A stretch of DNA of 64,000 nucleotides. It comes from an uncultured Lachnospiraceae bacterium (GTDB lineage: Bacteria; Bacillota; Clostridia; Lachnospirales; Lachnospiraceae). Under the pieces are notes generated by a model. The model was not told the DNA's origin and did not search any database. It was given only the letters and a program-made list of their open reading frames with translations. The stretch spans positions 146,906-210,905 of the forward strand of contig CARHSH010000001.1 of the NCBI GenBank assembly GCA_948989975.1, in the 5' to 3' direction. Shown in pieces: positions 1 to 64,000 of this stretch. A program made the position numbers and the translations under genes. Within the stretch, counting starts at the first letter, position 1; each line of letters starts with the position of its first letter.

Positions 1-95
1 ATTTCCTTTAGGTCACTTCCATTTGGCGTATAGGAAATATGCGCATGTTCTAAAAGCTTTCCAATAAAAAAATCCGTTTTCTTCTCATTTGTCAT
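1..95 (-). CDS. 5'-partial CDS running off the left edge (N-terminus MTNEKKTDFFIGKLLEHAHISYTPNGSDLKE...), function unknown
   Basis: On the minus strand an ATG at 95..93 is preceded by GGAGG (about 101-107) with proper spacing; the reading frame stays open to position 1. Too short in-window to appear in the ORF table. Confidence 0.3.
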   Translation of the reverse strand, partial: MTNEKKTDFFIGKLLEHAHISYTPNGSDLKE

Positions 96-185
96 TGTAT
101 AACCTCCGTACATTCGATCATTGGTCTGTTCATTTTCCCAATTATTATAACATACTGTTTTCGATACATGCACGGTTTTTCTCTT

Positions 186-2579
186 TTACTCACACCGAAT
201 CCTCTCGACAAGCGATTCTTTTTTTACATTTTTGCTTAACGTGGAAGCTAAGATTCCTTGAAGCGCCAGAATGCCAACGGTCAAAAAGCCAAGTTCTGGA
301 AGCGGCAGATGATATTCAAACAAGCCGATTACTCCGTTTTCCCTGCACAGCAAAAACGCGTAATATCCTAAAATATTGCCCAAAAGCATGGAAATAAACA
401 AAGTTCCCACCGTAAAAACAAGCCCTTCTAACTGTAACATCTGGTTTAACTGTCTGTTGCTCATGCCAATCGCCTGCATAATGCCAAATTCACGTTTCCG
501 CGTCAGAATATTCGTAATCATCGTATTCGCCATATTCATAAATCCAATTACGCCCAATATGATCAAAAACGTATAGCACCCGCTTTTCGTAAACGAAATC
601 GCTAAATCCAGAAGTTTCGTCTTATTCTCCAACGTATTCAGAGAAATATGCTCCATGGTTCCGGTAATGTTTTCAAGCTCCTTTTTTACAGAAGCTTCGT
701 CTTTTTCGTCACAGTCCACAAACAGAATGGAAGTCATATCTGTTTTGATCCCCAGTTTCCGGAAAGTGTCTTCCGTCATTGTAATCGTGGAATCATTCGA
801 ATGGCCGCAGCTTCCAAGAATCGGACCCGAAAAAGGAACCGTCTGATCACCGTCTGCAATCTCACATTCATAAGTGTCTCCAATCTGATATTCCTCATCT
901 AAAAAGTGGTCATACATATAAATCACGCCATCTTTAGCGGCAGTGTTCCGATAATCCACTTCGCCCCGCTCGGCGTTTCGCGCAAGCCAGTCAAATTCTT
1001 CTTCCGTTACGACGGAAATTGCAGAATAAATGTTTACTCCTGTATTTTTATTTTTTTCATAGGCTTTTATCAGCTTTCTTGTCCGCACTTCCGTCACGCC
1101 CGGAATAGAACGCAGGCGGTTTAGAAAGGATTCGTCAAAAGGCGCTTGTTTTTGTATTTCATTTAAGTTATTTTCCGGATAATCTTTATCGTCTAATTTT
1201 GCATCCAGTTCTATCCGGAACCGGCCATATTCAATATCCTCCCGCGCCTGCCGCTCTGCGCTCATATTGCCTGCGACATTGGCAATGACGACAAACAGAA
1301 TACAGGAAAGTCCCATGGTTAAAATCGTCGTAATCGTCTGTTTTTTATGCAGTGTGAGGCTTGACAGGGTCAGGCTTTTCACAGTCACATTGGTTTTTCC
1401 TTTGCGTAACGTTTCTTTTTTATCCGTTTCAAATCGGATCGCTTCCACCGGAGAAGTTTTCGCCGCCATGCGCATTGGCTTTCGCATAGATAAATAAACT
1501 GTGCAGACAGTCAGCAGAATCACCAGAGCAGTCAGTGGCAATGAAAAAACAGTGGTTTCTATTTTAAGGAAAGCGTTTAACCAAATTTTTAAAATAAGCA
1601 GTCCAAGTAAGATTCCCGCTGGCGCTGCGGCGGCGGATAGAATCAATCCTTCCGTCCGGATAATGCTTTTTAACTGTTTTTGGTTTGCGCCAAGCGCTTT
1701 TAACCGTCCATATTCCCTTATTTTTTGGATAATCGACACGTGGAAGATATTGTAGATGACAAGCGCTGACATAAACATAATAATCAAAAGAATACATACG
1801 CTTGGCAGAATCACTTCCGTGTTTGGCTCTAAAGACCAAAACAGATAATCTTCATTTACGCTTACCTGACTTTTCTCTATGCCGATGCCTTCTGCAAGCT
1901 TTTTTATTTTTTCAGCCATTTCTGACGAATTTAACCGTTCGCCGTTTAAAACCTTAAATCCCATAAAAGTAAGTCTGTCATCGGGATTCGGGATATAGCG
2001 GTCTAAAAAGGCTTTCGAAACATATGCGCTGTATTGTTTTGCGAGGTCATTTGAATCGGAAGAAGGAAGAAAACCGCTGATGGAAAATTCCTGTTCCAAA
2101 ATCGTCCCTTCCCCATTTATGCGGATAGGAACCGTAATAGAGTCGCCTAGCTTTGGATTTTTTAAACCATGTACCATAAAAAACTCTTTTTGGGCAATCA
2201 GCTCATTCTCCGCCTTCGGGTATTCCCCCGAATCAAGTGTAAAATGCGATAATTTCCGCATGCCGTCGTCCGTCCGGTAATAATTGATCCGATAGCCCTT
2301 GCAGACGCCCTCCGCCGCATATTGCTGGATGCCAGTATCATAAAACTGGGAATGAAGCATCACGGCGTCCGCCTGTTCCGGAGAAAGCTGGCTGAATATG
2401 CCAAAATGCTCTCCATATGTTTCCCCTGCGCTGTCGATTTGCTGTTGAATTAACGCTTTACAGCCAAAAGAAATCACAGTCAGAAGAGTAGTCGTCAAAA
2501 AGATAGCGATTCCGGTCAAAAGGCTTCTCGTTTTTCCTGATTTCATGCTGCTAAGGGCAAGTTTAGTCGTCGTCTTCAT
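186..2579 (-). CDS. ABC transporter permease, FtsX-like family (BceB/MacB-type, 797 aa)
   Basis: Long ORF with multiple hydrophobic segments and a large extracytoplasmic domain; FtsX-type C-terminal helices. Immediately downstream of, and contiguous with, the ABC ATPase gene (stop/start abut at 2579/2580). Confidence 0.75.
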   Translation of the reverse strand: MKTTTKLALSSMKSGKTRSLLTGIAIFLTTTLLTVISFGCKALIQQQIDSAGETYGEHFGIFSQLSPEQADAVMLHSQFYDTGIQQYAAEGVCKGYRINYYRTDDGMRKLSHFTLDSGEYPKAENELIAQKEFFMVHGLKNPKLGDSITVPIRINGEGTILEQEFSISGFLPSSDSNDLAKQYSAYVSKAFLDRYIPNPDDRLTFMGFKVLNGERLNSSEMAEKIKKLAEGIGIEKSQVSVNEDYLFWSLEPNTEVILPSVCILLIIMFMSALVIYNIFHVSIIQKIREYGRLKALGANQKQLKSIIRTEGLILSAAAAPAGILLGLLILKIWLNAFLKIETTVFSLPLTALVILLTVCTVYLSMRKPMRMAAKTSPVEAIRFETDKKETLRKGKTNVTVKSLTLSSLTLHKKQTITTILTMGLSCILFVVIANVAGNMSAERQAREDIEYGRFRIELDAKLDDKDYPENNLNEIQKQAPFDESFLNRLRSIPGVTEVRTRKLIKAYEKNKNTGVNIYSAISVVTEEEFDWLARNAERGEVDYRNTAAKDGVIYMYDHFLDEEYQIGDTYECEIADGDQTVPFSGPILGSCGHSNDSTITMTEDTFRKLGIKTDMTSILFVDCDEKDEASVKKELENITGTMEHISLNTLENKTKLLDLAISFTKSGCYTFLIILGVIGFMNMANTMITNILTRKREFGIMQAIGMSNRQLNQMLQLEGLVFTVGTLFISMLLGNILGYYAFLLCRENGVIGLFEYHLPLPELGFLTVGILALQGILASTLSKNVKKESLVERIRCE

Positions 2580-3266
<687 letters not shown>

Positions 3267-3346
3267 AAAAAACCTCCTGTGTTTTGCTTGATGGAATTAG
3301 TATAACGCCGTTTTCTTTCCGTTCGCTTACAAAAAAGAAAAAAAGT

Positions 3347-3362
3347 CTTACAGATTTGTAAG
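3347..3362. promoter_or_regulatory. Palindrome CTTACAGATTTGTAAG (6-4-6) in the promoter region of the ABC genes; candidate response-regulator operator
   Basis: Perfect inverted repeat seen directly in the sequence. A further CTTACA half-site lies at 3326..3331. The site sits 80 bp upstream of the ABC ATPase start in an A-rich region. Confidence 0.3.
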
Positions 3363-3459
3363 AAAAGAAAAAAGTTTTCTTCTCCTTGATTTTTCTATCC
3401 AAACAAGACATAATAAAAACAGCCCCAAACGAAAAAAACAGAAAACATGGAGGAAAACA

Positions 3460-3810
3460 ATGACATTTATCGAATATGCAAAATGCAGCACATGTAAAAA
3501 AGCAAAAAACTGGCTGGACGAAAACGGGATTTCATATGAAACGCGTCCAATCAGAGAAGAAAACCCAACTGCGGAAGAATTAAAAGAATGGCAGAAAAAA
3601 AGCAAGCTTCCACTCAAGCGTTTTTTCAATACAAGCGGAAACCTCTATAAAGAACTGAAATTAAAAGACAAACTAAAAGAAATGAGCGAGGAGGAGCAGT
3701 TTGAGCTTTTAGCGACAGACGGAATGCTAGTCAAACGCCCGCTCCTCATTTCCGAGACGTCAGTTCTCGTCGGATTTAAAGAAACCGAATGGGAGGAGCT
3801 ACTTCGGTAA
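3460..3810 (+). CDS. ArsC/Spx-family (thioredoxin-fold, YffB-like) protein
   Basis: N-terminal CSTCKK (CxxC) motif in an ArsC/Spx-like context, 116 aa, with an AGGAG-type RBS upstream (ggagg at 3449). Confidence 0.65.
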   Translation: MTFIEYAKCSTCKKAKNWLDENGISYETRPIREENPTAEELKEWQKKSKLPLKRFFNTSGNLYKELKLKDKLKEMSEEEQFELLATDGMLVKRPLLISETSVLVGFKETEWEELLR

Positions 3811-5031
3811 CTGTATCGAAAAAATACAGCCCCGTTTCCCGCTAGGCTTCGACCGGACAAAAACAGCGCCGCTTTGCCTTTCCATAATTTCTCTGGCAAG
3901 ATAAAGCCCGATGCCGGACCCTTCCACCATAGAAACCGCTTTCCCGCGGTAAAACCGTTTAAAAATTTTATGATACTCCGATTTTGGAATCCCGATTCCT
4001 TCGTCCTCAACGTCGATCCGGACAAAATTCGTCAGGCATTCCACATGAATGCAGATCTTCGTGTCTGCGCCGCTATATTTAATCGCATTGTCAATAAGAT
4101 TAACAAGCGTTTCCGTCGTCCACTTCCTATCCTGTCTTACAATAACAGGATATTTCGGCGAATCCTCAGACATTTCAATCAAAATGCCCTTTGCCGCCGC
4201 CTTCCCGTACAGCCTGTTGACGGCGTCCAAAATAGTTTCATTCAGATCACAAGGCTCCATATGAAGCTCGATCATGCCTTTTTCCATACGGGAAACATTA
4301 ACAAGCGCCTTCGTCAGATTTTCAAGCCCATTCAGTTGATATAGGCAGTTTTCATAAAATTCGTCCTCCTCCTCTTGCGTAAGATCTTCTGATGCAAGCA
4401 ATTCCATACTAGTTTTCAAAGCGGCGACAGGCGTTTTCAACTGATGGGAAATATCCGTCACAAGCGCCTTCGTTGTCTCCTTCTCCCGGATCAAACATTC
4501 CCGATCCGTCTGAATCTGTTCCCATAAAGAAAGAATGCGATCCTTCAAAACCTCGTCAAAATGCGTAAACTCAAACTCCGGCCGGAGAGAATCCGTCGTT
4601 TGAAGCTTTCGGAACACAGATTCCAACTCCATAAAAATAACCGCATTCCCCTTTTCCCTCCGACGCCAAATAGCGGCAAAAGCCGCAAACAGCGCCAAAT
4701 CCAAACAAACAGACACAATCAGTACGCCACGCCTAGCCTCCGAAAACTTCCTATCCCAAACAGTGTCCGTTTCCGAATCATACCCATAAAAACCCATCAG
4801 ACGTTCTCCCGACAAAAGCCAATCCGCATCCGGCGCCTCCTTCTGCCAGCGTAAAAGCCCGCTACCCGCTTCATTGCTACCCGCAATGCCCATAATCACC
4901 AGTTCCGTTTCCTGATAACTGCGTTTCAGCTCCCTCAAAACCCAAAAATCCAAAAACGCCGTAAACAAAACAAATATAATGCCAAACAAAAACACAAAAC
5001 TCACATTTTTTGCATGACTTCGCAATCCCAT
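3799..5031 (-). CDS. Sensor histidine kinase (two TM helices, HisKA + HATPase_c)
   Basis: H-box ISHQLKTPV, N-box LIDNAIKYS, G-boxes DEGIGI and GSGIGL. Overlaps the upstream response-regulator gene by 31 nt. Confidence 0.85.
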   Translation of the reverse strand: MGLRSHAKNVSFVFLFGIIFVLFTAFLDFWVLRELKRSYQETELVIMGIAGSNEAGSGLLRWQKEAPDADWLLSGERLMGFYGYDSETDTVWDRKFSEARRGVLIVSVCLDLALFAAFAAIWRRREKGNAVIFMELESVFRKLQTTDSLRPEFEFTHFDEVLKDRILSLWEQIQTDRECLIREKETTKALVTDISHQLKTPVAALKTSMELLASEDLTQEEEDEFYENCLYQLNGLENLTKALVNVSRMEKGMIELHMEPCDLNETILDAVNRLYGKAAAKGILIEMSEDSPKYPVIVRQDRKWTTETLVNLIDNAIKYSGADTKICIHVECLTNFVRIDVEDEGIGIPKSEYHKIFKRFYRGKAVSMVEGSGIGLYLAREIMERQSGAVFVRSKPSGKRGCIFSIQLPK

Positions 5032-5720
5032 ACATACCCCATTCCCCGGACATTCCGAATCATCCGGTTATCATCACTATCCAAAATTTTCGCTCTCAGC
5101 CGCCGGATATTCACCGCAACCGTATTATCATCAACAAAATGCCCATCTGCATCAAAAATCTGTTCAAGAATCTGCGTTTTCGACAAAATCTGCCTAGGAT
5201 AATTCAAAAACAACTGTAACAGCCGATACTCATTTTTCGTCAGCGTCACAGGCGCATGATCCACCAAAAGCCGCATTTCATTTGGATAATAAGTCAGCTT
5301 CCCAGAAACAAAAACAGTCTGCCCGTTCCCCGCTCCAGAATCCGAACGCATATTCAAACGTTTAAACACCGAATGCACCTTCGACATCAACACAGCAAGG
5401 CTAAACGGTTTCGTCACATAATCATCTGCGCCCGTATCATAACCCATCACAATATCAACTTCCGAATCCATCGCAGTCAAAAAAATAAACCGCACATCAT
5501 CATGCAAATCCTCACGTAAATACCTGCAAAACGAAATCCCGCTTCCGTCCGTTAAAGTAATATCACATAACACAAGCCCAATTTCATGCGAACGAAACAA
5601 CCGCTTACCCTCCGCCACCGAGCCACAAGAAAACACCCGATACCCTTCCTTTTCCAATTTAAAACAGATCCCCCTCCGCAAACTCTCCTCATCTTCCAAC
5701 AACAAAATAGTATCCATCAA
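5001..5720 (-). CDS. OmpR-family response regulator
   Basis: Receiver domain (LLLEDEESL..., D in LVLCDITL) plus a winged-helix C-terminus (LTKNEYRLLQLFLNYPRQILSKTQI...MGYVW). Confidence 0.9.
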   Translation of the reverse strand: MMDTILLLEDEESLRRGICFKLEKEGYRVFSCGSVAEGKRLFRSHEIGLVLCDITLTDGSGISFCRYLREDLHDDVRFIFLTAMDSEVDIVMGYDTGADDYVTKPFSLAVLMSKVHSVFKRLNMRSDSGAGNGQTVFVSGKLTYYPNEMRLLVDHAPVTLTKNEYRLLQLFLNYPRQILSKTQILEQIFDADGHFVDDNTVAVNIRRLRAKILDSDDNRMIRNVRGMGYVWDCEVMQKM

Positions 5721-5739
5721 AACCTCCTTTCAAAAGAAT

Positions 5740-6000
5740 CCCATCATAAAAAAGCATTTACAAACAGAAACAAAATAACCCGCCAAAAAAGAAACACATA
5801 CTTACAGAATGCGCAAACCTCCCAAAACATATCAATTCCAGCCCAAATTCCAGCTTTAAAAACAGCAAAAGCGAAACAAACCAATCAATGAAACCAACAA
5901 AAGCGAAACAAGGTAACAAAACAGCAAAAGTAAAACAAGTCAATATAGAACCCACAACACACACATAGTTATAACATAAAAAAACAAAGTACATTTTAGC
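5740..6000. repeat. Strongly strand-asymmetric A/C-rich low-complexity tract with repeated aaaagcgaaacaa motifs
   Basis: Seen directly: the plus strand is almost devoid of G and T over about 260 bp, with three copies of aaaagcgaaacaa-like units. The only ORF here (5758..6021, minus) is a hydrophobic compositional artefact. Confidence 0.5.
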
Positions 6001-6103
6001 CTGCGAATTAGCAGATAACATTCACAGCCAACCGTATAGCCATACACCCTTAAGCGCCACCGATATAATATAAAAAAGTAAATTCAGCCAAAGCGCCGCA
6101 AAA

Positions 6104-6325
6104 AAGCCGTCTATGCTAGCGGGGCATTGTGATGGGATTTAGGGATTCTTATGTGTTCCTGCAACATACAGCAATGCCCTGCCATGGACGGCAGGGCAAA
6201 CTGCAGCCACGCCATGGAAGGCGTGTCTGCAGTGGTTGCGTCCGAAACCAAAAAGCAGAAGGAACACATTAGAACCCCTTAATCCCAGAACACAGCCCCG
6301 CTAGCATAGACGGCTCTTTTTTGCG
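6104..6325. other. Roughly 220-nt nested long hairpin / imperfect palindrome (candidate structured ncRNA, MITE-like element or bidirectional terminator)
   Basis: The outer 20-bp perfect stem gccgtctatgctagcggggc (6109..6128) pairs with 6298..6317, flanked by an A6 run and a T6 run. A second imperfect stem of about 34 bp continues inward (6132..6165 with 6264..6297). Two internal hairpins lie at ccctgccatggacggcaggg and gcaaactgcagccacgcc / ggcgtgtctgcagtggttgc. Confidence 0.5.
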
Positions 6326-6379
6326 TATTTTGCCACCCCAAAATCCTACCACATTTTTTATATTAATTCAAATTAGCAG

Positions 6380-6408
6380 TTGACATTTATTTCCTACTGT
6401 ATTATACT
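6380..6408 (+). promoter_or_regulatory. Sigma-A-type promoter of the acpP-fab operon (TTGACA-17-TATACT)
   Basis: TTGACA at 6380..6385, a 17-bp spacer, and TATACT at 6403..6408, about 75 bp upstream of the acpP ATG. Confidence 0.55.
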
Positions 6409-6413
6409 TTGCC

Positions 6414-6453
6414 TGTCAAATAATTTGACAATCAAAACATTTGAACTTCAAAT
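6414..6453. promoter_or_regulatory. Two adjacent perfect palindromes just downstream of the -10: TGTCAAATAATTTGACA (6414..6430) and ATTTGAACTTCAAAT (6439..6453); candidate FabT-type (MarR) operator
   Basis: The palindromes are seen directly. Their half-sites resemble the streptococcal FabT operator family (TTTGA...TCAAA). A MarR-family gene closes the operon. Confidence 0.4.
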
Positions 6454-6482
6454 CAAAAATGTCTTAAAAAGGAGAATCAGTT

Positions 6483-6716
6483 ATGTTAGAGAAATTAAAA
6501 ACAATCATTGCGGAGCAGTTAAGCATCAATGAGGAAGAAATCAGCGCAGAAAGTAATTTCAAAGATGATTTAGGAGCAGATTCCTTAGATTTATTTGAAT
6601 TAGTCATGAGTTTAGAAGAAGAATATGGCGTTGAGATCCCGTCAGAAGATTTAGAAAAAATCGCTACAGTAAATGATGTTATGGAATATATGAAAGCTAA
6701 AGGCGTGGAAGATTAA
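6483..6716 (+). CDS. acpP: Acyl carrier protein
   Basis: 77 aa; the DSLD phosphopantetheine attachment motif ([17 protein letters not shown]); RBS AAAGGAGA. Confidence 0.92.
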
Positions 6717-6717
6717 T

Positions 6718-7647
6718 ATGGGATTGAAAACTAAGATAACAGAATTGCTTGGAATAGAATATCCAATTATACAAGGCGGCATGGCGTGGGTAGCTGAGTA
6801 TCATCTGGCTTCGGCTGTTTCAGAAGCCGGAGGGCTTGGGATCATCGGGGCGGCCAGCGCGCCCGCGGAAGTTGTCAGGGAACAGATCCGCAAGGTAAGG
6901 GAGCGGACAGACCGGCCGTTTGGCGTAAATGTCATGCTGATGAACCCGAATGCCCCAGAGGTGGCTTCGGTTGTCGCAGAGGAAGGCGTAAAAGTTGTTA
7001 CGACGGGAGCGGGGAATCCGGCTAAATTTATGGAATTATGGAAAAACGCTGGGATAACAGTAATGCCTGTTGTAGCAAGCGTAGCGATGGCGCGTATGAT
7101 GGAAAAAGCAGGCGCAGATGCGGTTGTGGCGGAAGGAACAGAGTCCGGCGGGCATATTGGATCTGCGACGACAATGACATTAGTTCCCCAGATAGTGGAT
7201 GCAGTAAATATTCCGGTTGTGGCAGCCGGAGGGATTGGAGACGGGAGAGGCGTTGCGGCTGCATTTATGTTAGGTGCCGAGGCGGCGCAGATGGGCACGC
7301 GTTTTATCGTCGCAAAAGAATCTATTGTGCATGAAAATTATAAAGAAAAAGTAATTAAGGCAAAAGACATTGATTCAGAAGTGACCGGAAGAAGCACGGG
7401 ACATCCGATTCGCGTTCTTAGGAATAAGATGACGCGGGAATACCTGAAAATGGAAGCGGACGGCGTGGGGCTTGATGAGTTGGAGCAGTTGACGTTAGGC
7501 TCTTTGCGGAAAGCCGTAATGGACGGCGATGTGGTCAATGGAAGCCTGATGGCAGGCCAGATTGCAGGTTTGGTAGGAAAAGAGCAGACTTGCCGCGAAA
7601 TGATAGAAGAAATTATAAAACAAGCAAAAGAGCTGCTTGGCAGATAG
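6718..7647 (+). CDS. fabK: Enoyl-ACP reductase II (FabK, FMN-dependent nitronate-monooxygenase fold)
   Basis: IIQGGMAWV... GGLGIIGA... AAGGIGDGRG motifs. Position immediately after acpP is typical of Firmicutes fab operons. Confidence 0.85.
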   Translation: MGLKTKITELLGIEYPIIQGGMAWVAEYHLASAVSEAGGLGIIGAASAPAEVVREQIRKVRERTDRPFGVNVMLMNPNAPEVASVVAEEGVKVVTTGAGNPAKFMELWKNAGITVMPVVASVAMARMMEKAGADAVVAEGTESGGHIGSATTMTLVPQIVDAVNIPVVAAGGIGDGRGVAAAFMLGAEAAQMGTRFIVAKESIVHENYKEKVIKAKDIDSEVTGRSTGHPIRVLRNKMTREYLKMEADGVGLDELEQLTLGSLRKAVMDGDVVNGSLMAGQIAGLVGKEQTCREMIEEIIKQAKELLGR

Positions 7648-7665
7648 TGGGAGAGAGGAAAAGAA

Positions 7666-8580
7666 ATGGGTAAGCTGGTATTTATGTTCCCCGGTCAGGG
7701 TTCCCAGTATGTGGGAATGGGGAAAGAATTTTATGATTCGTTTCCGGTGTGCAGGGAAGTGTATGAGTTGGCAAGTAAAGCTTCCGGTCTTGACGTTGCA
7801 AAACTTTGTTTTGAGGAAAATGAAAAAATCCATATCACAGAGTTCACGCAGATTGCCATGCTGGCAACGGAAGCGGCTTTGTTTGCCGCTTTAAAAGAAA
7901 AGGGAATTGCGCCAGACGTTACGGCGGGGCTTAGTCTGGGAGAGTATGGGGCATTGATAGCTTCCGGCGTAATGGAAATGGAAGATGCATTTTCGATTAT
8001 TCGAAAAAGAGGAATTTTTATGCAAAACGCAGTTCCTTCCGGTGGGGCGATGAGCGCTGTGATGGGATTAGAAGCCGCTCCGATTGAAGAAATCTGCCAA
8101 AAGACGGAAGGCATAGTGTCGATTGCAAATTATAACTGCCCGGGGCAAATTGTAATTACCGGAGAGCAGGCGGCTGTCGATGCGGCGGGCATGGCTTTAA
8201 AGGAAGCGGGCGCGAGAAGGATTGCGCCTTTAAAAGTAAGCGGGCCGTTCCATTCCCAGATGCTTTCCGGCGCTGGAGAGCAGCTTGCGCAGGCGCTTGA
8301 GGAAGTGCAAATTGCGGATACATTTCTTCCATATGTAGCAAATGTCACAGCGGATTATGTGACGGAAGCGTCCGAGGTAAAACCGCTTTTGGCGAAACAA
8401 GTGGCGTCCAGCGTCCGCTGGCAGCAGACAATAGAGCGTTTAATTGCGGACGGGGCGGACACGTTTGTGGAAATTGGGCCGGGTAAGACGCTTTCCGGCT
8501 TTATGCGGAAAATAAATCGGGAAATGACGGTTTACAATATTGATAAGCTGGAGGATTTTATTAAGTATGTTGACAGGTAA
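7666..8580 (+). CDS. fabD: Malonyl-CoA:ACP transacylase
   Basis: FMFPGQGSQYVGMG N-terminus and the GLSLGEY active-site Ser motif. Confidence 0.9.
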   Translation: MGKLVFMFPGQGSQYVGMGKEFYDSFPVCREVYELASKASGLDVAKLCFEENEKIHITEFTQIAMLATEAALFAALKEKGIAPDVTAGLSLGEYGALIASGVMEMEDAFSIIRKRGIFMQNAVPSGGAMSAVMGLEAAPIEEICQKTEGIVSIANYNCPGQIVITGEQAAVDAAGMALKEAGARRIAPLKVSGPFHSQMLSGAGEQLAQALEEVQIADTFLPYVANVTADYVTEASEVKPLLAKQVASSVRWQQTIERLIADGADTFVEIGPGKTLSGFMRKINREMTVYNIDKLEDFIKYVDR

Positions 8581-9307
8581 AATCGCGTTAGTGACAGGGG
8601 CAAGCCGCGGAATCGGCGCGCAGATTGCAAAATCCCTTGCGGAATGCGGCGCGGCGGTAATTATAAATTATAATGGTTCGGCGGATAAGGCGCAGGCGGT
8701 TGCAGATGAGATTTATTCGGCAGGCGGCAAGGCGGAGATTTATCCATGCAATGTGGCGGATTTTGCGGCGTGTGGCGAAATGATTCAGGCAATCGTCAAA
8801 AAGCATGGGCGTTTAGATATTCTGGTGAATAATGCTGGGATTACAAAAGACGGTCTTTTGATGAAAATGTCGGAAGAAGAATTTGATCAGGTAATTTCGG
8901 TGAATTTAAAAGGCGCATTTCAGACGATACGCCATGCATCCCGTTATTTTTTAAAACAGAGAAGTGGGAAAATTATCAATATTTCTTCCGTTTCCGGCAT
9001 TTTGGGAAATGCGGGGCAGGCAAATTATGCATCGAGCAAAGCTGGCATGATAGGTCTGACAAAAAGCGTGGCGAGAGAGCTTGCGTCACGGGGAATTACG
9101 GTCAATGCCATTGCGCCCGGCATGATTGCAACGGACATGACAGACGCTATGGCGCAGGAAGCTAGGGAAAAAATGACGGAAGCAATCCCGCTTGGACGAA
9201 TGGGGACGCCGGAAGACGTCGCAAACATGGCGGTATTTCTAGCTTCTCCGAAATCGGATTATATTACGGGGCAGGTGTTTGCAGTGGACGGCGGCATGGC
9301 GATATAA
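8567..9307 (+). CDS. fabG: 3-oxoacyl-ACP reductase
   Basis: SDR family: TGASRGIG Rossmann motif, NNAG, and the catalytic Y..K in YASSKAG. Start taken at the ATG at 8567 (MLTGKIALV), overlapping the fabD stop. Confidence 0.9.
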   Translation: MLTGKIALVTGASRGIGAQIAKSLAECGAAVIINYNGSADKAQAVADEIYSAGGKAEIYPCNVADFAACGEMIQAIVKKHGRLDILVNNAGITKDGLLMKMSEEEFDQVISVNLKGAFQTIRHASRYFLKQRSGKIINISSVSGILGNAGQANYASSKAGMIGLTKSVARELASRGITVNAIAPGMIATDMTDAMAQEAREKMTEAIPLGRMGTPEDVANMAVFLASPKSDYITGQVFAVDGGMAI

Positions 9308-9317
9308 GGAGGAAATC

Positions 9318-10553
9318 ATGGGCAGAAGAGTTGTGGTAACAGGCATGGGGGCGATTACCCCGATTGGGCTAAACATAGAGGAATTTTGGCAGTCAGTTCA
9401 GGCTGGGGAAATTGGCTTTGCGCCAATTACAAAATTCGATGCGTCGGAATATAAGTGCCGCATAGCGGCGGAAGTAAAAGGTTTTGAAGGCAAAAACTTT
9501 ATGGATGCAAAAGCGGCAAAACGCATGGAATTATTTTCGCAGTACGCAGTTGCGGCGGCAAAAGAAGCGCTTTGTGATTCTGGGATTGAGATGGAAAAGG
9601 AAGACCCCTATCGGGTAGGGACTGCGATTGGTTCCGGCATAGGAAGCCTGCAGGCAATCGAGCGGGAGCATAAAAAATTGATGGAAAAAGGGCCAAACCG
9701 GGTGAATCCGCTGTTTGTGCCAATGATGATAGGAAATATGGCGGCAGGAAACGTTTCCATTCAGTTTGGCTTAAAAGGAAAGAGCATTAACTCCGTAACG
9801 GCATGCGCCACGGGGACGAATACGATTGGGGAAGCGTTCCGCGCAGTTGCGTATGGCGAAGCAGATGTGATGGCGGCAGGCGGGACGGAAAGCTGTATTA
9901 CGCCGATAGGAATTGCGGGATTTACGGCATTGACGGCGTTATCTGCCGTGGACGATCCGAAAAAATGTTCTCTGCCGTTTGATAAGGACAGAAGCGGTTT
10001 TGTGATGGGCGAGGGCGCGGCAGTTGTGATATTGGAAGAATTGGAACATGCAAAGGCGAGAGGAGCCAAAATTTATGCGGAAGTCGTTGGCTATGGCTGT
10101 TCGTCTGATGCATATCATATTACTTCTCCGGAAGAAAGCGGGGCAGGGGCGGCAAGGGCGATGACGAATGCGATTGCCGACGCCGGGTTAAAGCCGGAAG
10201 ATATTCCTTATATTAATGCGCATGGGACGGGAACGCATCACAATGACTTGTTTGAAACAAGGGCGATAAAGCTTGCGTTTGGGGAACATGCAAAAAAATT
10301 AAAAATCAATTCCACGAAGTCGATGGTGGGCCATCTGTTAGGGGCGGCAGGGGCGATTGAATTTGTCACTTGTGTGAAAGAGTTAGAAGAAGGGTATCTG
10401 CATCGCACGGTTGGCTATTCCAAGCCAGATGAAGAAATGGATTTGGATTACTGTAAGGAAGCGGCAACGGGCGATTATTCGTATGCGCTCAGTAATTCCC
10501 TTGGGTTTGGCGGCCACAATGCAAGCATTCTTCTGGCAAAGTATAAGGAGTAA
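9318..10553 (+). CDS. fabF: 3-oxoacyl-ACP synthase II
   Basis: KAS-II hallmarks: active-site Cys in [13 protein letters not shown], and GHLLGAAG. Start at the ATG at 9318 after AAGGAGG. Confidence 0.9.
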
Positions 10554-10555
10554 AA

Positions 10556-10993
10556 ATGGCATTATTAAACACGAAACAGATTATGGAAATTATCCCGCAC
10601 AGGCAGCCGTTTCTTTTGATAGACACGATAGAGGAGCTAGAAGCGGGCAAACGGGCGGTTGGGAAAAAATGCGTTAGTTTTAACGAGCCGTATTTTGCAG
10701 GGCATTTTCCAAACGAACCTGTTATGCCGGGGGTTTTAATTATAGAAGCAATGGCGCAGGCGGGCGCCGTCGCGATTTTAAGTAAGCCGGGGCAAGAAGG
10801 AAAAACGGCGTATTTTGCAGGCATACAGAACGCAAAATTTAAAAAGAAAGTAAAACCGGGCGACGTTTTAACGCTTGAACTTGAAATTATAAAGGAAAAA
10901 GGGCCGATAGGAGTAGGAAAAGGAACGGCAAAAGTGGACGGCGCCCTTGTGGCGTCTGCGGAATTGACATTTGCAATCGGAAATGGGGAATAA
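10556..10993 (+). CDS. fabZ: 3-hydroxyacyl-ACP dehydratase
   Basis: Hot-dog fold with [20 protein letters not shown]. Confidence 0.9.
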
Positions 10994-10995
10994 AT

Positions 10996-12690
10996 ATGGC
11001 ATCAATTTTTAAGAAAAGAAAGAACGCTCCGGTAAAAGAGAAAGAGACGGAAAATCCAAATCTTATTGTCTGTCCGTCCTGTAAAAATGATCTGGACAAA
11101 TCCAAAGTGGTAGAGAATAAATATGTCTGCTATGAATGCGGCAGTTATTTCAGGGTGCGCACCTCAAACCGGATCAAAATGGTAGCGGACGCTAAAAGCT
11201 TTACGCCATGGTTTGACGAAATGGAATCAAAAAACCCGCTGGATTTTCCGGATTACCATGAAAAAATCGAAGCGGCTCAGGAAAAAACGGGACTTCGTGA
11301 AGGAGTGACGGTTGGCGAGGCGAAAATTTATGGAGAGCCGGTTGCGCTTGGCATTTGCGATGCAAGGTTTTTAATGGGCAGCATGGGGCATGTGGTAGGC
11401 GAAAAAATTGCGTCAGCCGTGGAAAAAGCGACTGCGCTCAGGCTTCCCGTGGTTTTATTCTGCTGTTCGGGCGGAGCTAGGATGCAAGAGGGGATTATTT
11501 CCCTGATGCAGATGGCGAAAACATCAGCGGCGCTGAAGAAACATTCGGACGCAGGGCTTTTGTATATTCCGGTGCTGACGGACCCGACGACCGGAGGCGT
11601 AACGGCAAGTTTTGCTATGTTAGGCGATATTATTCTGGCGGAACCGGGGGCGCTGATTGGGTTTGCCGGACCGCGCGTCATAGAGCAGACCATTGGGCAG
11701 AAGCTCCCAGAAGGGTTCCAGAGGGCGGAATTTCAGTTGGAACATGGTTTTGCGGATGCGATTGTAGAGAGAAAAGATTTAAAGAAAACGCTGTATAAGC
11801 TTCTGAAAATGCACACGGTAAAAGAAGGCTATGCGAACTTTATGCCGGCGACGGATTTTAAGTTTGAGCCAAGTGAACTGATGAAGGAACGCAGCGCAAA
11901 GAGTAAGAGTTTTAGCGCATGGGAGAAAGTAAAAGCGGCAAGGAATACAAGCCGTCTGGCTTCCGTGGATTATATAGAAGAAATATTTGACGGGTTTATA
12001 GAGCTGCATGGAGACCGCTGTTACAGAGATGATCCGGCGGTGGTAGGCGGCATTGCAAATCTTGACGGGCAGCCGGTAACGGTAATTGGCGTACATAAAG
12101 GCAGGGATTTAAAAGACTGCGTAAACCGCAACTATGGGATGCCTTCTCCAGAGGGGTACCGCAAAGCGCTCAGGCTGATGAAACAGGCGGAGAAATTCCA
12201 CCGTCCGGTGATTACATTTGTCAATACGTCCGGCGCATTCTGCGGTATGGAAGCGGAAGAATGCGGGCAGGGAGAAGCGATTGCAAGGAACCTGTATGAA
12301 ATGTCTGATTTAAAAGTTCCGGTTTTATGTCTGATGATTGGAGAAGGCGGCAGCGGCGGCGCGCTTGCGCTGGCAGTCGGCAATGAAGTCTGGATGATGG
12401 AAAATGCAACCTATTCCATTTTGTCGCCGGAAGGGTTTGCATCGATTCTTTGGAAAGACGGAAAACGCGCAAAGGAAGCGGCGGAAGTTATGAAGATTAC
12501 GGCTCAGGATTTGTACCGCTTGAAAGTCATTGAGAAAATTATTCCGGAATTTGGAAAAGCGGATCAGGATTCACTGCATGATATTTCAATGTTTATCAAA
12601 TATCATATCAGGGAATTTTTAGAACAGAGCGGCAAAATGAGCGGAACAGAGCTGGCAGAAGCCCGTTATCAGCGTTTCCGCGCGTTTTAA
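10996..12690 (+). CDS. accDA: Acetyl-CoA carboxylase carboxyltransferase, fused beta (AccD) - alpha (AccA) subunits
   Basis: N-terminal Zn-ribbon CPSCKN...CYECG plus the AccD CT domain, followed in the same 564-aa ORF by an AccA-like CT domain ([15 protein letters not shown]...[10 protein letters not shown]). Confidence 0.8.
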
Positions 12691-12732
12691 CCAATAGAAA
12701 AAACGAAAAACGGCAGGTTAGAGGGAAAGCAG

Positions 12733-13698
12733 ATGAGAAGCAGAATATGTGGAACAGGAAGTGCGCTTCCAAAGCGGGAAGTGACCAATGATGATTTAAG
12801 CAAAATCATGGATACTTCAGATGAATGGATTAAGAGCCGGACAGGAATCGGCGCAAGGCATCTTGCAGTAGAGGAAACCCTTACGCAGTTAGCGGCGCAG
12901 GCGGCAAGTCAGGCATTACAGGAAGCCGGAGTCCGATCAGAAGAATTGGATATGATAATAGCGGCGACGCTTTCAGCGGATAATATTTTGCCGTCACTCT
13001 CCTGCGAACTCCAGCGGGAACTTGGCGCGAAAAATGCAGTCGCTTTTGACATTAACGCGGCGTGTTCCGGTTTTCTATTTGCGTTACAGACGGCGGATGC
13101 GTATATCCGCTGTGGGCAATGCCAAAAGATCCTTATCGTAGGCGGTGAAATTTTATCTAAAATGGTGGACTGGAATGACCGATCCACTTGTGTCTTGTTT
13201 GGGGACGGCGCGGGCGCGGCAGTGATTCAGGGCTCAGAGACGCCGGGAATCCTTAGCAGCGTCTCTGGTTCTGACGGGGCAAAAGGAGAGGCGCTTTTCT
13301 GCAAAAACAGAGAAAACCATAACCCATATGTAAAAGGCGCCACAGAAGTTTCTTATGTATCCATGAATGGGCAGGAAGTATATAAATTTGCAGTCCGTAC
13401 AGTGCCGAAAGCGATTTTAGAGGCAGTGAACAAGGCAGGTCTTTTGATAGAAGACATTGACTTGTTTGTACTGCATCAGGCAAATATGCGGATTATAGAG
13501 TCCGTTTCAAAGCGTCTGAAAGTTCCGATAGAGAAATTTCCGGTTAATCTGGAAACTTGCGGAAACATTTCGGCAGGCAGTGTTCCAGTTCTTTTAGATG
13601 CGGTAAATCAGAAAGGGATGCTGAAAAAAGGAGATAAAATTGTTCTTGCAGGGTTTGGCGCGGGCCTGTCGTGGGGAGCGTGCGTATTGGTTTGGTGA
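12733..13698 (+). CDS. fabH: 3-oxoacyl-ACP synthase III
   Basis: KAS-III: active-site Cys in NAACSGF, His/Asn motifs (LHQAN, NLETCGNISAGS), 321 aa. Confidence 0.9.
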   Translation: MRSRICGTGSALPKREVTNDDLSKIMDTSDEWIKSRTGIGARHLAVEETLTQLAAQAASQALQEAGVRSEELDMIIAATLSADNILPSLSCELQRELGAKNAVAFDINAACSGFLFALQTADAYIRCGQCQKILIVGGEILSKMVDWNDRSTCVLFGDGAGAAVIQGSETPGILSSVSGSDGAKGEALFCKNRENHNPYVKGATEVSYVSMNGQEVYKFAVRTVPKAILEAVNKAGLLIEDIDLFVLHQANMRIIESVSKRLKVPIEKFPVNLETCGNISAGSVPVLLDAVNQKGMLKKGDKIVLAGFGAGLSWGACVLVW

Positions 13699-13703
13699 CG
13701 GAC

Positions 13704-14177
13704 ATGGAGGAAGAAATGAGGACAGACTGCAGACGGGATACAGATGGGGTTTTAAATGAATTGCTGGTAAAATTATTTAAAAATATTGTAGAAATAGAAG
13801 AAAAATTTTTGATTACGCCAGAATTTAAAGATATAAGCGTGAATGATATGCACGTCATAGAAGCAGTCGGGATCACTGAGCCAAAGAGTATGTCCATGAT
13901 TGCGAAATTAATGTCTGTCACGACAGGTACGCTAACGAAATCTATGGACGGGCTTTCTGAAAAAGGATATGTATTCCGAAACCGTGGGACGAAGGATAAG
14001 CGGGTGATGTTTGTGTCCCTGACTGAAAAAGGCAGAAACGCTTTTTTTCACCATGAAAGGTTTCATAGGAATATGATTTCCAAAATAAAAGACGGAATCA
14101 GCGAGCATGAAACGACAGTGCTTATATATGCGCTGGCAAAATTAAATGATTATTTTCATCAAATTTATAAACGGTAA
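13704..14177 (+). CDS. MarR-family transcriptional regulator (FabT-like candidate)
   Basis: A winged-HTH MarR-like core (SMIAKLMSVTTGTLTKSMDGLSEKGYVFRNRGTKDKR), at the 3' end of the fab operon. Start taken at the ATG at 13704. Confidence 0.7.
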   Translation: MEEEMRTDCRRDTDGVLNELLVKLFKNIVEIEEKFLITPEFKDISVNDMHVIEAVGITEPKSMSMIAKLMSVTTGTLTKSMDGLSEKGYVFRNRGTKDKRVMFVSLTEKGRNAFFHHERFHRNMISKIKDGISEHETTVLIYALAKLNDYFHQIYKR

Positions 14178-14184
14178 TTGTCTG

Positions 14185-14226
14185 AAAAGAATGGATTGGG
14201 CGTAAGGTTCAATCCATTCTTTTCTA
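14185..14226 (+). terminator. Hairpin terminator after marR (aaaagaatggattg / caatccattctttt)
   Basis: 14-bp perfect stem followed by a T-rich tract. Confidence 0.5.
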
Positions 14227-14315
14227 ATCTGCGGCGGCAATTTTCTGACTGGGGACAGAGAAACGGGAGGAAAGCAAATATATGCCTGTCGGGAGAAATG
14301 GAATCCAAAGAAATA

Positions 14316-14375
14316 CGGGATTAAGGAAATCTTAAGATTCCCTTTCTTGCGTGTGATATAGGGCTATGGTATAAT
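14316..14375 (+). promoter_or_regulatory. Dyad element centred on CTTAAG (14325..14342), followed by the promoter TTGCGT-17-TATAAT (14347..14375) of the CPBP/ABC operon
   Basis: Near-perfect 18-bp palindrome ggaaatcttaagattccc immediately upstream of a good -35/-10 pair. Confidence 0.35.
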
Positions 14376-14400
14376 TGATAAGATTTAAGGAGGAAAAAGA

Positions 14401-15375
14401 ATGGAACCATTATTGAACGCCCCGGCGGCAGTGCAGCAGGCGAAGGCCTCGCAGAAGGGGCTGCATTGGGCGTTGGAAATTGTCATTTTTATTGCGGTGT
14501 TTTTTGTCTGTATGATTGGAGAAATGCTGCTTATGCTCCCGATTCAGGCAATGCTTTTGATGAGGGACAAAACTTATTTGTCGGCTTTAAAATCCGGCAA
14601 TCCGGATTTTATTATAGAAGCTTCCGAAAATGCAATCAGTGGAGACGTAAGTCTTATCCTCTCCTTGTTTGTAACGGCTGTTATGACGGCCATTGTTTTT
14701 CTGTTCTGTAAGTTTATCCAAAAAAGGAGGCTTTCATCTTTAGGCTTTGTCAAAAAGGGCTTTGCATCTGCATATCTGAAAGGTCTTTTGCTTGGCTTTC
14801 TTATGTTTTCCGCAGCAGTGTTAATTTGCGTTTTAACGGGTTCGTTAAAACTTACATATTCGCCCGAACGGTTTGCGTTTCCGGCATTCCTGTTCATAGC
14901 GGCCGGCTATATGGTTCAGGGAATGGCTGAGGAAGTTTTATGCCGCGGGTATTTTATGGTGTCTTTGGGGCGGCGCTATCCTATGGCGGCCGCGGCTGTC
15001 ATTAATGCCACAGCATTTGCGGCCATGCATCTGTTTAATCCCGGAATTTCGCCATTGGCGGTTATAAATTTAATATTGTTTGGCATTTTTGCATCCGTTT
15101 GTTTTATCCAGACAAATAATATCTGGCTGATTGGCGCCCTGCATTCCGTTTGGAATCTGACGCAGGGAAATGTGTATGGAATTAAAGTCAGCGGCATGGA
15201 TTCAAGATGCAGTGTTTTTTCGGCTTCAACGCCGGAAGGCATGGAGATATTTCATGGCGGGGCGTTTGGGCTGGAGGGCGGCCTTGCAGTGACGATTGTG
15301 CTAATGGCAGGAATAGCAGCCATGCTGTTTCTGTTAAAAAATAATAAAAAAGAGATGGCGGTGGAAAAACTATGA
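14401..15375 (+). CDS. CPBP-family intramembrane metalloprotease (CAAX protease / Abi-type self-immunity)
   Basis: Multi-TM protein with EEVLCRGY, FAAMHLFNP and HSVWN motifs (the EExxxR / FxxxH / HxxxN triad). Confidence 0.75.
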   Translation: MEPLLNAPAAVQQAKASQKGLHWALEIVIFIAVFFVCMIGEMLLMLPIQAMLLMRDKTYLSALKSGNPDFIIEASENAISGDVSLILSLFVTAVMTAIVFLFCKFIQKRRLSSLGFVKKGFASAYLKGLLLGFLMFSAAVLICVLTGSLKLTYSPERFAFPAFLFIAAGYMVQGMAEEVLCRGYFMVSLGRRYPMAAAAVINATAFAAMHLFNPGISPLAVINLILFGIFASVCFIQTNNIWLIGALHSVWNLTQGNVYGIKVSGMDSRCSVFSASTPEGMEIFHGGAFGLEGGLAVTIVLMAGIAAMLFLLKNNKKEMAVEKL

Positions 15376-16262
15376 AACTGGAATTAAAAGACATTCAGAA
15401 AAGTTTTGGGGAAAAAGAAGTGCTCAAAGGCATTTCGTTTTCCGCGGTCAGCGGCAAGGCATTTGGTCTGCTGGGAAGGAACGGGGCGGGAAAAACGACG
15501 ACAATCCGTATTTTAATGGATGTGTTTTCCGCAGATGGCGGGAAAGTGACGATTGATGGCGCGCCGGTAAATTATCAAGCAATTAAAATTGGTTATCTGC
15601 CGGAAGAACGCGGGCTGTACCCGAAGAAAAAAATCATCGACCAGTTGCGCTATTTTGCCGAACTGCATGGAATGAAAAGCAGTGAAGCGGTGAAAGCGAT
15701 CGATTATTGGCTTGACCGGCTTGATATGATGGAACACCGGGACAAACGCCTTGATACGCTTTCAAAAGGAAACCAGCAGAAAATACAGCTTATTACGGCG
15801 CTTGCCCATAATCCAGACATTGTAATTTTAGATGAACCGTTTTCCGGATTAGATCCGGTCAATGCCATGCTGTTAAAAGATGTGGTGAAAGAAGAAATTG
15901 CAAATGGAAAAATTGTGCTTTTTTCAAGTCATCAAATGAACTATATTGAGGAATTTTGTGACAGAATTGCGATCTTAAACAATGGAAGCGTAGCAATACA
16001 AGGAGACATTAATGAAATAAAGCGGAATTATGTGCGTGATAAGCTGGTGGCGCGTTCCGATCAGGCAGGTGAGATTCTTACAGAGTTAGGGGCTTGCTGT
16101 ACGAAAAAAGAAGATGGAAGCCTGCTCATTCAGTTGAAGTCGGAAGGGCAGAAACAGGAAATGATGAAGCGTCTGACGGAAGCGTATGATATTGATGAAA
16201 TCAAAGTGTTTGAGCCGTCGCTGAATGACATTTTTGTCGAGCATGCCGGAGATCATGTCTAA
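15372..16262 (+). CDS. ABC transporter ATP-binding protein (ABC-2 subtype)
   Basis: Walker A GRNGAGKTT, signature LSKGNQQK, Walker B ILDEPFSGLD. Start overlaps the CPBP gene stop. Confidence 0.9.
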   Translation: MKLELKDIQKSFGEKEVLKGISFSAVSGKAFGLLGRNGAGKTTTIRILMDVFSADGGKVTIDGAPVNYQAIKIGYLPEERGLYPKKKIIDQLRYFAELHGMKSSEAVKAIDYWLDRLDMMEHRDKRLDTLSKGNQQKIQLITALAHNPDIVILDEPFSGLDPVNAMLLKDVVKEEIANGKIVLFSSHQMNYIEEFCDRIAILNNGSVAIQGDINEIKRNYVRDKLVARSDQAGEILTELGACCTKKEDGSLLIQLKSEGQKQEMMKRLTEAYDIDEIKVFEPSLNDIFVEHAGDHV

Positions 16263-16292
16263 TGGCATATTATTTATGGAAGGAGAAAAACG

Positions 16293-17555
16293 ATGAAGCA
16301 GTTTGGGACGATTTTGAAATTCGAATTAAACAGCTATTTTAAAAATAAAGTATTTGTAGGGATTACGTTATTTCTGGCGGCGGCGATTGCGGCCGTGATG
16401 TTTTTCCCAAGGATAAAGGAAAGCATAGAAGGGAAAGAGACGCAGACGGAAACGGCGGAAACAGGAAGCTCGATTGAAGGAATGATATTATTTTCCACGG
16501 GCGGCGCGGGAACGGAAAATGCTGAGGCAATCCGTCAGGCGCTGGATCAGGCGTTTACGGATTATGCGGTTTGCTTAACGGAAGACGGCATAGAGCAGAT
16601 AAAGGAAAAAGTGGTTTCGGGGGAAGCGGAGTGCGCATTTGTGATGAATGGGACGTTGTCATATACTTATTACGTCAATAACCTTTCTTTATATGACAGG
16701 AATACAGAGATTGCCGATGAAATCTTTTCCACTGTCCATGGCATAGAAACGCTGACAGCGTCCGGCATGACATATGAAGAAGCGGGCGCAGCCCTTACGG
16801 CGCCGGTTACGCATGAAACGGAGAGCCTTGGCAAGGATCAGATGAAAAATTTCTTCTATACTTATATTATGATTTTTGCGTTGTATATGGTAATCCTTCT
16901 CTATGGGCAGATGGTGGCGACAAATGTTGCGACGGAAAAAAGCTCAAGGGCGATGGAGCTTTTGATTACAAGCGCAAAGCCGGTAAACATGATGTTCGGG
17001 AAAGTCATAGCGTCCTGTCTGGCTGGATTTATCCAGCTTTTGGCCGTGTTTGGCTCGGCAATTATATTCTATAGCATGAACAAATCGTATTGGGGTGACA
17101 GTATGATCATTGAGTCGGTGTTTGGAATGCCGGCTGATTTGCTTATTTATATGCTGATTTTCTTTGTGCTGGGATTCTTTATTTACGCATTCTTATTTGG
17201 CGCGATTGGGTCGACGGCTTCAAAGGTGGAAGACATTAACACTTCAGTTATGCCGCTGACGCTCCTCTTTGTTGCAGGATTTTTAGTTGTTATGTTTTCC
17301 ATGCAGGGAGGCAGCGTAGACAGCCTTTTGATGCGGATTTGCTCTTATGTGCCGTTTACGTCGCCAATGGCGATGTTTACGCGGATTGCGATGAGTACCG
17401 TTCCGTTTTATGAGATTGCGCTTTCGATTGCCGTTTTAATCATAAGCGTAATCGGCGTTGGCGTGGTTTCTGCAAAAATTTACCGTGTCGGCGTGTTGCT
17501 GTACGGGACGAAACCGAAAATTAGCGCAATTATCAAAGCAATTAGAAAAGCATAG
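16293..17555 (+). CDS. ABC-2-family transporter permease
   Basis: An N-terminal TM helix and an extracytoplasmic domain followed by about 6 TM helices; follows the ABC ATPase in the operon. Confidence 0.6.
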   Translation: MKQFGTILKFELNSYFKNKVFVGITLFLAAAIAAVMFFPRIKESIEGKETQTETAETGSSIEGMILFSTGGAGTENAEAIRQALDQAFTDYAVCLTEDGIEQIKEKVVSGEAECAFVMNGTLSYTYYVNNLSLYDRNTEIADEIFSTVHGIETLTASGMTYEEAGAALTAPVTHETESLGKDQMKNFFYTYIMIFALYMVILLYGQMVATNVATEKSSRAMELLITSAKPVNMMFGKVIASCLAGFIQLLAVFGSAIIFYSMNKSYWGDSMIIESVFGMPADLLIYMLIFFVLGFFIYAFLFGAIGSTASKVEDINTSVMPLTLLFVAGFLVVMFSMQGGSVDSLLMRICSYVPFTSPMAMFTRIAMSTVPFYEIALSIAVLIISVIGVGVVSAKIYRVGVLLYGTKPKISAIIKAIRKA

Positions 17556-17613
17556 GTATAAATCTCCTTCTTTTGGGAAAAATGTAAGAAACAAGCAAAA
17601 AGGAGGAACGCTT

Positions 17614-17802
17614 ATGCATGCAGTTGTAGACAAAAACACTTGCATTGGATGCGGGTTATGCGCTTCTACGGAGCCAGACGTTTTCAAAATAGATGATGAC
17701 GGTAAGGCTGTCAGTTTTGCGGAGACGACGGAAGAAAACAAAGATTCCGTTGAAACCTGTATAGAAGGCTGTCCGGTGAATGCAATCCATTCGGAGGATT
17801 AA
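17614..17802 (+). CDS. 4Fe-4S ferredoxin (small, about 62 aa)
   Basis: MHAVVDKNTCIGCGLCASTEPDVF...CIEGCPVNAI, with the RBS AGGAGGAA ahead of the ATG at 17614. Confidence 0.8.
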   Translation: MHAVVDKNTCIGCGLCASTEPDVFKIDDDGKAVSFAETTEENKDSVETCIEGCPVNAIHSED

Positions 17803-17810
17803 ACAAAAAA

Positions 17811-17844
17811 CATTCTGCGTATTTTCTCGCAGAATGTTTTTTTA
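17811..17844 (+). terminator. Rho-independent terminator (cattctgcg...cgcagaatg + T7)
   Basis: 9-bp stem followed by a T-run, right after the ferredoxin stop. Confidence 0.6.
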
Positions 17845-17919
17845 TGTCCTGCTTTACATTTTCGTTTAGAACGATTATTATAGACATGAAGTTACCTGAA
17901 TATCGAGTGAAAGAAAGAA

Positions 17920-19338
17920 ATGAGGCAGATTATGGGAGGATTTTTTGGAGCAGCATCCACGCAGGATTGTGTATTTGATTTATTTTTCGGAATTGATTAC
18001 CATTCGCATTTGGGAACGAAACGCGGCGGCATGGTGGTTTATGGGGAGAACGGCTTTGATCGGGCGATCCATAATATTGAAAATGCGCCGTTCCGCACGA
18101 AGTTTGATAAAGACGTTCAGAAAATGTCAGGCAGAATGGGAATTGGCTGTATTTCGGATTATGAGCCACAGCCGCTATTGGTCCGCTCCCACCATGGCAC
18201 ATATGCGATTACCACGGTGAGTAAAATTAATAACATGAAAGAGCTTACGAAGATGTTGTTTGAACAGGGACATTCACATTTTCTGGAAATGAGCGGCGGG
18301 GACATCAATGCGACGGAGATGATCGCATCGCTGATTAACCAGAAGGAAAACCTGATTGAAGGAATCCAGTATGCGTTAGAATCTGTAGACGGTTCTGTAT
18401 CAATTTTATTGATGAACGAAAAAGGGATTTATGCGGCGCGGGATAAATATGGCCGCACCCCTGTTGTAATCGGAAAAAAAGAGGATGCGTTCTGCATTTC
18501 TTTTGAAAATTTTGCGTACCGGAATCTTGGATATAAAGATTACAAAGAGCTTGGCGCGGGTGAGGTTGCAGTGATTACGGATAAAAGCTGCAAGACCTTG
18601 TTAAAAGCCGGAGAAGAAATGAAAGTCTGCGCCTTTTTATGGGTTTATTATGGGTATTCCGCAAGCTCCTATGAAGGGACAAGCGTAGAGCAGATGCGGT
18701 ATGCGTGTGGAAGCAAGATGGCGAAACGGGACAGCGTAAAGCCGGATATTGTCGCAGGCGTTCCAGATTCAGGGACAGCCCATGCGATTGGCTATGCGAA
18801 TGAATCTGGAATACCGTTTTCCCGCCCGTTTATCAAGTACACTCCGACGTGGCCGCGGTCTTTTATGCCGACGATACAAAGCCAGCGTGATTTGATTGCC
18901 AGAATGAAACTTTTGGCGGTGGAGGAGCTGATTCGGGATAAAAGCCTGCTTTTGATTGACGATTCCATTGTCAGGGGGACGCAGTTAAGGGAAACGACAG
19001 AATTTTTGTATGAAAGCGGAGCGAAAGAAGTGCATATCCGCCCTGCCTGCCCTCCTCTTTTATATAGCTGTAAATATTTGAATTTTTCTCGCTCAACTTC
19101 GGAAATGGATTTAATTACCAGAAGAATGATTGCCCGTTTAGAAGGCAAAACCGTTACGGAGGAGGTTCTTCAGGAATATGCAGATCCAGAATCAGAGAAG
19201 TATGAACAAATGGTGGAGGAAATCCGCAAAGAACTGAATTTTACTTCGCTTCGGTTTAACCGCCTTGACGATATGCTGGATGCGGTTGGCATTGATAAGT
19301 GTAAGCTATGCACTTATTGCTGGAATGGAAAAGAATAA
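17920..19338 (+). CDS. Amidophosphoribosyltransferase (PurF)-like protein lacking the N-terminal Cys nucleophile
   Basis: N-terminus MGGFFG aligns with the PurF MCGIVG but has Gly where Cys1 sits. A type-I PRTase motif LLLIDDSIVRGTQ is present. A C-terminal CKLCTYC cluster is present. Confidence 0.6.
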   Translation: MRQIMGGFFGAASTQDCVFDLFFGIDYHSHLGTKRGGMVVYGENGFDRAIHNIENAPFRTKFDKDVQKMSGRMGIGCISDYEPQPLLVRSHHGTYAITTVSKINNMKELTKMLFEQGHSHFLEMSGGDINATEMIASLINQKENLIEGIQYALESVDGSVSILLMNEKGIYAARDKYGRTPVVIGKKEDAFCISFENFAYRNLGYKDYKELGAGEVAVITDKSCKTLLKAGEEMKVCAFLWVYYGYSASSYEGTSVEQMRYACGSKMAKRDSVKPDIVAGVPDSGTAHAIGYANESGIPFSRPFIKYTPTWPRSFMPTIQSQRDLIARMKLLAVEELIRDKSLLLIDDSIVRGTQLRETTEFLYESGAKEVHIRPACPPLLYSCKYLNFSRSTSEMDLITRRMIARLEGKTVTEEVLQEYADPESEKYEQMVEEIRKELNFTSLRFNRLDDMLDAVGIDKCKLCTYCWNGKE

Positions 19339-19393
19339 AATAGAATGAATTTAAAATTGCCTCATAGAATAGTACAAAAGAAATTTTGTCAGG

Positions 19394-20200
19394 GTGTATA
19401 TGAAATACAAGAAAACATTGTTACTTGTCGTACTTTTTCTCTTTATGTATGGGGCAGGCGCAGGGGCTGCTAAAATCGTAGATGTTTTTAGCGGCTCTCC
19501 GTTTATACGGGGAGAGACAGAAAACTGGGGGCTGGGATTTGGGACGGAAGGGACGGCGCCGACGGGAAACGTCAGTTCCGAAGAATTGGAAAAATACGAT
19601 GCGTATTATATGGGGGACGCATCAGAAAAGAAAATCTATCTGACGTTTGACTGCGGTTATGAAAATGGAAACACGGAAAAGATATTAGATGCATTGAACA
19701 AACATGATGCAAAAGGGACGTTTTTTGTGGTGGGAAATTTTTTGGAAACTGCTCCTGAGATTGTGAAACGGATGCAAAAAGAGGGGCATTTGGTCGGAAA
19801 CCATACTTACCACCATCCCGATATGTCGAAAATCGGAGATTTAGAATCGTTCCGCAAAGAAATGGAGGACGTGGAGACGCTTTATCAGGAAATCACGGGA
19901 GAAAAGATGTTAAAACTGTACCGTCCGCCACAGGGAAAATTCAATTCCGATAATTTAGAGATGGCAAAGCAGCTTGGATACCACACTTTTTTCTGGAGCC
20001 TTGCTTATGTGGACTGGTATGAAGAAAAACAGCCGACGCCTCAAGAAGCTTACAGCAAACTGCTTCCCAGAATCCATTCGGGAGCGGTCGTGCTTTTACA
20101 CGCGACTTCTAGGACAAATGGAGAGATTTTAGATGAGCTTTTGACAAAATGGGAAGATCTTGGCTATACATTTGGGTCTTTAGAGGAATTTTTGGAGTGA
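19394..20200 (+). CDS. Polysaccharide deacetylase (NodB domain, PdaA-like), secreted
   Basis: Signal peptide; TFDCGYE...; HLVGNHTYHHPD; LLHA motifs. Confidence 0.8.
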   Translation: MYMKYKKTLLLVVLFLFMYGAGAGAAKIVDVFSGSPFIRGETENWGLGFGTEGTAPTGNVSSEELEKYDAYYMGDASEKKIYLTFDCGYENGNTEKILDALNKHDAKGTFFVVGNFLETAPEIVKRMQKEGHLVGNHTYHHPDMSKIGDLESFRKEMEDVETLYQEITGEKMLKLYRPPQGKFNSDNLEMAKQLGYHTFFWSLAYVDWYEEKQPTPQEAYSKLLPRIHSGAVVLLHATSRTNGEILDELLTKWEDLGYTFGSLEEFLE

Positions 20201-20206
20201 CAAAAC

Positions 20207-20247
20207 GCCGCGGCAGGGACGTATCAGACGTTCTTGCCGCTTTTTTT
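20207..20247 (+). terminator. Rho-independent terminator after the deacetylase gene
   Basis: GC-rich hairpin gcggcaggg...cttgccgc followed by a T7 run. Confidence 0.55.
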
Positions 20248-20354
20248 ATGTTTATTTAACAAAATAAATATAAAACTATTCAATATGTAAAATATAATTG
20301 ACAAAATGGATGGCAATATGATAAGATGCAAAATAGAAAAAAGGAGGGGTTCAT

Positions 20355-20897
20355 ATGACGGAATATGATTCAGGTTATTTGATAGGGGCAATGTTCGGCG
20401 TGATTTTGGCTTGCGCAGCGCTTGCGGCCATGTTTGGCGTTTTTAGAAAAAAACATTCGTTAAAGGGCGATTACGACGAAAGACAGCGGCTTGTACAGGG
20501 CAAAGGGTTCCATTATGCTTATGAAACGCTTTTTGTCTGTGTGGTTTCGTACATATTATTTGGCAGTTTCACGGAACCGTTTGTGTCGGGAAAGGTGCTT
20601 CTCTTTGCGGGCCTTACCATTAGCGCCCTAGTTTATGTGGCTTATGTCATTTGGAATGACAGCTACTTTGCATTAAATGACAAGCCGGCAGGCTTTATCT
20701 GGACATTTGCGGCAATCGCTGTTTGGAATCTGTTTGAAGGCATACTGGAATTGTCTAATGACGGCATGGGAATAGAAAACAGAGATTTAGACTTTGGCAT
20801 CGTTCAAATAATTACTGGGATAGCGATATTGCTGGTTTTAGCGCTTCTTTTGTTCCGGCGTTTTTGCAAAAAAGAAGAAACCATGGAGGAAGAATGA
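20355..20897 (+). CDS. 4-TM membrane protein (DUF2975-like), partner of a small XRE regulator
   Basis: Four predicted TM helices; translationally coupled (ATGA overlap) to the downstream HTH gene. Confidence 0.4.
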   Translation: MTEYDSGYLIGAMFGVILACAALAAMFGVFRKKHSLKGDYDERQRLVQGKGFHYAYETLFVCVVSYILFGSFTEPFVSGKVLLFAGLTISALVYVAYVIWNDSYFALNDKPAGFIWTFAAIAVWNLFEGILELSNDGMGIENRDLDFGIVQIITGIAILLVLALLLFRRFCKKEETMEEE

Positions 20898-21103
20898 AAA
20901 ATTTAAGGTTAAAAGCGGCACGGGCAGGGCTTGACCTTTCCCAGCAGGAACTGGCGGAAAAAGTGGGCGTGACGAGACAGACGATTAGCGCGATCGAAAA
21001 AGGAGACTATAACCCGACGATTCATCTATGTATTGCAATCTGCAAAGCGCTTGGCAAGACGTTAGATGAATTGTTTTGGCAGGAAGATGGCAAAACATCT
21101 TAA
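20894..21103 (+). CDS. XRE-family helix-turn-helix transcriptional regulator (YozG-like, 69 aa)
   Basis: LSQQELAEKVGVTRQTISAIEKGDYNPT HTH. Start taken at the ATG at 20894 after GGAGGAAGA. Confidence 0.8.
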   Translation: MKNLRLKAARAGLDLSQQELAEKVGVTRQTISAIEKGDYNPTIHLCIAICKALGKTLDELFWQEDGKTS

Positions 21104-21179
21104 ATTTCCATGATTTTCCATGTACAAAGAACCTCATTTTTACAAATAGTACATGTAAGAACACTAGGAGGTCTTTGGA

Positions 21180-22595
21180 ATGAAACAGTTTATGGATAGG
21201 GATTTTCTGCTTACAACGGAATGCGCAAAAAAGCTGTATCATGGCATTGCAAAACGCTTGCCGGTTTTGGATTATCATTGCCATATTAACCCAAGGGAAA
21301 TTGCGGAAAATAGGAAATTTGAGACGATAACACAGGTCTGGCTGGGCGGCGATCATTATAAATGGCGGCAGATGCGGGCAAACGGGGTAGAGGAACGCTA
21401 TATTACCGGCGATGCATCGGACTATGAGAAGTTTATAAAATGGGCAGAGACGCTTGAACAGGCGGTTGGAAATCCCCTGTATCACTGGAGCCATTTAGAA
21501 TTGCAGAGATATTTCGGATATAGGGGAGCATTAAACAGAGAAACGGCAGATGAAGTCTGGCAGCTCTGCAATGAAAAACTGCGTCAGGATACAATGTCGG
21601 CGCGAAGCTTAATTGAAACGTCGAATGTGACATTGATTTGCACGACTGACGATCCGGCAGACAGTTTAAAATGGCATAAAGAAATCGCGTCAGATGAAAG
21701 TTTTTCTGTTCAGGTTCTTCCGACATTTCGTCCGGATCGCGCGATGCAGATAGAAAAACCGGATTATCTTGATTATTTAGAAAATCTGGCTCAGGTGAGC
21801 GGAGCGCGGATTCAGTCGTTTGATACATTAATTGAGGCATTGCGGCGCCGAATGGATTTTTTCGCTGAAATGGGATGCCGGATTTCAGATCATGGGCTTT
21901 ATTTTGTGATGTGCCGTCCGTCAGGCATAGAAGAAACAGAAGCGGTCTTTCGAAAAAGGCTTTTGGGAGAATTGCTTACAAAAGAAGAAACGTTGATGTT
22001 TCAAACTGCGTTTATGCTGGAAATGGGCAAGGAATATTATGACAGAAATTGGGCGATGCAGCTTCACTATGGATGCAGGCGTGATAATAACGGCAAAGCT
22101 TTCCGGATGCTTGGGGCGGATTCCGGTTTTGACTGCATTTCAGATTTTACGCCGGCAGAGGAGCTTGCGGAGTTTTTAAATGCTCTGAGTGAGCTTGGAA
22201 AACTGCCCAAAAGCATTTTATATTCGCTTAACCCGAATGACAATGCAGTGATTGGGACTCTGGCAGGCTGTTTTCAGGACGCATCCGCCATCGGCAAAAT
22301 CCAGCAGGGTTCGGCATGGTGGTTTAATGACCATAAAGAAGGCATGAAAGCGCAGATGACGTCTCTTGCGAACTTAGGGCTGTTAGGGAACTTTATCGGA
22401 ATGCTGACGGATTCGAGAAGCTTCCTTTCTTATACAAGGCATGAATATTTCCGCAGAATTTTGTGCTCACTCATTGGCGGCTGGGTGGAAAATGGGGAAT
22501 ATCCGGCAGACGAAGCGGCTCTTACGCGGATCATTAAAGGAATTTCCTATAACAATGCAGTCCGGTATTTTGGGTTTTCTGTCGATCCGGCATAA
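21180..22595 (+). CDS. uxaC: Glucuronate (uronate) isomerase
   Basis: The N-terminal motif, centred on LPVLDYHCHINP, is characteristic of UxaC; 471 aa. Confidence 0.85.
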   Translation: MKQFMDRDFLLTTECAKKLYHGIAKRLPVLDYHCHINPREIAENRKFETITQVWLGGDHYKWRQMRANGVEERYITGDASDYEKFIKWAETLEQAVGNPLYHWSHLELQRYFGYRGALNRETADEVWQLCNEKLRQDTMSARSLIETSNVTLICTTDDPADSLKWHKEIASDESFSVQVLPTFRPDRAMQIEKPDYLDYLENLAQVSGARIQSFDTLIEALRRRMDFFAEMGCRISDHGLYFVMCRPSGIEETEAVFRKRLLGELLTKEETLMFQTAFMLEMGKEYYDRNWAMQLHYGCRRDNNGKAFRMLGADSGFDCISDFTPAEELAEFLNALSELGKLPKSILYSLNPNDNAVIGTLAGCFQDASAIGKIQQGSAWWFNDHKEGMKAQMTSLANLGLLGNFIGMLTDSRSFLSYTRHEYFRRILCSLIGGWVENGEYPADEAALTRIIKGISYNNAVRYFGFSVDPA

Positions 22596-22656
22596 TGGCA
22601 AAAACGCCAGTGGCTTTGCAATAGTCTGCGGAATAAATCGGATGCGGGGCGATCTG

Positions 22657-22702
22657 GCAAAAGCGGCAAACCGTCGGGAAAGGACAAGTTTGCCGCTTTT
22701 GC
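22657..22702 (+). terminator. Strong hairpin after uxaC (gcaaaagcggcaaac / gtttgccgcttttgc)
   Basis: 15-bp perfect stem with a 16-nt loop; the T tract is weak. Confidence 0.4.
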
Positions 22703-22819
22703 TGAAATTTGGCTGAATGTTTGGGAAAAAGAGTTTCTGTAAGAAAATGGCTGACGGCGCTTGTGTTCCATTTATTTTCAGGTATAATATAAGAAAATTG
22801 CTCTTGGGAGGGGAAATTA

Positions 22820-24013
22820 GTGCGGATTTTAGTATATAAATGGCGGGCATATAACTATGCAGATATCTGTGAAGCGTTTTTGGCGCTTGGCTATGACATT
22901 CTTACATACGAGCAGGATTTGGACAACTATGATGAAGACAGTGAATTTGAAGCTTTACTAGCGAATATGATAGTAGAAGAAGCCTGTGATATGGTGTTTA
23001 CCGTGAATTACTTTGCGCTCGTGACGTCTGTCTGTGAAAAAACCCATGTCCCGTATGTGGTTTGGACTTGTGACAATCCACTGATTAGTATGTACCACAA
23101 AAATGTGTTTTGTCCCTGCAATTATTTTTTTACTTTTGATAAGACTAATTTCCTTGAATTTCGGGAAATGGGCGTTTCCCATATCTGGCATTTGCCGTTA
23201 GCAGTGAATACGAAGCGGCTGGACTATCTTTTAGGGCATTTTTACGATCAGGCGTTATATGAAAATGACATTGCATTTGTGGGAAGTTTGTACGAGCGGA
23301 ACAGCTATGACAGGCTGCGTCCTTCTCTGCCGGAGTATTTACAGGGATATTTTGATGCGGCAATCTGGGCGCAGCAGTGCATAAGCGGCGGCAATATAAT
23401 AGAAGAAATGCTTCCGGTAGGCATATTAGAAAGATTACAGCAATATTTTAAGCTGGAAAAATCAGAAGGCTCTTTTTCGGATTTGGGGCTGATCTTTTCC
23501 ACTACTGTTCTTGGATTTAAAACGGCGGCGGAACAGCGGCGGCGCGCGCTGTTAGAACTTTCCAAAAAATATCATGTGACAATTTACAGCAACAGTGACA
23601 CAAGCGGTTTGTTTAAAGTCCGTTATGGCGGGTCTTTGGATTATTGGAGCGAAATGCCAAAAGTGTTTGCGGCGTCGAAAATTAATCTGAACTTTACGAT
23701 TCCAAATATCAAAAGCGGCCTTCCGCTTCGGATTTGGGATATTTTGGGCAGCGGCGGATTTTTAATGACAAATTTCCAAGCGGAAATTCCTGCTTACTTT
23801 AAAAATAAAGAAGATTTAGTTTGTTTTGAAAGCATAGAAGAATTGTCGGAACTTTCCGGTTACTATCTGGCGCATGAGGAAGAACGCAGGCGGATAGCCG
23901 GAAACGGCTATAAAAAAGTGAAAAAATATCATACATTTGAGCAGAGAATAGAACAAATGATGGAACTTGTAAAAAAAGAAAATGGAGGCGGGAAAAAGTG
24001 GAACAAATCATAA
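22820..24013 (+). CDS. CgeB-like spore-maturation / glycosyltransferase-family protein (GTG start)
   Basis: The C-terminus (CFESIEELSELSGYYLAHEEERRRIAGNGYKKVKKYHTFEQR) resembles CgeB / Glyco_trans_1_2; the N-terminal domain is DUF3880-like. Confidence 0.5.
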   Translation: MRILVYKWRAYNYADICEAFLALGYDILTYEQDLDNYDEDSEFEALLANMIVEEACDMVFTVNYFALVTSVCEKTHVPYVVWTCDNPLISMYHKNVFCPCNYFFTFDKTNFLEFREMGVSHIWHLPLAVNTKRLDYLLGHFYDQALYENDIAFVGSLYERNSYDRLRPSLPEYLQGYFDAAIWAQQCISGGNIIEEMLPVGILERLQQYFKLEKSEGSFSDLGLIFSTTVLGFKTAAEQRRRALLELSKKYHVTIYSNSDTSGLFKVRYGGSLDYWSEMPKVFAASKINLNFTIPNIKSGLPLRIWDILGSGGFLMTNFQAEIPAYFKNKEDLVCFESIEELSELSGYYLAHEEERRRIAGNGYKKVKKYHTFEQRIEQMMELVKKENGGGKKWNKS

Positions 24014-24981
24014 GGCCGAGAAGGTTACGGGGCGGGGAGACGCTTCGCAAAATGGTTCGGGAAACGAGAATCAGTAAAGCATCGCTGGTTTATCCGATGT
24101 TTGTCACGGAAGGCGAAAATATCAAAGAAGAAATCGCTTCCATGCCGGGACAATTCCGCTACAGCATAGAACGCATGGGCGAAAAACTCAGTGAACTGGA
24201 ACGGGCGGGCGTAACGAATGTGATGTTTTTTGGGATACCGAAACGAAAAGATGCATATGGCAGTATGGCGTATGCGGAAGACGGGATTGCGCAAAAGGCG
24301 TTTGCAAGAGCGAAGCAGGAATTTCCCAATCTGTATTTCATCGGCGACGTCTGTATGTGTGAATACACGTCGCATGGACACTGCGGCATTTTATGCGGGA
24401 AAGAAGTGGACAATGACGGGACGCTTTCCTATCTGGGAAAAATAGCCGTATCCCAAGCGCAGGCGGGCGCGGATATGGTGGCGCCTTCCGATATGATGGA
24501 TGGAAGGGTTCTGGCAATCCGTCAGGCGTTAGATGCAAACGGTTTTAGCAATACGCCAATTATGGCATATTCAGCAAAATATGCATCTTCTTTTTACGGC
24601 CCATTTCGGGACGCAGCAGACAGCGCTCCGGCTTTTGGAGACAGGAAAACGTATCAAATGGATTTCCATAACCGGAAAGAGGCTTTAAAAGAAGCCATGC
24701 TTGACATAAAAGAAGGCGCGGATATTGTGATGGTAAAACCTGCGATGGCATATGGAGACATTATTTGGGAAGTGAAAGAATGCGCGAATGTTCCGGTGGC
24801 ATCCTACAGCGTAAGCGGAGAATACGCCATGGTTAAGTCTGCGGCTGCCAATGGGTTTATAGAGGAAGAAGGGATCATGTGTGAAATGGCAGCGGCGGCA
24901 TACCGCGCCGGATCGGATATTTATATTACATATTATGCGAAAGAATTGGCGGACTGCATAAAACGGGGAAGAATCGGGTAG
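23998..24981 (+). CDS. hemB: Porphobilinogen synthase (delta-aminolevulinate dehydratase)
   Basis: RPRRLR, the Zn-site CxC in DVCMCEYTSHGHCG, the active-site Lys motifs, and 327 aa. Confidence 0.9.
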   Translation: MEQIIRPRRLRGGETLRKMVRETRISKASLVYPMFVTEGENIKEEIASMPGQFRYSIERMGEKLSELERAGVTNVMFFGIPKRKDAYGSMAYAEDGIAQKAFARAKQEFPNLYFIGDVCMCEYTSHGHCGILCGKEVDNDGTLSYLGKIAVSQAQAGADMVAPSDMMDGRVLAIRQALDANGFSNTPIMAYSAKYASSFYGPFRDAADSAPAFGDRKTYQMDFHNRKEALKEAMLDIKEGADIVMVKPAMAYGDIIWEVKECANVPVASYSVSGEYAMVKSAAANGFIEEEGIMCEMAAAAYRAGSDIYITYYAKELADCIKRGRIG

Positions 24982-25037
24982 CAAACAAGGCGGACTTCAA
25001 TATATTATTCTAAAAGAATATATTAGGAGCGCTTATT

Positions 25038-25589
25038 ATGGAAGAACAGAAAATGCCTTTGGAAAATCAATGCAGTTTTACAGGCATCCGGCCAGTTATG
25101 GTGGATTTGCCTTATCCAAAGATTCAGGCAGAGCGTCAAAATCCTGCATACGCCAATCTGCTTAGCAATGACTACTGTGGCGCGGTGTCTGAAATGTCTG
25201 CGATCACACAGTACATTAACAACGAAAACCGTCTGTCAGCCGTCCAATGTCCCCTTGCAAAGACATTGCTTGGAATTGCAATGGCGGAAATGATGCATTT
25301 GCAAAAACTGGGGGAGCTCATTGTTTTATTGGGCGGAGAAATCAGTTTTGCGGCGATGCAGCAGAATGGCAGGAGAAAAATGTGGACGCCGGAATACATT
25401 ACAATTCCGCAACATGCAAGGCAAATGCTGTCGGCGGACATAGAATCTGAAAAACAAGCGATACGCCAGTACCAGATGCATATGAAAGCGATACAGGATT
25501 CGGGCGTGAACGCGTTGCTTTCACGGATTATTTTGGACGAAGAATATCACATCATGATACTGCATACATTGCTGGACGAAGTGAAATAG
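25038..25589 (+). CDS. Ferritin-like Mn-catalase family protein (CotJC-like)
   Basis: Di-metal ligand pattern E...EMMHL...E...EEYH, and an overall resemblance to B. subtilis CotJC. Confidence 0.5.
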   Translation: MEEQKMPLENQCSFTGIRPVMVDLPYPKIQAERQNPAYANLLSNDYCGAVSEMSAITQYINNENRLSAVQCPLAKTLLGIAMAEMMHLQKLGELIVLLGGEISFAAMQQNGRRKMWTPEYITIPQHARQMLSADIESEKQAIRQYQMHMKAIQDSGVNALLSRIILDEEYHIMILHTLLDEVK

Positions 25590-25630
25590 ATGGAAGAACA
25601 AAAGCAATATGAGTGAAAATCCATAAGGGG

Positions 25631-25669
25631 ACGCCAAGTTTGACGCTGTTCAGGCTTGGCGTTTTTTTG
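25631..25669 (+). terminator. Rho-independent terminator (cgccaag...cttggcg + T7)
   Basis: Seen directly after the 25038..25589 gene. Confidence 0.6.
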
Positions 25670-25694
25670 TTTGTTTTTAATACTCGAAGAATCG

Positions 25695-25723
25695 TTGACA
25701 AAAGAACGTTATGGAAGTATAAT
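25695..25723 (+). promoter_or_regulatory. Promoter TTGACA-17-TATAAT driving a roughly 250-nt structured leader of the giant glycosidase gene
   Basis: Consensus hexamers; the leader contains several hairpins (for example aaccgcag...ctgcggtt at 25901..25935). Confidence 0.5.
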
Positions 25724-25977
25724 AAAATAAACCAAAAATCGGCTGTTTTTTTTGTATATTATTTATGAGATGTCCGATCCGAGCCATTCTTCCGAATGTA
25801 ACAAAGATACAATCGAGGGAGAGGTTTTTTTATCTATGGAAATCTTCCCTGTATGAGCGGAAATCTCAGAGGTTTTAGCAGAGGACAGGGGATTTTATAA
25901 AAGGAACCGCAGACTTACGGGGTAAACGCCTGCGGTTTGATGTAACTAATCATTTGTTTTAAAAAGGAGGAATTGTA

Positions 25978-28900
25978 ATGAAAGAAACGGGCAGTAAAAG
26001 AAAAATACGTTCTTTTATAGCGGGAACATTGGCTTTTCTGCTGATGGTTACGACTGCATTGTCAGGCTTTCCACCCATTCAGGCGCAAGCGGCTGCGGGG
26101 AAAATCTGGCATCGTGTAGAAACAGGAAGCGGCAATGGGAATGGGCATGCGTATTCAGATGCATCGACGAATCCGGCAGCCGTATTATTGCATCAGGATA
26201 AGATTGAATGGGAGTCGACATTTAACGTTACTTATGAAAAACAGGGTGATGCGCCTAATAAAGCGCGGCTGGGGTTTTTCTATTCTTACTTAAATGATTC
26301 GAATTGGCTGTACGTAGGATCGAATCCGGATGGGAGCTGGTATTATGAATATAACTTAGGTGGAAGTACAGGTTATCCGTCATTAGAAGGGCTTCCAGCA
26401 ATTACGGATACCAGTCGCGCAGAGATTTCTGTATCGGTAGCCCGCGAGGCATTGACGGTGACAGTAAACGGCGTGAAAGTTCAGGTAGCAAATAAAGATG
26501 TTTTTGAAGGTTTAAAGGAGGCTATCGGCAATGAAGGAAGACCGGGGTTCCGCGCTGGAAAAAATGGGACTGAGCATACGTTCTTCCGTTTTACAGATGC
26601 GAAAACCAAAGGCGCTCCCCTTAGTGATGACGGCTGGAGTTTTTTGGCTGACTGCGAAGGGCAGGTACATAATCAGGAAACGATTCCAGTATATTCCGTG
26701 ACAGGCGCCGTGAAAGATGGGAACACTCCGGTTGAAAATGCGGTTGTGCGCGTTGGGGAGGAAAGCGTGAGGACGGCAGCGGACGGTTCGTTTTCTCTTT
26801 CGGTGGAACAGGGAACGTATGTGGTGTCTGTATCTGCATCAGGCTATCAGGCATATTCCCAAGAGAATGTGGAAATAAATGCGGATAAAGATCTGGGAGA
26901 GATTGCGCTTACCAAAAAGGATGCTGTTAATTACGAGTATTTTATTAGCAATGGAACAATAAAAGCTGCAGTCAGCAACGAATTTCCGCAGGTGTTCCAA
27001 TATGAATTGACTTTAGGTGAAGACGGCGCAAAGAAAATATTTGCCGGACAGGAAACCAAATTAACGGAAATGAGAATTGGGGCCTATAATCCTGCTTATG
27101 GAGAGGATAAATCGGTTCCGCAGGTCAATTTAAAGGACATAGAGCCAACCTTAAAAAGTTTTGAAAAAGAAGAGGATCATGCAGTTTATGTGATGAATCT
27201 AAAAGACGCAGAAGCGCAGATTGATTTTGACATGACAGTGAAGATTTCAGTTTCCGAGAATGATTTAATCTGGGAAGTGACAAATATCACAAAGAATAGC
27301 GGCTGTGTGAAAATTAATACGATCGACGTGCCGGAATTAAATCTTGTGACGATTACAGACTTACAGGTGGATACCCAGTTTATGGGCGCGGTAATTTCCG
27401 GCGATACAAATGCGATCGGCGACAGGGAGATTACCTTTGAAGATGGGTTTGTTGCGAACAATTCCGGCGGTTACGCATATGGTTTTTTGTCTGCTGACGG
27501 GATTAGCGCAGGCGTGTGGAGTAATTCTGAGATGGTAAGTGACAACCGTCTTGTGCGTAATAACGGCGTGGACAGTATGTCTCTGACAAGCGCGGCATGG
27601 TATTATGATTATAATAATGACGCGACTTTCAGTTATACAGATTATACGGACGCTACAAAAAATAAAACCCTGACATTTTCGGATTATGATTCGGTAGCGG
27701 GCGTAGCGGGCGGCGTTCCTATTAGTGAACTGCCTTGCGCAAAGGTATGTTTTGCCGCTGATGAGAATGAGGATAGCGTTGTAGACTGGCAGGACGGCGC
27801 GATTGCATACAGGGATATTATGAATAACCCGTATGGATCGGAAAACACAAAAGATCTTGTGAATTACCGTATTTCCATGAACTTTAACAGTCAGGCGACA
27901 AATCCATATTTAAAGACGGCTGACAATATTAAAAAAGTATATCTTGCAACGGACGGGCTTCCGCAGGCAGTTATGATGAAAGGATACGGAAGTGAAGGCC
28001 ATGATTCTGCGAACTCCGAGTATGGATATATTGCGGATCGTCTTGGCGGTTTGGAAGAATTGAAGCAGTTGAATACGATTGCGCATAATTATAATGTCCA
28101 GATGGGTATTCATATTAATGCGCAGGAATGTTATCCGGAAGCGCAGACATTTTCTAATGATTTGGTAAATGGCGTTAATTCCCGCGGCTGGGGCTGGTTA
28201 GATCAGTCTTATAACATTAACCGCGCATATGACTTGGGCAGCGGCCTTCGTTACAAACGTTTATTACAGCTTTATGATCAGTTAAATGACACTTCGCTCT
28301 ATGCAAATAAATGGCCGGGCGTTGCTGGCCAAGGTGAAGACGAGACTGTGGCGGACGCAGAGACGATTGCGCGCACAGTTGCAGAGAAGAAAAAGACAAC
28401 GACGGAAAATCTTGATTTTATGTATCTTGACGTATGGTACGGGGCTTCATGGGAGACGCGTAAAATTGCGCAGCAGTTTAACAGTCTGGGCTGGAGATTT
28501 TCTACAGAGTTTGGCGATGAAGGGGAATATGACTCGACATGGCAGCACTGGGCAACAGAAGGCCATTATGGCGGTTCCGCGAAGAAAGGGTTAAACAGTG
28601 ATGTGATCCGTTTTATCCGGAACCATCAGAAAGATTCTTTTGTATTGAACTATCCAAGCTATGGCGGCACAGCGGATAATCCTCTGCTCGGCGGATTTGA
28701 CCTTGGCGGATTTGAAGGCTGGGGCGGCAGTAATGACAGTTTTAACGACTATATCATTAAGACATTTTTAGTAAACCTTCCAACTAAATTTTTACAGCAT
28801 TATAAAGTGTATAAATGGGAAAATTATGAAGATGGCGGCTCCCCTGTTGGAAACCATGAAAAAGAAATTACGTTAGTAAATGATGATAAAACAGAGAAAG

Positions 28901-31900
28901 TGGTTGTAACGAGAAATGAAGATCAGATTACAAGCGTAAGCGGCAACCAGAGTTTGGATTATGTAGAGCGGACAATCAAATTAAACGGCAAAAAAGTGCT
29001 GGATAATGCAACTTATCTGCTTCCATGGACAGATTGGGAAACGGATGAAGAAAAATTATACCACTTCAACTATGAAGGCGGCGCAACTACATGGGAATTG
29101 CAGGATAGCTGGAAAAACCTTGGGAGTGTTACGGTTTACGCTTTGACAGATGTAGGAAGAACAGCTAAGAAGACAGTTCCGGTTACAAATGGCAGCATTA
29201 CGTTAGATGCGGATGCAAAGATGCCGTATATTGTTGTAAAAGATGAAACCTCAGAAAAGAAGGAAATCAAAGAGCCATGGAGTGAGCATGCGCATGTAGT
29301 GGATTCCGGATTTAATAATTACAGCGGCGTAAACGTTGATTTAGGTGAGGAAGGCCCAGAGTGCCCAGAATGTAAGAAAGAAGATAAAACTACAAAAACA
29401 AAGTATAATTATTATATGGGATCAAAATTCGTGTGTCCGGTATGCAAATACGAGATGGGCGCAGATGCTGCGGATAAGTTCAAATATGAAGAACAGGGAA
29501 ATCCTTTAGATAAAGAAATTTGGAGCGGTGACATAAACGATGTGAAGGTCGTGCGCATCGGATCTACGGGAAATAAATATCTTCAGATGGGCAGTGAGAC
29601 AGAAACACAATCCGTATCTACAACAATCTCAGACTTAGAGCCGGGGACGGATTATGTAGCTCAGGTTTATGTGGAAAATAAGAGTGACGCAAAAGCATGG
29701 ATTAAGGTAACGGGAGGAAGCGAGGACGTTTCTAACTATACACTGAGATCTCTTGCGGAAAATTATGTACAGTGTGACGCGCATAGCAGGAGAGCGGTAT
29801 CTGGAAGCAGGATGCAAATTATGCAGGTTCCTTTTACTGCGGACTCTTCCACAGCGACATTGACTTTAGAACGTGAGGCAGGCGAGGATATCACATATTT
29901 TGACGATATTCGTATCGTAGATAAAAAAATCAATAATATTCAGGCGGACGGGAGCTTTAAACAGGATTTTGAATCTGTTGTATCGGGAATGTATCCATTT
30001 GTATTAGGACCGGCGCAGGGAGTTACAGACCATGTAACTCATTTGTCTGAGCTTCATGCTCCATATACACAGTCAGGCTGGGGCGGCAAAGAATCCTTAG
30101 ATGACGTTTTGGAAGGAAAATGGTCGTTAAAACATCATGGAAACAATACAGGAATCATTTACCGGACGATTCCGCAGAATCTCCATTTTGAAGCAGGTCA
30201 GACGTATAATATCAGTTTTGACTATCAGTCAGGTCAAAGAGGTCAATATTATATTGTCATTGGCGAAGGCGACGAAGTGATTCAGACTTTAGATTATATG
30301 GAGAATACAGCAGAGAATCCGTTAGGCGGGCCATCTGAAACAAAGACTTATGAATTTAGGATGGTAGGCGCTGACAGTGGGCAGTCATGGTTTGGTTTAG
30401 CAAGCGCGGCGGCATCTCTGTCAAAAGATGAAAATGATAATATTAAAGCATATGGTTTAGTGGATTTTGTTTTAGATAATCTGGAAGTGAAGAAAGTTGG
30501 CGTAAAGATTTCCGCTTCCGCTTCGACTGTAACGTCAGCCAAAGATCCGATTACATTGACAGCAGAGTTTTCCGATGAATTAGATGAATCTAATCTGGTT
30601 ACATGGACTTCTTCTGATGAAAACGTTGTAAAGGTCGTTCCGGACCCGGAAGACAGCAAGATATGTCACGCATATTTTGTAGGTTTTGGGAATGCGACTA
30701 TTACGATGAGAACTATGGTAGGAGTGCAAGAAATTGAATTGCCGTGGGCGGTTTCTTTCCCAGAGATTTTTGAACTTCCATCAGAGGAGCAGAAGAAGGC
30801 AGAATGGGCAGGGGTTTATGCAAATACAGAATCTGCGACTGATAATGACACTAAGGAGAAAGCGATTGATGGAGAGTCAGGCACTCAATGGCATTCGCAG
30901 TGGGCGTCGCCTGCATTTGTCGTATCGGAAACGAATCCGGCTCTTTTAACAGTAAAAATTGCAGATGGAGACAATATTTCAAATTACAACAGAGTTACGA
31001 TACAACAGAGAACTGGTAATGTTAATGGTTTAGTTAAAAAATATAAATGTGTCGTTGGGGATGAGTTTGACGAAACAACTCATACTGTTTCAGGGAATGT
31101 ATATACTACGGATGTTATTACTGCGAAAAAGACAGGTCAGGGAGAAAGAGAAGTTTGTGTGCTTCCGGCAGGAACTGCTGGTAAGTATTTACAGATTCAG
31201 GTACTTGAAGGTGAAGGAACTTTCGCATCGATTGCAGAACTGGAATTGGATAAAGCAGGCACAAATAATACAGATGAAGAACAAGGTTATTTTGAAGAGA
31301 ATGGCAGTAGCTGGTCAAATAAAATAACAGAAGCTCTGGAAGCAACGCTGGAAAATGCAGACGCTGTAGAGAAGGCCGGACGAGGAGATTATTCAGAAGA
31401 AAGCTGGGCTGTGTTTGAAGCGGCTCTAAACGCTGCAAAGGATCGACCGGCAGACGCTACGCCACAGCAATTATTAGAATTGCAGCAGGATCTTGTTTTG
31501 GCGATCTCTAATTTAACGGTTTCATTGGATAAGGCAAGAACGGAATTTGAAAAGGTCTTTGATGAAGCAAAGAACATATATAATGCGGGCCAAGGCAATT
31601 ATACAGATGCGAGCTGGGAGTCATTTAAGAAGGTTTATGAAGATGTAGATGTAATAAAAGATTCCCAAGATCCAAAAGTTTTGGTAAAAGGCAGGCAGAT
31701 GTTAGAAAAAGCTTTGGAAGGATTGAAAGAAAAAACTCCAGAACAGATTGAATTTGAGCAGGCGCAGCAAGAATTGAAACAATCTATGGACTCTGCATCA
31801 AAGAAGATTAGCGAGGGTCAGGGAAATTATACGACGACAAGCTGGAAGAAATTAGTCAAAGCATACGAGGATGCAAAAGAAGGGAAAAATTCTGAGGATA

Positions 31901-32973
31901 AAGAAACGTTGAAAGCATTGACAAAAGCTTTGGACGATGCGATGAAAGGTTTAGCAGAGAAATCTGATGACCTGATAGAAGCAGAAGAAGCTTTGGCAAA
32001 GACAATCGAATCTGCAGGAGAAAAAATTGAAGCAGGTCAGGGAGAGTATACAAACGCAAGTTGGAAAGCATTCCAAGATGCCTACAATGCAGCCTTGAAA
32101 GGGAATGAGTCAGATGACAAGGCAGAAGTGCAGAAGCTGGATAATGCTTTAAAGAAAGCAATGGCAGGCTTAATTACAAATGCCCAGCAGGCAGAAAACG
32201 ATAAAGCGGCGGCAATCCAATCTGCAAAGAATGCCTTGCAGAATGAAATAAACGCTTCCAAAACTAAATATAGCGCAGGAGCTAAGAAATATACATCTGC
32301 AACATGGACTCCATTTAAAAAAGCTTACGATGCTGCAGTTGCAGGTAAAAATTCAACTGATGTAAACAAGTTGAAGAAGCTAAGAACTGATCTATATAAC
32401 GCAAGGATAAAATTAAAAATTCAACCGCCGGCATCGTCCTCTGGTACAGGATCTACACAAACGAAGAAATTAAGCAAGTCAGATTATACAGATGTAAAAG
32501 ACATTCGTTATACAGTAATCGATCCGGAGAAATGTACAGTTGAAGCGGCAGGCTTAAAAAAGAATATGAAAAAAGCCAACATTCTGTCGACAGTAGAAGT
32601 GAAGGGCATAGAATGTAAAGTAACTCAAATTAAAGCCAACGGCTTTAAAAAGTACACGAAATTAACGACTGTCACAATTGGCGCAAATGTTGAGAAGATT
32701 GGAAAAGCCGCTTTTTCAGGATGTAAATCCATCACAAAGCTTACAATCGGCGCAAATGTGAAATCAATAGATGCGCAGAGTTTCTCAGGTTGTAAAAAAA
32801 TTAAGAATATTGTGATTAAGTCAAAGAAACTTACTTCGATTGGGAAGAAAGCATTTAAAGGCGTCACTGCAAAAGCAAAGGTGAAACTTCCGAAACTGAA
32901 GGGCAGCGCCGCTAAAAAATTAAAACAAAAGTTGATAAAAGCAGGCGTGAATAAGAAAGCAAAAATAAAGTAA
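25978..32973 (+). CDS. 2331-aa secreted multi-domain glycoside hydrolase, GH101-like (endo-alpha-N-acetylgalactosaminidase architecture)
   Basis: Signal peptide; a (beta/alpha)8-type region with GYGSEGHDS and MYLDVWYG motifs; a CBM32 domain (KAIDGESGTQWHSQW); at least 5 FIVAR repeats (GQGNYTxxSW...); a Big_2-like domain; C-terminal BspA-like leucine-rich repeats. Confidence 0.5.
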   Translation: MKETGSKRKIRSFIAGTLAFLLMVTTALSGFPPIQAQAAAGKIWHRVETGSGNGNGHAYSDASTNPAAVLLHQDKIEWESTFNVTYEKQGDAPNKARLGFFYSYLNDSNWLYVGSNPDGSWYYEYNLGGSTGYPSLEGLPAITDTSRAEISVSVAREALTVTVNGVKVQVANKDVFEGLKEAIGNEGRPGFRAGKNGTEHTFFRFTDAKTKGAPLSDDGWSFLADCEGQVHNQETIPVYSVTGAVKDGNTPVENAVVRVGEESVRTAADGSFSLSVEQGTYVVSVSASGYQAYSQENVEINADKDLGEIALTKKDAVNYEYFISNGTIKAAVSNEFPQVFQYELTLGEDGAKKIFAGQETKLTEMRIGAYNPAYGEDKSVPQVNLKDIEPTLKSFEKEEDHAVYVMNLKDAEAQIDFDMTVKISVSENDLIWEVTNITKNSGCVKINTIDVPELNLVTITDLQVDTQFMGAVISGDTNAIGDREITFEDGFVANNSGGYAYGFLSADGISAGVWSNSEMVSDNRLVRNNGVDSMSLTSAAWYYDYNNDATFSYTDYTDATKNKTLTFSDYDSVAGVAGGVPISELPCAKVCFAADENEDSVVDWQDGAIAYRDIMNNPYGSENTKDLVNYRISMNFNSQATNPYLKTADNIKKVYLATDGLPQAVMMKGYGSEGHDSANSEYGYIADRLGGLEELKQLNTIAHNYNVQMGIHINAQECYPEAQTFSNDLVNGVNSRGWGWLDQSYNINRAYDLGSGLRYKRLLQLYDQLNDTSLYANKWPGVAGQGEDETVADAETIARTVAEKKKTTTENLDFMYLDVWYGASWETRKIAQQFNSLGWRFSTEFGDEGEYDSTWQHWATEGHYGGSAKKGLNSDVIRFIRNHQKDSFVLNYPSYGGTADNPLLGGFDLGGFEGWGGSNDSFNDYIIKTFLVNLPTKFLQHYKVYKWENYEDGGSPVGNHEKEITLVNDDKTEKVVVTRNEDQITSVSGNQSLDYVERTIKLNGKKVLDNATYLLPWTDWETDEEKLYHFNYEGGATTWELQDSWKNLGSVTVYALTDVGRTAKKTVPVTNGSITLDADAKMPYIVVKDETSEKKEIKEPWSEHAHVVDSGFNNYSGVNVDLGEEGPECPECKKEDKTTKTKYNYYMGSKFVCPVCKYEMGADAADKFKYEEQGNPLDKEIWSGDINDVKVVRIGSTGNKYLQMGSETETQSVSTTISDLEPGTDYVAQVYVENKSDAKAWIKVTGGSEDVSNYTLRSLAENYVQCDAHSRRAVSGSRMQIMQVPFTADSSTATLTLEREAGEDITYFDDIRIVDKKINNIQADGSFKQDFESVVSGMYPFVLGPAQGVTDHVTHLSELHAPYTQSGWGGKESLDDVLEGKWSLKHHGNNTGIIYRTIPQNLHFEAGQTYNISFDYQSGQRGQYYIVIGEGDEVIQTLDYMENTAENPLGGPSETKTYEFRMVGADSGQSWFGLASAAASLSKDENDNIKAYGLVDFVLDNLEVKKVGVKISASASTVTSAKDPITLTAEFSDELDESNLVTWTSSDENVVKVVPDPEDSKICHAYFVGFGNATITMRTMVGVQEIELPWAVSFPEIFELPSEEQKKAEWAGVYANTESATDNDTKEKAIDGESGTQWHSQWASPAFVVSETNPALLTVKIADGDNISNYNRVTIQQRTGNVNGLVKKYKCVVGDEFDETTHTVSGNVYTTDVITAKKTGQGEREVCVLPAGTAGKYLQIQVLEGEGTFASIAELELDKAGTNNTDEEQGYFEENGSSWSNKITEALEATLENADAVEKAGRGDYSEESWAVFEAALNAAKDRPADATPQQLLELQQDLVLAISNLTVSLDKARTEFEKVFDEAKNIYNAGQGNYTDASWESFKKVYEDVDVIKDSQDPKVLVKGRQMLEKALEGLKEKTPEQIEFEQAQQELKQSMDSASKKISEGQGNYTTTSWKKLVKAYEDAKEGKNSEDKETLKALTKALDDAMKGLAEKSDDLIEAEEALAKTIESAGEKIEAGQGEYTNASWKAFQDAYNAALKGNESDDKAEVQKLDNALKKAMAGLITNAQQAENDKAAAIQSAKNALQNEINASKTKYSAGAKKYTSATWTPFKKAYDAAVAGKNSTDVNKLKKLRTDLYNARIKLKIQPPASSSGTGSTQTKKLSKSDYTDVKDIRYTVIDPEKCTVEAAGLKKNMKKANILSTVEVKGIECKVTQIKANGFKKYTKLTTVTIGANVEKIGKAAFSGCKSITKLTIGANVKSIDAQSFSGCKKIKNIVIKSKKLTSIGKKAFKGVTAKAKVKLPKLKGSAAKKLKQKLIKAGVNKKAKIK

Positions 32974-33044
32974 AAGGCAAAATCACAAAGTTATCATTAG
33001 AAAGGGGCATACGTTTGTATGCCTCTTTCAAGTAGAGAATAAGA

Positions 33045-33800
33045 ATGGAACGAACGGAAAGAGAAAAGCAAATAGAGTATGAAACATATCTGGCGAAGCG
33101 GCGGGCTTTGAAAAGAAAGAAACGGCAGAGGAAAGCGGCTTTTCAGATACTAATGTCACTTATAATCATTATTATAATAGGAATCATAGGCTGGCAATCT
33201 GTGAAATTCATAAAAGGCAGAAATGGAAAGCCTGTTTCAGTAAAATCAGAATTGCCAAAAAAAATTGTAAAAACGCCGCCGGATTACGACATACAGTATT
33301 TAACGGTTAATCCTTATTCAAGGCCGGGGATTCCGTTAGAAAAAGTGAACGGGGTTGTTGTGCATTATACGGCAAACCCTTCCACAACAGCGCAGCAAAA
33401 CAGAGATTATTTTGAGGGATTGAGTTTGTCAGGCGAAACGTCCGTCAGCAGTCATTTTGTAATCGGAATAGAGGGGGAAGTGATTCTGTGCATTCCCTGT
33501 GATGAAATTGCATATGCTTCAAATGAGAGAAATGCGGATACCATCTCTATTGAGTGCTGTATTCCGGACGAATCAGGAAAATTTGCCGATGCGACATACG
33601 ATACGTTAATCCATTTACTGGCATGGCTGGCGGGAAAATATGATTTGGAAACAGATGACATTATCCGTCATTATGACGTTACGGGGAAAAACTGCCCAAA
33701 ATATTATGTGGAGTATGAATCCGCATGGGATGCCTTAAAAATGGACGTCAGAAATTATATAGAACATAACGGAGCGATTGAGGAAACGACAGAGGAGTAA
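33045..33800 (+). CDS. N-acetylmuramoyl-L-alanine amidase (Amidase_2/PGRP domain), membrane-anchored
   Basis: N-terminal KR-rich segment plus a TM helix; VVHYTANP, SSHFVIG and NCPKYYV motifs. Confidence 0.8.
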   Translation: MERTEREKQIEYETYLAKRRALKRKKRQRKAAFQILMSLIIIIIIGIIGWQSVKFIKGRNGKPVSVKSELPKKIVKTPPDYDIQYLTVNPYSRPGIPLEKVNGVVVHYTANPSTTAQQNRDYFEGLSLSGETSVSSHFVIGIEGEVILCIPCDEIAYASNERNADTISIECCIPDESGKFADATYDTLIHLLAWLAGKYDLETDDIIRHYDVTGKNCPKYYVEYESAWDALKMDVRNYIEHNGAIEETTEE

Positions 33801-33804
33801 AAAT

Positions 33805-35292
33805 ATGATAGAAAAGCTTTTTCATAAGGCGCTGCGTCAAGAAGAAACACGCAAAGCGTTAAGTGAAATAAGGGCGGCAATTAAGGAAGAAGAACTATAC
33901 TGGGAAGCGTTAGAATTTTTTGGTAATGGGGAAGCGTTAGGGCCATTTCTTCTGCATGAAGATGCAAAAGTAAGAAAAAACGCCGCAGCCCTGCTTGGCG
34001 ACTTGGAAATGGAAGAAGCGGCAGAAGAACTATACCGCGCATATCAGAAAGAAGAAAAATTATTTGTAAAAAGCGCGTTGCTTTGGGCTTTGGATAAGAC
34101 GAATCCATATCCATATATGGAAGAACTTTTAAAGAGATATGATTATTTACGCAGTGAGGAGGTAAAGGAGGAGGAAAAAAAACATATTCGGGAAGAACTC
34201 CATGCTCTGGAACGGATATTACGAAAAGATGGAGAAAGCGGGCGGCATATATTTTCTGGTTGGAATCAAAAATATGCCGTTCTTTTGACAACTCCTTCCA
34301 ATTATGCAAAATTGACGGCGGATAAGATACGGGCGTACAAAAAAGGGGCCACTCCGCTTGGCGTACAGGCGATTGTGGATTCATTGCGGGAGATAACCAA
34401 GCTTAGGACATACCGTGAATTGTTGTTTTTGGTTGCTTTAGGACGGGATATTGGCATAGAAGACGGGCCAAAAGCTCTTGGGGAAGCGCTAGCGGATTCC
34501 AAACTGCTTCAGTTACTGGAACGAAGCCATGAAAAAGGAGAGGCTTTTTTCTTCCGTCTGGATTTTAAAAGCCGCCTGACTTTGGAAGAAAGGAGCCGTT
34601 ATCTGAGACGGGCAGCGGCAGTCTTAGAGGAAAAGACAAACCGCAGAATGGTAAATATGCCGGAGGATTATGAATTTGAGATCCGCTTGTATATCAATAA
34701 AAATGGGAAAATCCGCGCGTTTCTAAAAATGCTTTCTATCCCGATGGAGCGTTTTTCTTATCGTAAACAAACAATTTCCGCTTCTATCCATCCGTCGCTT
34801 GCCGCATTGCTTTTAGAACTTGCTAGACCATATTTGAAACCAAATGCGCAGATTTTAGACCCTTGCTGCGGCGTTGGGACGATGTTGGTGGAGCGGCATA
34901 AGATAATGCCTGTCAGGGAGGCATATGCGATTGATATTTTTGGGGAGGCAGTTGAAAAGGGCAAAGAGAATGCTCTGGCGGCGGGAATGGACGTGAATTT
35001 TATCCATAAAGATTATCTGGTATTCCGGCATAACTATCCATTTGATGAAATTATTGCCAATCTGCCGCTTAGGGGAAAGAGGAGTAAAGAAGAACAGGAT
35101 GCGTTTTATGAGGGATTTTTTGAGAAATCTCAGGAACTCTTGGCGCAAAACGGCATTATGGTTTTATATTCAAATGAAAACGGATTTGTGAAAAAACAGC
35201 TCCGTCTGAATCCGTGTTTTCGGTTATATCAGGAGTATCTTATTTTTGAAAAAGAAGGTTTTTATCTGTATATAATTGGAATAAAGAAATAA
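33805..35292 (+). CDS. HEAT-repeat + class-I SAM methyltransferase (UPF0020/RlmL-like) fusion with degenerate motif IV
   Basis: The N-terminal half is a HEAT-like alpha-helical solenoid. The C-terminal half carries SIHPSLAALLLELAR (UPF0020 family motif) and the GxGxG motif in LDPCCGVGTMLVE. Motif IV reads NLPL rather than D/NPPY/F. Confidence 0.55.
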   Translation: MIEKLFHKALRQEETRKALSEIRAAIKEEELYWEALEFFGNGEALGPFLLHEDAKVRKNAAALLGDLEMEEAAEELYRAYQKEEKLFVKSALLWALDKTNPYPYMEELLKRYDYLRSEEVKEEEKKHIREELHALERILRKDGESGRHIFSGWNQKYAVLLTTPSNYAKLTADKIRAYKKGATPLGVQAIVDSLREITKLRTYRELLFLVALGRDIGIEDGPKALGEALADSKLLQLLERSHEKGEAFFFRLDFKSRLTLEERSRYLRRAAAVLEEKTNRRMVNMPEDYEFEIRLYINKNGKIRAFLKMLSIPMERFSYRKQTISASIHPSLAALLLELARPYLKPNAQILDPCCGVGTMLVERHKIMPVREAYAIDIFGEAVEKGKENALAAGMDVNFIHKDYLVFRHNYPFDEIIANLPLRGKRSKEEQDAFYEGFFEKSQELLAQNGIMVLYSNENGFVKKQLRLNPCFRLYQEYLIFEKEGFYLYIIGIKK

Positions 35293-35419
35293 GAAACCGG
35301 CAAAATGTTTGGAGACAGTAAATCTGAAAAAACTATTAAAATTCCTTAATTTCATTTTCGTGGAAGTGAATTTGTGATAAAATACAAGCGTTTCTTAGGA
35401 GAAAGAAAACAGCGTTGCG

Positions 35420-38400
35420 ATGGAGGATGAGATGATTAAGTATAGCGTGAAAAAGCCATTTACAGTATTAGTCGCAGTGATTATTGTATTGGTAATTGGA
35501 TTGGTTTCACTTACAGGAATGAAAACGGATTTACTGCCGGACATGAGTATGCCGTACATGATGGTGATTACGACTTATCCGGGGGCAAGCCCGGAAAAAG
35601 TGGAGGAAAGCGTTACAAAACCAATGGAGGGAGCATTGGGGACGATAAACGGCGTAGAAGACGTGACAAGTTCCAGTTCTGAAAATTACAGTATGGTTAT
35701 GCTGGAGTTTGAAGAAGACACGAGCATGGATTCTGCGATGGTAAAAGTTTCCTCGGCGATTAACCAAATAGAATCGGCGCTGCCGGAGACATGCGGCGCG
35801 CCGAATATTTTAGAGATTAGCATGGATATGATGGCGACGATGTACGCCAGCGTCAGTTATGAAGGGAAAGACATTTATGAGTTGTCTGGCTTTACGGAAG
35901 AAGTGGTGATTCCGTATTTTGAACGGCAGGCGGGCGTGGCGAGCATATCGGAAATCGGCATAGTGGAAAAGTCGGTGGAAGTGCGTTTGAATCAGGAAAA
36001 AATTGATAAAATAAATGATCAAATATTGGTAAAGACAAATGACAAGCTTTCAGAGGCGCAGTCAGAGCTTTCCGAAGCGGAAAATTCATTGGCGGACGCA
36101 AAGTCAAAAATCAATAAACAAGAGCAGGATTTGTCAAATCAGCAAAATTCGACAACGACGGAACTTGCGGATGCGACATTAAAATTAAATGAAGCGGTTG
36201 CTTCGAGGGCGGCGTATGAATCCCAGCTTACCAGCCTAAAAGCAAGTAAAAGCGCTTTAGAAGGTGAGAAAAAGGCATATAAAGAGAATAAAATAGAAAG
36301 TACATATAACAGCATAAACGATATGTTTGCGCAGCTTTCCGCCGCTGTTGCGGGGATTTCCGCGCAGCTAGGGGAAGCCAGCCCGTTGGATGCGTCTGCG
36401 ATGCCGGCAGATATAAAAGATGCAATCGACAATCCGGATAAATTGAACTATTTCAAAACGGCAGTGGAAACGCTTGCGGGAATGCCTAATTCACAGATAG
36501 ATAAGAGCATAGTTAGTCAGGCAAAGGAACTAGACAAAAAAACATTAAAACAGCTTTATGACATTGTAAACGTCCGCCTTCCGCAAATAGAGACGGAGCT
36601 GGCGAATCTGGAGGTAGAGATTAAAGTAGCGGAAGAAGTCTTAAAGCAGGTGGAAACCCAGATGGCGTCCATTGACGAGGCGTATAAGCAGGCGGAACAA
36701 GGCAAAATATCTGCGGCGGCGGGGTTTGGTTCCGGCGGCGCGCAGATTGCCGCGGCAAAGACGGCAATGGAAGAAGCGCAGGAAGAATTGGAAAATGCCA
36801 ATAAGACGTATCAGGATTCTGTTGCGGAAGCGAGGAAAAATGCGAATATCAATCAAATGTTGACGTTAGAAGCGCTTTCTGGCATGATCTATGCGCAAAA
36901 TTTTTCTATGCCGGCAGGATATATCGACGATGAAAATGAGAAACAATGGCTTTTAAAAGTAGGGGAAAATTATACTTCGGCGGAAGAATTAGAAAAAATG
37001 ACGCTCTGTGAGATAGACGGCATTGGGGACGTTCATTTGAATGACGTTGCGGATATTACGACGATTGACAATGCCGGAGAAACATATGCGAAGGTCAATC
37101 AGGACGCCGGAGTGATTCTATCTATTTTTAAAGGCAGTACGGCGGGCACAAGCGATGTTTCAGAAGCCTGTTTAAACGCAATAGAGGAATTAAAAGAGGA
37201 CTACCCAAAATTGAACATTACGCCGTTAGTGAATCAGGGGGAATATATTTCTATGCTGATTCAAAGCATTGTGTCCAGCATGGTGATTGGGGCGCTGCTT
37301 GCGATTTTCATTTTGGCAGTCTTTTTGATGGATATACGCCCAACGATCGTCGTTGCGTTTAGTATCCCGTTCAGCGTTTTGACGGCAATCGTCATTATGT
37401 ATTTTGCAGGCATTTCCATCAACATGATGTCCCTGTCAGGGCTTTCTTTGGCAGTAGGTATGCTGGTGGATAACTCCATTGTTGTAATAGAAAATATTTA
37501 CCGTCTGCGGTATCGGGGCTTAAGTTCTCCCCGTTCTGCCGTTCAAGGGGCAAAACAGGTGGCTGGGGCGATTATAGCGTCAACGCTTACGACGATTTGC
37601 GTATTTTTCCCGATGGTGTTTACGACGGGCATGGTGAGGGATTTGCTGTTGCCGTTTGCTTTGACGATTACGTTTGCCCTGACGGCTTCCTTAGCTGTTG
37701 CGCTGACAGTAGTGCCTACGATGGGGGCGGCAATGCTTCGGAAGGCGAAACCGAAACAGCATCGTATTTTTGATAAGATTCAGGAAGGCTATGCGGCGGC
37801 GCTTAAGTTTTGCCTGAGATTTAAAATTGTTCCGCTTGGAATTTCTGTCGGGCTTTTGGCGATTTGCATTGCCGCGGTTATGAAAATGGGGATCGTGTTA
37901 ATCCCGGATATGGGTAGCGACCAGATTTCCGTAACGGTGACGATCCCGGAAGAAGACACGAAAGAAACGGCTTATCAAAAAGCAGACGATGTGATGGAAG
38001 CGATTCTTGGGATTGAGGGAGTTGGATATGTAGGAGCCATGGACGGCAGCAGTTCTGCCGGATTAATGGGCGGCATGACGGGCGGTTCTTCGGATAATTT
38101 CAGTAATTTTTCGTATTTTGTTCTTCCCGCGGAGGAATATAACAGCAAATCTCAGGTGGAGGGCATTTGCGATGCGATTTTAGAACATACGAAAGAGTTT
38201 GAGTGCGAAGTGGCAGTGTCAAATTCTATGATGGGTGAAATGGATCAAATGCTTGGCAGCGGCCTTCAGCTTGACATAGGCGGTTCGGATTTGGATCAAC
38301 TGCTGTTGGTAAGTGAAGAAATTATGGAGATGTTGGAGGGTGTGGAAGGTTTTTCTAATATCAGCAATGGGCAGGAGGAAGCGGACGAGGAAATTCATCT

Positions 38401-39430
38401 GAATATTGATAAAGATGCATCTATGCGGCTTGGTTTGACGGGAGCGCAGATTTATGGAGATATTTCTGACAGGCTGACAACGGATAAAACGGCGGTTACG
38501 CTGACAGTAGACGACACTGACATGGACGTGAAAATAGTCGATGAAACGAATCTGCTGACGAAAGAAAACCTGATGGATATGGAATTTGAAACGCAGAAGA
38601 CGGACGACGATGGCAAAACTGTGACGGAAACGCACAAGCTGAGTGAATTTGCGACGCTGGAGTATGGTAACAGCGTAGCGGGGATAAACCGCGCAAACGG
38701 ACAAAGGCAGATGAGCGTGACTGCGGAGACAAAAGAGGGGTACAATACTACGATTTTGTCAAGGGAAGTGGAAGAACTGCTGGCAGAGTATGAATTGCCG
38801 GAAGGCTATAGCGTAGAATTTGGCGGGGAAACGTCAAATACAAATGATATGATGAACCAGATGTCAAAGCTTCTGCTTTTAGGCTTCCTTCTGATTTATC
38901 TTGTCATGGTGGCGCAGTTTCAAAGCCTTCTGTCTCCATTTATCGTTATTTTTACGGTTCCGCTGGCATTTACGGGCGGGCTGCTTGCTATGCTGTTTAC
39001 GGGCGAGCAGATGTCTTTAATTACGCTGATGGGATTTTTGGTGCTGATGGGGACGGTTGTAAATAACGGGATTGTGTTTGTGGATTATACGAACCAGCTT
39101 CGCATAGGAGGAATGGAGCGAAAAGATGCTCTGGCAGCGACTGGGAAAACGCGTATGCGTCCCATTTTAATGACGGCGTTTACGACTATTCTGGCCATGC
39201 TTGCAATGGTGTTCAGCCAAGATACGGCAAGTGAGCTTGGCAGGGGAATGGCGCTTGTCGTAGCGGGCGGCTTGTTCTATGCAACGTTTATGACGATGTT
39301 TATCGTTCCGGTGATGTACGATATTCTTTACCGCAAAGAAGTAATCGTCGTAGACGTTGGGGACGATTCTATGGACGATGCGCCGGACGACGCCGCGGAA
39401 TTTATTGAACAGATGGAGCGTGGGAACTAG
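35420..39430 (+). CDS. RND-family efflux permease (AcrB/HAE-like) with a roughly 300-aa coiled-coil insertion
   Basis: AcrB-type N-terminus (KPFTVLVAVIIVLVIGLVSLTGMKTDLLPDMSMPYMMVITTYPGASPEKVEESVT) and a 12-TM pattern. Residues about 190-490 are a heptad-rich coiled coil absent from canonical pumps of about 1040 aa. Confidence 0.8.
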   Translation: MEDEMIKYSVKKPFTVLVAVIIVLVIGLVSLTGMKTDLLPDMSMPYMMVITTYPGASPEKVEESVTKPMEGALGTINGVEDVTSSSSENYSMVMLEFEEDTSMDSAMVKVSSAINQIESALPETCGAPNILEISMDMMATMYASVSYEGKDIYELSGFTEEVVIPYFERQAGVASISEIGIVEKSVEVRLNQEKIDKINDQILVKTNDKLSEAQSELSEAENSLADAKSKINKQEQDLSNQQNSTTTELADATLKLNEAVASRAAYESQLTSLKASKSALEGEKKAYKENKIESTYNSINDMFAQLSAAVAGISAQLGEASPLDASAMPADIKDAIDNPDKLNYFKTAVETLAGMPNSQIDKSIVSQAKELDKKTLKQLYDIVNVRLPQIETELANLEVEIKVAEEVLKQVETQMASIDEAYKQAEQGKISAAAGFGSGGAQIAAAKTAMEEAQEELENANKTYQDSVAEARKNANINQMLTLEALSGMIYAQNFSMPAGYIDDENEKQWLLKVGENYTSAEELEKMTLCEIDGIGDVHLNDVADITTIDNAGETYAKVNQDAGVILSIFKGSTAGTSDVSEACLNAIEELKEDYPKLNITPLVNQGEYISMLIQSIVSSMVIGALLAIFILAVFLMDIRPTIVVAFSIPFSVLTAIVIMYFAGISINMMSLSGLSLAVGMLVDNSIVVIENIYRLRYRGLSSPRSAVQGAKQVAGAIIASTLTTICVFFPMVFTTGMVRDLLLPFALTITFALTASLAVALTVVPTMGAAMLRKAKPKQHRIFDKIQEGYAAALKFCLRFKIVPLGISVGLLAICIAAVMKMGIVLIPDMGSDQISVTVTIPEEDTKETAYQKADDVMEAILGIEGVGYVGAMDGSSSAGLMGGMTGGSSDNFSNFSYFVLPAEEYNSKSQVEGICDAILEHTKEFECEVAVSNSMMGEMDQMLGSGLQLDIGGSDLDQLLLVSEEIMEMLEGVEGFSNISNGQEEADEEIHLNIDKDASMRLGLTGAQIYGDISDRLTTDKTAVTLTVDDTDMDVKIVDETNLLTKENLMDMEFETQKTDDDGKTVTETHKLSEFATLEYGNSVAGINRANGQRQMSVTAETKEGYNTTILSREVEELLAEYELPEGYSVEFGGETSNTNDMMNQMSKLLLLGFLLIYLVMVAQFQSLLSPFIVIFTVPLAFTGGLLAMLFTGEQMSLITLMGFLVLMGTVVNNGIVFVDYTNQLRIGGMERKDALAATGKTRMRPILMTAFTTILAMLAMVFSQDTASELGRGMALVVAGGLFYATFMTMFIVPVMYDILYRKEVIVVDVGDDSMDDAPDDAAEFIEQMERGN

Positions 39431-39465
39431 GTTCCATTCGCATATCGTGGGATTGAAGGATAATA

Positions 39466-39660
39466 ATATAAAAAACAGAATCGAAGAATTTGTAGGAAAT
39501 TATCATGAAAAACAGAATTGATGAGTTTGTAGAAAATTATCATAAAAAACAGAATCGAAGAATCTGTAGGAAATTATCATAAAAACAGAATTGATGAGTT
39601 TGTAGAAAATTATCATAAAAAACAGAACCGATGTATTTGTAAAAAATTATATTACAATCA
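39466..39660. repeat. Tandem direct repeat array, 5 x ~37 bp, two alternating variants
   Basis: Units start at about 39471, 39508, 39545, 39581 and 39618. The consensus is aaaaacagaatYgaWgaRtYtgtagRaaattatcat. Confidence 0.85.
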
Positions 39661-39675
39661 TTGGTTCTGTTTTTG
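39617..39675 (+). terminator. Hairpin terminator formed by the last repeat unit (aaaaaacagaacc...ggttctgttttt)
   Basis: 9-bp stem with a roughly 33-nt loop, T-run 39671..39674; sits between convergent genes. Confidence 0.4.
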
Positions 39676-39738
39676 TAAATTAAGGCTCTATTTATAAAGT
39701 ATACAAAAAAACGGTAAAAAGTGGGAATGTAAATTATA

Positions 39739-40035
39739 TTATGCTTTTACGGTTGGCAGATGGCTCAGGTTGTTGTCGTCAGTTCCGTCGGGAATGGATT
39801 TTAAATATTCCGTGTCTTTCCGGTGCGCAATGCCGACGCCGGAAATGCCGCCTGCTTTGGCAAGGGCAACGCCTTCCTGCTTATCCACAATGCGGTTATC
39901 TGATAACTGGTATCCGGTGATTTTTCCGCCTTTTTTCACAAGGCCGATAATTTCTTTTGCATCTGCGGAAGGTGTGGGAATTTCATCTAATGTGTTTGCG
40001 GCAAAAGAAATGCCGGTATTTTCTTCTAAGTTCAT
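39739..40035 (-). CDS. Small hypothetical protein (98 aa; possibly DUF3892-like)
   Basis: The ORF has the RBS GGAGG upstream (40044..40048, minus strand). No confident family assignment. Confidence 0.45.
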   Translation of the reverse strand: MNLEENTGISFAANTLDEIPTPSADAKEIIGLVKKGGKITGYQLSDNRIVDKQEGVALAKAGGISGVGIAHRKDTEYLKSIPDGTDDNNLSHLPTVKA

Positions 40036-40263
40036 GTTTAATTCCTCCTTTCGACATTAGTTTGTGAAGGAAATAGGGAAAATATGACTGGAAAATCTTT
40101 GGGTCGGCTTGCTGAATAAACGGCTGGAATTTGTAACTTGTGTTGTGTGGAATTGAATTGTAAAGATGTTTAAAATATTTTTTAATATGGAAAAAATAAG
40201 GAGTGACGGAAGATAGGATACATGCTATAATAAATATATTGTAAAAAAGAAAAACGGATAGAT

Positions 40264-41232
40264 ATGGAGAAAGGTATGAACAGTAAAGAAGTAGAAAAAA
40301 CAGAGCAGTTAATTCAGTATTATAAAGAAGATTCAGCTCAGGAGAATCTTCAGGCATTAGTGCATCAGATGAAAAAGACGGTGTTTTTGATTCCGGCTAT
40401 GCTTCCGGACACGCCGGAGATTAATGAGATTAAACAGAAGGTGAAGGAAAATCCGGGGGTAAAAATTAATCTGCCGAAAGGGACGGCGCCTATGCCGGCG
40501 ATTTTGACGAATCAGAATGGGGGGAAATTTTTTCCGGTCTATTCTTCAAAAGAGCAGGTTCCAAAGGAGCCGAAGTTTGACTTATTGATGAATATGCCGT
40601 TTGGGGCATGTTGTTCGTTTGCTTTAGATGAAAGGCTGGAGGTGGAGGGGATTGCCGTAAATCCATTTACGGACAACCTTTTATTTAAAAAACCGCTGTT
40701 AGAAGCGATTAAGAAAGCGGAAGAAGAATCGAAAAAAGGCGTGAATCAAATCCAGATGTCTCCGAAGCAATTTCAGATTATGATGCGTCAGAGGGCGGAG
40801 CTGCATGAGTTTCCGGCTTTGGCTTTTCGGGAAGGGGCGCAGTTTATCCAGCGTCTGAGTGATGAGAAAGAAGCGGTTGTAAATGAGATATATTCGAAAT
40901 CGTTTCAGAAGCAGGAATTGTATCCTTTTGAGGAAAGCAGTTTTTCTGTGATGGCTTTGAATATCAGTGAGGAATTATTGTTGGTGCGGGTGGACTTGCC
41001 GCCGGTCCGTGAAGCGGCGCAGTTGTGTTATCGTGTTTATGTGACATTAAACCCGAAGTCCGGGGAAATTCATTATTTTACGATTGAACGCGGCCGCGGG
41101 AAGGACGAGCGGAATCTTTGCGGCGTTGGGAAAGATGGAAAACATATTGAGTATGGGGAAGCTCCCGTGGAAGGCGTGGAGATTCAAAGGATTATTGATA
41201 TTATTTCAGGGGAAAAAGAGATTGGGAATTAA
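40264..41232 (+). CDS. Hypothetical protein (322 aa; loosely SseB-like)
   Basis: Clean ORF with start context; soluble; no recognisable catalytic motif. Confidence 0.45.
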   Translation: MEKGMNSKEVEKTEQLIQYYKEDSAQENLQALVHQMKKTVFLIPAMLPDTPEINEIKQKVKENPGVKINLPKGTAPMPAILTNQNGGKFFPVYSSKEQVPKEPKFDLLMNMPFGACCSFALDERLEVEGIAVNPFTDNLLFKKPLLEAIKKAEEESKKGVNQIQMSPKQFQIMMRQRAELHEFPALAFREGAQFIQRLSDEKEAVVNEIYSKSFQKQELYPFEESSFSVMALNISEELLLVRVDLPPVREAAQLCYRVYVTLNPKSGEIHYFTIERGRGKDERNLCGVGKDGKHIEYGEAPVEGVEIQRIIDIISGEKEIGN

Positions 41233-41250
41233 ATCTGGCTGTTTTTAAAG

Positions 41251-41311
41251 AAACGCCGCTTATATCTGTTCGCCCGATGGAGCGGGCTCTATGACGATAA
41301 GCGGCGTTTTT
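41251..41311. terminator. Bidirectional terminator hairpin between convergent genes (aaacgccgcttat / ataagcggcgttttt)
   Basis: 12-13-bp stem, an inner hairpin gcccg...cgggc, and a T-run on the plus strand. Confidence 0.55.
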
Positions 41312-41338
41312 AAGATCTATGGATTTGGTTTTTGCGCG

Positions 41339-42295
41339 TTATTTCCGAATTGCTTTTAATACATCATTAGGAATCACAAATTCTCTGCATCCCATATACA
41401 TCGGAGCTACATCGCCTTCGTTAAAGCAGATAACAACTTCCCCGTTATTATTGAGGTAAAACTGTGTTTCGTCCGTAATTTTTTCAAAATTTAATTCCGG
41501 CATATCTTTGTTATCGACCCAATAGAATAAATTTTCATCTTTAGCCATCTGCTCTTTCATCTGCTGTTTGATATTTTCACTGATTGCCGTAATATAGTCG
41601 CTGTCTTCTGTAAATAAGCCGCTTAACTTTAAGCGTTCCCCTGTTTCTAAGTCAATCGTGTAAAAATAATTCCATTCCGCGCCGCTTCCGGAAGCTTGGT
41701 AGCAGTTCAGTTTTAAAGTGAAATACTGTTCTGTAGTGGCAATGACCTCGGAGTCTACATGAACGTCTTGGTACCCTTCTTGATCTTCGGCAAATTCCTT
41801 AAATTCTTTAATTAGCTGATCCGTAATCGTTTTGATCTCCGCATTGATTTCTTCCGCAGTTTTCTGGACTTTTTTCTGCGCGGCATCAGTTTGTTCCGTC
41901 CCGTTGGCTGTTTCTGTCGGAATCTGGGGAACAATTTCCGGCACTTGAATGTCGGCGTTATTTCGCTCGCTTTCGTACTTGTAATCCCGAAAGGTCACTA
42001 CCTCGACCCATTTTGAAAGAATTGGAATCCGGCTCATCGCATAGGCAAGATCGCCGGAGGCGTTTGGCAGGACGGTAAGCAGTAGAACAACTGACGCGGC
42101 GGCGGCCGCAATCGTTTTAAATACTTTGCGGTTGCTTTTTTTTGCTTTTTCAATCGTGGCTTTCAGATTTTTAATTTGTTCCGGTGACATATTTGGTTTT
42201 TGGTAATCCTGTTTCATTTGATTCAATTCTTCTTTCCTATTACGCATTGAGAACCTCCTGATTTGTGCTTTCTGTATATATCCATTCTCCTTCAA
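41339..42295 (-). CDS. Membrane-anchored anti-sigma factor, RsiV-like (DUF3298/DUF4163-type extracytoplasmic domain)
   Basis: Cytoplasmic N-terminus, one TM helix (IAAAAASVVLLLTVL), and an extracellular domain. Overlaps the upstream ECF sigma gene by 56 nt. Confidence 0.55.
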   Translation of the reverse strand: MKENGYIQKAQIRRFSMRNRKEELNQMKQDYQKPNMSPEQIKNLKATIEKAKKSNRKVFKTIAAAAASVVLLLTVLPNASGDLAYAMSRIPILSKWVEVVTFRDYKYESERNNADIQVPEIVPQIPTETANGTEQTDAAQKKVQKTAEEINAEIKTITDQLIKEFKEFAEDQEGYQDVHVDSEVIATTEQYFTLKLNCYQASGSGAEWNYFYTIDLETGERLKLSGLFTEDSDYITAISENIKQQMKEQMAKDENLFYWVDNKDMPELNFEKITDETQFYLNNNGEVVICFNEGDVAPMYMGCREFVIPNDVLKAIRK

Positions 42296-42767
42296 TCATC
42301 ACCTTTAATTTCTTTAGGCTTCGGTAAAGACGGCTTTTTACGGTATTGATGTTTTCTTCGAGAATGTCTGCGATTTCCTCTAGTTTCATATCCTCAAAAT
42401 ATTTTAATTCTACAATCATGCGGTCATTTTCGGGTAAATGTTCCAGCGCCCGCTTTAAGTCAAGGTCTTCGTAGGAATCTTCCGCATAAGTTTCTTTAGC
42501 ATCTTCTAATGAAAGTGTTTTTTGCTGTCTGCAATATGTAAAAATTTCATTTATGACGATACGGTACAGCCAAGTAGACGCAAAATTTTCCTGTTTTAAT
42601 GAGCCGCTGTTTTTAATTGCTTTATAAGCGGCGTTTTGGACAATGTCGTAAGCGTCATTTTCATTGTGGACATAACTGTATGCCAAACGGTAATACTGAT
42701 TGTAGTTTGTAAGAAGAAGCGTTTCCACCGCTTTTTCTTTCGTCTTTTGCCTTGATAATCGTTTCAA
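42240..42767 (-). CDS. ECF-subfamily RNA polymerase sigma-70 factor (SigV-like)
   Basis: Sigma-70 region 2 (YDIVQNAAYKAI...WLYRIVINE) and region 4 (LKLEEIADILEENINTVKSRLYRSLKKL). Confidence 0.85.
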   Translation of the reverse strand: MKRLSRQKTKEKAVETLLLTNYNQYYRLAYSYVHNENDAYDIVQNAAYKAIKNSGSLKQENFASTWLYRIVINEIFTYCRQQKTLSLEDAKETYAEDSYEDLDLKRALEHLPENDRMIVELKYFEDMKLEEIADILEENINTVKSRLYRSLKKLKVMIEGEWIYTESTNQEVLNA

Positions 42768-43015
42768 GTTTTTCGCCTCCTGTTTTTCGTTTTCTAATAA
42801 TTAGACGTAAGGCGTAACGGAAAAGTTTCAAACAAAATAAAAAATTTTACTATTTTTCATTTTTTACTGTATGCAGTCTTTGGAAGTCTTGGAATTTGGA
42901 GTACAGAAAGAAAAACCCCTGTTCCAATTCAGATTCTGCGTTTCAAAGAGCGGCGGTTCTGAATGGAATAGAGGTTTATGATAAAAGATTGCGTTTTTGG
43001 ATTGAAAAACAGGGT

Positions 43016-44356
43016 TTATTTATTGCTCCTGCGCCAAATCTTTAATTTCTCCGCTTCTGTAATTAATTCATCGCGGAAATCAGGATGCGCAATCGAGATT
43101 AAGGCTTCTGCGCGCTGCCATGCGGAAAGTCCTTTTAAATTGACTTTTCCGTATTCCGTTACAATGTAATGGACGTTTGCGCGTGTGTCCGTTACAATCG
43201 ATCCAGGATTTAACGTAGGTAAAATACGGGATTTTAACTGCCCGTCTTTGGTTTTAAAGGAAGAAGAACAGCAGATGAAGCTTTTCCCGCCATTGGAAAG
43301 ATAAGCTCCCAGCACAAAATCAAGCTGCCCGCCTGCTCCGCTGATATGTTTCGTTCCGGCCGACTCGGCATTGATCTGGCCAAATAAATCCAAATCCACT
43401 GCGTTGTTAATGGAAATAAAGTTATCCAAAGCGGAAATGGAGCGTATGTCATTTGTATAGCTTACTGGGGCGCTGAGGAGTTCCGGGTTGTCGTCTATAT
43501 AGTCGTACATTTTTTTCGTTCCGCATCCAAATGCAAAGGCTTGGCGGAAACGGTCGATATTTTTCTTTGACCCATTGATTTTTCCGGCTTTTGCAATGTC
43601 GACAAAAGCGTCAACGTACATTTCCGTATGAACGCCGAGGTCTTTTAAATCGGATTCTGCAATCATAGAGCCGACTGTATTAGGCATGCCGCCAATGCCA
43701 AGCTGTAAACATGCGCCGTTTGGAATTTCTTCTACAATTAATTTTGCAACTGCAATATCGACGTCGGTTGGCGCGCCGCCTGAACCTAATTCTCCGATAG
43801 GCGGGTTTTCACCTTCGACAATAAAGTCAACGTCTGAAATATGGACGCTGTTTTCAAAACCGCCAAGACAGCGCGGCATATTTTGGTTGACCTCAACAAT
43901 GATTTTTTTAGAGGTTTCGCATACCGCCATCATATGGGAAGCGTTTGGCCCGAAATTGAAATATCCATGCGCATCCATTGGAGAAACCTGAAACATCGCT
44001 ACGTCGTCAGGCGTGTCTGATTCACGGTAGTAACGCGGCAGTTCGGAATATCGGATTGGCGCATAATATGCGCAGCCGCGGGCAATTAATTTACGTTCAA
44101 TGCCGGACATATGCCATGAGTTCCATGTAAAATGCTCTCCTGAATCTTCCCGTTCAAAAACGGCGGGCGTCTTTAGGAGAATACCGCCCCTTAGGTTAAT
44201 GTCTTTCAGCTCGTCCGTCCGTTTAGCTAATGCTTTGTCCAAAGCGTCTACGGTTGCGTTACACCAGCCGTAATCGACCCAATCGCCGGATTTAATGACT
44301 TTTACTGCTTCTTCTGCGCTTACAAGTTTCTGCTCATATTCTTTTGCGTAATCCAT
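43016..44356 (-). CDS. Acetyl-CoA hydrolase/transferase-family CoA-transferase, butyryl-CoA:acetate CoA-transferase-like
   Basis: 446 aa; AcetylCoA_hydro N and C domains (GDWVDYG, GGQLDF..., the conserved Glu region ...TEYG). Confidence 0.7.
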
Positions 44357-44402
44357 AATAACCTCCTATAAATGTTATATTTGCTGTCTCCTAATAGTAA
44401 CA

Positions 44403-46073
44403 TTATATATTAAATTTGTCTACAAGGCTTACCATCGATTCTACTTGGGCTTTCTGTTCTTCGCTGACGGCGGCTGTTTCTTCTGAGGTTGCAGAGTTGT
44501 TGTCTACGATTTCTGCAACGCGGACGATGTTTTCATTGATCCGCTGCATATTGCTGACGTCGTTGGTAAGGTTTTGTGAAGTCTGCTCCATTTTTTCCGT
44601 TGCCTGTTTTGCGCCTTTCATAACTTCCGTCATATTTTCGGCTGCTTCATCTGCGATGGCAATGCCTCTTTCAACGGCAAGAATCGTCCGTTCGATCAGT
44701 TTGTTTGTCTCTCCGGCTGCTTTTGCGGATTCGTCGGCAAGATTTTTGACTTGTCCGGCAACAATGGCAAATCCCCTTCCGGCTTCTCCGGCGCGCGCGG
44801 CTTCAATCGATGCATTCAGGGAAAGCAGGTTTGTTTCAGAAGCAATGGCTTCGATTGCGCCAATGATTTCCCCAATTTCTTCTGAGCATTTGCTGATTTC
44901 TCCAATCGCATCTTTTAATTCCTGCATTTTGGCGTTTCCGGCAATAAGGACTTGGCTTGCGCTTGATGCAAGATTTACAGTGGCGGTCGCTTCGCGCGCG
45001 CTGTTTTCCATGCTTTGGTAGAGAACGTCCATTAGGTTGACTAAGTCGGATACTTTGCCGGCCTGTTCTGTGCTTCCTTCTGCTAAATCAACGGCGGCGC
45101 AGGCAAGTTGTTCTGAGCCGCTGTCAATTTGCTGGGACACTTCCCGTATCGTCACCATGGTTTCACGCATTTTTGCGCTGATTTTTAAGAAAGATTCTCT
45201 AATCTGCCCAAATTCCCCGACGTATGCCTGATGCATTTCAAAACAGTAGTTGCTGTCGCCCATCTGTTCTAAGATGTCGGAAATTTCAAGTATCATGCCA
45301 ATGATGTTTTCTTTCATTTGGGCAATGGCGCCGACCATTTTGCCGACTTCACTTTCGTTGATTTCCATTTCAAAATCTGCATGGAAATTCCCCTCGGAAA
45401 GCAGGATCATCTGATCGGACACGCTTATAATCGGCTCAAGCAGCTCTTTTCTGGAAAATTTTACTATTTTTATAATCTGGAAAATTAAGTAGGCGAAGGA
45501 AGCGATATACATTAGTTCAACGATAATCTGGAACAGACGCAGCCGTAATTTGGATTTGCTTACTCTGTTTTGGATTTGATCGATGGCGTTGTCTGTCAGT
45601 GAGCTGATGGTTTGGATAGAGCTTTCATATTCGTCTCCGAACACATACGAAATGGCGGATTTGGTATTGCCGGATTTTGCCTGTTCTAAAGCTTGTTCTT
45701 CCAAAGGGACAAGGCTGTTAGAAAGATCTGCGATTTGGTTTAACAAGGTCCATTCTTCTTCTTTTATGTCATTTTTTTCAAGCCCTGCCCATGCGATGTC
45801 ACGGGTTTTGTCCTCATTGAGTTCTTTCATGTAGGCATCGTAGCAGGTCTGGTTTGCAGTGACGGCATAGGTCTGTACGGCGGCGGTTAAAGCTTTCGAA
45901 CCCAGACGGTATTGGTTTAGAAAAGTGGTTGTTTCAAGTTCTTCGTCCGTCACATGGCTCATAAAGAGATTTGTCCCGACAGACGCTAGCAGTAAAATTG
46001 CTCCCGCGATAATTGCAATTACGGATTGCCGGATAATTTTTTTTAACTGATAAGATTGGCTTTTTGTTTCCAT
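44403..46073 (-). CDS. Methyl-accepting chemotaxis protein
   Basis: Two TM helices, a periplasmic 4HB-like sensor, HAMP, and an MCP signalling domain ([34 protein letters not shown]). Confidence 0.85.
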
Positions 46074-46351
46074 AATTCTCCCCCTGTACTTCTTATATTT
46101 GTTAAAAATATCTAATTATATCTTACTTTATGTTTCCAGATTCGTCAAGTTAAACAATAAGCTGTTATGGAAATCTGTTTCTTTTACAGCCGCTTTGGCG
46201 GAGCATGGATTTACAGGGTTATTTCCATATAAAAAGGGCGGGAAGGATTTTTAGAATAGGTAATTCCTGACTGTTTACAAGAGAGCGGATCGTGTGTTAC
46301 AATAAGAAACAATCTCAATCACGGAAATAGGAAAGCAGGAGGGGCAGTTGG

Positions 46352-48034
46352 ATGAAAAAAGCGATGAATCAGTCGGTTTTAACTTTTATTTTGAATGGAG
46401 TATCAATCCTTTCAATGGTATTTATGGCAGTTTCCCTTTCGATTTACGGAAAAGTAAACCGGGACTTAAACGCTGCGAATAAAGAACGGTATGAGCTGAC
46501 ATATAATGCGAACCGTTTTATGAATGGTTCTTCTTATTTGACAAACGAAGTCAGGGCGTTTTCGGCAACCGGAAAGCAGGAGCATTATGACAATTACTGG
46601 AACGAGATAAATACTCTAAAGAACAGGGATTTAGGCATTGAAGCCATGCAGGAAATTGGAATTACGCAGGAAGAACAAAAGATGATTGAGGAAATGTCTG
46701 CGATTTCAAACTCTTTAGTTCCGTTAGAAGAACAGGCAATGGAAAAGGCGCAGCAGGGAAATGGCGCTGAAGCGGTGAATTATGTCTATGGAGATGCTTA
46801 TAATCAATCCATCGGTGAAATCACTGCATTGAAGAATCAGTTTTTAGAGACGCTTGACAACAGGACATTAAGCAGGGTTGAGAGGCTGCAAAACGAGACG
46901 GGCATTCTGCGTATCGCGATGATTGTCGCAGTTTCGTTAGTGGGAATTTTACAGTTGATCAATATGATTTATACCAAAAGAAAAATACTCCGTCCGGTGA
47001 TTGCCGTGAAAAACCAGATGGGGAAAATTGCGGACGGGAATCTTTCCTCAGAGTTTTCTTTAGAATCCGATACTTCTGAAATGGGTATGCTCGTTTCCTC
47101 AATCCACGAAACAAAACGGGAATTGAAAAAATACATAAATGACATTGACCAGAAGCTGGCGGAAATGGCAAAAGGGAATATGGATCTGTCTATTGACATT
47201 GATTACCGTGGGGAATTTTTGCCGATTCAAAATGCGCTTTCCCAGATTTTAGATGCCTTAAATCAGGCGCTGTTCCAGATTAACCAGACGGCAGGGCAGG
47301 TGACGCAGCAGTCAGAACGCATGACAAGCGCAGCGCAAGTGCTCTCAAACGGAGTTGTTTCACAGGCATCGGCTGTGGAGGAGCTTTCGGCAAGCATTAA
47401 GGATATTTCATTTCAGTTAGACACTACCTCAGAAGATGCAAACATTGCAAAAGACGCTTCAGCAGATGCAATGAAACATCTTCAGCTTAGCAGTGGAAAG
47501 ATGACAGAGCTGACGTCAGCGATTATGGATATTTCGGAATCTTCCAATAAAATTGGCGGCATTATTAAGACGATTGAGGATATTTCATTCCAGACGAATA
47601 TCCTTGCGCTTAACGCTTCCGTGGAAGCCGCGCGCGCAGGTGAAGCAGGAAAAGGATTTGCCGTTGTTGCGGGTGAAGTGCAAAATCTTGCCAATAAAAG
47701 CGCGGTGTCTGCGCAGGACATTACAGATTTGATTGAGAAGTCAATTAAACAAGTGGAATATGGGACGGCTCTTTCTAAGGATACGACAGAGGCTTTGACC
47801 GCATTGGTGGGAAGCGCGCAAGTGGCTACGGAAAAGATTGAGAAAATTGCTGATTCTGCTATGCAGCAGTCGCATTCACTCCAGCAGTTAAAGTTAGGCA
47901 TGGAACAGATTTCAGATGTCGTACAGACAAATGCGGCTACGGCTCAGGAATCTGTCGCTTCCGCGCAAGAGCTGAACCGTCAGGCAGAAGAATTGAAAGT
48001 GGCTGTACATAGATTCCGGTTAAGGCGTTCCTAA
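46352..48034 (+). CDS. Methyl-accepting chemotaxis protein (paralog of 44403..46073)
   Basis: Same architecture; [34 protein letters not shown]. Sensor domains share [10 protein letters not shown](M/L)E(K/Q)A. Confidence 0.85.
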
Positions 48035-48096
48035 ATTTACAGTGTTGGCAGACAGCAAAACGTTTGTTGGCTGTTTTAAGGGGATTCGCATATAAA

Positions 48097-48151
48097 ATAT
48101 CCCGTGGCATAGTTCCGTTGATACGGATCTTGCCGCGGGATATTGTTTTTA
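48097..48151. terminator. Bidirectional terminator between convergent genes (atatcccg...cgggatat + T-run)
   Basis: 8-bp stem with a 31-nt loop, T5 immediately after; abuts the stop of the minus-strand gene. Confidence 0.45.
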
Positions 48152-49582
48152 TTGACGGATATCTACATAGCCTGTTTCAAGCGCAGAATCTGTAAATTCG
48201 CAGCCGCCAGAGGGGTTTAAGCTGATAAATAATGTTTCAAGCTCATCTTCCATGACAATCCAAGCCATATGGACAACTGCCGTTTCGCCGGGGTTTATGC
48301 GCGCAATATAATTATTTCCCCGTTCTCCTCCATGTACGTCATAATAAATCATTTCCCACATATGGGACAATCCATGATTGACGATTCTGTCCCAGTCTCC
48401 CTTTTCCGTGGTGGCTTCTTCTGTTAAAATCTGCATTTGCCCGTCATTTTCGTAAATGCGGGGCATATCCCCAAAAAATAGGACGTCTGTAAGCGGATCT
48501 TCTCCGGTATTCGTATATTCCACTGTGGCATAAACCAGTTTTTGTCTGGCTTGACGGGTTTTTACTTCTTCGCTCAGGGAATCGGCGTCTCCATCTTTTA
48601 TATATTGTATCGTAGCCGGACGCAGGCTGCCATTTTCGTCTGTTTCATTTCGGAGTGTTTCATCTGTCTGGGCGGCGTCTAACAGGCTGATCGTATCGGA
48701 TATTTCTACATTAGATATTTTTGCTAAGAGGGTGGAGCCGCCTATTGGAAAACTTTCGCCGATTGCGTGAATGTTTTTCATATCTTCTTTAGAGATAGAA
48801 GTAATGGTTTTAGCTTCTTCCCCTTCGGCTTGCTCTTTTTGGTTATTTAGGCAGTCGCTCCAGTTTTCAGCAATTACAAACGCATCTTTCTCCGAATCTT
48901 TGGCCGGGATTAAATTTATATTTTCCGCGATTTTCATGGCTTCTTCTTTGCTGACGTCTGAAGCGGCATATAACTCCATTACATAATGAACGTCTGTATA
49001 TGCGACATAGATTCTCTGGTTAAAAGTAATCTCATCCGGGTATAAGTTGGGGTAGGTTAGGTAGATCCCTTTGCGTCCATTCGCAGTAAATTCTTCACTG
49101 GACAGCACATCGTCATGTTCCGCTTCAAATGCGTCATCTCCGGTATCCATACGGTAAAATCTCATGCTTATGCCGCCCTTATTCAGGGAATCTTCAAAAC
49201 TGTATTTCCCCCTTTCCGTTTCCATCATGCCATCTGGAAGATAGCCGATTTCCAATTTTACATTCGGGATAGAAAGGGCTTTCCCGTTGCTTTTTGTATC
49301 GTCTGTGGCATTTTCTGAATTACGCTCATCGCCTGTCACTGAGACACTGACGCCATGCGTCCCTGTCTGTTTTTGCTGTAGTTGGTAGATGCTTACTCCG
49401 GCAAATACCGTAGTTCCGCAAAACAGGATTGCCGCTAAAGAGGCGGCAATGGTTCTGCCCATGCGTCTGCCTTTATAGGAAGTCTGTTTCGTTTGCAGTT
49501 GTTTTTTCACTTCTTTTTCCACCATAATCTTCATCTCCTCCGGCATTTTTGGAAAATCATATTTTAAATTTTCAAATTCCAT
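48149..49582 (-). CDS. Putative membrane-anchored anti-sigma factor (large extracytoplasmic domain)
   Basis: Short cytoplasmic N-terminus, a single TM helix (IAASLAAILFCGTTVFAGVSIY), and about 400 aa outside. Immediately downstream of an ECF sigma gene. Confidence 0.45.
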   Translation of the reverse strand: MEFENLKYDFPKMPEEMKIMVEKEVKKQLQTKQTSYKGRRMGRTIAASLAAILFCGTTVFAGVSIYQLQQKQTGTHGVSVSVTGDERNSENATDDTKSNGKALSIPNVKLEIGYLPDGMMETERGKYSFEDSLNKGGISMRFYRMDTGDDAFEAEHDDVLSSEEFTANGRKGIYLTYPNLYPDEITFNQRIYVAYTDVHYVMELYAASDVSKEEAMKIAENINLIPAKDSEKDAFVIAENWSDCLNNQKEQAEGEEAKTITSISKEDMKNIHAIGESFPIGGSTLLAKISNVEISDTISLLDAAQTDETLRNETDENGSLRPATIQYIKDGDADSLSEEVKTRQARQKLVYATVEYTNTGEDPLTDVLFFGDMPRIYENDGQMQILTEEATTEKGDWDRIVNHGLSHMWEMIYYDVHGGERGNNYIARINPGETAVVHMAWIVMEDELETLFISLNPSGGCEFTDSALETGYVDIRQ

Positions 49583-49619
49583 AGTTGTTCCTCCATTTCT
49601 TTCTATTCGGATACGCTTC

Positions 49620-50120
49620 TTACGTCACTGCCTGTCCGAGTTCCCTGCGCATCCGGTTTCTTGCCCGCGCAAGACGGTTTTTTACGGCGCTTTCCGTAAT
49701 TCCAAGCATTTTTGCCGTTTCTTTCACGCTGTATCCTTCCAGATAGTATAAAATGATACAGATTCGAATGTCTGTTGGAAGCTGTCTGACTGCTTCATAC
49801 AAATCAGAATAATCTTCCGGTTCTTTGGCAGTTTCATGGTATTCTTCTAAAGATACAAGGCGCTTTTCCCGACGCATAAGGGCATAGCATTCATTAATCA
49901 GTATTTTTATCAGCCATGTCTTTGCGTAGGAATCTTGCCGAAGCGTATGAAGTTTAGTAAACGCTTTGACAATGCTTTCCTGTATCGCATCTGCGCAGTC
50001 TGCGTCATTGCCCAGAAGTGTTTTTGCCACATGGTATAACGTATCCTCAGAGGCAAGAATGAGTTCTCCTAATTGTTCTTTATTCATAGTATCCTTTCCG
50101 CCGGCCAGCTTTTTTTGCAT
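49620..50120 (-). CDS. ECF-subfamily RNA polymerase sigma-70 factor
   Basis: Region 2 (DAIQESIVKAF...TWLIKILINE) and region 4 (YSVKETAKMLGITESAVKNRLARARNRM). The alternative start MNKEQ at 50087 is possible. Confidence 0.8.
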   Translation of the reverse strand: MQKKLAGGKDTMNKEQLGELILASEDTLYHVAKTLLGNDADCADAIQESIVKAFTKLHTLRQDSYAKTWLIKILINECYALMRREKRLVSLEEYHETAKEPEDYSDLYEAVRQLPTDIRICIILYYLEGYSVKETAKMLGITESAVKNRLARARNRMRRELGQAVT

Positions 50121-50610
50121 TTACACTAATTAGATGATTGAGGAAGGGAAATGGTCTCATATCTTTTTAAAAAATATAATCAGTTCGAATGTTTTTATGA
50201 ATTGACAATGTTCCCATGTCGATTTTTGTGTTGATAAACGCTTCTATGTCAAGCGTACTTTAAGTGAGAGAAAACGTAACATTTTGTTTCGTATTGATAT
50301 GCAGTTTTAAACACAGTATTCTTAAAGGAAATGGTTCGGCGCTTCAATTTTAACAGATTTTTATAAATCCAGCAGGGATTGGACGAATATGTTTATGGGA
50401 TAAATCCCTTTTTTTACCAAATAGATTCGTGTTTTAAACATTGCATTTAAGGTATTGGAAGCATTGTGGAACAAAAATGTTCGTTCCTATTGGCGGGGCA
50501 GGCAGGAAGATCATGGCAAATGATTGAATTATGAATGAATGGCTGGAAGCTTTACTGCTTGTAATCACTAATTTATTTGTATGTCAGCATTCAAAAAAAC
50601 AAGAAAGTTC

Positions 50611-50642
50611 TTGACAGCTAATCTATGTTAGTATATACTAAC
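50611..50642 (+). promoter_or_regulatory. feo promoter TTGACA-17-TATACT with an overlapping 16-bp perfect palindrome GTTAGTATATACTAAC (50627..50642)
   Basis: Hexamers at 50611..50616 and 50634..50639; the palindrome spans the -10, a typical metalloregulator (Fur/DtxR-type) operator position. Confidence 0.45.
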
Positions 50643-50684
50643 TACAAAGATAAAGAGAAAATGAACTGAGAAAGGGGGATGCGT

Positions 50685-50894
50685 ATGCCGTTATCTATGG
50701 CGCAGGAAGGGGAATGCAATATAATCCGCAAAGTAGGAGGAAAAGAGGAGACGAGGCGGTTTTTGGAAAAGCTTGGCTTTGTTGCCGGGGGTTCAGTGAC
50801 GGTGGTTTCGGAAATAGGTGGGAATATAATAGTGAATGTGAAGGATTCCCGAATTGCAATCGGAAAAGATATGGCGAATAAAATTTTGGTATAA
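50685..50894 (+). CDS. feoA: FeoA-family ferrous iron transport protein
   Basis: SH3-like FeoA signature (GECNIIRKVGG...RRFLEKLGF..G..V). Confidence 0.8.
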   Translation: MPLSMAQEGECNIIRKVGGKEETRRFLEKLGFVAGGSVTVVSEIGGNIIVNVKDSRIAIGKDMANKILV

Positions 50895-50902
50895 GGAGGG
50901 GT

Positions 50903-51124
50903 ATGATGACATTACGGGAAATGGAATGTGGCAAGGCGGTAAAGGTGAAAAAGATTTCCGGCGAAGGTCCGGTGAAAAGGAGGATTATGGATATGGGAAT
51001 TACGAAAGGAGTGGATATTCTTGTAAGGAAGGCTGCGCCTCTTGGGGATCCTCTGGAAGTTACTGTAAGGGGATACGAATTATCTTTGAGAAAAGTGGAT
51101 GCAGAGCTGATAGAGGTGGAGTAA
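50903..51124 (+). CDS. feoA: FeoA-family protein (second copy)
   Basis: MECGKAVKVKKISGEGPVKRRIMDMGITKG...; RBS AAGGAGGGG. Confidence 0.8.
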   Translation: MMTLREMECGKAVKVKKISGEGPVKRRIMDMGITKGVDILVRKAAPLGDPLEVTVRGYELSLRKVDAELIEVE

Positions 51125-51290
51125 ATTTTTTTTCATAGAAAGTTAGTTTTGACTAATATTTGATAGCGTAAACATACCGACACAGAGAAGAAAAAGTGGC
51201 GGATGTTTTGGGTGGCATAAGTTTTATTTGCAGCTCTGCCGCTAACCGGTGAAGCTGCTGTGTAAATTGATCAAAGAAAGGAATCAGGTT

Positions 51291-53468
51291 ATGGGTGTAA
51301 AAATAGCGTTGGCAGGAAATCCAAACTGTGGGAAAACGACATTGTTTAATGCGTTGACCGGATCGAACCAATTTGTCGGAAACTGGCCGGGAGTTACGGT
51401 AGAAAAGAAGGAGGGCAAATTAAAGGGCGCGAAAGATGTGACAATCGTGGATTTGCCGGGGATATACTCTCTTTCTCCGTATACGTTAGAAGAAGTTGTT
51501 GCAAGAAATTATCTGATTACAGAGAGGCCGGACGTCATTTTGAATATTGTAGACGGCACGAATTTGGAGCGGAATTTGTATTTGTCCACACAGATTATGG
51601 AGCTTGGCATTCCGGTTGTACTGGCAGTGAATATGATGGATTTAGTGGAAAAAAACCAAGACCAGATCCATATAGATAAACTGGGGAAGAAAATGGGCTG
51701 TGAGGCAGTGGAAATTTCTGCTTTAAAGGGAACTGGGATTGAAAAGGCGGCAAATAAAGCGGTTAGCCTGGCAAAGAAAAAAGAGAAAACGGCTAGGGTA
51801 TGTCAGTTTCAAGAACAGGTGGAAAAAGCGGTTTTGTCTGTTGAAAAAAAACTTGGATCTGAAATACCGGAGGGACAGAAGCGTTTTTTCGCAATAAAAC
51901 TGTTGGAGCGGGACGATAAAATTGGCGGGCAGATTAGCCGCCTTCCCGATGTGGCAAAGGAAATTGAAACGCTGATGCAGGCGTTTGACGACGATGTGGA
52001 AAGCATTATTACAAATGAGCGGTATGAATATATCTCCTCGGTGATCGGGGAATGCTATACGAAAAGCAGGACGCAATCCTTGACAATTTCAGATAAAATT
52101 GACAGAATTGTAACGAATAGAATTTTAGCTCTGCCGATTTTTGCGGCCATTATGTGGCTGGTGTATTATGTGTCTGTGTCGACTATCGGGTCATGGGCGA
52201 CAGATTGGGTGAATGACGGCGTATTTGGCGATGGGTTTTCTCTATTTGGCATGGAAGCGGCAAGCGTTCCAAAGCTTGTGGAAGGGGCGCTTGATGCGGT
52301 AAATTGCGCGGGCTGGCTAAAAGGGCTTGTTTTAGACGGAATTGTAGGCGGCGTGGGCGCAACGCTTGGATTTACGCCGCAAATGTTTGTCTTGTTTTTC
52401 TTCCTCGCGTTTCTGGAAGGGTGTGGATATATGGCGCGGGTTGCATTTATCATGGATCGCATCTTCCGTAAATTTGGGCTGTCGGGAAAATCTTTTATTC
52501 CTATGTTGATTGGAACAGGATGCGGCGTTCCCGGCATTCTGGCGTCAAGGACGATTGAGCAGGACAGAGACCGTAAAATGACTGTAATGACGACAACGTT
52601 CATTCCATGCGGAGCAAAGCTTCCGATTATTGCGTTAATTGCAGGGGCGTTTTTCCATAATTCCGGCTGGGTGTCGTTTAGCGCATTTTTCGTTGGGATT
52701 GCCGCAGTCATTTGTTCCGGCGTAATACTGAAAAAAACAAAAATGTTTTCCGGCGAGCCGGCGCCATTTGTGATGGAGCTTCCGGCTTACCATATGCCGT
52801 CACTGAAAAATGTATTGCGGAGTATGTGGGATCGCGTCTATTCGTTTATCAAAAAAGCCGGAACGGTCATTTTGCTGTCCGCTGTCGCGCTTTGGTTTTT
52901 ACAGGGATTTGGCTGGGTGGACGGTTCCTTTGCCATGTTAGAGGCAGACCAGCTTGAAAGCAGTATTTTGGCAGCGCTTGGCGGCTTGGCGGCGCCGCTC
53001 TTTACGCCGCTTGGCTGGGGGGATTGGAAAATGGCGGTGGCAACATTTACCGGACTGATAGCAAAAGAAAATGTAGTGATGGCTTTTGGGACGCTTTTCG
53101 GTTTTGCGGAAGTGGCGGAAGACGGAAGGGAATTTTGGCAGGCGCTTTCGGCAAGTATGTCGGCAGTGGCGGCGTACTCCTTCTTAGTGTTTAATCTGCT
53201 TTGCGCGCCTTGTTTTGCGGCAATGGGGGCGATGAAAAGAGAGATGAATAACGGGAAATGGTTCTGGTTTGCGGTATTCTATCAGACGGCATTCGCATAT
53301 CTTGTGTCGTTTTGTATCTATCAAATAGGCGCAATGGTTACAACAGGGGCATTTGGCGTTGGGACAATTTTGGCAGTGGCATTGATTGCAGGGTTTTTGT
53401 ATCTTTTGTTCCGTCCGTACCGAAAGAGCGGGAGTTTCGGATTGAAAATGGCTGTTAAGGCAAAATAA
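51291..53468 (+). CDS. feoB: Ferrous iron transporter FeoB
   Basis: G-protein domain GNPNCGKTTLFNALTG, DLPG, NMMD; an extensive C-terminal permease. Start taken at the ATG at 51291. Confidence 0.9.
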   Translation: MGVKIALAGNPNCGKTTLFNALTGSNQFVGNWPGVTVEKKEGKLKGAKDVTIVDLPGIYSLSPYTLEEVVARNYLITERPDVILNIVDGTNLERNLYLSTQIMELGIPVVLAVNMMDLVEKNQDQIHIDKLGKKMGCEAVEISALKGTGIEKAANKAVSLAKKKEKTARVCQFQEQVEKAVLSVEKKLGSEIPEGQKRFFAIKLLERDDKIGGQISRLPDVAKEIETLMQAFDDDVESIITNERYEYISSVIGECYTKSRTQSLTISDKIDRIVTNRILALPIFAAIMWLVYYVSVSTIGSWATDWVNDGVFGDGFSLFGMEAASVPKLVEGALDAVNCAGWLKGLVLDGIVGGVGATLGFTPQMFVLFFFLAFLEGCGYMARVAFIMDRIFRKFGLSGKSFIPMLIGTGCGVPGILASRTIEQDRDRKMTVMTTTFIPCGAKLPIIALIAGAFFHNSGWVSFSAFFVGIAAVICSGVILKKTKMFSGEPAPFVMELPAYHMPSLKNVLRSMWDRVYSFIKKAGTVILLSAVALWFLQGFGWVDGSFAMLEADQLESSILAALGGLAAPLFTPLGWGDWKMAVATFTGLIAKENVVMAFGTLFGFAEVAEDGREFWQALSASMSAVAAYSFLVFNLLCAPCFAAMGAMKREMNNGKWFWFAVFYQTAFAYLVSFCIYQIGAMVTTGAFGVGTILAVALIAGFLYLLFRPYRKSGSFGLKMAVKAK

Positions 53469-53493
53469 TATTAAGATAGAAAGAAGGTATGGC

Positions 53494-53625
53494 ATGGGAA
53501 CGTTTTTCGTGGGATGCATAGTGTTATGTTGTGTGGGAGCCGCGGTCAGGAGCGTGGTTTTAGGGAAGAAAAAAGGAAAAGGATCTTGCGGCGGAGACTG
53601 TGGGAGGTGTAAGGGCTGCCATTAG
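53494..53625 (+). CDS. FeoB-associated Cys-rich membrane mini-protein (43 aa)
   Basis: MGTFFVGCIVLCCVGAAVRSVVLGKKKGKGSCGGDCGRCKGCH: a TM helix plus a CxxxCxxCxxC tail, directly after feoB. Confidence 0.6.
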   Translation: MGTFFVGCIVLCCVGAAVRSVVLGKKKGKGSCGGDCGRCKGCH

Positions 53626-53775
53626 GCGGGGCTTTTGCATATGCGTTGCATGATTGGTTATATGGTTTCTGCCTGACAGGCGCTTATGGCTTGTCAGGAA
53701 AAAATCATATCTTAGAATTGCGTAAAATGCCGTAAAACGTTTTCCGGCATTTTTTTGTTTTGGGAGGGAAAATAG

Positions 53776-54423
53776 ATGTATGATACGATACTGTTTGACT
53801 TAGACGGAACGTTAGTGGATTCTGGCTTAGGGATTACAAATTCCGTTGCGTATTCCTTGAAACGGTTTGGGATTGAGGTGTGGGACCGGACGGAATTGTA
53901 CCGTTTTATCGGGCCGCCTCTGCATGAATCCTATGAGAATTATTATGGTTTTTCTCCAGAGAAAGCAAAAGAGGCAGTAGAGGTTTATAGAGAATATTAC
54001 CAGAAAAAGGGGATTTATGAGAATAAAGTTTATGATGGGATCTTGGACTTGCTTATGCGCCTTTACCATGCGAAAAAGAAGCTGATTGTCGCAACTTCTA
54101 AGCCGGAAACGTTTGCAAAGCAGATTTTGCGGCATGTAAGGCTGGAGGAATATTTTTCGTATATTGCGGGCTCAAATCTGGATGGGAGCCGGACGAAAAA
54201 AGAGGAGGTGATTTCTTATGCGCTTGCGGCAGGCGGCGTGACGGATTTAAAAAAGGCGGTAATGGTTGGAGACAGGGAGTATGACATATTAGGGGCGAAA
54301 AAAGCCGGAATAGACGGCATTGGCGTTTTATTTGGCTATGGGAGCAGGGAAGAGCTGTGTAAATCGGGGGCAGTTTTTACTGCGGATTGCCCAAGAGATA
54401 TTTTTTCGTTTCTTATACAATAG
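53776..54423 (+). CDS. HAD-superfamily hydrolase (subfamily IA, phosphoglycolate-phosphatase-like)
   Basis: Motif I FDLDGTLVDS, motif II ATSK, and the motif IV GD..D region (MVGDREYDILGAKKAGI). Confidence 0.8.
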   Translation: MYDTILFDLDGTLVDSGLGITNSVAYSLKRFGIEVWDRTELYRFIGPPLHESYENYYGFSPEKAKEAVEVYREYYQKKGIYENKVYDGILDLLMRLYHAKKKLIVATSKPETFAKQILRHVRLEEYFSYIAGSNLDGSRTKKEEVISYALAAGGVTDLKKAVMVGDREYDILGAKKAGIDGIGVLFGYGSREELCKSGAVFTADCPRDIFSFLIQ

Positions 54424-54496
54424 AATCCTTATGAATTTACCGGTTTTTGCCGATGTAACAGGTAAAAGCGGCAGAGGCATAAGGAGGGGCAAAGAT

Positions 54497-55357
54497 ATGA
54501 GCTTATCAGTTAAGAGTGATAATAACGGCATTTCGGCTGGTATGTCTAGCCATATGGCAGGGGTAAAGAACAGGGAAGAAACTGTGCAGAAATGGCGGAA
54601 ACGGAATGAAAAGAAGAAAATGATAAAAAGGAGCCTAAACTATAATCCAAGGGAAATTGCAAACCAATTAGTTCAGGCCTCAAAGTCCAGAGTGGCGGCG
54701 GTTGTTTTAATTCGGGCGAAAGGGAAACTGGTATCTTTGCAGCAGGCGTATGTGTCGGAACAGTATGATCAGGCGGAAGTGCGCACAGCGTTAGCCCATG
54801 CAAAGCGCATGGTTGAGTGTTCCAGATTAAAGGTGCGTAATTTAAAGGAAGAAGAACAGTTAAAAACCCGCAATGACAAAGGGGAAGATGACGGGAAGAT
54901 CAAGCGCAGGAGAGAAGTGCGTAAACGTGTGAAGAAAAAAGAGCAGGAATTGAAAGTGAAGCTTGCGATAGAGGAGGGGCATCGGGTTTTAAAGGAAAAA
55001 CAGCGCCAGCAGGAGCTTAGGCAGAAACGCCGTTTGCACAGGAATGAGGAGCTTGGCAAAATATCGGAAGCGGACATGAAGTATATGGAAGACAAGTTGA
55101 GGGAAAGAGAAAACAGCCATTCCGTGGACGACAATGGCGTAGTTTTGGAATTAAGCGGCGCAAGCGCGCAATTAACAGAGTTAAAGATGATGGAACAGCA
55201 AGTAGAGCAGCAGGTGGAAATGGAAGTGGAAATGAGTATGTCTGCGGCAGATTTTGGCGGATCGTCCCTGTCATCGGCAGATTTGGGAACTGCGTCCGGC
55301 GGGGGAAGTGTGGGAGTATCTGAGATGGCGGCGGCAACAGTAGACGTGTCGGTGTAA
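54497..55357 (+). CDS. Highly charged K/R/E-rich coiled-coil hypothetical protein (286 aa)
   Basis: ATG at 54497 after AAGGAGGGG; a long KRRREVRKRVKKKEQELKVK... segment; an acidic, Gly/Ser-rich C-terminus. Confidence 0.45.
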   Translation: MSLSVKSDNNGISAGMSSHMAGVKNREETVQKWRKRNEKKKMIKRSLNYNPREIANQLVQASKSRVAAVVLIRAKGKLVSLQQAYVSEQYDQAEVRTALAHAKRMVECSRLKVRNLKEEEQLKTRNDKGEDDGKIKRRREVRKRVKKKEQELKVKLAIEEGHRVLKEKQRQQELRQKRRLHRNEELGKISEADMKYMEDKLRERENSHSVDDNGVVLELSGASAQLTELKMMEQQVEQQVEMEVEMSMSAADFGGSSLSSADLGTASGGGSVGVSEMAAATVDVSV

Positions 55358-55401
55358 AACTGTTATACTGGTATTCAAATAAAGTATATGGAGGCGTAGC
55401 G

Positions 55402-56208
55402 ATGGACATTAAGATTCAAAATGATTCAGCGTCGGCAGTTTGCCAGACGTTTGGGGCGGAATTATTATCTTATCAAACGAAAGACGGAAAAGAATATATG
55501 TGGCAGAAAGATCCGGCCTATTGGGCGAAAACTTCTCCGGTGCTGTTCCCTTATATTGGCCCGGTGTTAAGTCCGGTCCAGATTCACGGAAAAGCGTATG
55601 ATATGCCGCGTCATGGTTTTGTAAAGGATGCGGAGTTTGAAATTGCCGCGCAAGGAGAGGATTTCGTGACGCTTAAAACGGAATCTAACCCGAAAACGCT
55701 GGCGGTTTATCCGTATGAGTTTACATTTACGGTTACATTCCGGTTAAATGGCGCGGCTCTTGACGTAATTTACGGCGTAGTGAACCGAAGCGGGGAAGAA
55801 CTGCCTTTTTTGGTTGGAGGGCATCCGGCGTTCTTTTGCCCGATGGAACAGGGAGAGAAATTTACGGAATACCTGCTGCATTTTGAAGACAATGACAAAG
55901 AGGACGTGGCGTTAAATTATCCGCTGTTTGATAACGATGCAATCCTGTTTGAAGATTTTAAGGTAAGGACGGTAAAACTAATCCATCAGGAAACGAAACG
56001 CGGCATCCAGTTTGATTTTCCGGATTATCCGTCCATTGCCTTTTGGACGCCGATTGGGAAGGAGGCGCCGTTTCTTTGTCTGGAGCCATGGTGCAGTGGG
56101 ACATTAGATCAGGCGCCAAATACGAACCTTTTGGAAAAAAAGTATGCGCAGACGCTTTCGGCAGGGGAATCAAAGGATTACCGCTTTACGGTTGCGCCGT
56201 GTAAATGA
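55402..56208 (+). CDS. Aldose 1-epimerase-family protein (galactose mutarotase-like)
   Basis: YIGPV, PRHGF and GGHPAF motifs typical of the aldose-epimerase superfamily. Confidence 0.7.
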   Translation: MDIKIQNDSASAVCQTFGAELLSYQTKDGKEYMWQKDPAYWAKTSPVLFPYIGPVLSPVQIHGKAYDMPRHGFVKDAEFEIAAQGEDFVTLKTESNPKTLAVYPYEFTFTVTFRLNGAALDVIYGVVNRSGEELPFLVGGHPAFFCPMEQGEKFTEYLLHFEDNDKEDVALNYPLFDNDAILFEDFKVRTVKLIHQETKRGIQFDFPDYPSIAFWTPIGKEAPFLCLEPWCSGTLDQAPNTNLLEKKYAQTLSAGESKDYRFTVAPCK

Positions 56209-57323
56209 GGGCGGGAATGATTCGGTATATTATGTTTGCGGCGGCGCTTTTGTGTTTGCTTTTTTGTTATTTGTTTTTCCGCATTCGAAAACTGCTTCGG
56301 TTTTATGGGGCGGATTTAGAGAAAAAATGGGTGAAAGCAGTAAATGCGCTGCTTGCAGCAGGGATTTCCGCGTCTTGTCTGGCAATTTTTTGGACAGGCG
56401 CGGTTGTCGCGCTTTATGCGGTGGGTTGTTCTGTCATATTAGATCTGATTGTATTTATGGGACGTAAGGCAGGCGGAGCGGGTTTGTGGGCCGGGAAGGG
56501 ATTTTTCTATAAACTGTATCAGAGCGGGCTTTTGCCGGTATTGTTTGCGGCGGCAGTGTTTGTGTACGGCTGGCAGAATATGCGTCAAATCCGGCTGACC
56601 GTTTATCAGGCGCAGACAGAGAAAGACGTTACGCCGTACCGGATTGCGCTTTTGACGGACGTGCATTATGATTCCGTTCAAGACAGCAGTGTTTTGAAAG
56701 ATAAAATTCAGGAAATAAACGAACAGAATGTGGATATTGTGGTTCTGGGCGGGGATATTGTGGAGGAAGGCACTTCGAAGGAGAAAATGCAGGAAGCGTT
56801 TCAGCTTCTGGGCGGGATTAAAAACCGGCATGGAGTGTATTATGTGTATGGAAACCATGACAGGCAGCCGTATACAAACCACCGGACGTATACCGATGAG
56901 GAGTTAGAGCAGGCAATACTGGCAGGCGGAATTGAGATTTTAGAGGATTCATTTGTGGAAATCGGCGGCGATTTGATTTTAGCAGGCAGGAAAGACGCGG
57001 CTTGGGGACAGACGAAACAAAGGGCGTCCGTCGGCGAGATTTTGGAAGGCGCAGACAGGGAAAAGTATGTGATTATGGCAGACCACCAGCCAGTCGATGC
57101 AGAGGAAAATGCCGCGCAGGGCGTGGACTTAGAGCTGTCCGGGCATACGCATGCCGGGCAGATTTGGCCGATGGGCGTATTGTCGGAATGGTTTGGCGCA
57201 TTAAATTATGGGGAATACGAAAAAGACGGATGTAAGGTAATCGTTTCTTCCGGCGTGGCAGGCTGGGCTTATACGATACGGACGGGAAAGCATTGTGAGT
57301 ATGTAATCGTGGAATTAAGCTAG
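56205..57323 (+). CDS. Membrane-anchored metallophosphoesterase (calcineurin-like)
   Basis: N-terminal TM helices; DVHYDS, GGDIVEEG, GNHD and GHTHAGQ metal-binding motifs. Confidence 0.8.
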   Translation: MRAGMIRYIMFAAALLCLLFCYLFFRIRKLLRFYGADLEKKWVKAVNALLAAGISASCLAIFWTGAVVALYAVGCSVILDLIVFMGRKAGGAGLWAGKGFFYKLYQSGLLPVLFAAAVFVYGWQNMRQIRLTVYQAQTEKDVTPYRIALLTDVHYDSVQDSSVLKDKIQEINEQNVDIVVLGGDIVEEGTSKEKMQEAFQLLGGIKNRHGVYYVYGNHDRQPYTNHRTYTDEELEQAILAGGIEILEDSFVEIGGDLILAGRKDAAWGQTKQRASVGEILEGADREKYVIMADHQPVDAEENAAQGVDLELSGHTHAGQIWPMGVLSEWFGALNYGEYEKDGCKVIVSSGVAGWAYTIRTGKHCEYVIVELS

Positions 57324-57378
57324 GCTTTGCATTTTATGAAGCATTTTTATGTAAACATTTTATAGAAAAAAAATTATC

Positions 57379-57406
57379 TTGACAGATATGCGGGATATGA
57401 TATACT
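57379..57406 (+). promoter_or_regulatory. Promoter TTGACA-16-TGaTATACT (extended -10) upstream of the cobalamin riboswitch
   Basis: Hexamers at 57379..57384 and 57401..57406, with TG at 57398..57399. Confidence 0.5.
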
Positions 57407-57419
57407 TTGAGAAACAAAA

Positions 57420-57640
57420 GAAAGAACATTCCGGTGTCAGGACAATGTTGTCATTGGTACTGGTGAAAAGGGAAACAGGTGGAAGTCCTGTACGAACTCG
57501 TCACCGTGATTAGGGAGTGAAGGCTGATAAATCACTGGGAAACTGGGAAGATAGCCTAAGCGTGGATCTTTGAGTCGGGAGACCTGCCGGAATGTGTACA
57601 GAAACGATAGTTTCAGGCCACGAGTGATTGGTTGTACATG
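57420..57640 (+). ncRNA. Cobalamin (B12) riboswitch
   Basis: B12-box AGTCGGGAGACCTGCC at 57573..57588; the upstream conserved core GGTGAAAAGGGAAACAGGTGGAAGTCC; located in the 5' leader of a B12-uptake-like operon. Confidence 0.75.
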
Positions 57641-57645
57641 AAAAA

Positions 57646-57670
57646 CCGCAGGTTCTTGCGGGATTTTTGG
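57646..57670 (+). terminator. Riboswitch expression-platform terminator (ccgcaggttcttgcgg + T5)
   Basis: Hairpin directly followed by gattttt. Confidence 0.5.
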
Positions 57671-57749
57671 ACGATTTTAAATGTGAACCCTTTGCCTGTA
57701 ATTAGGAGAGGGTTTTTTTATGCAGTGTTGAGATGGGAGAAAAGCCAAG

Positions 57750-58010
57750 ATGGAGCATTCGTACCGTTTTTTTGAAAACAGGGATTGTGAATATTTTCCC
57801 TGCCATCAGGGACTTACTGAGTTGAACTGCCTGTTTTGTTACTGCCCGCTTTATGGTTTGGAACATTGTTTCGGGGAGGGGGAATTTGTGGAGCAAGACG
57901 GAAAACGGGTAAAAGACTGTTCAAACTGCGTGTTTCCGCATAAGCCAAAACATTACGATGCGTTAGTTTTGGCATTGCGCGCGCAGAATAAAAAGAGAGA
58001 AAACACATAG
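57750..58010 (+). CDS. Cysteine-rich small domain protein (zf-like, CxYFPCH family)
   Basis: 86 aa with the Cys/His pattern DCEYFPCH...CLFCYCP...HC...CSNC. Confidence 0.55.
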   Translation: MEHSYRFFENRDCEYFPCHQGLTELNCLFCYCPLYGLEHCFGEGEFVEQDGKRVKDCSNCVFPHKPKHYDALVLALRAQNKKRENT

Positions 58011-58033
58011 AAATCGAAAGGGAGATAAAAATA

Positions 58034-58477
58034 GTGAATAAGAAGAATAAAACGTTTCAGAGGGTATCAGTTTTGCTGTTGTTTTCATTTTTGCTGGCAG
58101 TGGCAGGATGCGGCAAAGACACAACCCCAAAAACCGTCCCGGAGACAGAAACGGCTTCTGATTTGTCAGAAGGCGGCGTGATTGGGGAAGGCAGCAGGGA
58201 ATTTGCGTTTACGGTTGTGGAAAAAGATGGGAAAGAAACGGAATTTGAGGTGCATACGGAGAAAGAAACCGTTGGGGAAGCGCTTTTGGAGCTTGGGCTG
58301 ATTTCAGGGGAAGAAGGCGAATACGGGCTTTATGTGAAAACAGTGAATGGCGTAACGGCGGATTTTGACGCTGACGGCGTATACTGGGCATTTTATATCA
58401 ATGACGAATATGCGCAGACCAGCGTGGATATGACGAAAATTGAAGATGGGGCTAGTTACTCCTTTCGGATAGAATAG
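58034..58477 (+). CDS. DUF4430-domain lipoprotein (transcobalamin-like B12-binding candidate)
   Basis: Lipobox LLAVAGCGKD; the C-terminus VYWAFYINDEYA...DGASYSFRIE is typical of DUF4430. Confidence 0.55.
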   Translation: MNKKNKTFQRVSVLLLFSFLLAVAGCGKDTTPKTVPETETASDLSEGGVIGEGSREFAFTVVEKDGKETEFEVHTEKETVGEALLELGLISGEEGEYGLYVKTVNGVTADFDADGVYWAFYINDEYAQTSVDMTKIEDGASYSFRIE

Positions 58478-58479
58478 CA

Positions 58480-58998
58480 TTGAAGCTTACGACGAGGGAA
58501 ATTGCCGTTTTTGCAATGCTTGGCGCCGTGATGTATGTTTCAAAGATGATTATGGAACTTGCCCCAAATATTCATCTGCTTGGCGTTTTTACGGTTGCTT
58601 TTACAGTGGTGTACCGCAAAAAAGCGTTGTATCCGATCTATGCCTATGTATTGTTAAATGGATTATTTTGCGGGTTTGCCGGATGGTGGATTCCATATCT
58701 GTATGTATGGACGTTTCTTTGGGGCGTTGTCATGCTTTTGCCAAGACAGATTCCGAAACGGGTTCGGCCGTTTGCATATATGACGGTTTGCGCGATACAT
58801 GGATTCTTGTTTGGAACGCTCTACGCTCCGGCGCATGCGGTTTTGTATGGGTTAAGCCTAAAGGGCATGATTGCATGGATTGTGGCGGGCCTGCCTTTTG
58901 ATTTTATACATGGCGTAAGCAATTTTTTCTGTGGGATACTGGCTGTGCCGATTATATCTGTATTGCGCTATGCGGAAAGGAATGCAAATCAGGAATAA
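58480..58998 (+). CDS. ECF-transporter substrate-specific (S) component, CbrT-like
   Basis: 172 aa with about 6 TM helices, and no adjacent EcfA/EcfT genes (a group-II ECF arrangement). Confidence 0.55.
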   Translation: MKLTTREIAVFAMLGAVMYVSKMIMELAPNIHLLGVFTVAFTVVYRKKALYPIYAYVLLNGLFCGFAGWWIPYLYVWTFLWGVVMLLPRQIPKRVRPFAYMTVCAIHGFLFGTLYAPAHAVLYGLSLKGMIAWIVAGLPFDFIHGVSNFFCGILAVPIISVLRYAERNANQE

Positions 58999-59054
58999 AT
59001 ATTTTATGACAAAAAGCATAGAATTGATTACATGGAAACTTAAGTGTCATTGGA

Positions 59055-59089
59055 AAAAGTCGATATTTATAGTATATCGACTTTTTTTG
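59055..59089 (+). terminator. Rho-independent terminator (aaaaagtcgatat...atatcgacttttttt)
   Basis: 13-bp stem followed by T7, immediately before the LytTR regulator gene. Confidence 0.65.
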
Positions 59090-59105
59090 ACGGTTTGGAG
59101 GAGCT

Positions 59106-59807
59106 ATGTTAAAAATCGCAGTTTGTGACGATGACAGTTTGATACGGGAGATTGTGCGCGCGGCAGTGGAGCGGACAGTGAATGCCAAAACAGATTTCTA
59201 TGAGAGCGGGGAAGATTTGCTTTCTTCTGAGACGGCCTATGACATTGTTTTTCTCGATATTTGTTTTGGGGGAGAAGGGGATACGCAAAAGCAAAATGGC
59301 ATGGAGACTGCGAGAAAGTACCGGAGCCGTTCAGATGGCCTGATTATTTTTATAACGGCTTTGCGGGAATATGTATTTGAAGCCTATGACGTAGAGGCGT
59401 TTCATTATCTGACAAAACCGCTTGATGAAGAAAAATTATGCAGCGTCATCAAACGCGCGGCGGCAAAGGCAGAGGAAAAAATTGTCATTCCGGTCTTGTC
59501 GGTGAAGGCAAATGGGAAATGCCTTCAGATAAAGACGCCAGATATTTATTATGCTGAAAATGACGGAAGGAAAGTGGCGCTGCATACGAAAAATGGCGTT
59601 GTTTCCTACTATGAGAAAATGGAAGCGCTGCAGCAGGAATTAGGGGAGGGGTTTTACCGCTCACACAGGGGCTATCTTGTCAATTTGAATGAAATTGCAG
59701 GATATGACCGCACAAGCATTACTTTAAAATGCGGGGATACCGTGTTCTTAGCAAAGTTAAAATACAATGATTTTGTGGCGGCATATATGGATTATTTAAT
59801 GAAATAA
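59106..59807 (+). CDS. LytTR-family response regulator
   Basis: Receiver domain (MLKIAVCDDD... VFLDI) plus a LytTR DNA-binding domain (YYAENDGRKVALHTKNG...SHRGYLVNLNEI). Confidence 0.85.
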   Translation: MLKIAVCDDDSLIREIVRAAVERTVNAKTDFYESGEDLLSSETAYDIVFLDICFGGEGDTQKQNGMETARKYRSRSDGLIIFITALREYVFEAYDVEAFHYLTKPLDEEKLCSVIKRAAAKAEEKIVIPVLSVKANGKCLQIKTPDIYYAENDGRKVALHTKNGVVSYYEKMEALQQELGEGFYRSHRGYLVNLNEIAGYDRTSITLKCGDTVFLAKLKYNDFVAAYMDYLMK

Positions 59808-59818
59808 TTAGGACGGGA

Positions 59819-61297
59819 ATGGAAATGAAAAATGTAATCTATGCTTGTCTGGACATTGCAGAATCAGCGGCTTTAGGAGGTCTGTTGGTTTATCTGATGA
59901 AAGGAATGCTGCCGGAGCGGTTTGTCTGGAAGGGGAAAATCCACGCTTCTTTCTTTTTTTGGCTGCAGTTTGTGGCGGCGCGTGAATTTTTGTCGTATTC
60001 AAACTTGGTGAAACGTCTGATTTACGGGGAGGGAATGCAGATTGCAAGCAGCAGGCAGAGCATAGCTCCTGTACTGGCAAGCTTGTGCATAACGCTTTTG
60101 GCGGGATTCCTATTGTATCGGGGAAGCCGCATAAAAGCAGTCTCTCTTGTGGCGGCGTTTTATGCTTTTTTGGAGCTGATACGGTTCTTTATGTATCCAT
60201 TTGCGGTCTGGTGCATTGGCAGATGGGTGGATTGGTATACGGAGCGAAATTTTGTGGCAGAAAATGGCGATCTCGCTTTATATTATGCGGGAATTGAGCG
60301 GGTGGAGCTGTTTTGGAATGTGTCTCATGCTTGTCTGGCGTTTGCAGGGGTTTTAACGTGTGTTTTTTTGTATAAACGCGCGCTGGCGTCTGGCGGGACG
60401 GCATACCGGCCGGAAGAAGCGGCTGTTTTGTGCGTGCCGGAGCTGATGGGGCTGTCATTTACGGTAATGTTAAGGAGTATTTTGTTTTATTATGAAAAGG
60501 AAGTCTATAATCTGGTGGATCATTATCCGGAATTGAATGGAATGATCCCCTGTGTGGCGTTTCTTTGCATTGCATCTATTCTTTTAAATGTGAAAATGCT
60601 TGGAAAGGTGGAAAGAGAGCATGAGAAAAGGCGGCGGGCCGAGTTGTGCCAAAGCCGGGCGGAGGAGCTGTATGCGCATGTCAAAGATTTGGAAAGCGTA
60701 AATTTAAAAATACGGGGAATGAAGCATGATTTAAAACATTATACGGCGGATATCCAGGCGCTTCTTTTGAAAATTGAATCTGGTGATATGTGGGCAAAAG
60801 AGGAACTGCGCCATTATGTGGATTCGATGCATCTGTCCTTAGAGCGGCTTGACAGTAAATGCCAGACGAACCACCCAGTTACAGACGTGATTATAGGGCG
60901 GTATGAGCGGCTGATGGAGCAAAAGCAGATTTCATTTTCCTGTGATTTTATTTATCCAAAGCAGTTTGGCATTGATGTTTTTGATTTGAGCGTAATTTTA
61001 AACAATGGATTGGAAAACGCCTTAGAAGCGTGTGAACGGGAACCGGGAAAAGCAAAGGCTTCCATTCTGTCGAAACAGAAAGGGAATATGTTTTTTATTA
61101 CGATTGAAAATACATGTTCAAAGCGGATGCGCTGGGGAGAGGAATTTCCTATTTCAGAGAAGCGCGAAAACGGACATGGGCTGGGCTTAAAAAATATAAA
61201 GGACTGCGCGGAACGGTATTTTGGCAGAGTATGCGTACAGATATTGGATAATCGGTTTATTTTGACGGTTATGCTTCAGGGGCAGTCTGTTCCATGA
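59819..61297 (+). CDS. AgrC/LytS-like GHKL sensor histidine kinase (HATPase_c_5)
   Basis: An N-terminal multi-TM sensor (about 6 helices), a conserved His region (MKHDLKHY), and the ATP-binding motifs NGLENALEA and GHGLGLKNI. Confidence 0.8.
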   Translation: MEMKNVIYACLDIAESAALGGLLVYLMKGMLPERFVWKGKIHASFFFWLQFVAAREFLSYSNLVKRLIYGEGMQIASSRQSIAPVLASLCITLLAGFLLYRGSRIKAVSLVAAFYAFLELIRFFMYPFAVWCIGRWVDWYTERNFVAENGDLALYYAGIERVELFWNVSHACLAFAGVLTCVFLYKRALASGGTAYRPEEAAVLCVPELMGLSFTVMLRSILFYYEKEVYNLVDHYPELNGMIPCVAFLCIASILLNVKMLGKVEREHEKRRRAELCQSRAEELYAHVKDLESVNLKIRGMKHDLKHYTADIQALLLKIESGDMWAKEELRHYVDSMHLSLERLDSKCQTNHPVTDVIIGRYERLMEQKQISFSCDFIYPKQFGIDVFDLSVILNNGLENALEACEREPGKAKASILSKQKGNMFFITIENTCSKRMRWGEEFPISEKRENGHGLGLKNIKDCAERYFGRVCVQILDNRFILTVMLQGQSVP

Positions 61298-61397
61298 CAA
61301 AAATAAGGTTATTTGTTACAAAGGACTGTACATTCAAAAAGAGATTGCCGATACTAATAATACATCGTAAAAAACAGATTGCACAGGAGGGATTTTT

Positions 61398-62078
61398 ATG
61401 CGTATTACAAATCAGATGTTAGCCAGAACAGCCCAAAAAAGCGGGATTCCACTACAGCAGACGTCTTTACTGGATATTATGAATAAGAAATCGGCGTCCG
61501 CTTCAGATTGGGCGTCTTCTCTGGGAAATACGAAAAATACAAATTCACTTCTCCAGAATTTAAGCGATAAGGAGAATAAAAAGTTAGGAGAGGCGGCAAA
61601 AAATTTAAGCGGTTATGCGGCAGGTCTCTTAGGAGACGGAGAAGATTCCCTGTTTGCGGAAGCGGAAAAAACGGGGGACACGAAAGAACTTGTGGATCAC
61701 ATTTCAGGCATGGTGGATTCTTATAATAAAACAATCAAACAGTTAAAAGGATCTGATTCAGCGCTGAATGGTTTTTATCTTCAGGAACTGAAAAACTATG
61801 CGGCAGAAAACGAAGATGCGTTAAAAGCGGCAGGCATTACGAGAAATAAGGACGGCAGCTTAAGCGTCGACAAAGATACGTTAAGCGCGGCAGGGCTTGA
61901 CGTATTGAAAGCGGCGTTTGGGGGCGCTTCCGGTTTTACGGAAAAGGTAGGCTATGTCAGCGGCAGAGTGGCGGAAAATGCATCTGCGTACAGCAACAGC
62001 ATTTTAAGCGGCTACAACAGCGCCGGAAAGGAAGCTCTTAGTTCCTACGCGAAGAATATGTACAATTTCTGGGGATAG
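61398..62078 (+). CDS. Hypothetical protein (226 aa) downstream of the LytTR two-component system
   Basis: The ORF has an RBS (AGGAGGGA); the N-terminus MRITNQML faintly recalls flagellar rod/hook-family N-termini, but there is no reliable assignment. Confidence 0.4.
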   Translation: MRITNQMLARTAQKSGIPLQQTSLLDIMNKKSASASDWASSLGNTKNTNSLLQNLSDKENKKLGEAAKNLSGYAAGLLGDGEDSLFAEAEKTGDTKELVDHISGMVDSYNKTIKQLKGSDSALNGFYLQELKNYAAENEDALKAAGITRNKDGSLSVDKDTLSAAGLDVLKAAFGGASGFTEKVGYVSGRVAENASAYSNSILSGYNSAGKEALSSYAKNMYNFWG

Positions 62079-62495
62079 GTGAGGCTTATGGTAGGAAATG
62101 TAGGTCAGATTGTTGAGTCGATGAATGCGGCGAATAATGCGCGATCGGGGCAAAATACAGCGAATGCGGCGTCGCCGGATTTTAAGGATTATCTGGAAAC
62201 GGCTCTGTTAAGTTCAAGAAACGGTCTGTTTTCCAGCGGATTGGGAGGCGGTTATTCGTACTTAAATCCGTTATCCGGCTCCGTCTGGCAGATAGCAATG
62301 TTAGAAGCTCTGCGGGACGAACTGAAAAAGGGACGTAAGTCAGAGGAGAAGGAAGGCGAAACCTTGAAGGAAGACGTTTCTTCTTCCCAGACGGAACAGA
62401 CGAAAAAGGAAGACTGGGTCAGTATCCGCGTGATTCGGCGGTATCAGTCTCCACATAAGGAAGAAAGCGGCGGAAACGTCCGTGTTTTGGTTTAA
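62079..62495 (+). CDS. Hypothetical protein (138 aa), translationally coupled to the preceding gene
   Basis: Starts 1 nt after the upstream stop; no recognisable motifs. Confidence 0.4.
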   Translation: MRLMVGNVGQIVESMNAANNARSGQNTANAASPDFKDYLETALLSSRNGLFSSGLGGGYSYLNPLSGSVWQIAMLEALRDELKKGRKSEEKEGETLKEDVSSSQTEQTKKEDWVSIRVIRRYQSPHKEESGGNVRVLV

Positions 62496-62532
62496 ATAAT
62501 TTCATATGCGGTTCAAGTATCGGTAAAAAAGG

Positions 62533-62571
62533 GACAGACTATCATTGTAAATCAAGATAGTCTGTTTTTTG
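62533..62571 (+). terminator. Rho-independent terminator (acagactatc...gatagtctgt + T6)
   Basis: Seen directly. Confidence 0.6.
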
Positions 62572-62624
62572 TTGTGTAAATTCTTCCATAATAATTTGTA
62601 TCACAAAAAACAAAGGAGGAGAAT

Positions 62625-63242
62625 ATGGGAAACATATACGGATATGCGCGTGTCAGTACGAGAGAGCAAAACGAGGACAGGCAGTTAATCGCATTACAGG
62701 AAGTTAGGGTGCCAAAACAAAATATTTATTTGGATAAGCAGTCGGGCAGGGACTTCAACCGTCCGATGTATCTGCGCTTATTAAAAAAACTAAAAAGGGA
62801 GGATCTTCTTTATATACAGAGCATAGATCGCCTTGGAAGGAATTATGATGAAATTTTAGAGCAATGGAGAATCTTAACGAAAGAGAGAAAAGTGGATATT
62901 TCAGTGCTGGACATGCCCCTGCTGGATACGAGGAGGGGGAAAGATTTAATGGGAACGTTTTTGAGTGACATTGTGCTTCAGGTATTGTCTTTTGTGGCGG
63001 AAAATGAGAGGAAATCAATCCGGCAGAGACAGAGAGAAGGAATAGAAGCGGCCAAACTGCGCGGCGTGCAGTTTGGCAGGCCGAAACTGCCGATGCCGGA
63101 AAATTTTTTGGAAGCTTATGCAAGGTGGGTTTCAAAAGAAGTGTCGGGGGCAAAAGCGGCGGAACAATGCCATATGACAATGTCGACTTTTTACAGATGG
63201 GCGAATCAAAGAAAAGAGCAGGAAAGCAGGGAAGAAAAATAA
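62625..63242 (+). CDS. Small serine recombinase (resolvase/invertase family, 205 aa)
   Basis: Catalytic N-terminus YARVSTREQNEDRQ (Ser nucleophile) and a C-terminal HTH (MSTFYRWANQRKE); RBS AAAGGAGGAG. Confidence 0.85.
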   Translation: MGNIYGYARVSTREQNEDRQLIALQEVRVPKQNIYLDKQSGRDFNRPMYLRLLKKLKREDLLYIQSIDRLGRNYDEILEQWRILTKERKVDISVLDMPLLDTRRGKDLMGTFLSDIVLQVLSFVAENERKSIRQRQREGIEAAKLRGVQFGRPKLPMPENFLEAYARWVSKEVSGAKAAEQCHMTMSTFYRWANQRKEQESREEK

Positions 63243-63255
63243 AATAGATTTCCAG

Positions 63256-63391
63256 AAAGTGTACCTTTTGCAAAAATCTGTAACATACATACTTTTAATT
63301 ATTTTAATATAAAATCGACAAAAAGGCAATAGAATTGACATTATTTTTGGGATTTGGAGCGTGGAGAGCTGGTTTTCAAAAGGTACACTTT
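63256..63391. mobile_element. Candidate invertible DNA segment (inverton): 15-bp perfect inverted repeats flanking a roughly 106-bp core
   Basis: IR-L aaagtgtaccttttg (63256..63270) and IR-R caaaaggtacacttt (63377..63391). The core carries, on the minus strand, a promoter-like TTGCCT-17-TAAAAT that currently points away from the downstream gene. Confidence 0.45.
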
Positions 63392-63529
63392 TTGAAAAAT
63401 GAAGTGAGTAAATTAGAAAAAATAGTCCATTTAGAGTTGCAAAATAGATGAAAGAGAGGAGGAGTAACGGAAGCGGTTCTTATGATGCAACAGATTATAT
63501 CAAATAAAAATGTTTAAGGAGAGGATACA

Positions 63530-63985
63530 ATGGCAAAGGAAATTAAATCGTTTAAAGTACATCCTGATTATGAAGAAGCGGAAATAAATTTTCGAAGAAA
63601 AGTGGGGTGGGAATTTATAAGCACACAAGAAATTTATAACAAAGACACCCATATGGAAGGAGGTATTTTCACTGATACTGTAACGAGTGTAACTGAGACA
63701 ACGCATTTTGTAAAACTTACATTCCAGAGGGAGACGGAAAATGTAAACCCAGAGTTAATATCTTTGGAAAGGCAGATAGATAATATGCGTCCTCCAGAGG
63801 AACCACATACTTGGGGAACCATGGCTTTGATTGTAGGGTTTATGCTCTATGTGCTTCCGGGAATATTTATGATGTCATCTAATAAAAAGAAGAAGCAGGA
63901 ATATGAGCGCGTTTATTCTGAATATCAAAATGAGTTCAGGCGGCTGCTTGCCCGTGTAGATGAACTTCAAATGGTGAAATCTTAA
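63530..63985 (+). CDS. Hypothetical membrane-associated protein (151 aa)
   Basis: The ORF has the RBS AAGGAGAGG; one C-terminal TM helix (MALIVGFMLYVLPGIFMM). Confidence 0.45.
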   Translation: MAKEIKSFKVHPDYEEAEINFRRKVGWEFISTQEIYNKDTHMEGGIFTDTVTSVTETTHFVKLTFQRETENVNPELISLERQIDNMRPPEEPHTWGTMALIVGFMLYVLPGIFMMSSNKKKKQEYERVYSEYQNEFRRLLARVDELQMVKS

Positions 63986-64000
63986 AGAAAGATAAGGAGA

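Follow-up and report, generated by a model that had tools for sequence, protein, structure and literature searches.

The described RNA family that stands closest to the element discussed here is TwoAYGGAY (RF01731), which Rfam assigns to clan CL00106, presumably the Csr/Rsm clan. For the Csr pathway of Firmicutes, we know of no antagonist other than the protein FliW. The TwoAYGGAY motif was described by Weinberg et al. 2010 (PMC2864571) as a probable RNA that is not cis-regulatory, and was reported from human gut metagenomes, Clostridiales and gamma-proteobacteria. According to the supplement of the same paper (PMC2864571), the closing stem P1 'is often very large', with about 24 bp and 2 mismatches. 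Gardner and Eldai 2015 (PMC4333381) noted that both loops fit the CsrA binding motif, and proposed from this motif a CsrA-binding sRNA in Clostridia. The structure of TwoAYGGAY was refined with R-scape in Rfam 15, and papers from 2025-26 still term the family unexplored ('relatively unexplored', 2025).

In the 64-kb stretch of DNA that was analysed as a whole (the window), fold prediction and an inverted-repeat search define a 229-nt nested hairpin at positions 6097-6325. In the perfect 20-bp outer stem, GCCGTCTATGCTAGCGGGGC (6106-6125) pairs with an exact reverse complement (6295-6314). In the whole 64 kb, the 20-mer is matched at these 2 sites only, where chance would give 0.02 matches. Pairing is prolonged to the ends of the hairpin by A6 (6100-6105) and T6 (6317-6322), and the inverted repeat overall has arms of 61 nt each (6100-6160 and 6260-6320) that are 87% complementary. 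The plus strand folds with -145.7 kcal/mol, compared to -70.6 +/- 5.0 kcal/mol for shuffled sequences (z = -15.2), and the minus strand with -149.4 kcal/mol (z = -16.1); for both strands, none of 200 shuffles had an equal value. The first-pass annotation, which was made from the letters alone, had already placed the nested hairpin with its perfect stem, A-run, T-run and inner stem at these positions. It had suggested folding of both strands, a covariance-model search and a search for copies in relatives as checks, and in the first of these the element lies far from the shuffled controls.

In the covariance-model search, cmscan matches RF01731 to positions 6127-6293, on the plus strand only, with 137.2 bits (gathering score 43, E = 1.3e-26). 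The match is not truncated and takes in all of the model (positions 1-168 of 168). It makes the element a complete representative of the TwoAYGGAY family, which is already catalogued; the 64-kb window has no second copy. The hairpin as such is an ordinary annotation find, which an Rfam scan identifies directly. Both AYGGAY terminal loops are present, as AUGGAC and AUGGAA, the second of which ends in A in place of the consensus Y, a variant shared with the copies L044 and L104-L111. The two ANGGA loops, the only two such sites, are 30 nt apart, and they belong to the internal hairpins with CCATGG that the first-pass annotation had reported (Table 1). The very long P1 that closes the junction is likewise present, with its 20 perfect base pairs within the 61-nt, 87% complementary arms. 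U6 follows the stem directly on the minus strand, and after 2 nt on the plus strand. All listed copies of the family form giant hairpins; their median length is about 255 nt, and one extends to about 450 nt, compared to 229 nt for the window copy. An outermost inverted repeat of 12 bp may prolong the palindrome to about 300 nt.

Table 1. Features of the TwoAYGGAY element and its immediate surroundings (window coordinates).
Feature	Position	Strand	Remarks
-10-like hexamer TATAAT	6064-6069	+	27 nt upstream of stalk; possible promoter of a sense transcript, weak
Outermost 12-bp inverted repeat, TAATATAAAAAA	6066-6077		100% complementary to 6354-6365
Left-flank motif TTCAGCCAAAGCG	6083-6095	+	Immediately outside stalk; same motif at unrelated loci
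5' outer-stalk arm	6097-6126	+	P1 extension past the Rfam model; A6 and perfect 20-mer
TwoAYGGAY core	6127-6293	+	Inner stem, junction, two ANGGA hairpins; cmscan RF01731
Hairpin 1	6175-6198	+	9-bp stem UGCCCUGCC/GGCAGGGCA, loop AUGGAC (6184-6189); stem covaries in family
Hairpin 2	6200-6233	+	14-bp stem, loop AUGGAA (6214-6219); stem covaries in family
3' outer-stalk arm	6294-6325	+	20-mer (6295-6314) and T6 (6317-6322), the would-be terminator U-tract
Right-flank motif GCGTATTTTGCCA	6323-6335	+	Similar CGTATATTTTGCC and CGTATTTTTGCC in other copies
Partner of outermost inverted repeat, TTTTTTATATTA	6354-6365		Pairs with 6066-6077

The element is located between a response-regulator gene (5001-5717, minus strand), whose listed TTG start should lie one codon further downstream, and acpP (6483-6716, plus strand) with the fab operon (6483 onward). 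The divergent setting is as first described: transcription of either neighbour leads away from the element, and neither reads into it. The acpP promoter (6380-6408), 55 nt past the element, was the only one called in a consensus promoter scan of the window, which found no sigma-70-type promoter upstream of the element. The TATAAT hexamer at 6064-6069 was not called because it has no -35 element. The resemblance to a bidirectional terminator, which had been remarked on together with the lack of any gene that would need one, holds in the sense that a stem followed by a U-run is present on both strands. The terminator scanner that was used is unable to score a stem enclosing so large a loop.

Among six aligned contigs of the window's species, there is a single SNP in the element, and the orientation is the same throughout. 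One assembly (SRR29686982) lacks 180 nt, corresponding to window positions 6124-6303, between two GCAT microhomologies, and retains an 11-bp hairpin and T6 as a remnant. In the closest syntenic relative (67% identity of the response regulator), the fab operon, the two-component system and the ABC transporter are arranged alike. The spacer in this relative has only 223 nt and is not alignable to the window spacer; it conserves the acpP promoter and operator, and is devoid of the element and of the A/C-rich tract. Therefore, the element and the spacer of about 540 nt were either gained here or lost there. The precise empty site had no match in the JGI metagenomes, a collection that does not contain the window's species.

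Two observations on the flanks are recorded for completeness. The window contains a direct repeat (6006-6037 and 6371-6402, 75% identity over 32 nt), which could be a target duplication or maybe a product of chance; a clear target-site duplication was seen neither in the family copies nor in the window copy. About one third of the copies have an A/C-rich 5' flank. This flank is not clearly linked to the element, because the skew in the window also spans adjacent coding DNA.

The first-pass annotation had offered a miniature inverted repeat as one of its two proposals, and the part of it that concerns copy number agrees with the census. A scan for the two-loop pattern, using one genome per species, yielded at least 80 loci in at least 12 assemblies. 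Among the matches listed, the assemblies with a named taxon are all Lachnospiraceae (Roseburia, Agathobacter, Lachnobacterium, 'Eubacterium sp.' and other Lachnospiraceae). Rfam scans of 515 kb of listed loci found at least 105 copies with scores of 54-155 bits, and about 20 of the listed copies are truncated where a contig or locus ends. At least 21 loci are present in one Roseburia MAG, and at least 16 in strain MGB1. In one metagenome copy, the two loop repeats have lost the 30 nt that separate them. These data establish that TwoAYGGAY in Lachnospiraceae is a dispersed, multi-copy chromosomal element. Neither a blastn search of the phage and plasmid collections nor a pattern search of IMG/VR gave a match, and a phage or plasmid origin was rejected on these grounds.

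The genes next to the copies are unremarkable. The 118 neighbour proteins of the listed loci fall into 164 Pfam families, all of them housekeeping. In this set of 118 proteins from the fetched loci, there was no transposase, recombinase, invertase or RAYT gene and no enrichment of motility functions; as the neighbours are functionally unrelated, a tie to particular genes, a transposase or a recombinase was also rejected. The genes between the members of one spaced pair (in L027) are ordinary, and no longer element with the same ends was found in the fetched loci. In the 777 kb that were fetched, a tblastn search for CsrA gave no match, a negative that says nothing about the presence of csrA in the genomes.

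The alignment of the copies separates two core subfamilies, and the window copy shares the core of the Roseburia type. In genomes with the other type (type A, found in Agathobacter and Lachnobacterium), cores within the same genome are 0.71-0.80 identical, whereas the arms are only 0.53 identical, which is the background for unrelated flanks. Within each copy, its own two arms are nevertheless complementary (median 0.82, minimum 0.62, measured over 40 nt beyond the Rfam model). In Roseburia-type genomes, the arms are alike between copies, with 0.75-0.82 identity. The core is asymmetric and conserved in sequence, while the enclosing stalk varies freely and yet keeps its pairing.

Short motifs accompany the stalk on either side. 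The consensus TTCAGCCA(C/A)AGCG(TAAG) is found outside the left arm, with TTCAGCCACAGCGTAAG ahead of the arm in type A and CCAGCCAAAACCGTAG in the Roseburia type, and this 5'-flank motif is conserved across the subfamilies; its window equivalent is at 6083-6095. The right-flank consensus is CGTAT..TTTGCC, and is represented in the window at 6323-6335. Many copies have GTA at both ends, and in most copies CGTAG or GTAAG adjoins the left arm; neither is true for the window copy. Most type-A copies have A/T-rich, -10-like hexamers 0-13 nt upstream of the left-flank motif, at a distance that varies.

The TwoAYGGAY fold is under selection. Over 63 copies, 93% of the cells in paired positions are standard pairs, compared to 73.6% in shuffled controls (none of 500 reached the observed value) and about 40% in slid registers, and 34 of the 46 pairs show changes on both sides. 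In the outer stem of 13 independent type-A copies, several pair types occur per position. Between orthologous copies, single changes are the most common (177), and double changes that keep a pair (50) exceed those that break one (23). Together with the full-length RF01731 match, the compensatory changes over the 63 copies bear out the other proposal of the first-pass annotation, a structured RNA. Its view that the DNA has no protein-coding potential can also be upheld. Open reading frames that overlap the element are limited to unsupported ones of 42-52 aa, and a protein-coding role was discarded in view of the family-wide compensatory pairing, which favours a folded structure. A chance palindrome and a plain terminator are ruled out by the z-scores, the Rfam match and the covariation.

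The evidence on which strand is functional is mixed: wobble pairs are balanced, and non-canonical pairs lean to the Rfam strand. G.U and A.C pairs number 32 and 30 in the inner stem, and 56 and 69 in the outer stem. As G.U is not enriched over A.C, wobble pairs carry no signal for an RNA strand. Among the non-canonical pairs of the enclosing stem, read on the Rfam strand, there are 118 U.U and 133 G.A or A.G pairs, together 251, against 115 equivalents on the opposite strand, in a count that is dominated by conserved positions. In addition, some hairpin 1 stems contain tandem G.A pairs, which would be C.U on the other strand. T-runs of at least 4 after the hairpin are found on the opposite strand in 19 of 58 copies, and on the Rfam strand in 7 of 58. 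This excess of opposite-strand U-runs is seen in Roseburia-type copies; type-A copies are without a U-tract on the opposite strand.

The orientation of the copies relative to genes and to each other follows rules. With crude ORF calling, 23 of 45 copies have the end of a convergent ORF no more than about 60 nt from their 3' side, and 5 of 45 have that of a co-directional ORF equally close to their 5' side. With orthologues removed, we counted 18 convergent and 4 co-directional cases (binomial p ~0.004). Divergent neighbours, as in the window, are the rarest of the four configurations (6 of 45 copies). Copies less than 3 kb apart are arranged head-to-head at 21 loci, convergently at one and in tandem at none, among the matches listed, not all of which are independent loci. 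Close pairs of the Roseburia type consist of members from different arm subfamilies. Head-to-head composites, including the spacer, recur at several loci with 78-88% identity, and a promoter scan of two such spacers gave nothing above the expectation from shuffles.

Orthologous copies are kept across species at several loci, and at two of these the hairpin is inverted with respect to both flanks (L020 compared to L009, L056 and L057, and L013 compared to L048). Compared to L009, L056 and L057, L020 has its two flanks exchanged and in reverse complement (87-98% identity over 320-400 nt), while its 265-nt hairpin aligns in the same orientation with 93% identity. The GTAAG flank motif travels with the flank, and not with the core. 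The inversion likely arose by recombination between the arms, to judge from these alignments, although ambiguity of MAG assembly across repeats of 45-50 bp is possible.

We tentatively favour, without reaching even odds, the interpretation that TwoAYGGAY is a small, independently transcribed structured RNA that shows two ANGGA loops to a protein, and that its stalk doubles as a bidirectional terminator. The plus strand would be transcribed as a unit of about 230-260 nt. Its start would lie in the A/T-rich stretch around 6064-6077, and the GC-rich stalk with the U-tract, an intrinsic terminator in this view, would end it at the T-run (6317-6322). Transcripts that arrive from the other side would be stopped by the stalk as well, because the T-run has its mirror image in the A-run. 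The folded RNA would offer two ANGGA loops 30 nt apart. This loop pattern is the one recognised by dimeric proteins of the CsrA type. Acting in trans, the RNA would therefore bind or sequester a protein of this kind; the partner could be CsrA-like or another dimeric RNA-binding protein. The double-stranded stalk might confer stability, or serve as a processing site for an RNase such as RNase III. The pairing of the arms is probably maintained in part at the DNA level, by templated repair or recombination from arm to arm, which would also account for the occasional flips of the hairpin.

An RNA or protein-binding role is favoured most by the conservation of the asymmetric core and by the orientation rules. 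That the element behaves as an independent unit is further suggested by the unrelated housekeeping neighbours, the head-to-head pairs, the convergent ORFs on the 3' side and the 5'-flank motif. What speaks most against an RNA or protein-binding role is the copy number, the absence of a called promoter upstream of the element, the balanced wobble pairs and the fact that one strain can do without the core. At least 16-21 loci per assembly are atypical for a sponge sRNA. The variable distance between the -10-like hexamers and the flank motif also speaks against an sRNA, as does the core that points the opposite way relative to the flanking motif in two sets of orthologues.

A possible, if doubtful, alternative is that TwoAYGGAY is a selfish or structural palindromic DNA repeat, similar to REP/REPIN, ERIC, Correia or MITE-like elements, which would spread via single-stranded DNA hairpins or recombination. 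The core would then be the recognition site of a mobilising enzyme, the RNA fold and termination would be by-products, and the window copy would represent an insertion in a permissive spacer between divergent promoters. The dispersal of so many copies over so many loci and assemblies is what would be expected of such a repeat, and the truncated copies at contig or locus ends could reflect its tendency to break assemblies. The recurrence of head-to-head composites together with their spacer, the short spacer of the syntenic relative, the lack of strand bias in wobble pairs, the core deletion between microhomologies, the hairpin inversion at two orthologous loci and the short conserved end motifs next to the arms, GTA(A)G on the left and CGTA on the right, point in the same direction. 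They have to be weighed against the failure to see a clear target-site duplication, a precise empty site, a transposase or recombinase in the neighbourhood, a longer element with the same ends, or any match in the plasmid, phage and IMG/VR collections that were searched. Moreover, unrelated arms around a conserved core, as in type A, are the reverse of what decaying MITEs look like, and orthologous copies have been kept across species. That the reverse complement is the functional strand, and acts as a 3'-end hairpin which terminates or stabilises incoming mRNA, appears unlikely. In its favour, the stop codon of a gene on the opposite strand lies within about 60 nt of the element in the 23 of 45 copies mentioned above, T-runs are more frequent on this strand, U6 follows the stem without a gap on the minus strand of the window copy, and the core-deleted copy (L085) still keeps the 11-bp hairpin and T6. 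The head-to-head order also suits convergent gene pairs, and the pairs would then be back-to-back terminators. However, a terminator needs neither a conserved three-way junction nor strand-specific loops, the type-A copies have no U-tract on this strand, and, judging by the U.U and G.A pairs, it is rather the Rfam strand that folds. In the window, where no neighbour reads into the element, such a hairpin would be idle or serve as an insulator.

The inverted orthologues raise the question of a DNA switch, in which the arms would let the core flip, and a fixed promoter or flank motif outside would drive either the loop RNA or its complement, so that the RNA would be phase-variable. Both sets of inverted loci, and the GTAAG motif that stays with the flank, are in line with this idea, which we nevertheless regard as very improbable. 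Differences in orientation are seen between species only, the six aligned contigs of the window's species agree, no invertase was found among the neighbours, the assembly ambiguity noted above may apply, and the strong orientation bias speaks against frequent flips. Slightly less improbable, though still hardly to be expected, is a recombinationally active palindromic module in place of a conventional sRNA gene. Templating from arm to arm would preserve the complementarity of its long, copy-specific arms, and the asymmetric core would flip between them, so that a locus with a fixed flank motif and promoter could yield either the AYGGAY-loop RNA or its complement. This would amount to an RNA-level phase switch dispersed in many copies in Lachnospiraceae chromosomes.

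The finding matters only because TwoAYGGAY remains an orphan motif. The dispersed copies in abundant gut butyrate producers (Roseburia, Agathobacter) and their copy-specific, self-complementary stalks are handles on its function, and further handles are provided by the head-to-head pairs, the inverted hairpin at two loci and the natural core-loss variants. Should the RNA prove to bind CsrA, Firmicutes would have their first Csr-type antagonist RNA. The observations at the family level may be new, and are directly testable.

Among known systems, REP/BIME-REPIN, ERIC, Correia and RUP elements resemble TwoAYGGAY in being chromosomal and intergenic, usually just past a stop codon, and in having many copies, a long hairpin and terminator capacity; a GTAG-like head is present in some TwoAYGGAY copies. 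TwoAYGGAY differs from them in its greater length (230-330 nt), its asymmetric, conserved core with a three-way junction, and arms that can be copy-specific, and no RAYT or transposase partner was found in the fetched loci. Bidirectional intrinsic terminators have in common with the window copy a GC-rich, perfect stem between an A-run and a T-run. In the window copy, however, the 'loop' is a conserved structure of 167 nt, and no gene reads in from either side, whereas most other members of the family do lie downstream of such a gene. Invertons share inverted repeats around about 170 bp and the occurrence of both orientations, here at two orthologous loci. The TwoAYGGAY arms exceed inverton repeats by far in length and are particular to each copy, neither an invertase nearby nor a promoter inside the segment is present, and the two orientations are known from comparisons between species.

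CsrB, RsmY and RsmZ are similar to TwoAYGGAY in the GGA of ANGGA hairpin loops, in a spacing that a CsrA dimer can bridge, and in the lack of linkage to particular genes. Known sponges have about 4-22 sites and 1-5 copies per genome, whereas the TwoAYGGAY unit has two sites and occurs in dozens of copies. The Csr/Rsm RNAs have no counterpart of the enclosing stem of 60-100 bp, and for TwoAYGGAY the link to CsrA is predicted from the loops. The closest match by far is the TwoAYGGAY family as described, with the same loops, a multistem junction, a very long P1 and a range in Clostridiales and the human gut. Within this family, the window copy is set apart by its AUGGAA second loop, and by a 20-bp stalk with A6 and T6 that extends outside the Rfam model.

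A natural variant of the window locus (L085, positions 4100-4730, from Logan SRR29686982) lacks the entire core of the TwoAYGGAY element (RF01731) upstream of acpP. The 180 nt deleted, equivalent to window positions 6124-6303, are flanked by GCAT microhomologies where the stalk has its base, and a short hairpin followed by T6 is left. Orientation varies as well. At two orthologous loci, the 265-nt hairpin is flipped with respect to both flanks, in one genome per set (the sets compared were L020 versus L009, L056 and L057, and L013 versus L048).

A metagenomic copy of the family (L110, positions 1-300, OFGF01000470) lacks the 30 nt between the two GCCATGGACGGC loop repeats, and hairpins 1 and 2 are fused as a result. 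The arms of the L043 copy (positions 5400-6100) are exceptionally long: they align over about 170 nt, with 93% complementarity, and the whole copy measures about 450 nt. The spacer of a head-to-head pair in L047 (positions 3695-4071) includes about four tandem GC-rich units of about 41 nt each (cgtggagggcctgaggctc..gcggaagcc.ggagaa.gc).

Features of the window around and beyond the element
Feature	Position	Strand	Details
A+C-rich tract	5720-6083		non-coding; A+C at least 0.70, poor in G; skew reaches across 5549-6083
Direct repeat, 32 nt	6006-6037, 6371-6402		75% identity (AATTAGCAG...)
acpP promoter and downstream palindrome	6380-6436		TTGACA, 17 nt, TATACT, then TTTGCCTGTCAAAT/ATTTGACAATCAAA
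Cobalamin riboswitch (RF00174)	57415-57605	+	97 bits

The A+C-rich tract, which lies upstream of the response-regulator gene and in which loosely repeated sequences occur (AAAGCGAAACAAG and AAAGTAAAACAAG among them), is absent from the syntenic relative, where the spacer measures just 223 nt. An A/C-rich 5' flank of a similar kind accompanies about one third of the family copies. On the acpP side, the palindrome downstream of the promoter is retained in the relative L094 as two TTTGACAGTCAAA sites; it is probably the operator for a repressor of fatty acid synthesis of the FabT or FapR kind. The -35 box of acpP falls inside the second copy of the direct repeat that brackets the element. This repeat may represent a promoter segment that was duplicated on insertion, or may be due to chance.

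In Agathobacter loci, a Clostridiales-1 RNA (RF01699) is found a few kb from TwoAYGGAY copies (L041, positions 5971-6095; L057, positions 6727-6902). Like TwoAYGGAY, it is an orphan motif of long hairpins.

Follow-up and report, generated by a model that had tools for sequence, protein, structure and literature searches.

Recombinase Gene and Its Product

A gene for a small serine recombinase of the Sin/beta-like type occupies positions 62625..63242 (+ strand) of the window, a term used here for the whole 64-kb stretch of DNA that was analysed. It was recognized from the list of open reading frames (ORFs), from Pfam and from its homologs. The original prediction had described a resolvase/invertase-type gene of 205 aa at this place, and it was borne out by the ORF itself and by a PF00239 (Resolvase) match over residues 4-148 in the Pfam search (E 3.5e-27). 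The protein is composed of an N-terminal catalytic domain with the nucleophile Ser11, the arm formed by G151-R152-P153, and a C-terminal region; residues R9, S11, D68, R69, R72, G151, R152, and P153 are invariant in an alignment of 30 homologs, and the features that define the small serine recombinases (PF00239) are all present. Among the solved structures, the best relative is Sin/Bin3 (2r0q, E 7.6e-30, 107 bits), aligned over residues 4-191, followed by Tn3 (70 bits), gamma-delta (67 bits), and Gin (55 bits; 4m6f, E 8e-14), so that the Gin structures (4m6f, 3uj3) rank below the Sin, Tn3, and gamma-delta resolvases. Assignment to the Mpi family (NCBIfam NF009949) was rejected, the score being 47.8 bits against an equivalog cut-off of 272. 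No other recombinase paralog was found within the 64-kb window.

Upstream of the gene, an inverted repeat at 62534..62571 (+ strand), ACAGACTATC ... GATAGTCTGT followed by a T-run, resembles a terminator and would close the upstream gene; the recombinase therefore probably has its own transcript, separate from that of the upstream gene. Two further candidate structures were considered and rejected. A 27-nt hairpin at 63051-63077 within the recombinase coding sequence might have been the terminator of an antisense transcript, but it is a codon-level coincidence, with 12 of 13 positions paired in the window species only and 4-9 of 13 in 100 homologs. Conserved structure was also considered for the region 5' of the start codon, where the palindrome at 62563-62612 lies and a weak match to a miRNA family was seen, but the signal was inconsistent, with a mean z-score of -1.1. 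No Rfam family was matched in 62300-64000, including the leader of the downstream genes (63399..63529).

Crossover Sites

A perfect 15-bp inverted repeat pair around 106 bp had been claimed close behind the recombinase gene, and it was found as described: the 15-mer AAAGTGTACCTTTTG is present at 63256-63270 (+) and at 63377-63391 (-), enclosing 63271-63376. By chance, 0.13 matches to this 15-mer would be expected, and two or more matches occurred in none of 100 shuffles. The search for further copies, proposed for the rest of the genome, was carried out in the 64-kb window and gave no more than these two (up to 2 mismatches). The repeat grows outward and inward to arms of 26 nt (63249-63274 and 63373-63398) that are complementary at 23 of 26 positions. 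The left arm, TTTCCAGAAAGT GT ACCTTTTGCAAA (63249..63274, + strand), is an imperfect 12-2-12 palindrome centered on GT (63261-63262), and it begins 7 bp past the recombinase stop codon. The right arm, TTTTCAAAAGGT AC ACTTTTTGAAAA (63373..63398, + strand), is a 12-2-12 palindrome centered on AC (63385-63386), whose halves (63373-84 and 63387-98) match at 11 of 12 positions. The two sites are inverted relative to each other, with their centers 124 bp apart and 98 bp of DNA between them, and no third site of this architecture was found in the 64-kb window (core TGTA/TACA, at least 9/12 palindromic; shuffle mean 0.78).

The sites carry the cores GT-GT-AC (left, AAAGT GT ACC) and GT-AC-AC (right, AAGGT AC ACT), both of the GT-NN-AC form of the Sin/beta subfamily. 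It was reported that site I of Sin resH reads TGG GT AC AC CCT and that beta six reads AGA GT AT AC TTA (PMC3985619, Table 1); the right-site core GTACAC is thus shared with Sin resH site I, and the core of beta six, GT-AT-AC, comes close to it. The sequence required by beta, R-GT-WW-AC-Y (PMC3985619), is matched by the window core in the flanking GT and AC, but not in the central WW. The arrangement typical of Hin/Gin, two inverted 26-bp 12-2-12 sites with an asymmetric central dinucleotide, is found at the window locus as well as at the homologous loci. A scan of the interior for accessory half-sites resembling site II, from which strongly diverged half-sites may escape, detected none, the best match averaging 8.87/12 over 47 loci against 8.47 in shuffles.

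Invertible Segment and Its Predicted Promoters

The segment between the central dinucleotides (63263..63384) measures 122 bp, or 124 bp from center to center, and carries a predicted promoter of the sigma-70 type, TTGCCT-17-TAAAAT, on the minus strand (63301..63329). This promoter had been pointed out in the original prediction; it is present at 63329..63301 and is the same as the one conserved in the family of homologous modules described below, so that consensus match and homolog conservation both support it. From the end of its -10 hexamer to the center of the left site, the exit site in the present orientation, there are 40 bp, within the family range of 38-43 bp, and the promoter is kept in three related loci (L111, L112, and L194). 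We infer from this that the site is an active promoter. In the present orientation, referred to as REV, it faces the recombinase gene from that gene's 3' side.

The site had also been ranked as the best -35/-10 match of the segment; to this is added a putative plus-strand site, TCGACA-18-(TG)CATTAT (63315..63344), which scores about equally by consensus match. Its distance from the right-site center, 42 bp, mirrors the 40 bp between the minus-strand site and the left-site center, and it is conserved in the clade of the window but is no general feature across the family. As the segment now lies, this site could drive weak or basal transcription, and because of its equal score and mirror position the present state is perhaps not fully OFF. 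The leader that separates the right site from the first downstream gene (63399..63529, + strand) carries the ribosome-binding site AAGGAGAGG at 63517-63525, and no plus-strand promoter-like site was found in it. REV is presumed to be the OFF state, because the operon downstream is then left with no recognizable promoter. When the segment is flipped in silico, the junctions read TTCCAGAAAGTGTACCTTTTGAAAACCAGC on the left and GTTACAGATTTTTGCAAAAGGTACACTTTTTGAAAAATG on the right.

Cargo Operon

The first gene behind the switch (63530..63985, + strand, from the ORF list) encodes a protein of 151 aa with one hydrophobic stretch apparent by eye, WGTMALIVGFMLYVLPGIFMM, and the protein is possibly membrane-spanning. 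It had been taken for the regulated gene, a small membrane protein, and it is indeed the first gene, but not the sole target: it heads an operon of at least seven tightly packed, co-directional genes with gaps of 12-29 bp, the others of which lie past the end of the window. The products are the 151-aa protein, a 292-aa protein, an HSP70, an HSP70-vWA protein, a 1005-aa zinc-ribbon/FN3-like protein, a DO-GTPase, and a GAP1-N2 protein. Pfam matches were obtained for GAP1-N2 (E 8.9e-11), GAP1-M (E 1.2e-6), VWA, and two HSP70 proteins, one of them fused to vWA. The 412-aa protein taken as the DO-GTPase shares 28% identity (E 3e-46) with the DO-GTPase2 of a related locus (L200), which has a solid Pfam match, and the 1005-aa protein aligns with an FN3 protein from L200 (E 4e-49). 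No GrpE gene was seen in the window operon.

This gene content is that of the GAP1-N2 DO-GTPase conflict system with its HSP70 theme (Kaur et al., 2020; PMC7159879). The GAP1-N2/DO-GTPase/HSP70 system was itself proposed by comparative genomics (PMC7159879), and following that published prediction the window operon is predicted to be an anti-invader system. PADLOC gave no meaningful match on the operon. Homologs of the 151-aa protein head related GAP1-N2 operons with or without a recombinase, and the unit of recombinase, switch, and operon recurs in a different upstream context (L194-L199). One metagenome-assembled genome (L001) has a nonsense mutation in the HSP70-vWA gene.

Homologous Modules in Other Genomes

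The same combination of a recombinase gene and two sites was found in at least 47 distinct loci, this number comprising the site-bearing loci among the 80 best genome matches and some added loci. In 40 of the 80 best matches, the center of the left site lies 12-55 bp past the recombinase stop codon and the right site 113-148 bp further. The site spacings of the 47 loci fall into four classes, 113-117, 124-127, 134-139, and 147-148 bp, which a period of 11.3 bp fits best (Rayleigh R 0.80, p <= 5e-4); this value was computed on related loci, and a test on distinct spacings lessens but does not abolish the effect of kinship. With 11.3 bp to the turn, the 124 bp at the window locus make about 11.0 turns. 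The outer half-sites vary in sequence between loci, each recombinase having its own adjoining inverton, and relatives with 82-84% recombinase identity keep sites of the window type.

Alignment of the loci anchored at the exit site revealed a shared promoter with AT-rich upstream tracts, a -35 TTGaAA, and an extended -10 TG-n-TATAAT. In 38 oriented loci, 38-43 bp separate the end of the -10 hexamer from the exit-site center; the promoter points toward the recombinase in 30 of these and toward the cargo in 7-8. The cargo is diverse but always co-directional, and 6 of 20 first cargo genes in other loci are of defence or restriction-modification types.

The module could also be a dimmer, in which both orientations drive the operon at unequal strength from two back-to-back promoter-like sites, or its main output could be antisense control of the recombinase. 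The promoter-like sites on both strands, their mirror distances of 42 and 40 bp, and their conservation in the clade would agree with the former. The REV promoter, for its part, necessarily reads into the recombinase gene as antisense, because the left site starts so close behind the stop codon. These readings are nevertheless quite unlikely: most family members have a promoter at the canonical distance on one strand only, and the cargo is always co-directional and starts 25-100 bp past the right site in many loci, as would be expected for a regulated output.

Orientation of the Segment in Natural Sequences

Natural inversion is shown in a close homolog module, that of the P0015 recombinase, which is 77% identical to the window recombinase. 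Two contigs from different samples (L100 and L103) are exact inversions of each other: their flanks agree at every position over lengths of 626 and 453 bp, and the 112-bp interior of one is the 100% reverse complement of the other. Other contigs of homologous modules (L104-L108) terminate within the inverton, in both orientations. For the P0011 recombinase, 10 of 10 contigs end 83-131 bp past the recombinase stop codon, with a 4:6 split between the two orientations, and the base at one inner half-site position (T or G) moves along with the segment.

At the same time, the closest solved relatives of the enzyme, Sin, Tn3, and gamma-delta, are resolvases, and the unit of recombinase, switch, and operon occurs in two chromosomal contexts and might belong to a mobile island. 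The recombinase could therefore be the resolvase of a transposon or plasmid element, and the repeats its res-like or terminal sequences. The sites, however, form an inverted pair, not a direct repeat, with centers separated by only 124 bp, accessory sites were not found in the interior, no transposase was called in the flanks examined on both sides, and the equivalent homolog segment was inverted, not deleted. The resolvase reading is thus extremely improbable. The original prediction had named a transposon resolvase extending past the window edge as the scenario that would refute it; the inverted sites and the flanks free of any called transposase speak against that scenario.

The inverted repeats, the promoter, and the co-directional operon downstream that make up an inverton are all present at the window locus. 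Both orientations are seen in the P0015 module and across species (30 REV vs 7-8 FWD, with the promoter toward the cargo). Sequences of the window species are REV in 7 of 7 cases (the window, L001-3, L007, L008, and L109), and the sister species has the same orientation as the window in 6 of 6 contigs. A metagenome scan for an inverted copy in the window species, using the left flank with the left repeat, gave two contigs, both native, and the longest ENA, NCBI, and Logan contigs of this species were all native. Junction-spanning ORFs, native and flipped in silico, had no exact match in a collection of 15 billion proteins; since even the native ORFs are absent from it, this look-up carries no information. 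Breaks at the sites were observed: one contig of the window locus (L110) terminates within the left site, and a 47-kb contig of the sister species (L193) starts within the right site.

Because a single orientation was seen in the window species and its sister, flipping could be very rare, or the switch could be locked. A fossil or locked switch would be the descendant of an active family that no longer flips, its operon silent or run from another promoter. The uniform orientation of the 7 window-species and 6 sister-species sequences would agree with this, and the nonsense mutation in the HSP70-vWA gene of L001 hints at relaxed selection on the cargo. A locked switch is nonetheless unlikely. 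The recombinase has an uninterrupted ORF that keeps every invariant catalytic residue, the identical GT-NN-AC cores and the 23/26 repeat matches are retained and conserved in the relatives with 82-84% identical recombinases, and contigs L110 and L193 break exactly at the sites. Assemblies, moreover, give the majority state only, and the homologous loci are mostly REV too (30 vs 7-8). The locus is a real inverton, and inversion in the window's own species is inferred. The claim of a phase-variable promoter switch thus held up, on the strength of the recurring module (at least 47 loci), the conserved promoter, the two orientations, and the L100/L103 inversion.

Comparison With Known Recombination Systems

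By sequence, the recombinase and its sites are Sin/beta-like, unlike the tyrosine recombinases of Clostridioides. The enzyme shares its size, its aligned region, and the type of its crossover core with Sin/Bin3 of Staphylococcus aureus pI9789-Tn552 and with beta of pSM19035. Sin and beta act at res/six sites of 86-90 bp with an accessory site II and need Hbsu/HU, and beta is listed as a resolvase/invertase (PMC3985619). The window locus, in contrast, has two bare inverted crossover sites with no accessory half-sites detected; its interior is a promoter, and the outcome in the homolog module is inversion instead of resolution of direct sites. A DNA-bending protein of the HU/Hbsu type is plausible at the window locus as well.

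Hin, Gin, Cin, and Pin are likewise small serine recombinases that act on inverted 26-bp 12-2-12 sites with an asymmetric central dinucleotide, and Hin flips a promoter. The half-site TTATCAAAAAGT of one homologous locus (L009) resembles the hix half-site TTATCAAAAACC. The bases flanking the core are GT..AC at the window locus, whereas they are CC..GG in the Hin/Gin systems, and the recombinase scores 55 bits against Gin as opposed to 107 bits against Sin. The segment is 124 bp long here, with the recombinase gene outside it; the invertible segments of Hin and Gin measure about 1-3 kb. Enzymes of the Hin family depend on an enhancer bound by Fis, and Fis is not known from Firmicutes.

The likeness to the invertons of Bacteroides and Clostridioides that had been noted for the locus stands for the architecture but not, as regards Clostridioides with its tyrosine recombinases, for the enzyme class. 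A small serine recombinase had been regarded as an oddity for a promoter inverton; Hin is a precedent, and so is Mpi (cited in PMC5903667). Mpi of Bacteroides fragilis, also a gut commensal, is a small serine recombinase with short promoter segments and phase-varied operons, and it was described as a master serine invertase that acts in trans on many dispersed invertons (PMC5903667), in contrast to the recombinases of the present family, each of which pairs with its own adjacent inverton. The RecV switches of C. difficile and inverton group 139 of hCom2 resemble the window locus as short regulatory stretches that invert in front of clostridial operons, but they involve tyrosine recombinases and other repeats. 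In the hCom2 survey, the main Clostridia group was tied to tyrosine recombinases, and the word "serine" is absent from the main text (PMC11892184); no serine-recombinase inverton family in Clostridia was described in the inverton surveys PMC11892184, PMC11602134, PMC5903667, and PMC11741434. A possible analogy exists with fimS and FimB-FimE of E. coli, in that the OFF-state promoter directed into the recombinase gene could bias the direction of switching at the window locus. The fim recombinases are tyrosine recombinases, and fimS shows orientational control.

Proposed Mechanism

We consider it likely that the locus is a self-contained invertible promoter cassette that switches the predicted conflict operon. 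Recombinase dimers would bind the two inverted 26-bp sites with centers 124 bp apart and pair them across a very small DNA loop, and cleavage at the central GT/AC, followed by rotation and religation, would flip the 122-bp interior. A bending protein of the HU/Hbsu type may assist synapsis, as the 98 bp of DNA between the sites and the spacing classes at 11.3-bp steps suggest. With the segment in REV, the promoter with its AT-rich upstream region would fire leftward through the left site and antisense into the recombinase gene, leaving the operon OFF. After inversion to FWD, some 40 bp would separate it from the right site, and transcription would run on into the 151-aa gene and the rest of the operon. 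Antisense transcription in the OFF state may damp the recombinase, which would explain the OFF bias, and a minority of cells would then express the probably costly defence.

A broader reading is tentative, and we give it slightly less than an even chance. The modules would form an uncharacterized large class of portable mini-inverton cassettes of gut Clostridia, in which a Sin-like enzyme works on two bare sites 113-148 bp apart and does so without the accessory sites or the enhancer used by all studied small serine recombinases. The loop length would be quantized by the in vivo helical repeat of about 11.3 bp; the cassettes would have been recruited repeatedly to restriction-modification, helicase-nuclease, and GAP1/DO-GTPase systems, with an OFF promoter antisense to the recombinase that biases the switch.

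Significance for Gut Clostridia

This family of mini-switches is widespread in gut Clostridia and is not described in the four surveys cited above. It offers a natural enzyme of the Sin family that inverts about 124 bp between minimal sites, with a spacing quantized by the helical repeat, and thereby poses a testable question for the recombination field: by what means do such sites pair, and what activates the enzyme, when neither a site II nor an enhancer takes part? For the predicted GAP1-N2/DO-GTPase/HSP70-vWA conflict system, the switch provides an experimental handle, since strains fixed in either state could reveal its target and its cost. The module lies next to defence, surface, and signaling genes in at least half of the closest recombinase homologs from Lachnospiraceae and Oscillospiraceae. 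Phase variation may therefore affect the defence repertoires of these gut bacteria much more commonly than current annotation indicates.

Recombinase and Crossover Sites

The original prediction placed a 205-aa serine recombinase of the resolvase/invertase type beside a perfect 15-bp inverted repeat bracketing 106 bp, and both elements were recovered. The recombinase gene occupies 62625-63242 on the plus strand, and the Resolvase N-terminal domain (PF00239, E 3.5e-27) is complete in its product. The top match among solved structures is Sin/Bin3 (2r0q; E 7.6e-30, 107 bits, residues 4-191 aligned), with the Tn3 and gamma-delta resolvases ranking below it and Gin at 55 bits. The catalytic residues R9, S11, D68, R69, and R72 and the G151-R152-P153 arm are invariant across 30 homologs. 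Membership in the Bacteroides Mpi family was also considered and was rejected at 47.8 bits against a cut-off of 272. The protein search returned at least 8000 matches, all with E < 1e-20; among the 120 matches listed, identity was mostly 72-79% and Lachnospiraceae were the source of most named entries.

Two further structures were noted at this gene. A near-perfect 27-nt palindrome within the coding sequence (63051-63077, across codons A-K-L-R-G-V-Q-F-G), flagged as terminator-like on the minus strand, is probably a coincidence, because the 12/13 pairing is confined to the window's species and about 100 homologs pair at only 4-9/13. Directly upstream of the ribosome-binding site, an imperfect 23-nt inverted repeat with a 4-nt spacer (62563-62612) gave a weak match, below threshold, to a family of miRNA hairpins; upstream of homologous recombinases no similar structure is conserved.

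Thirteen bases past the recombinase stop codon begins the 15-mer AAAGTGTACCTTTTG (63256-63270), and its exact reverse complement lies at 63377-63391, 106 bp away. The 64-kb window contains only these two matches at up to two mismatches, where 0.13 were expected, and two were reached in 0 of 100 shuffles. The repeats are part of 26-nt arms (63249-63274 and 63373-63398) forming an inverted pair complementary at 23 of 26 positions. Each arm is in turn imperfectly palindromic, with 12-bp half-sites on either side of a 2-bp centre, TTTCCAGAAAGT-GT-ACCTTTTGCAAA on the left and TTTTCAAAAGGT-AC-ACTTTTTGAAAA on the right. We take this 12-2-12 arrangement to be the crossover-site architecture of serine recombinases, in which each site is bound by one dimer and receives a staggered cut at its centre. 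A scan for the architecture found just these two sites in the window (0.78 in shuffles). Since the GT/AC centre is asymmetric, the known mechanism implies that the inverted sites should yield ligatable products from inversion only. The central hexamer GTACAC is identical to that of Sin resH site I (AATT TGG GT AC AC CCT AATC), whereas the six core of the beta recombinase (AGA GT AT AC TTA) is near to it but not the same (PMC3985619 Table 1).

The Module in Homologous Loci

A genome scan with one genome per species gave at least 600 matched stretches, of which the 80 top-ranking loci were analysed; their recombinases share 64-77% identity with that of the window. Half of them (40 of 80) have a left site, with a TGTA core between palindromic flanks, whose centre lies 12-55 bp past the recombinase stop; the matching right site has a TACA core and lies a further 113-148 bp on. 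Variant cores or spacings of ~229-241 bp occur in four more loci, and the count reaches 47 distinct module examples when loci added later are included. Among the variant modules, found ~0-260 bp past the recombinase stop, the central dinucleotide is CT in locus L048 and AA/TT in L022; the segments of L029 and L086 are about twice the usual length (~229 and ~241 bp). The outer half-sites differ by locus (e.g., TTACAGGAA, TTTGCAAAA, TCTAAAAAG, and TTCGAAAAG) while GT-NN-AC cores and palindromic organisation persist, which suggests a one-to-one pairing of recombinases with the sites next to them. Viral contigs (IMG/VR) yielded 247 stretches encoding recombinase relatives, 57-73% identical in the 80 kept. 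The downstream two-site module is present in only ~7 of these 80, and the phage-borne relatives probably serve another role.

The centre-to-centre spacing falls into discrete classes of 113-117, 124-127, 134-139, and 147-148 bp, with no intermediate values. The best-fitting period is 11.3 bp (Rayleigh R 0.80), of which the 124 bp of the window represents 11.0 turns. This periodicity was reached in 0 of 2000 uniform-null simulations and holds with the 15 distinct values alone (p <= 5e-4), the loci being phylogenetically related. The quantised spacing points to helical phasing of sites that would synapse over a very small loop, with ~98 bp of DNA left free. An HU-type protein may plausibly aid such a mini-loop, as HU-type assistance is described for Sin and beta (PMC3985619). 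Extra half-site-like sequences inside the segments did not exceed chance (mean best match 8.87/12 vs. 8.47 in shuffles).

Promoter Orientation and Evidence for Inversion

The promoter-like TTGCCT-17-TAAAAT that had been proposed on the minus strand is present at 63329..63301. When the segments were oriented by their best promoter-like site and aligned on the exit site, the crossover site through which the promoter points, a family consensus emerged with upstream AT-rich tracts, TTGaAA, a 17-bp spacer, and TG-n-TATAAT. The end of the -10 hexamer lies 38-43 bp from the exit-site centre across oriented loci, and segment length varies upstream of the -35, the promoter-to-exit-site distance being fixed. 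The window's promoter-like site sits at the family position (40 bp) and is kept in the closest relatives. A second promoter-like site, TCGACA-18-(TG)CATTAT on the plus strand (63315-63344), stands back-to-back with it and is conserved in L109, L111, and L194. Its distance to the right site, 42 bp, mirrors that of the minus-strand site, and the present orientation may therefore not be fully silent and could give basal expression.

In 30 loci the promoter faces the recombinase gene (REV) as in the window, in 7-8 it faces the downstream cargo genes (FWD), and nine gave no clear call. L111 was scored FWD, yet its alignment shows the same orientation as the window. Aligned in the flipped sense, the interiors of L010 and L012 score +22, against -4 unflipped, which supports a flipped relationship.

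Direct evidence of inversion comes from the module of P0015, a recombinase 77% identical to that of the window. Contigs L099-L102 and L106 share one segment orientation. In L103, from another sample, the left flank (626 bp) and the right flank (453 bp) are 100% identical to those of L100, and the 112-bp interior is the 100% reverse complement of the L100 interior. Four more P0015 contigs terminate within the segment, two per orientation. For another homolog, P0011, 10 of 10 contigs end 83-131 bp past the recombinase stop, with four contigs showing one orientation and six the opposite one. Inner half-site position +10 is T or G, and this difference moves with the P0011 segment, so crossover takes place between the site centre and position +9.

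An inverted copy was not found in the window's species, as the window, L001-L003, L007, L008, and L109 are all REV; the sister species, with the same recombinase, switch, and operon in another upstream context, is REV in 6 of 6 contigs (L194-L199). An assembly shows whichever state prevails, so a minority of ON cells is possible. A contig of the window's species, L110 (1100-1184), whose DNA tail is identical to that of the window, ends exactly inside the left site, and a 47-kb sister-species contig, L193 (1-30), begins exactly inside the right site. These breaks are suggestive only and may reflect mixed orientations in those samples.

Proposed Mechanism and Comparison With Known Systems

In the proposed mechanism, a recombinase dimer would bind each of the two sites, and the sites would pair over the phased mini-loop; the promoter would then be inverted by cutting at GT/AC followed by a 180-degree rotation of the subunits. 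REV would be the OFF state of the operon, with transcription running antisense to the recombinase gene, and FWD the ON state. Speculatively, the OFF bias in assemblies might arise from antisense damping of the recombinase; fimE, which is under orientational control, offers an analogy. The locus would work like the Hin and Mpi promoter switches; by protein sequence and site core it groups with Sin and beta. The res sites of Sin and beta are defined by an accessory site, of which none was detected at the window locus. Hin-family enzymes depend on a Fis-bound enhancer, and Fis is not known in Firmicutes. Such a serine-recombinase inverton family in Clostridia is undescribed in the inverton surveys examined (PMC11892184, PMC11602134, PMC5903667, PMC11741434).

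Genes Downstream of the Switch

Contigs reaching past the window end show seven co-directional genes downstream of the switch, separated by 12-29 bp. The first is the downstream ORF that had been predicted from 63530 on the plus strand; its 151-aa product shows a single apparent hydrophobic stretch that may span the membrane. The second gene encodes a 292-aa protein, and the third and fourth encode an HSP70-like protein of 582 aa and a 698-aa fusion of HSP70 and vWA. The fifth product (1005 aa) is homologous to an FN3-repeat protein (E 4e-49) and gives a weak, sub-threshold match to a double zinc ribbon; the sixth (412 aa) is homologous to a DO-GTPase2 protein (28% identity, E 3e-46) whose own Pfam match is solid; and the seventh is a GAP1-N2/GAP1-M protein (759 aa). 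This operon matches the HSP70 theme that Kaur et al. (2020; PMC7159879) described among their predicted GAP1-N2 DO-GTPase conflict systems, and it is not covered by any PADLOC model. In L001, from a MAG of the window's species (GCA_948856265.1), a single CAG-to-TAG nonsense change relative to L002 and L003 (position 14781) divides the HSP70-vWA gene (14049-16145) into parts of 244 aa and 444 aa, which may be cargo decay in one strain.

The stretch preceding the recombinase holds genes for a LytTR response regulator and a histidine kinase (59106-61297), followed up to 62495 by a 226-aa protein whose FliD_C match is weak and sub-threshold and by a 138-aa ORF without known function. The genes of 59106-62495 lie outside the cassette, because the sister-species unit of recombinase and operon (L194) lacks them. 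Related operons without a recombinase (L200, L201-L210) also begin with a homolog of the 151-aa protein, and the switch is therefore an add-on to the GAP1-N2 system, not a part of it.

In other loci the first downstream genes are also co-directional, and in many they start 25-100 bp past the right site. They encode an HKD+Snf2 helicase, Type II/IIG and C5 methyltransferases, and a ResIII helicase resembling PbeA and Type IV enzymes, as well as three TnpB-like proteins, an SLH-vWA surface protein, TadZ, a GGDEF-EAL protein, an SPFH protein, and CsrA; defence or restriction-modification types make up 6 of the 20 first genes tested. The TnpB/Cas12f-like genes directly after the inverton (L012:6849-8159, L065:6825-8138, and L076:6786-7997) all match the TNB domain, with OrfB_IS605 and HTH domains additionally in L076, and may represent either a phase-variable TnpB or merely an IS insertion. 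Given this diversity of downstream genes, the module behaves as a portable switch cassette.
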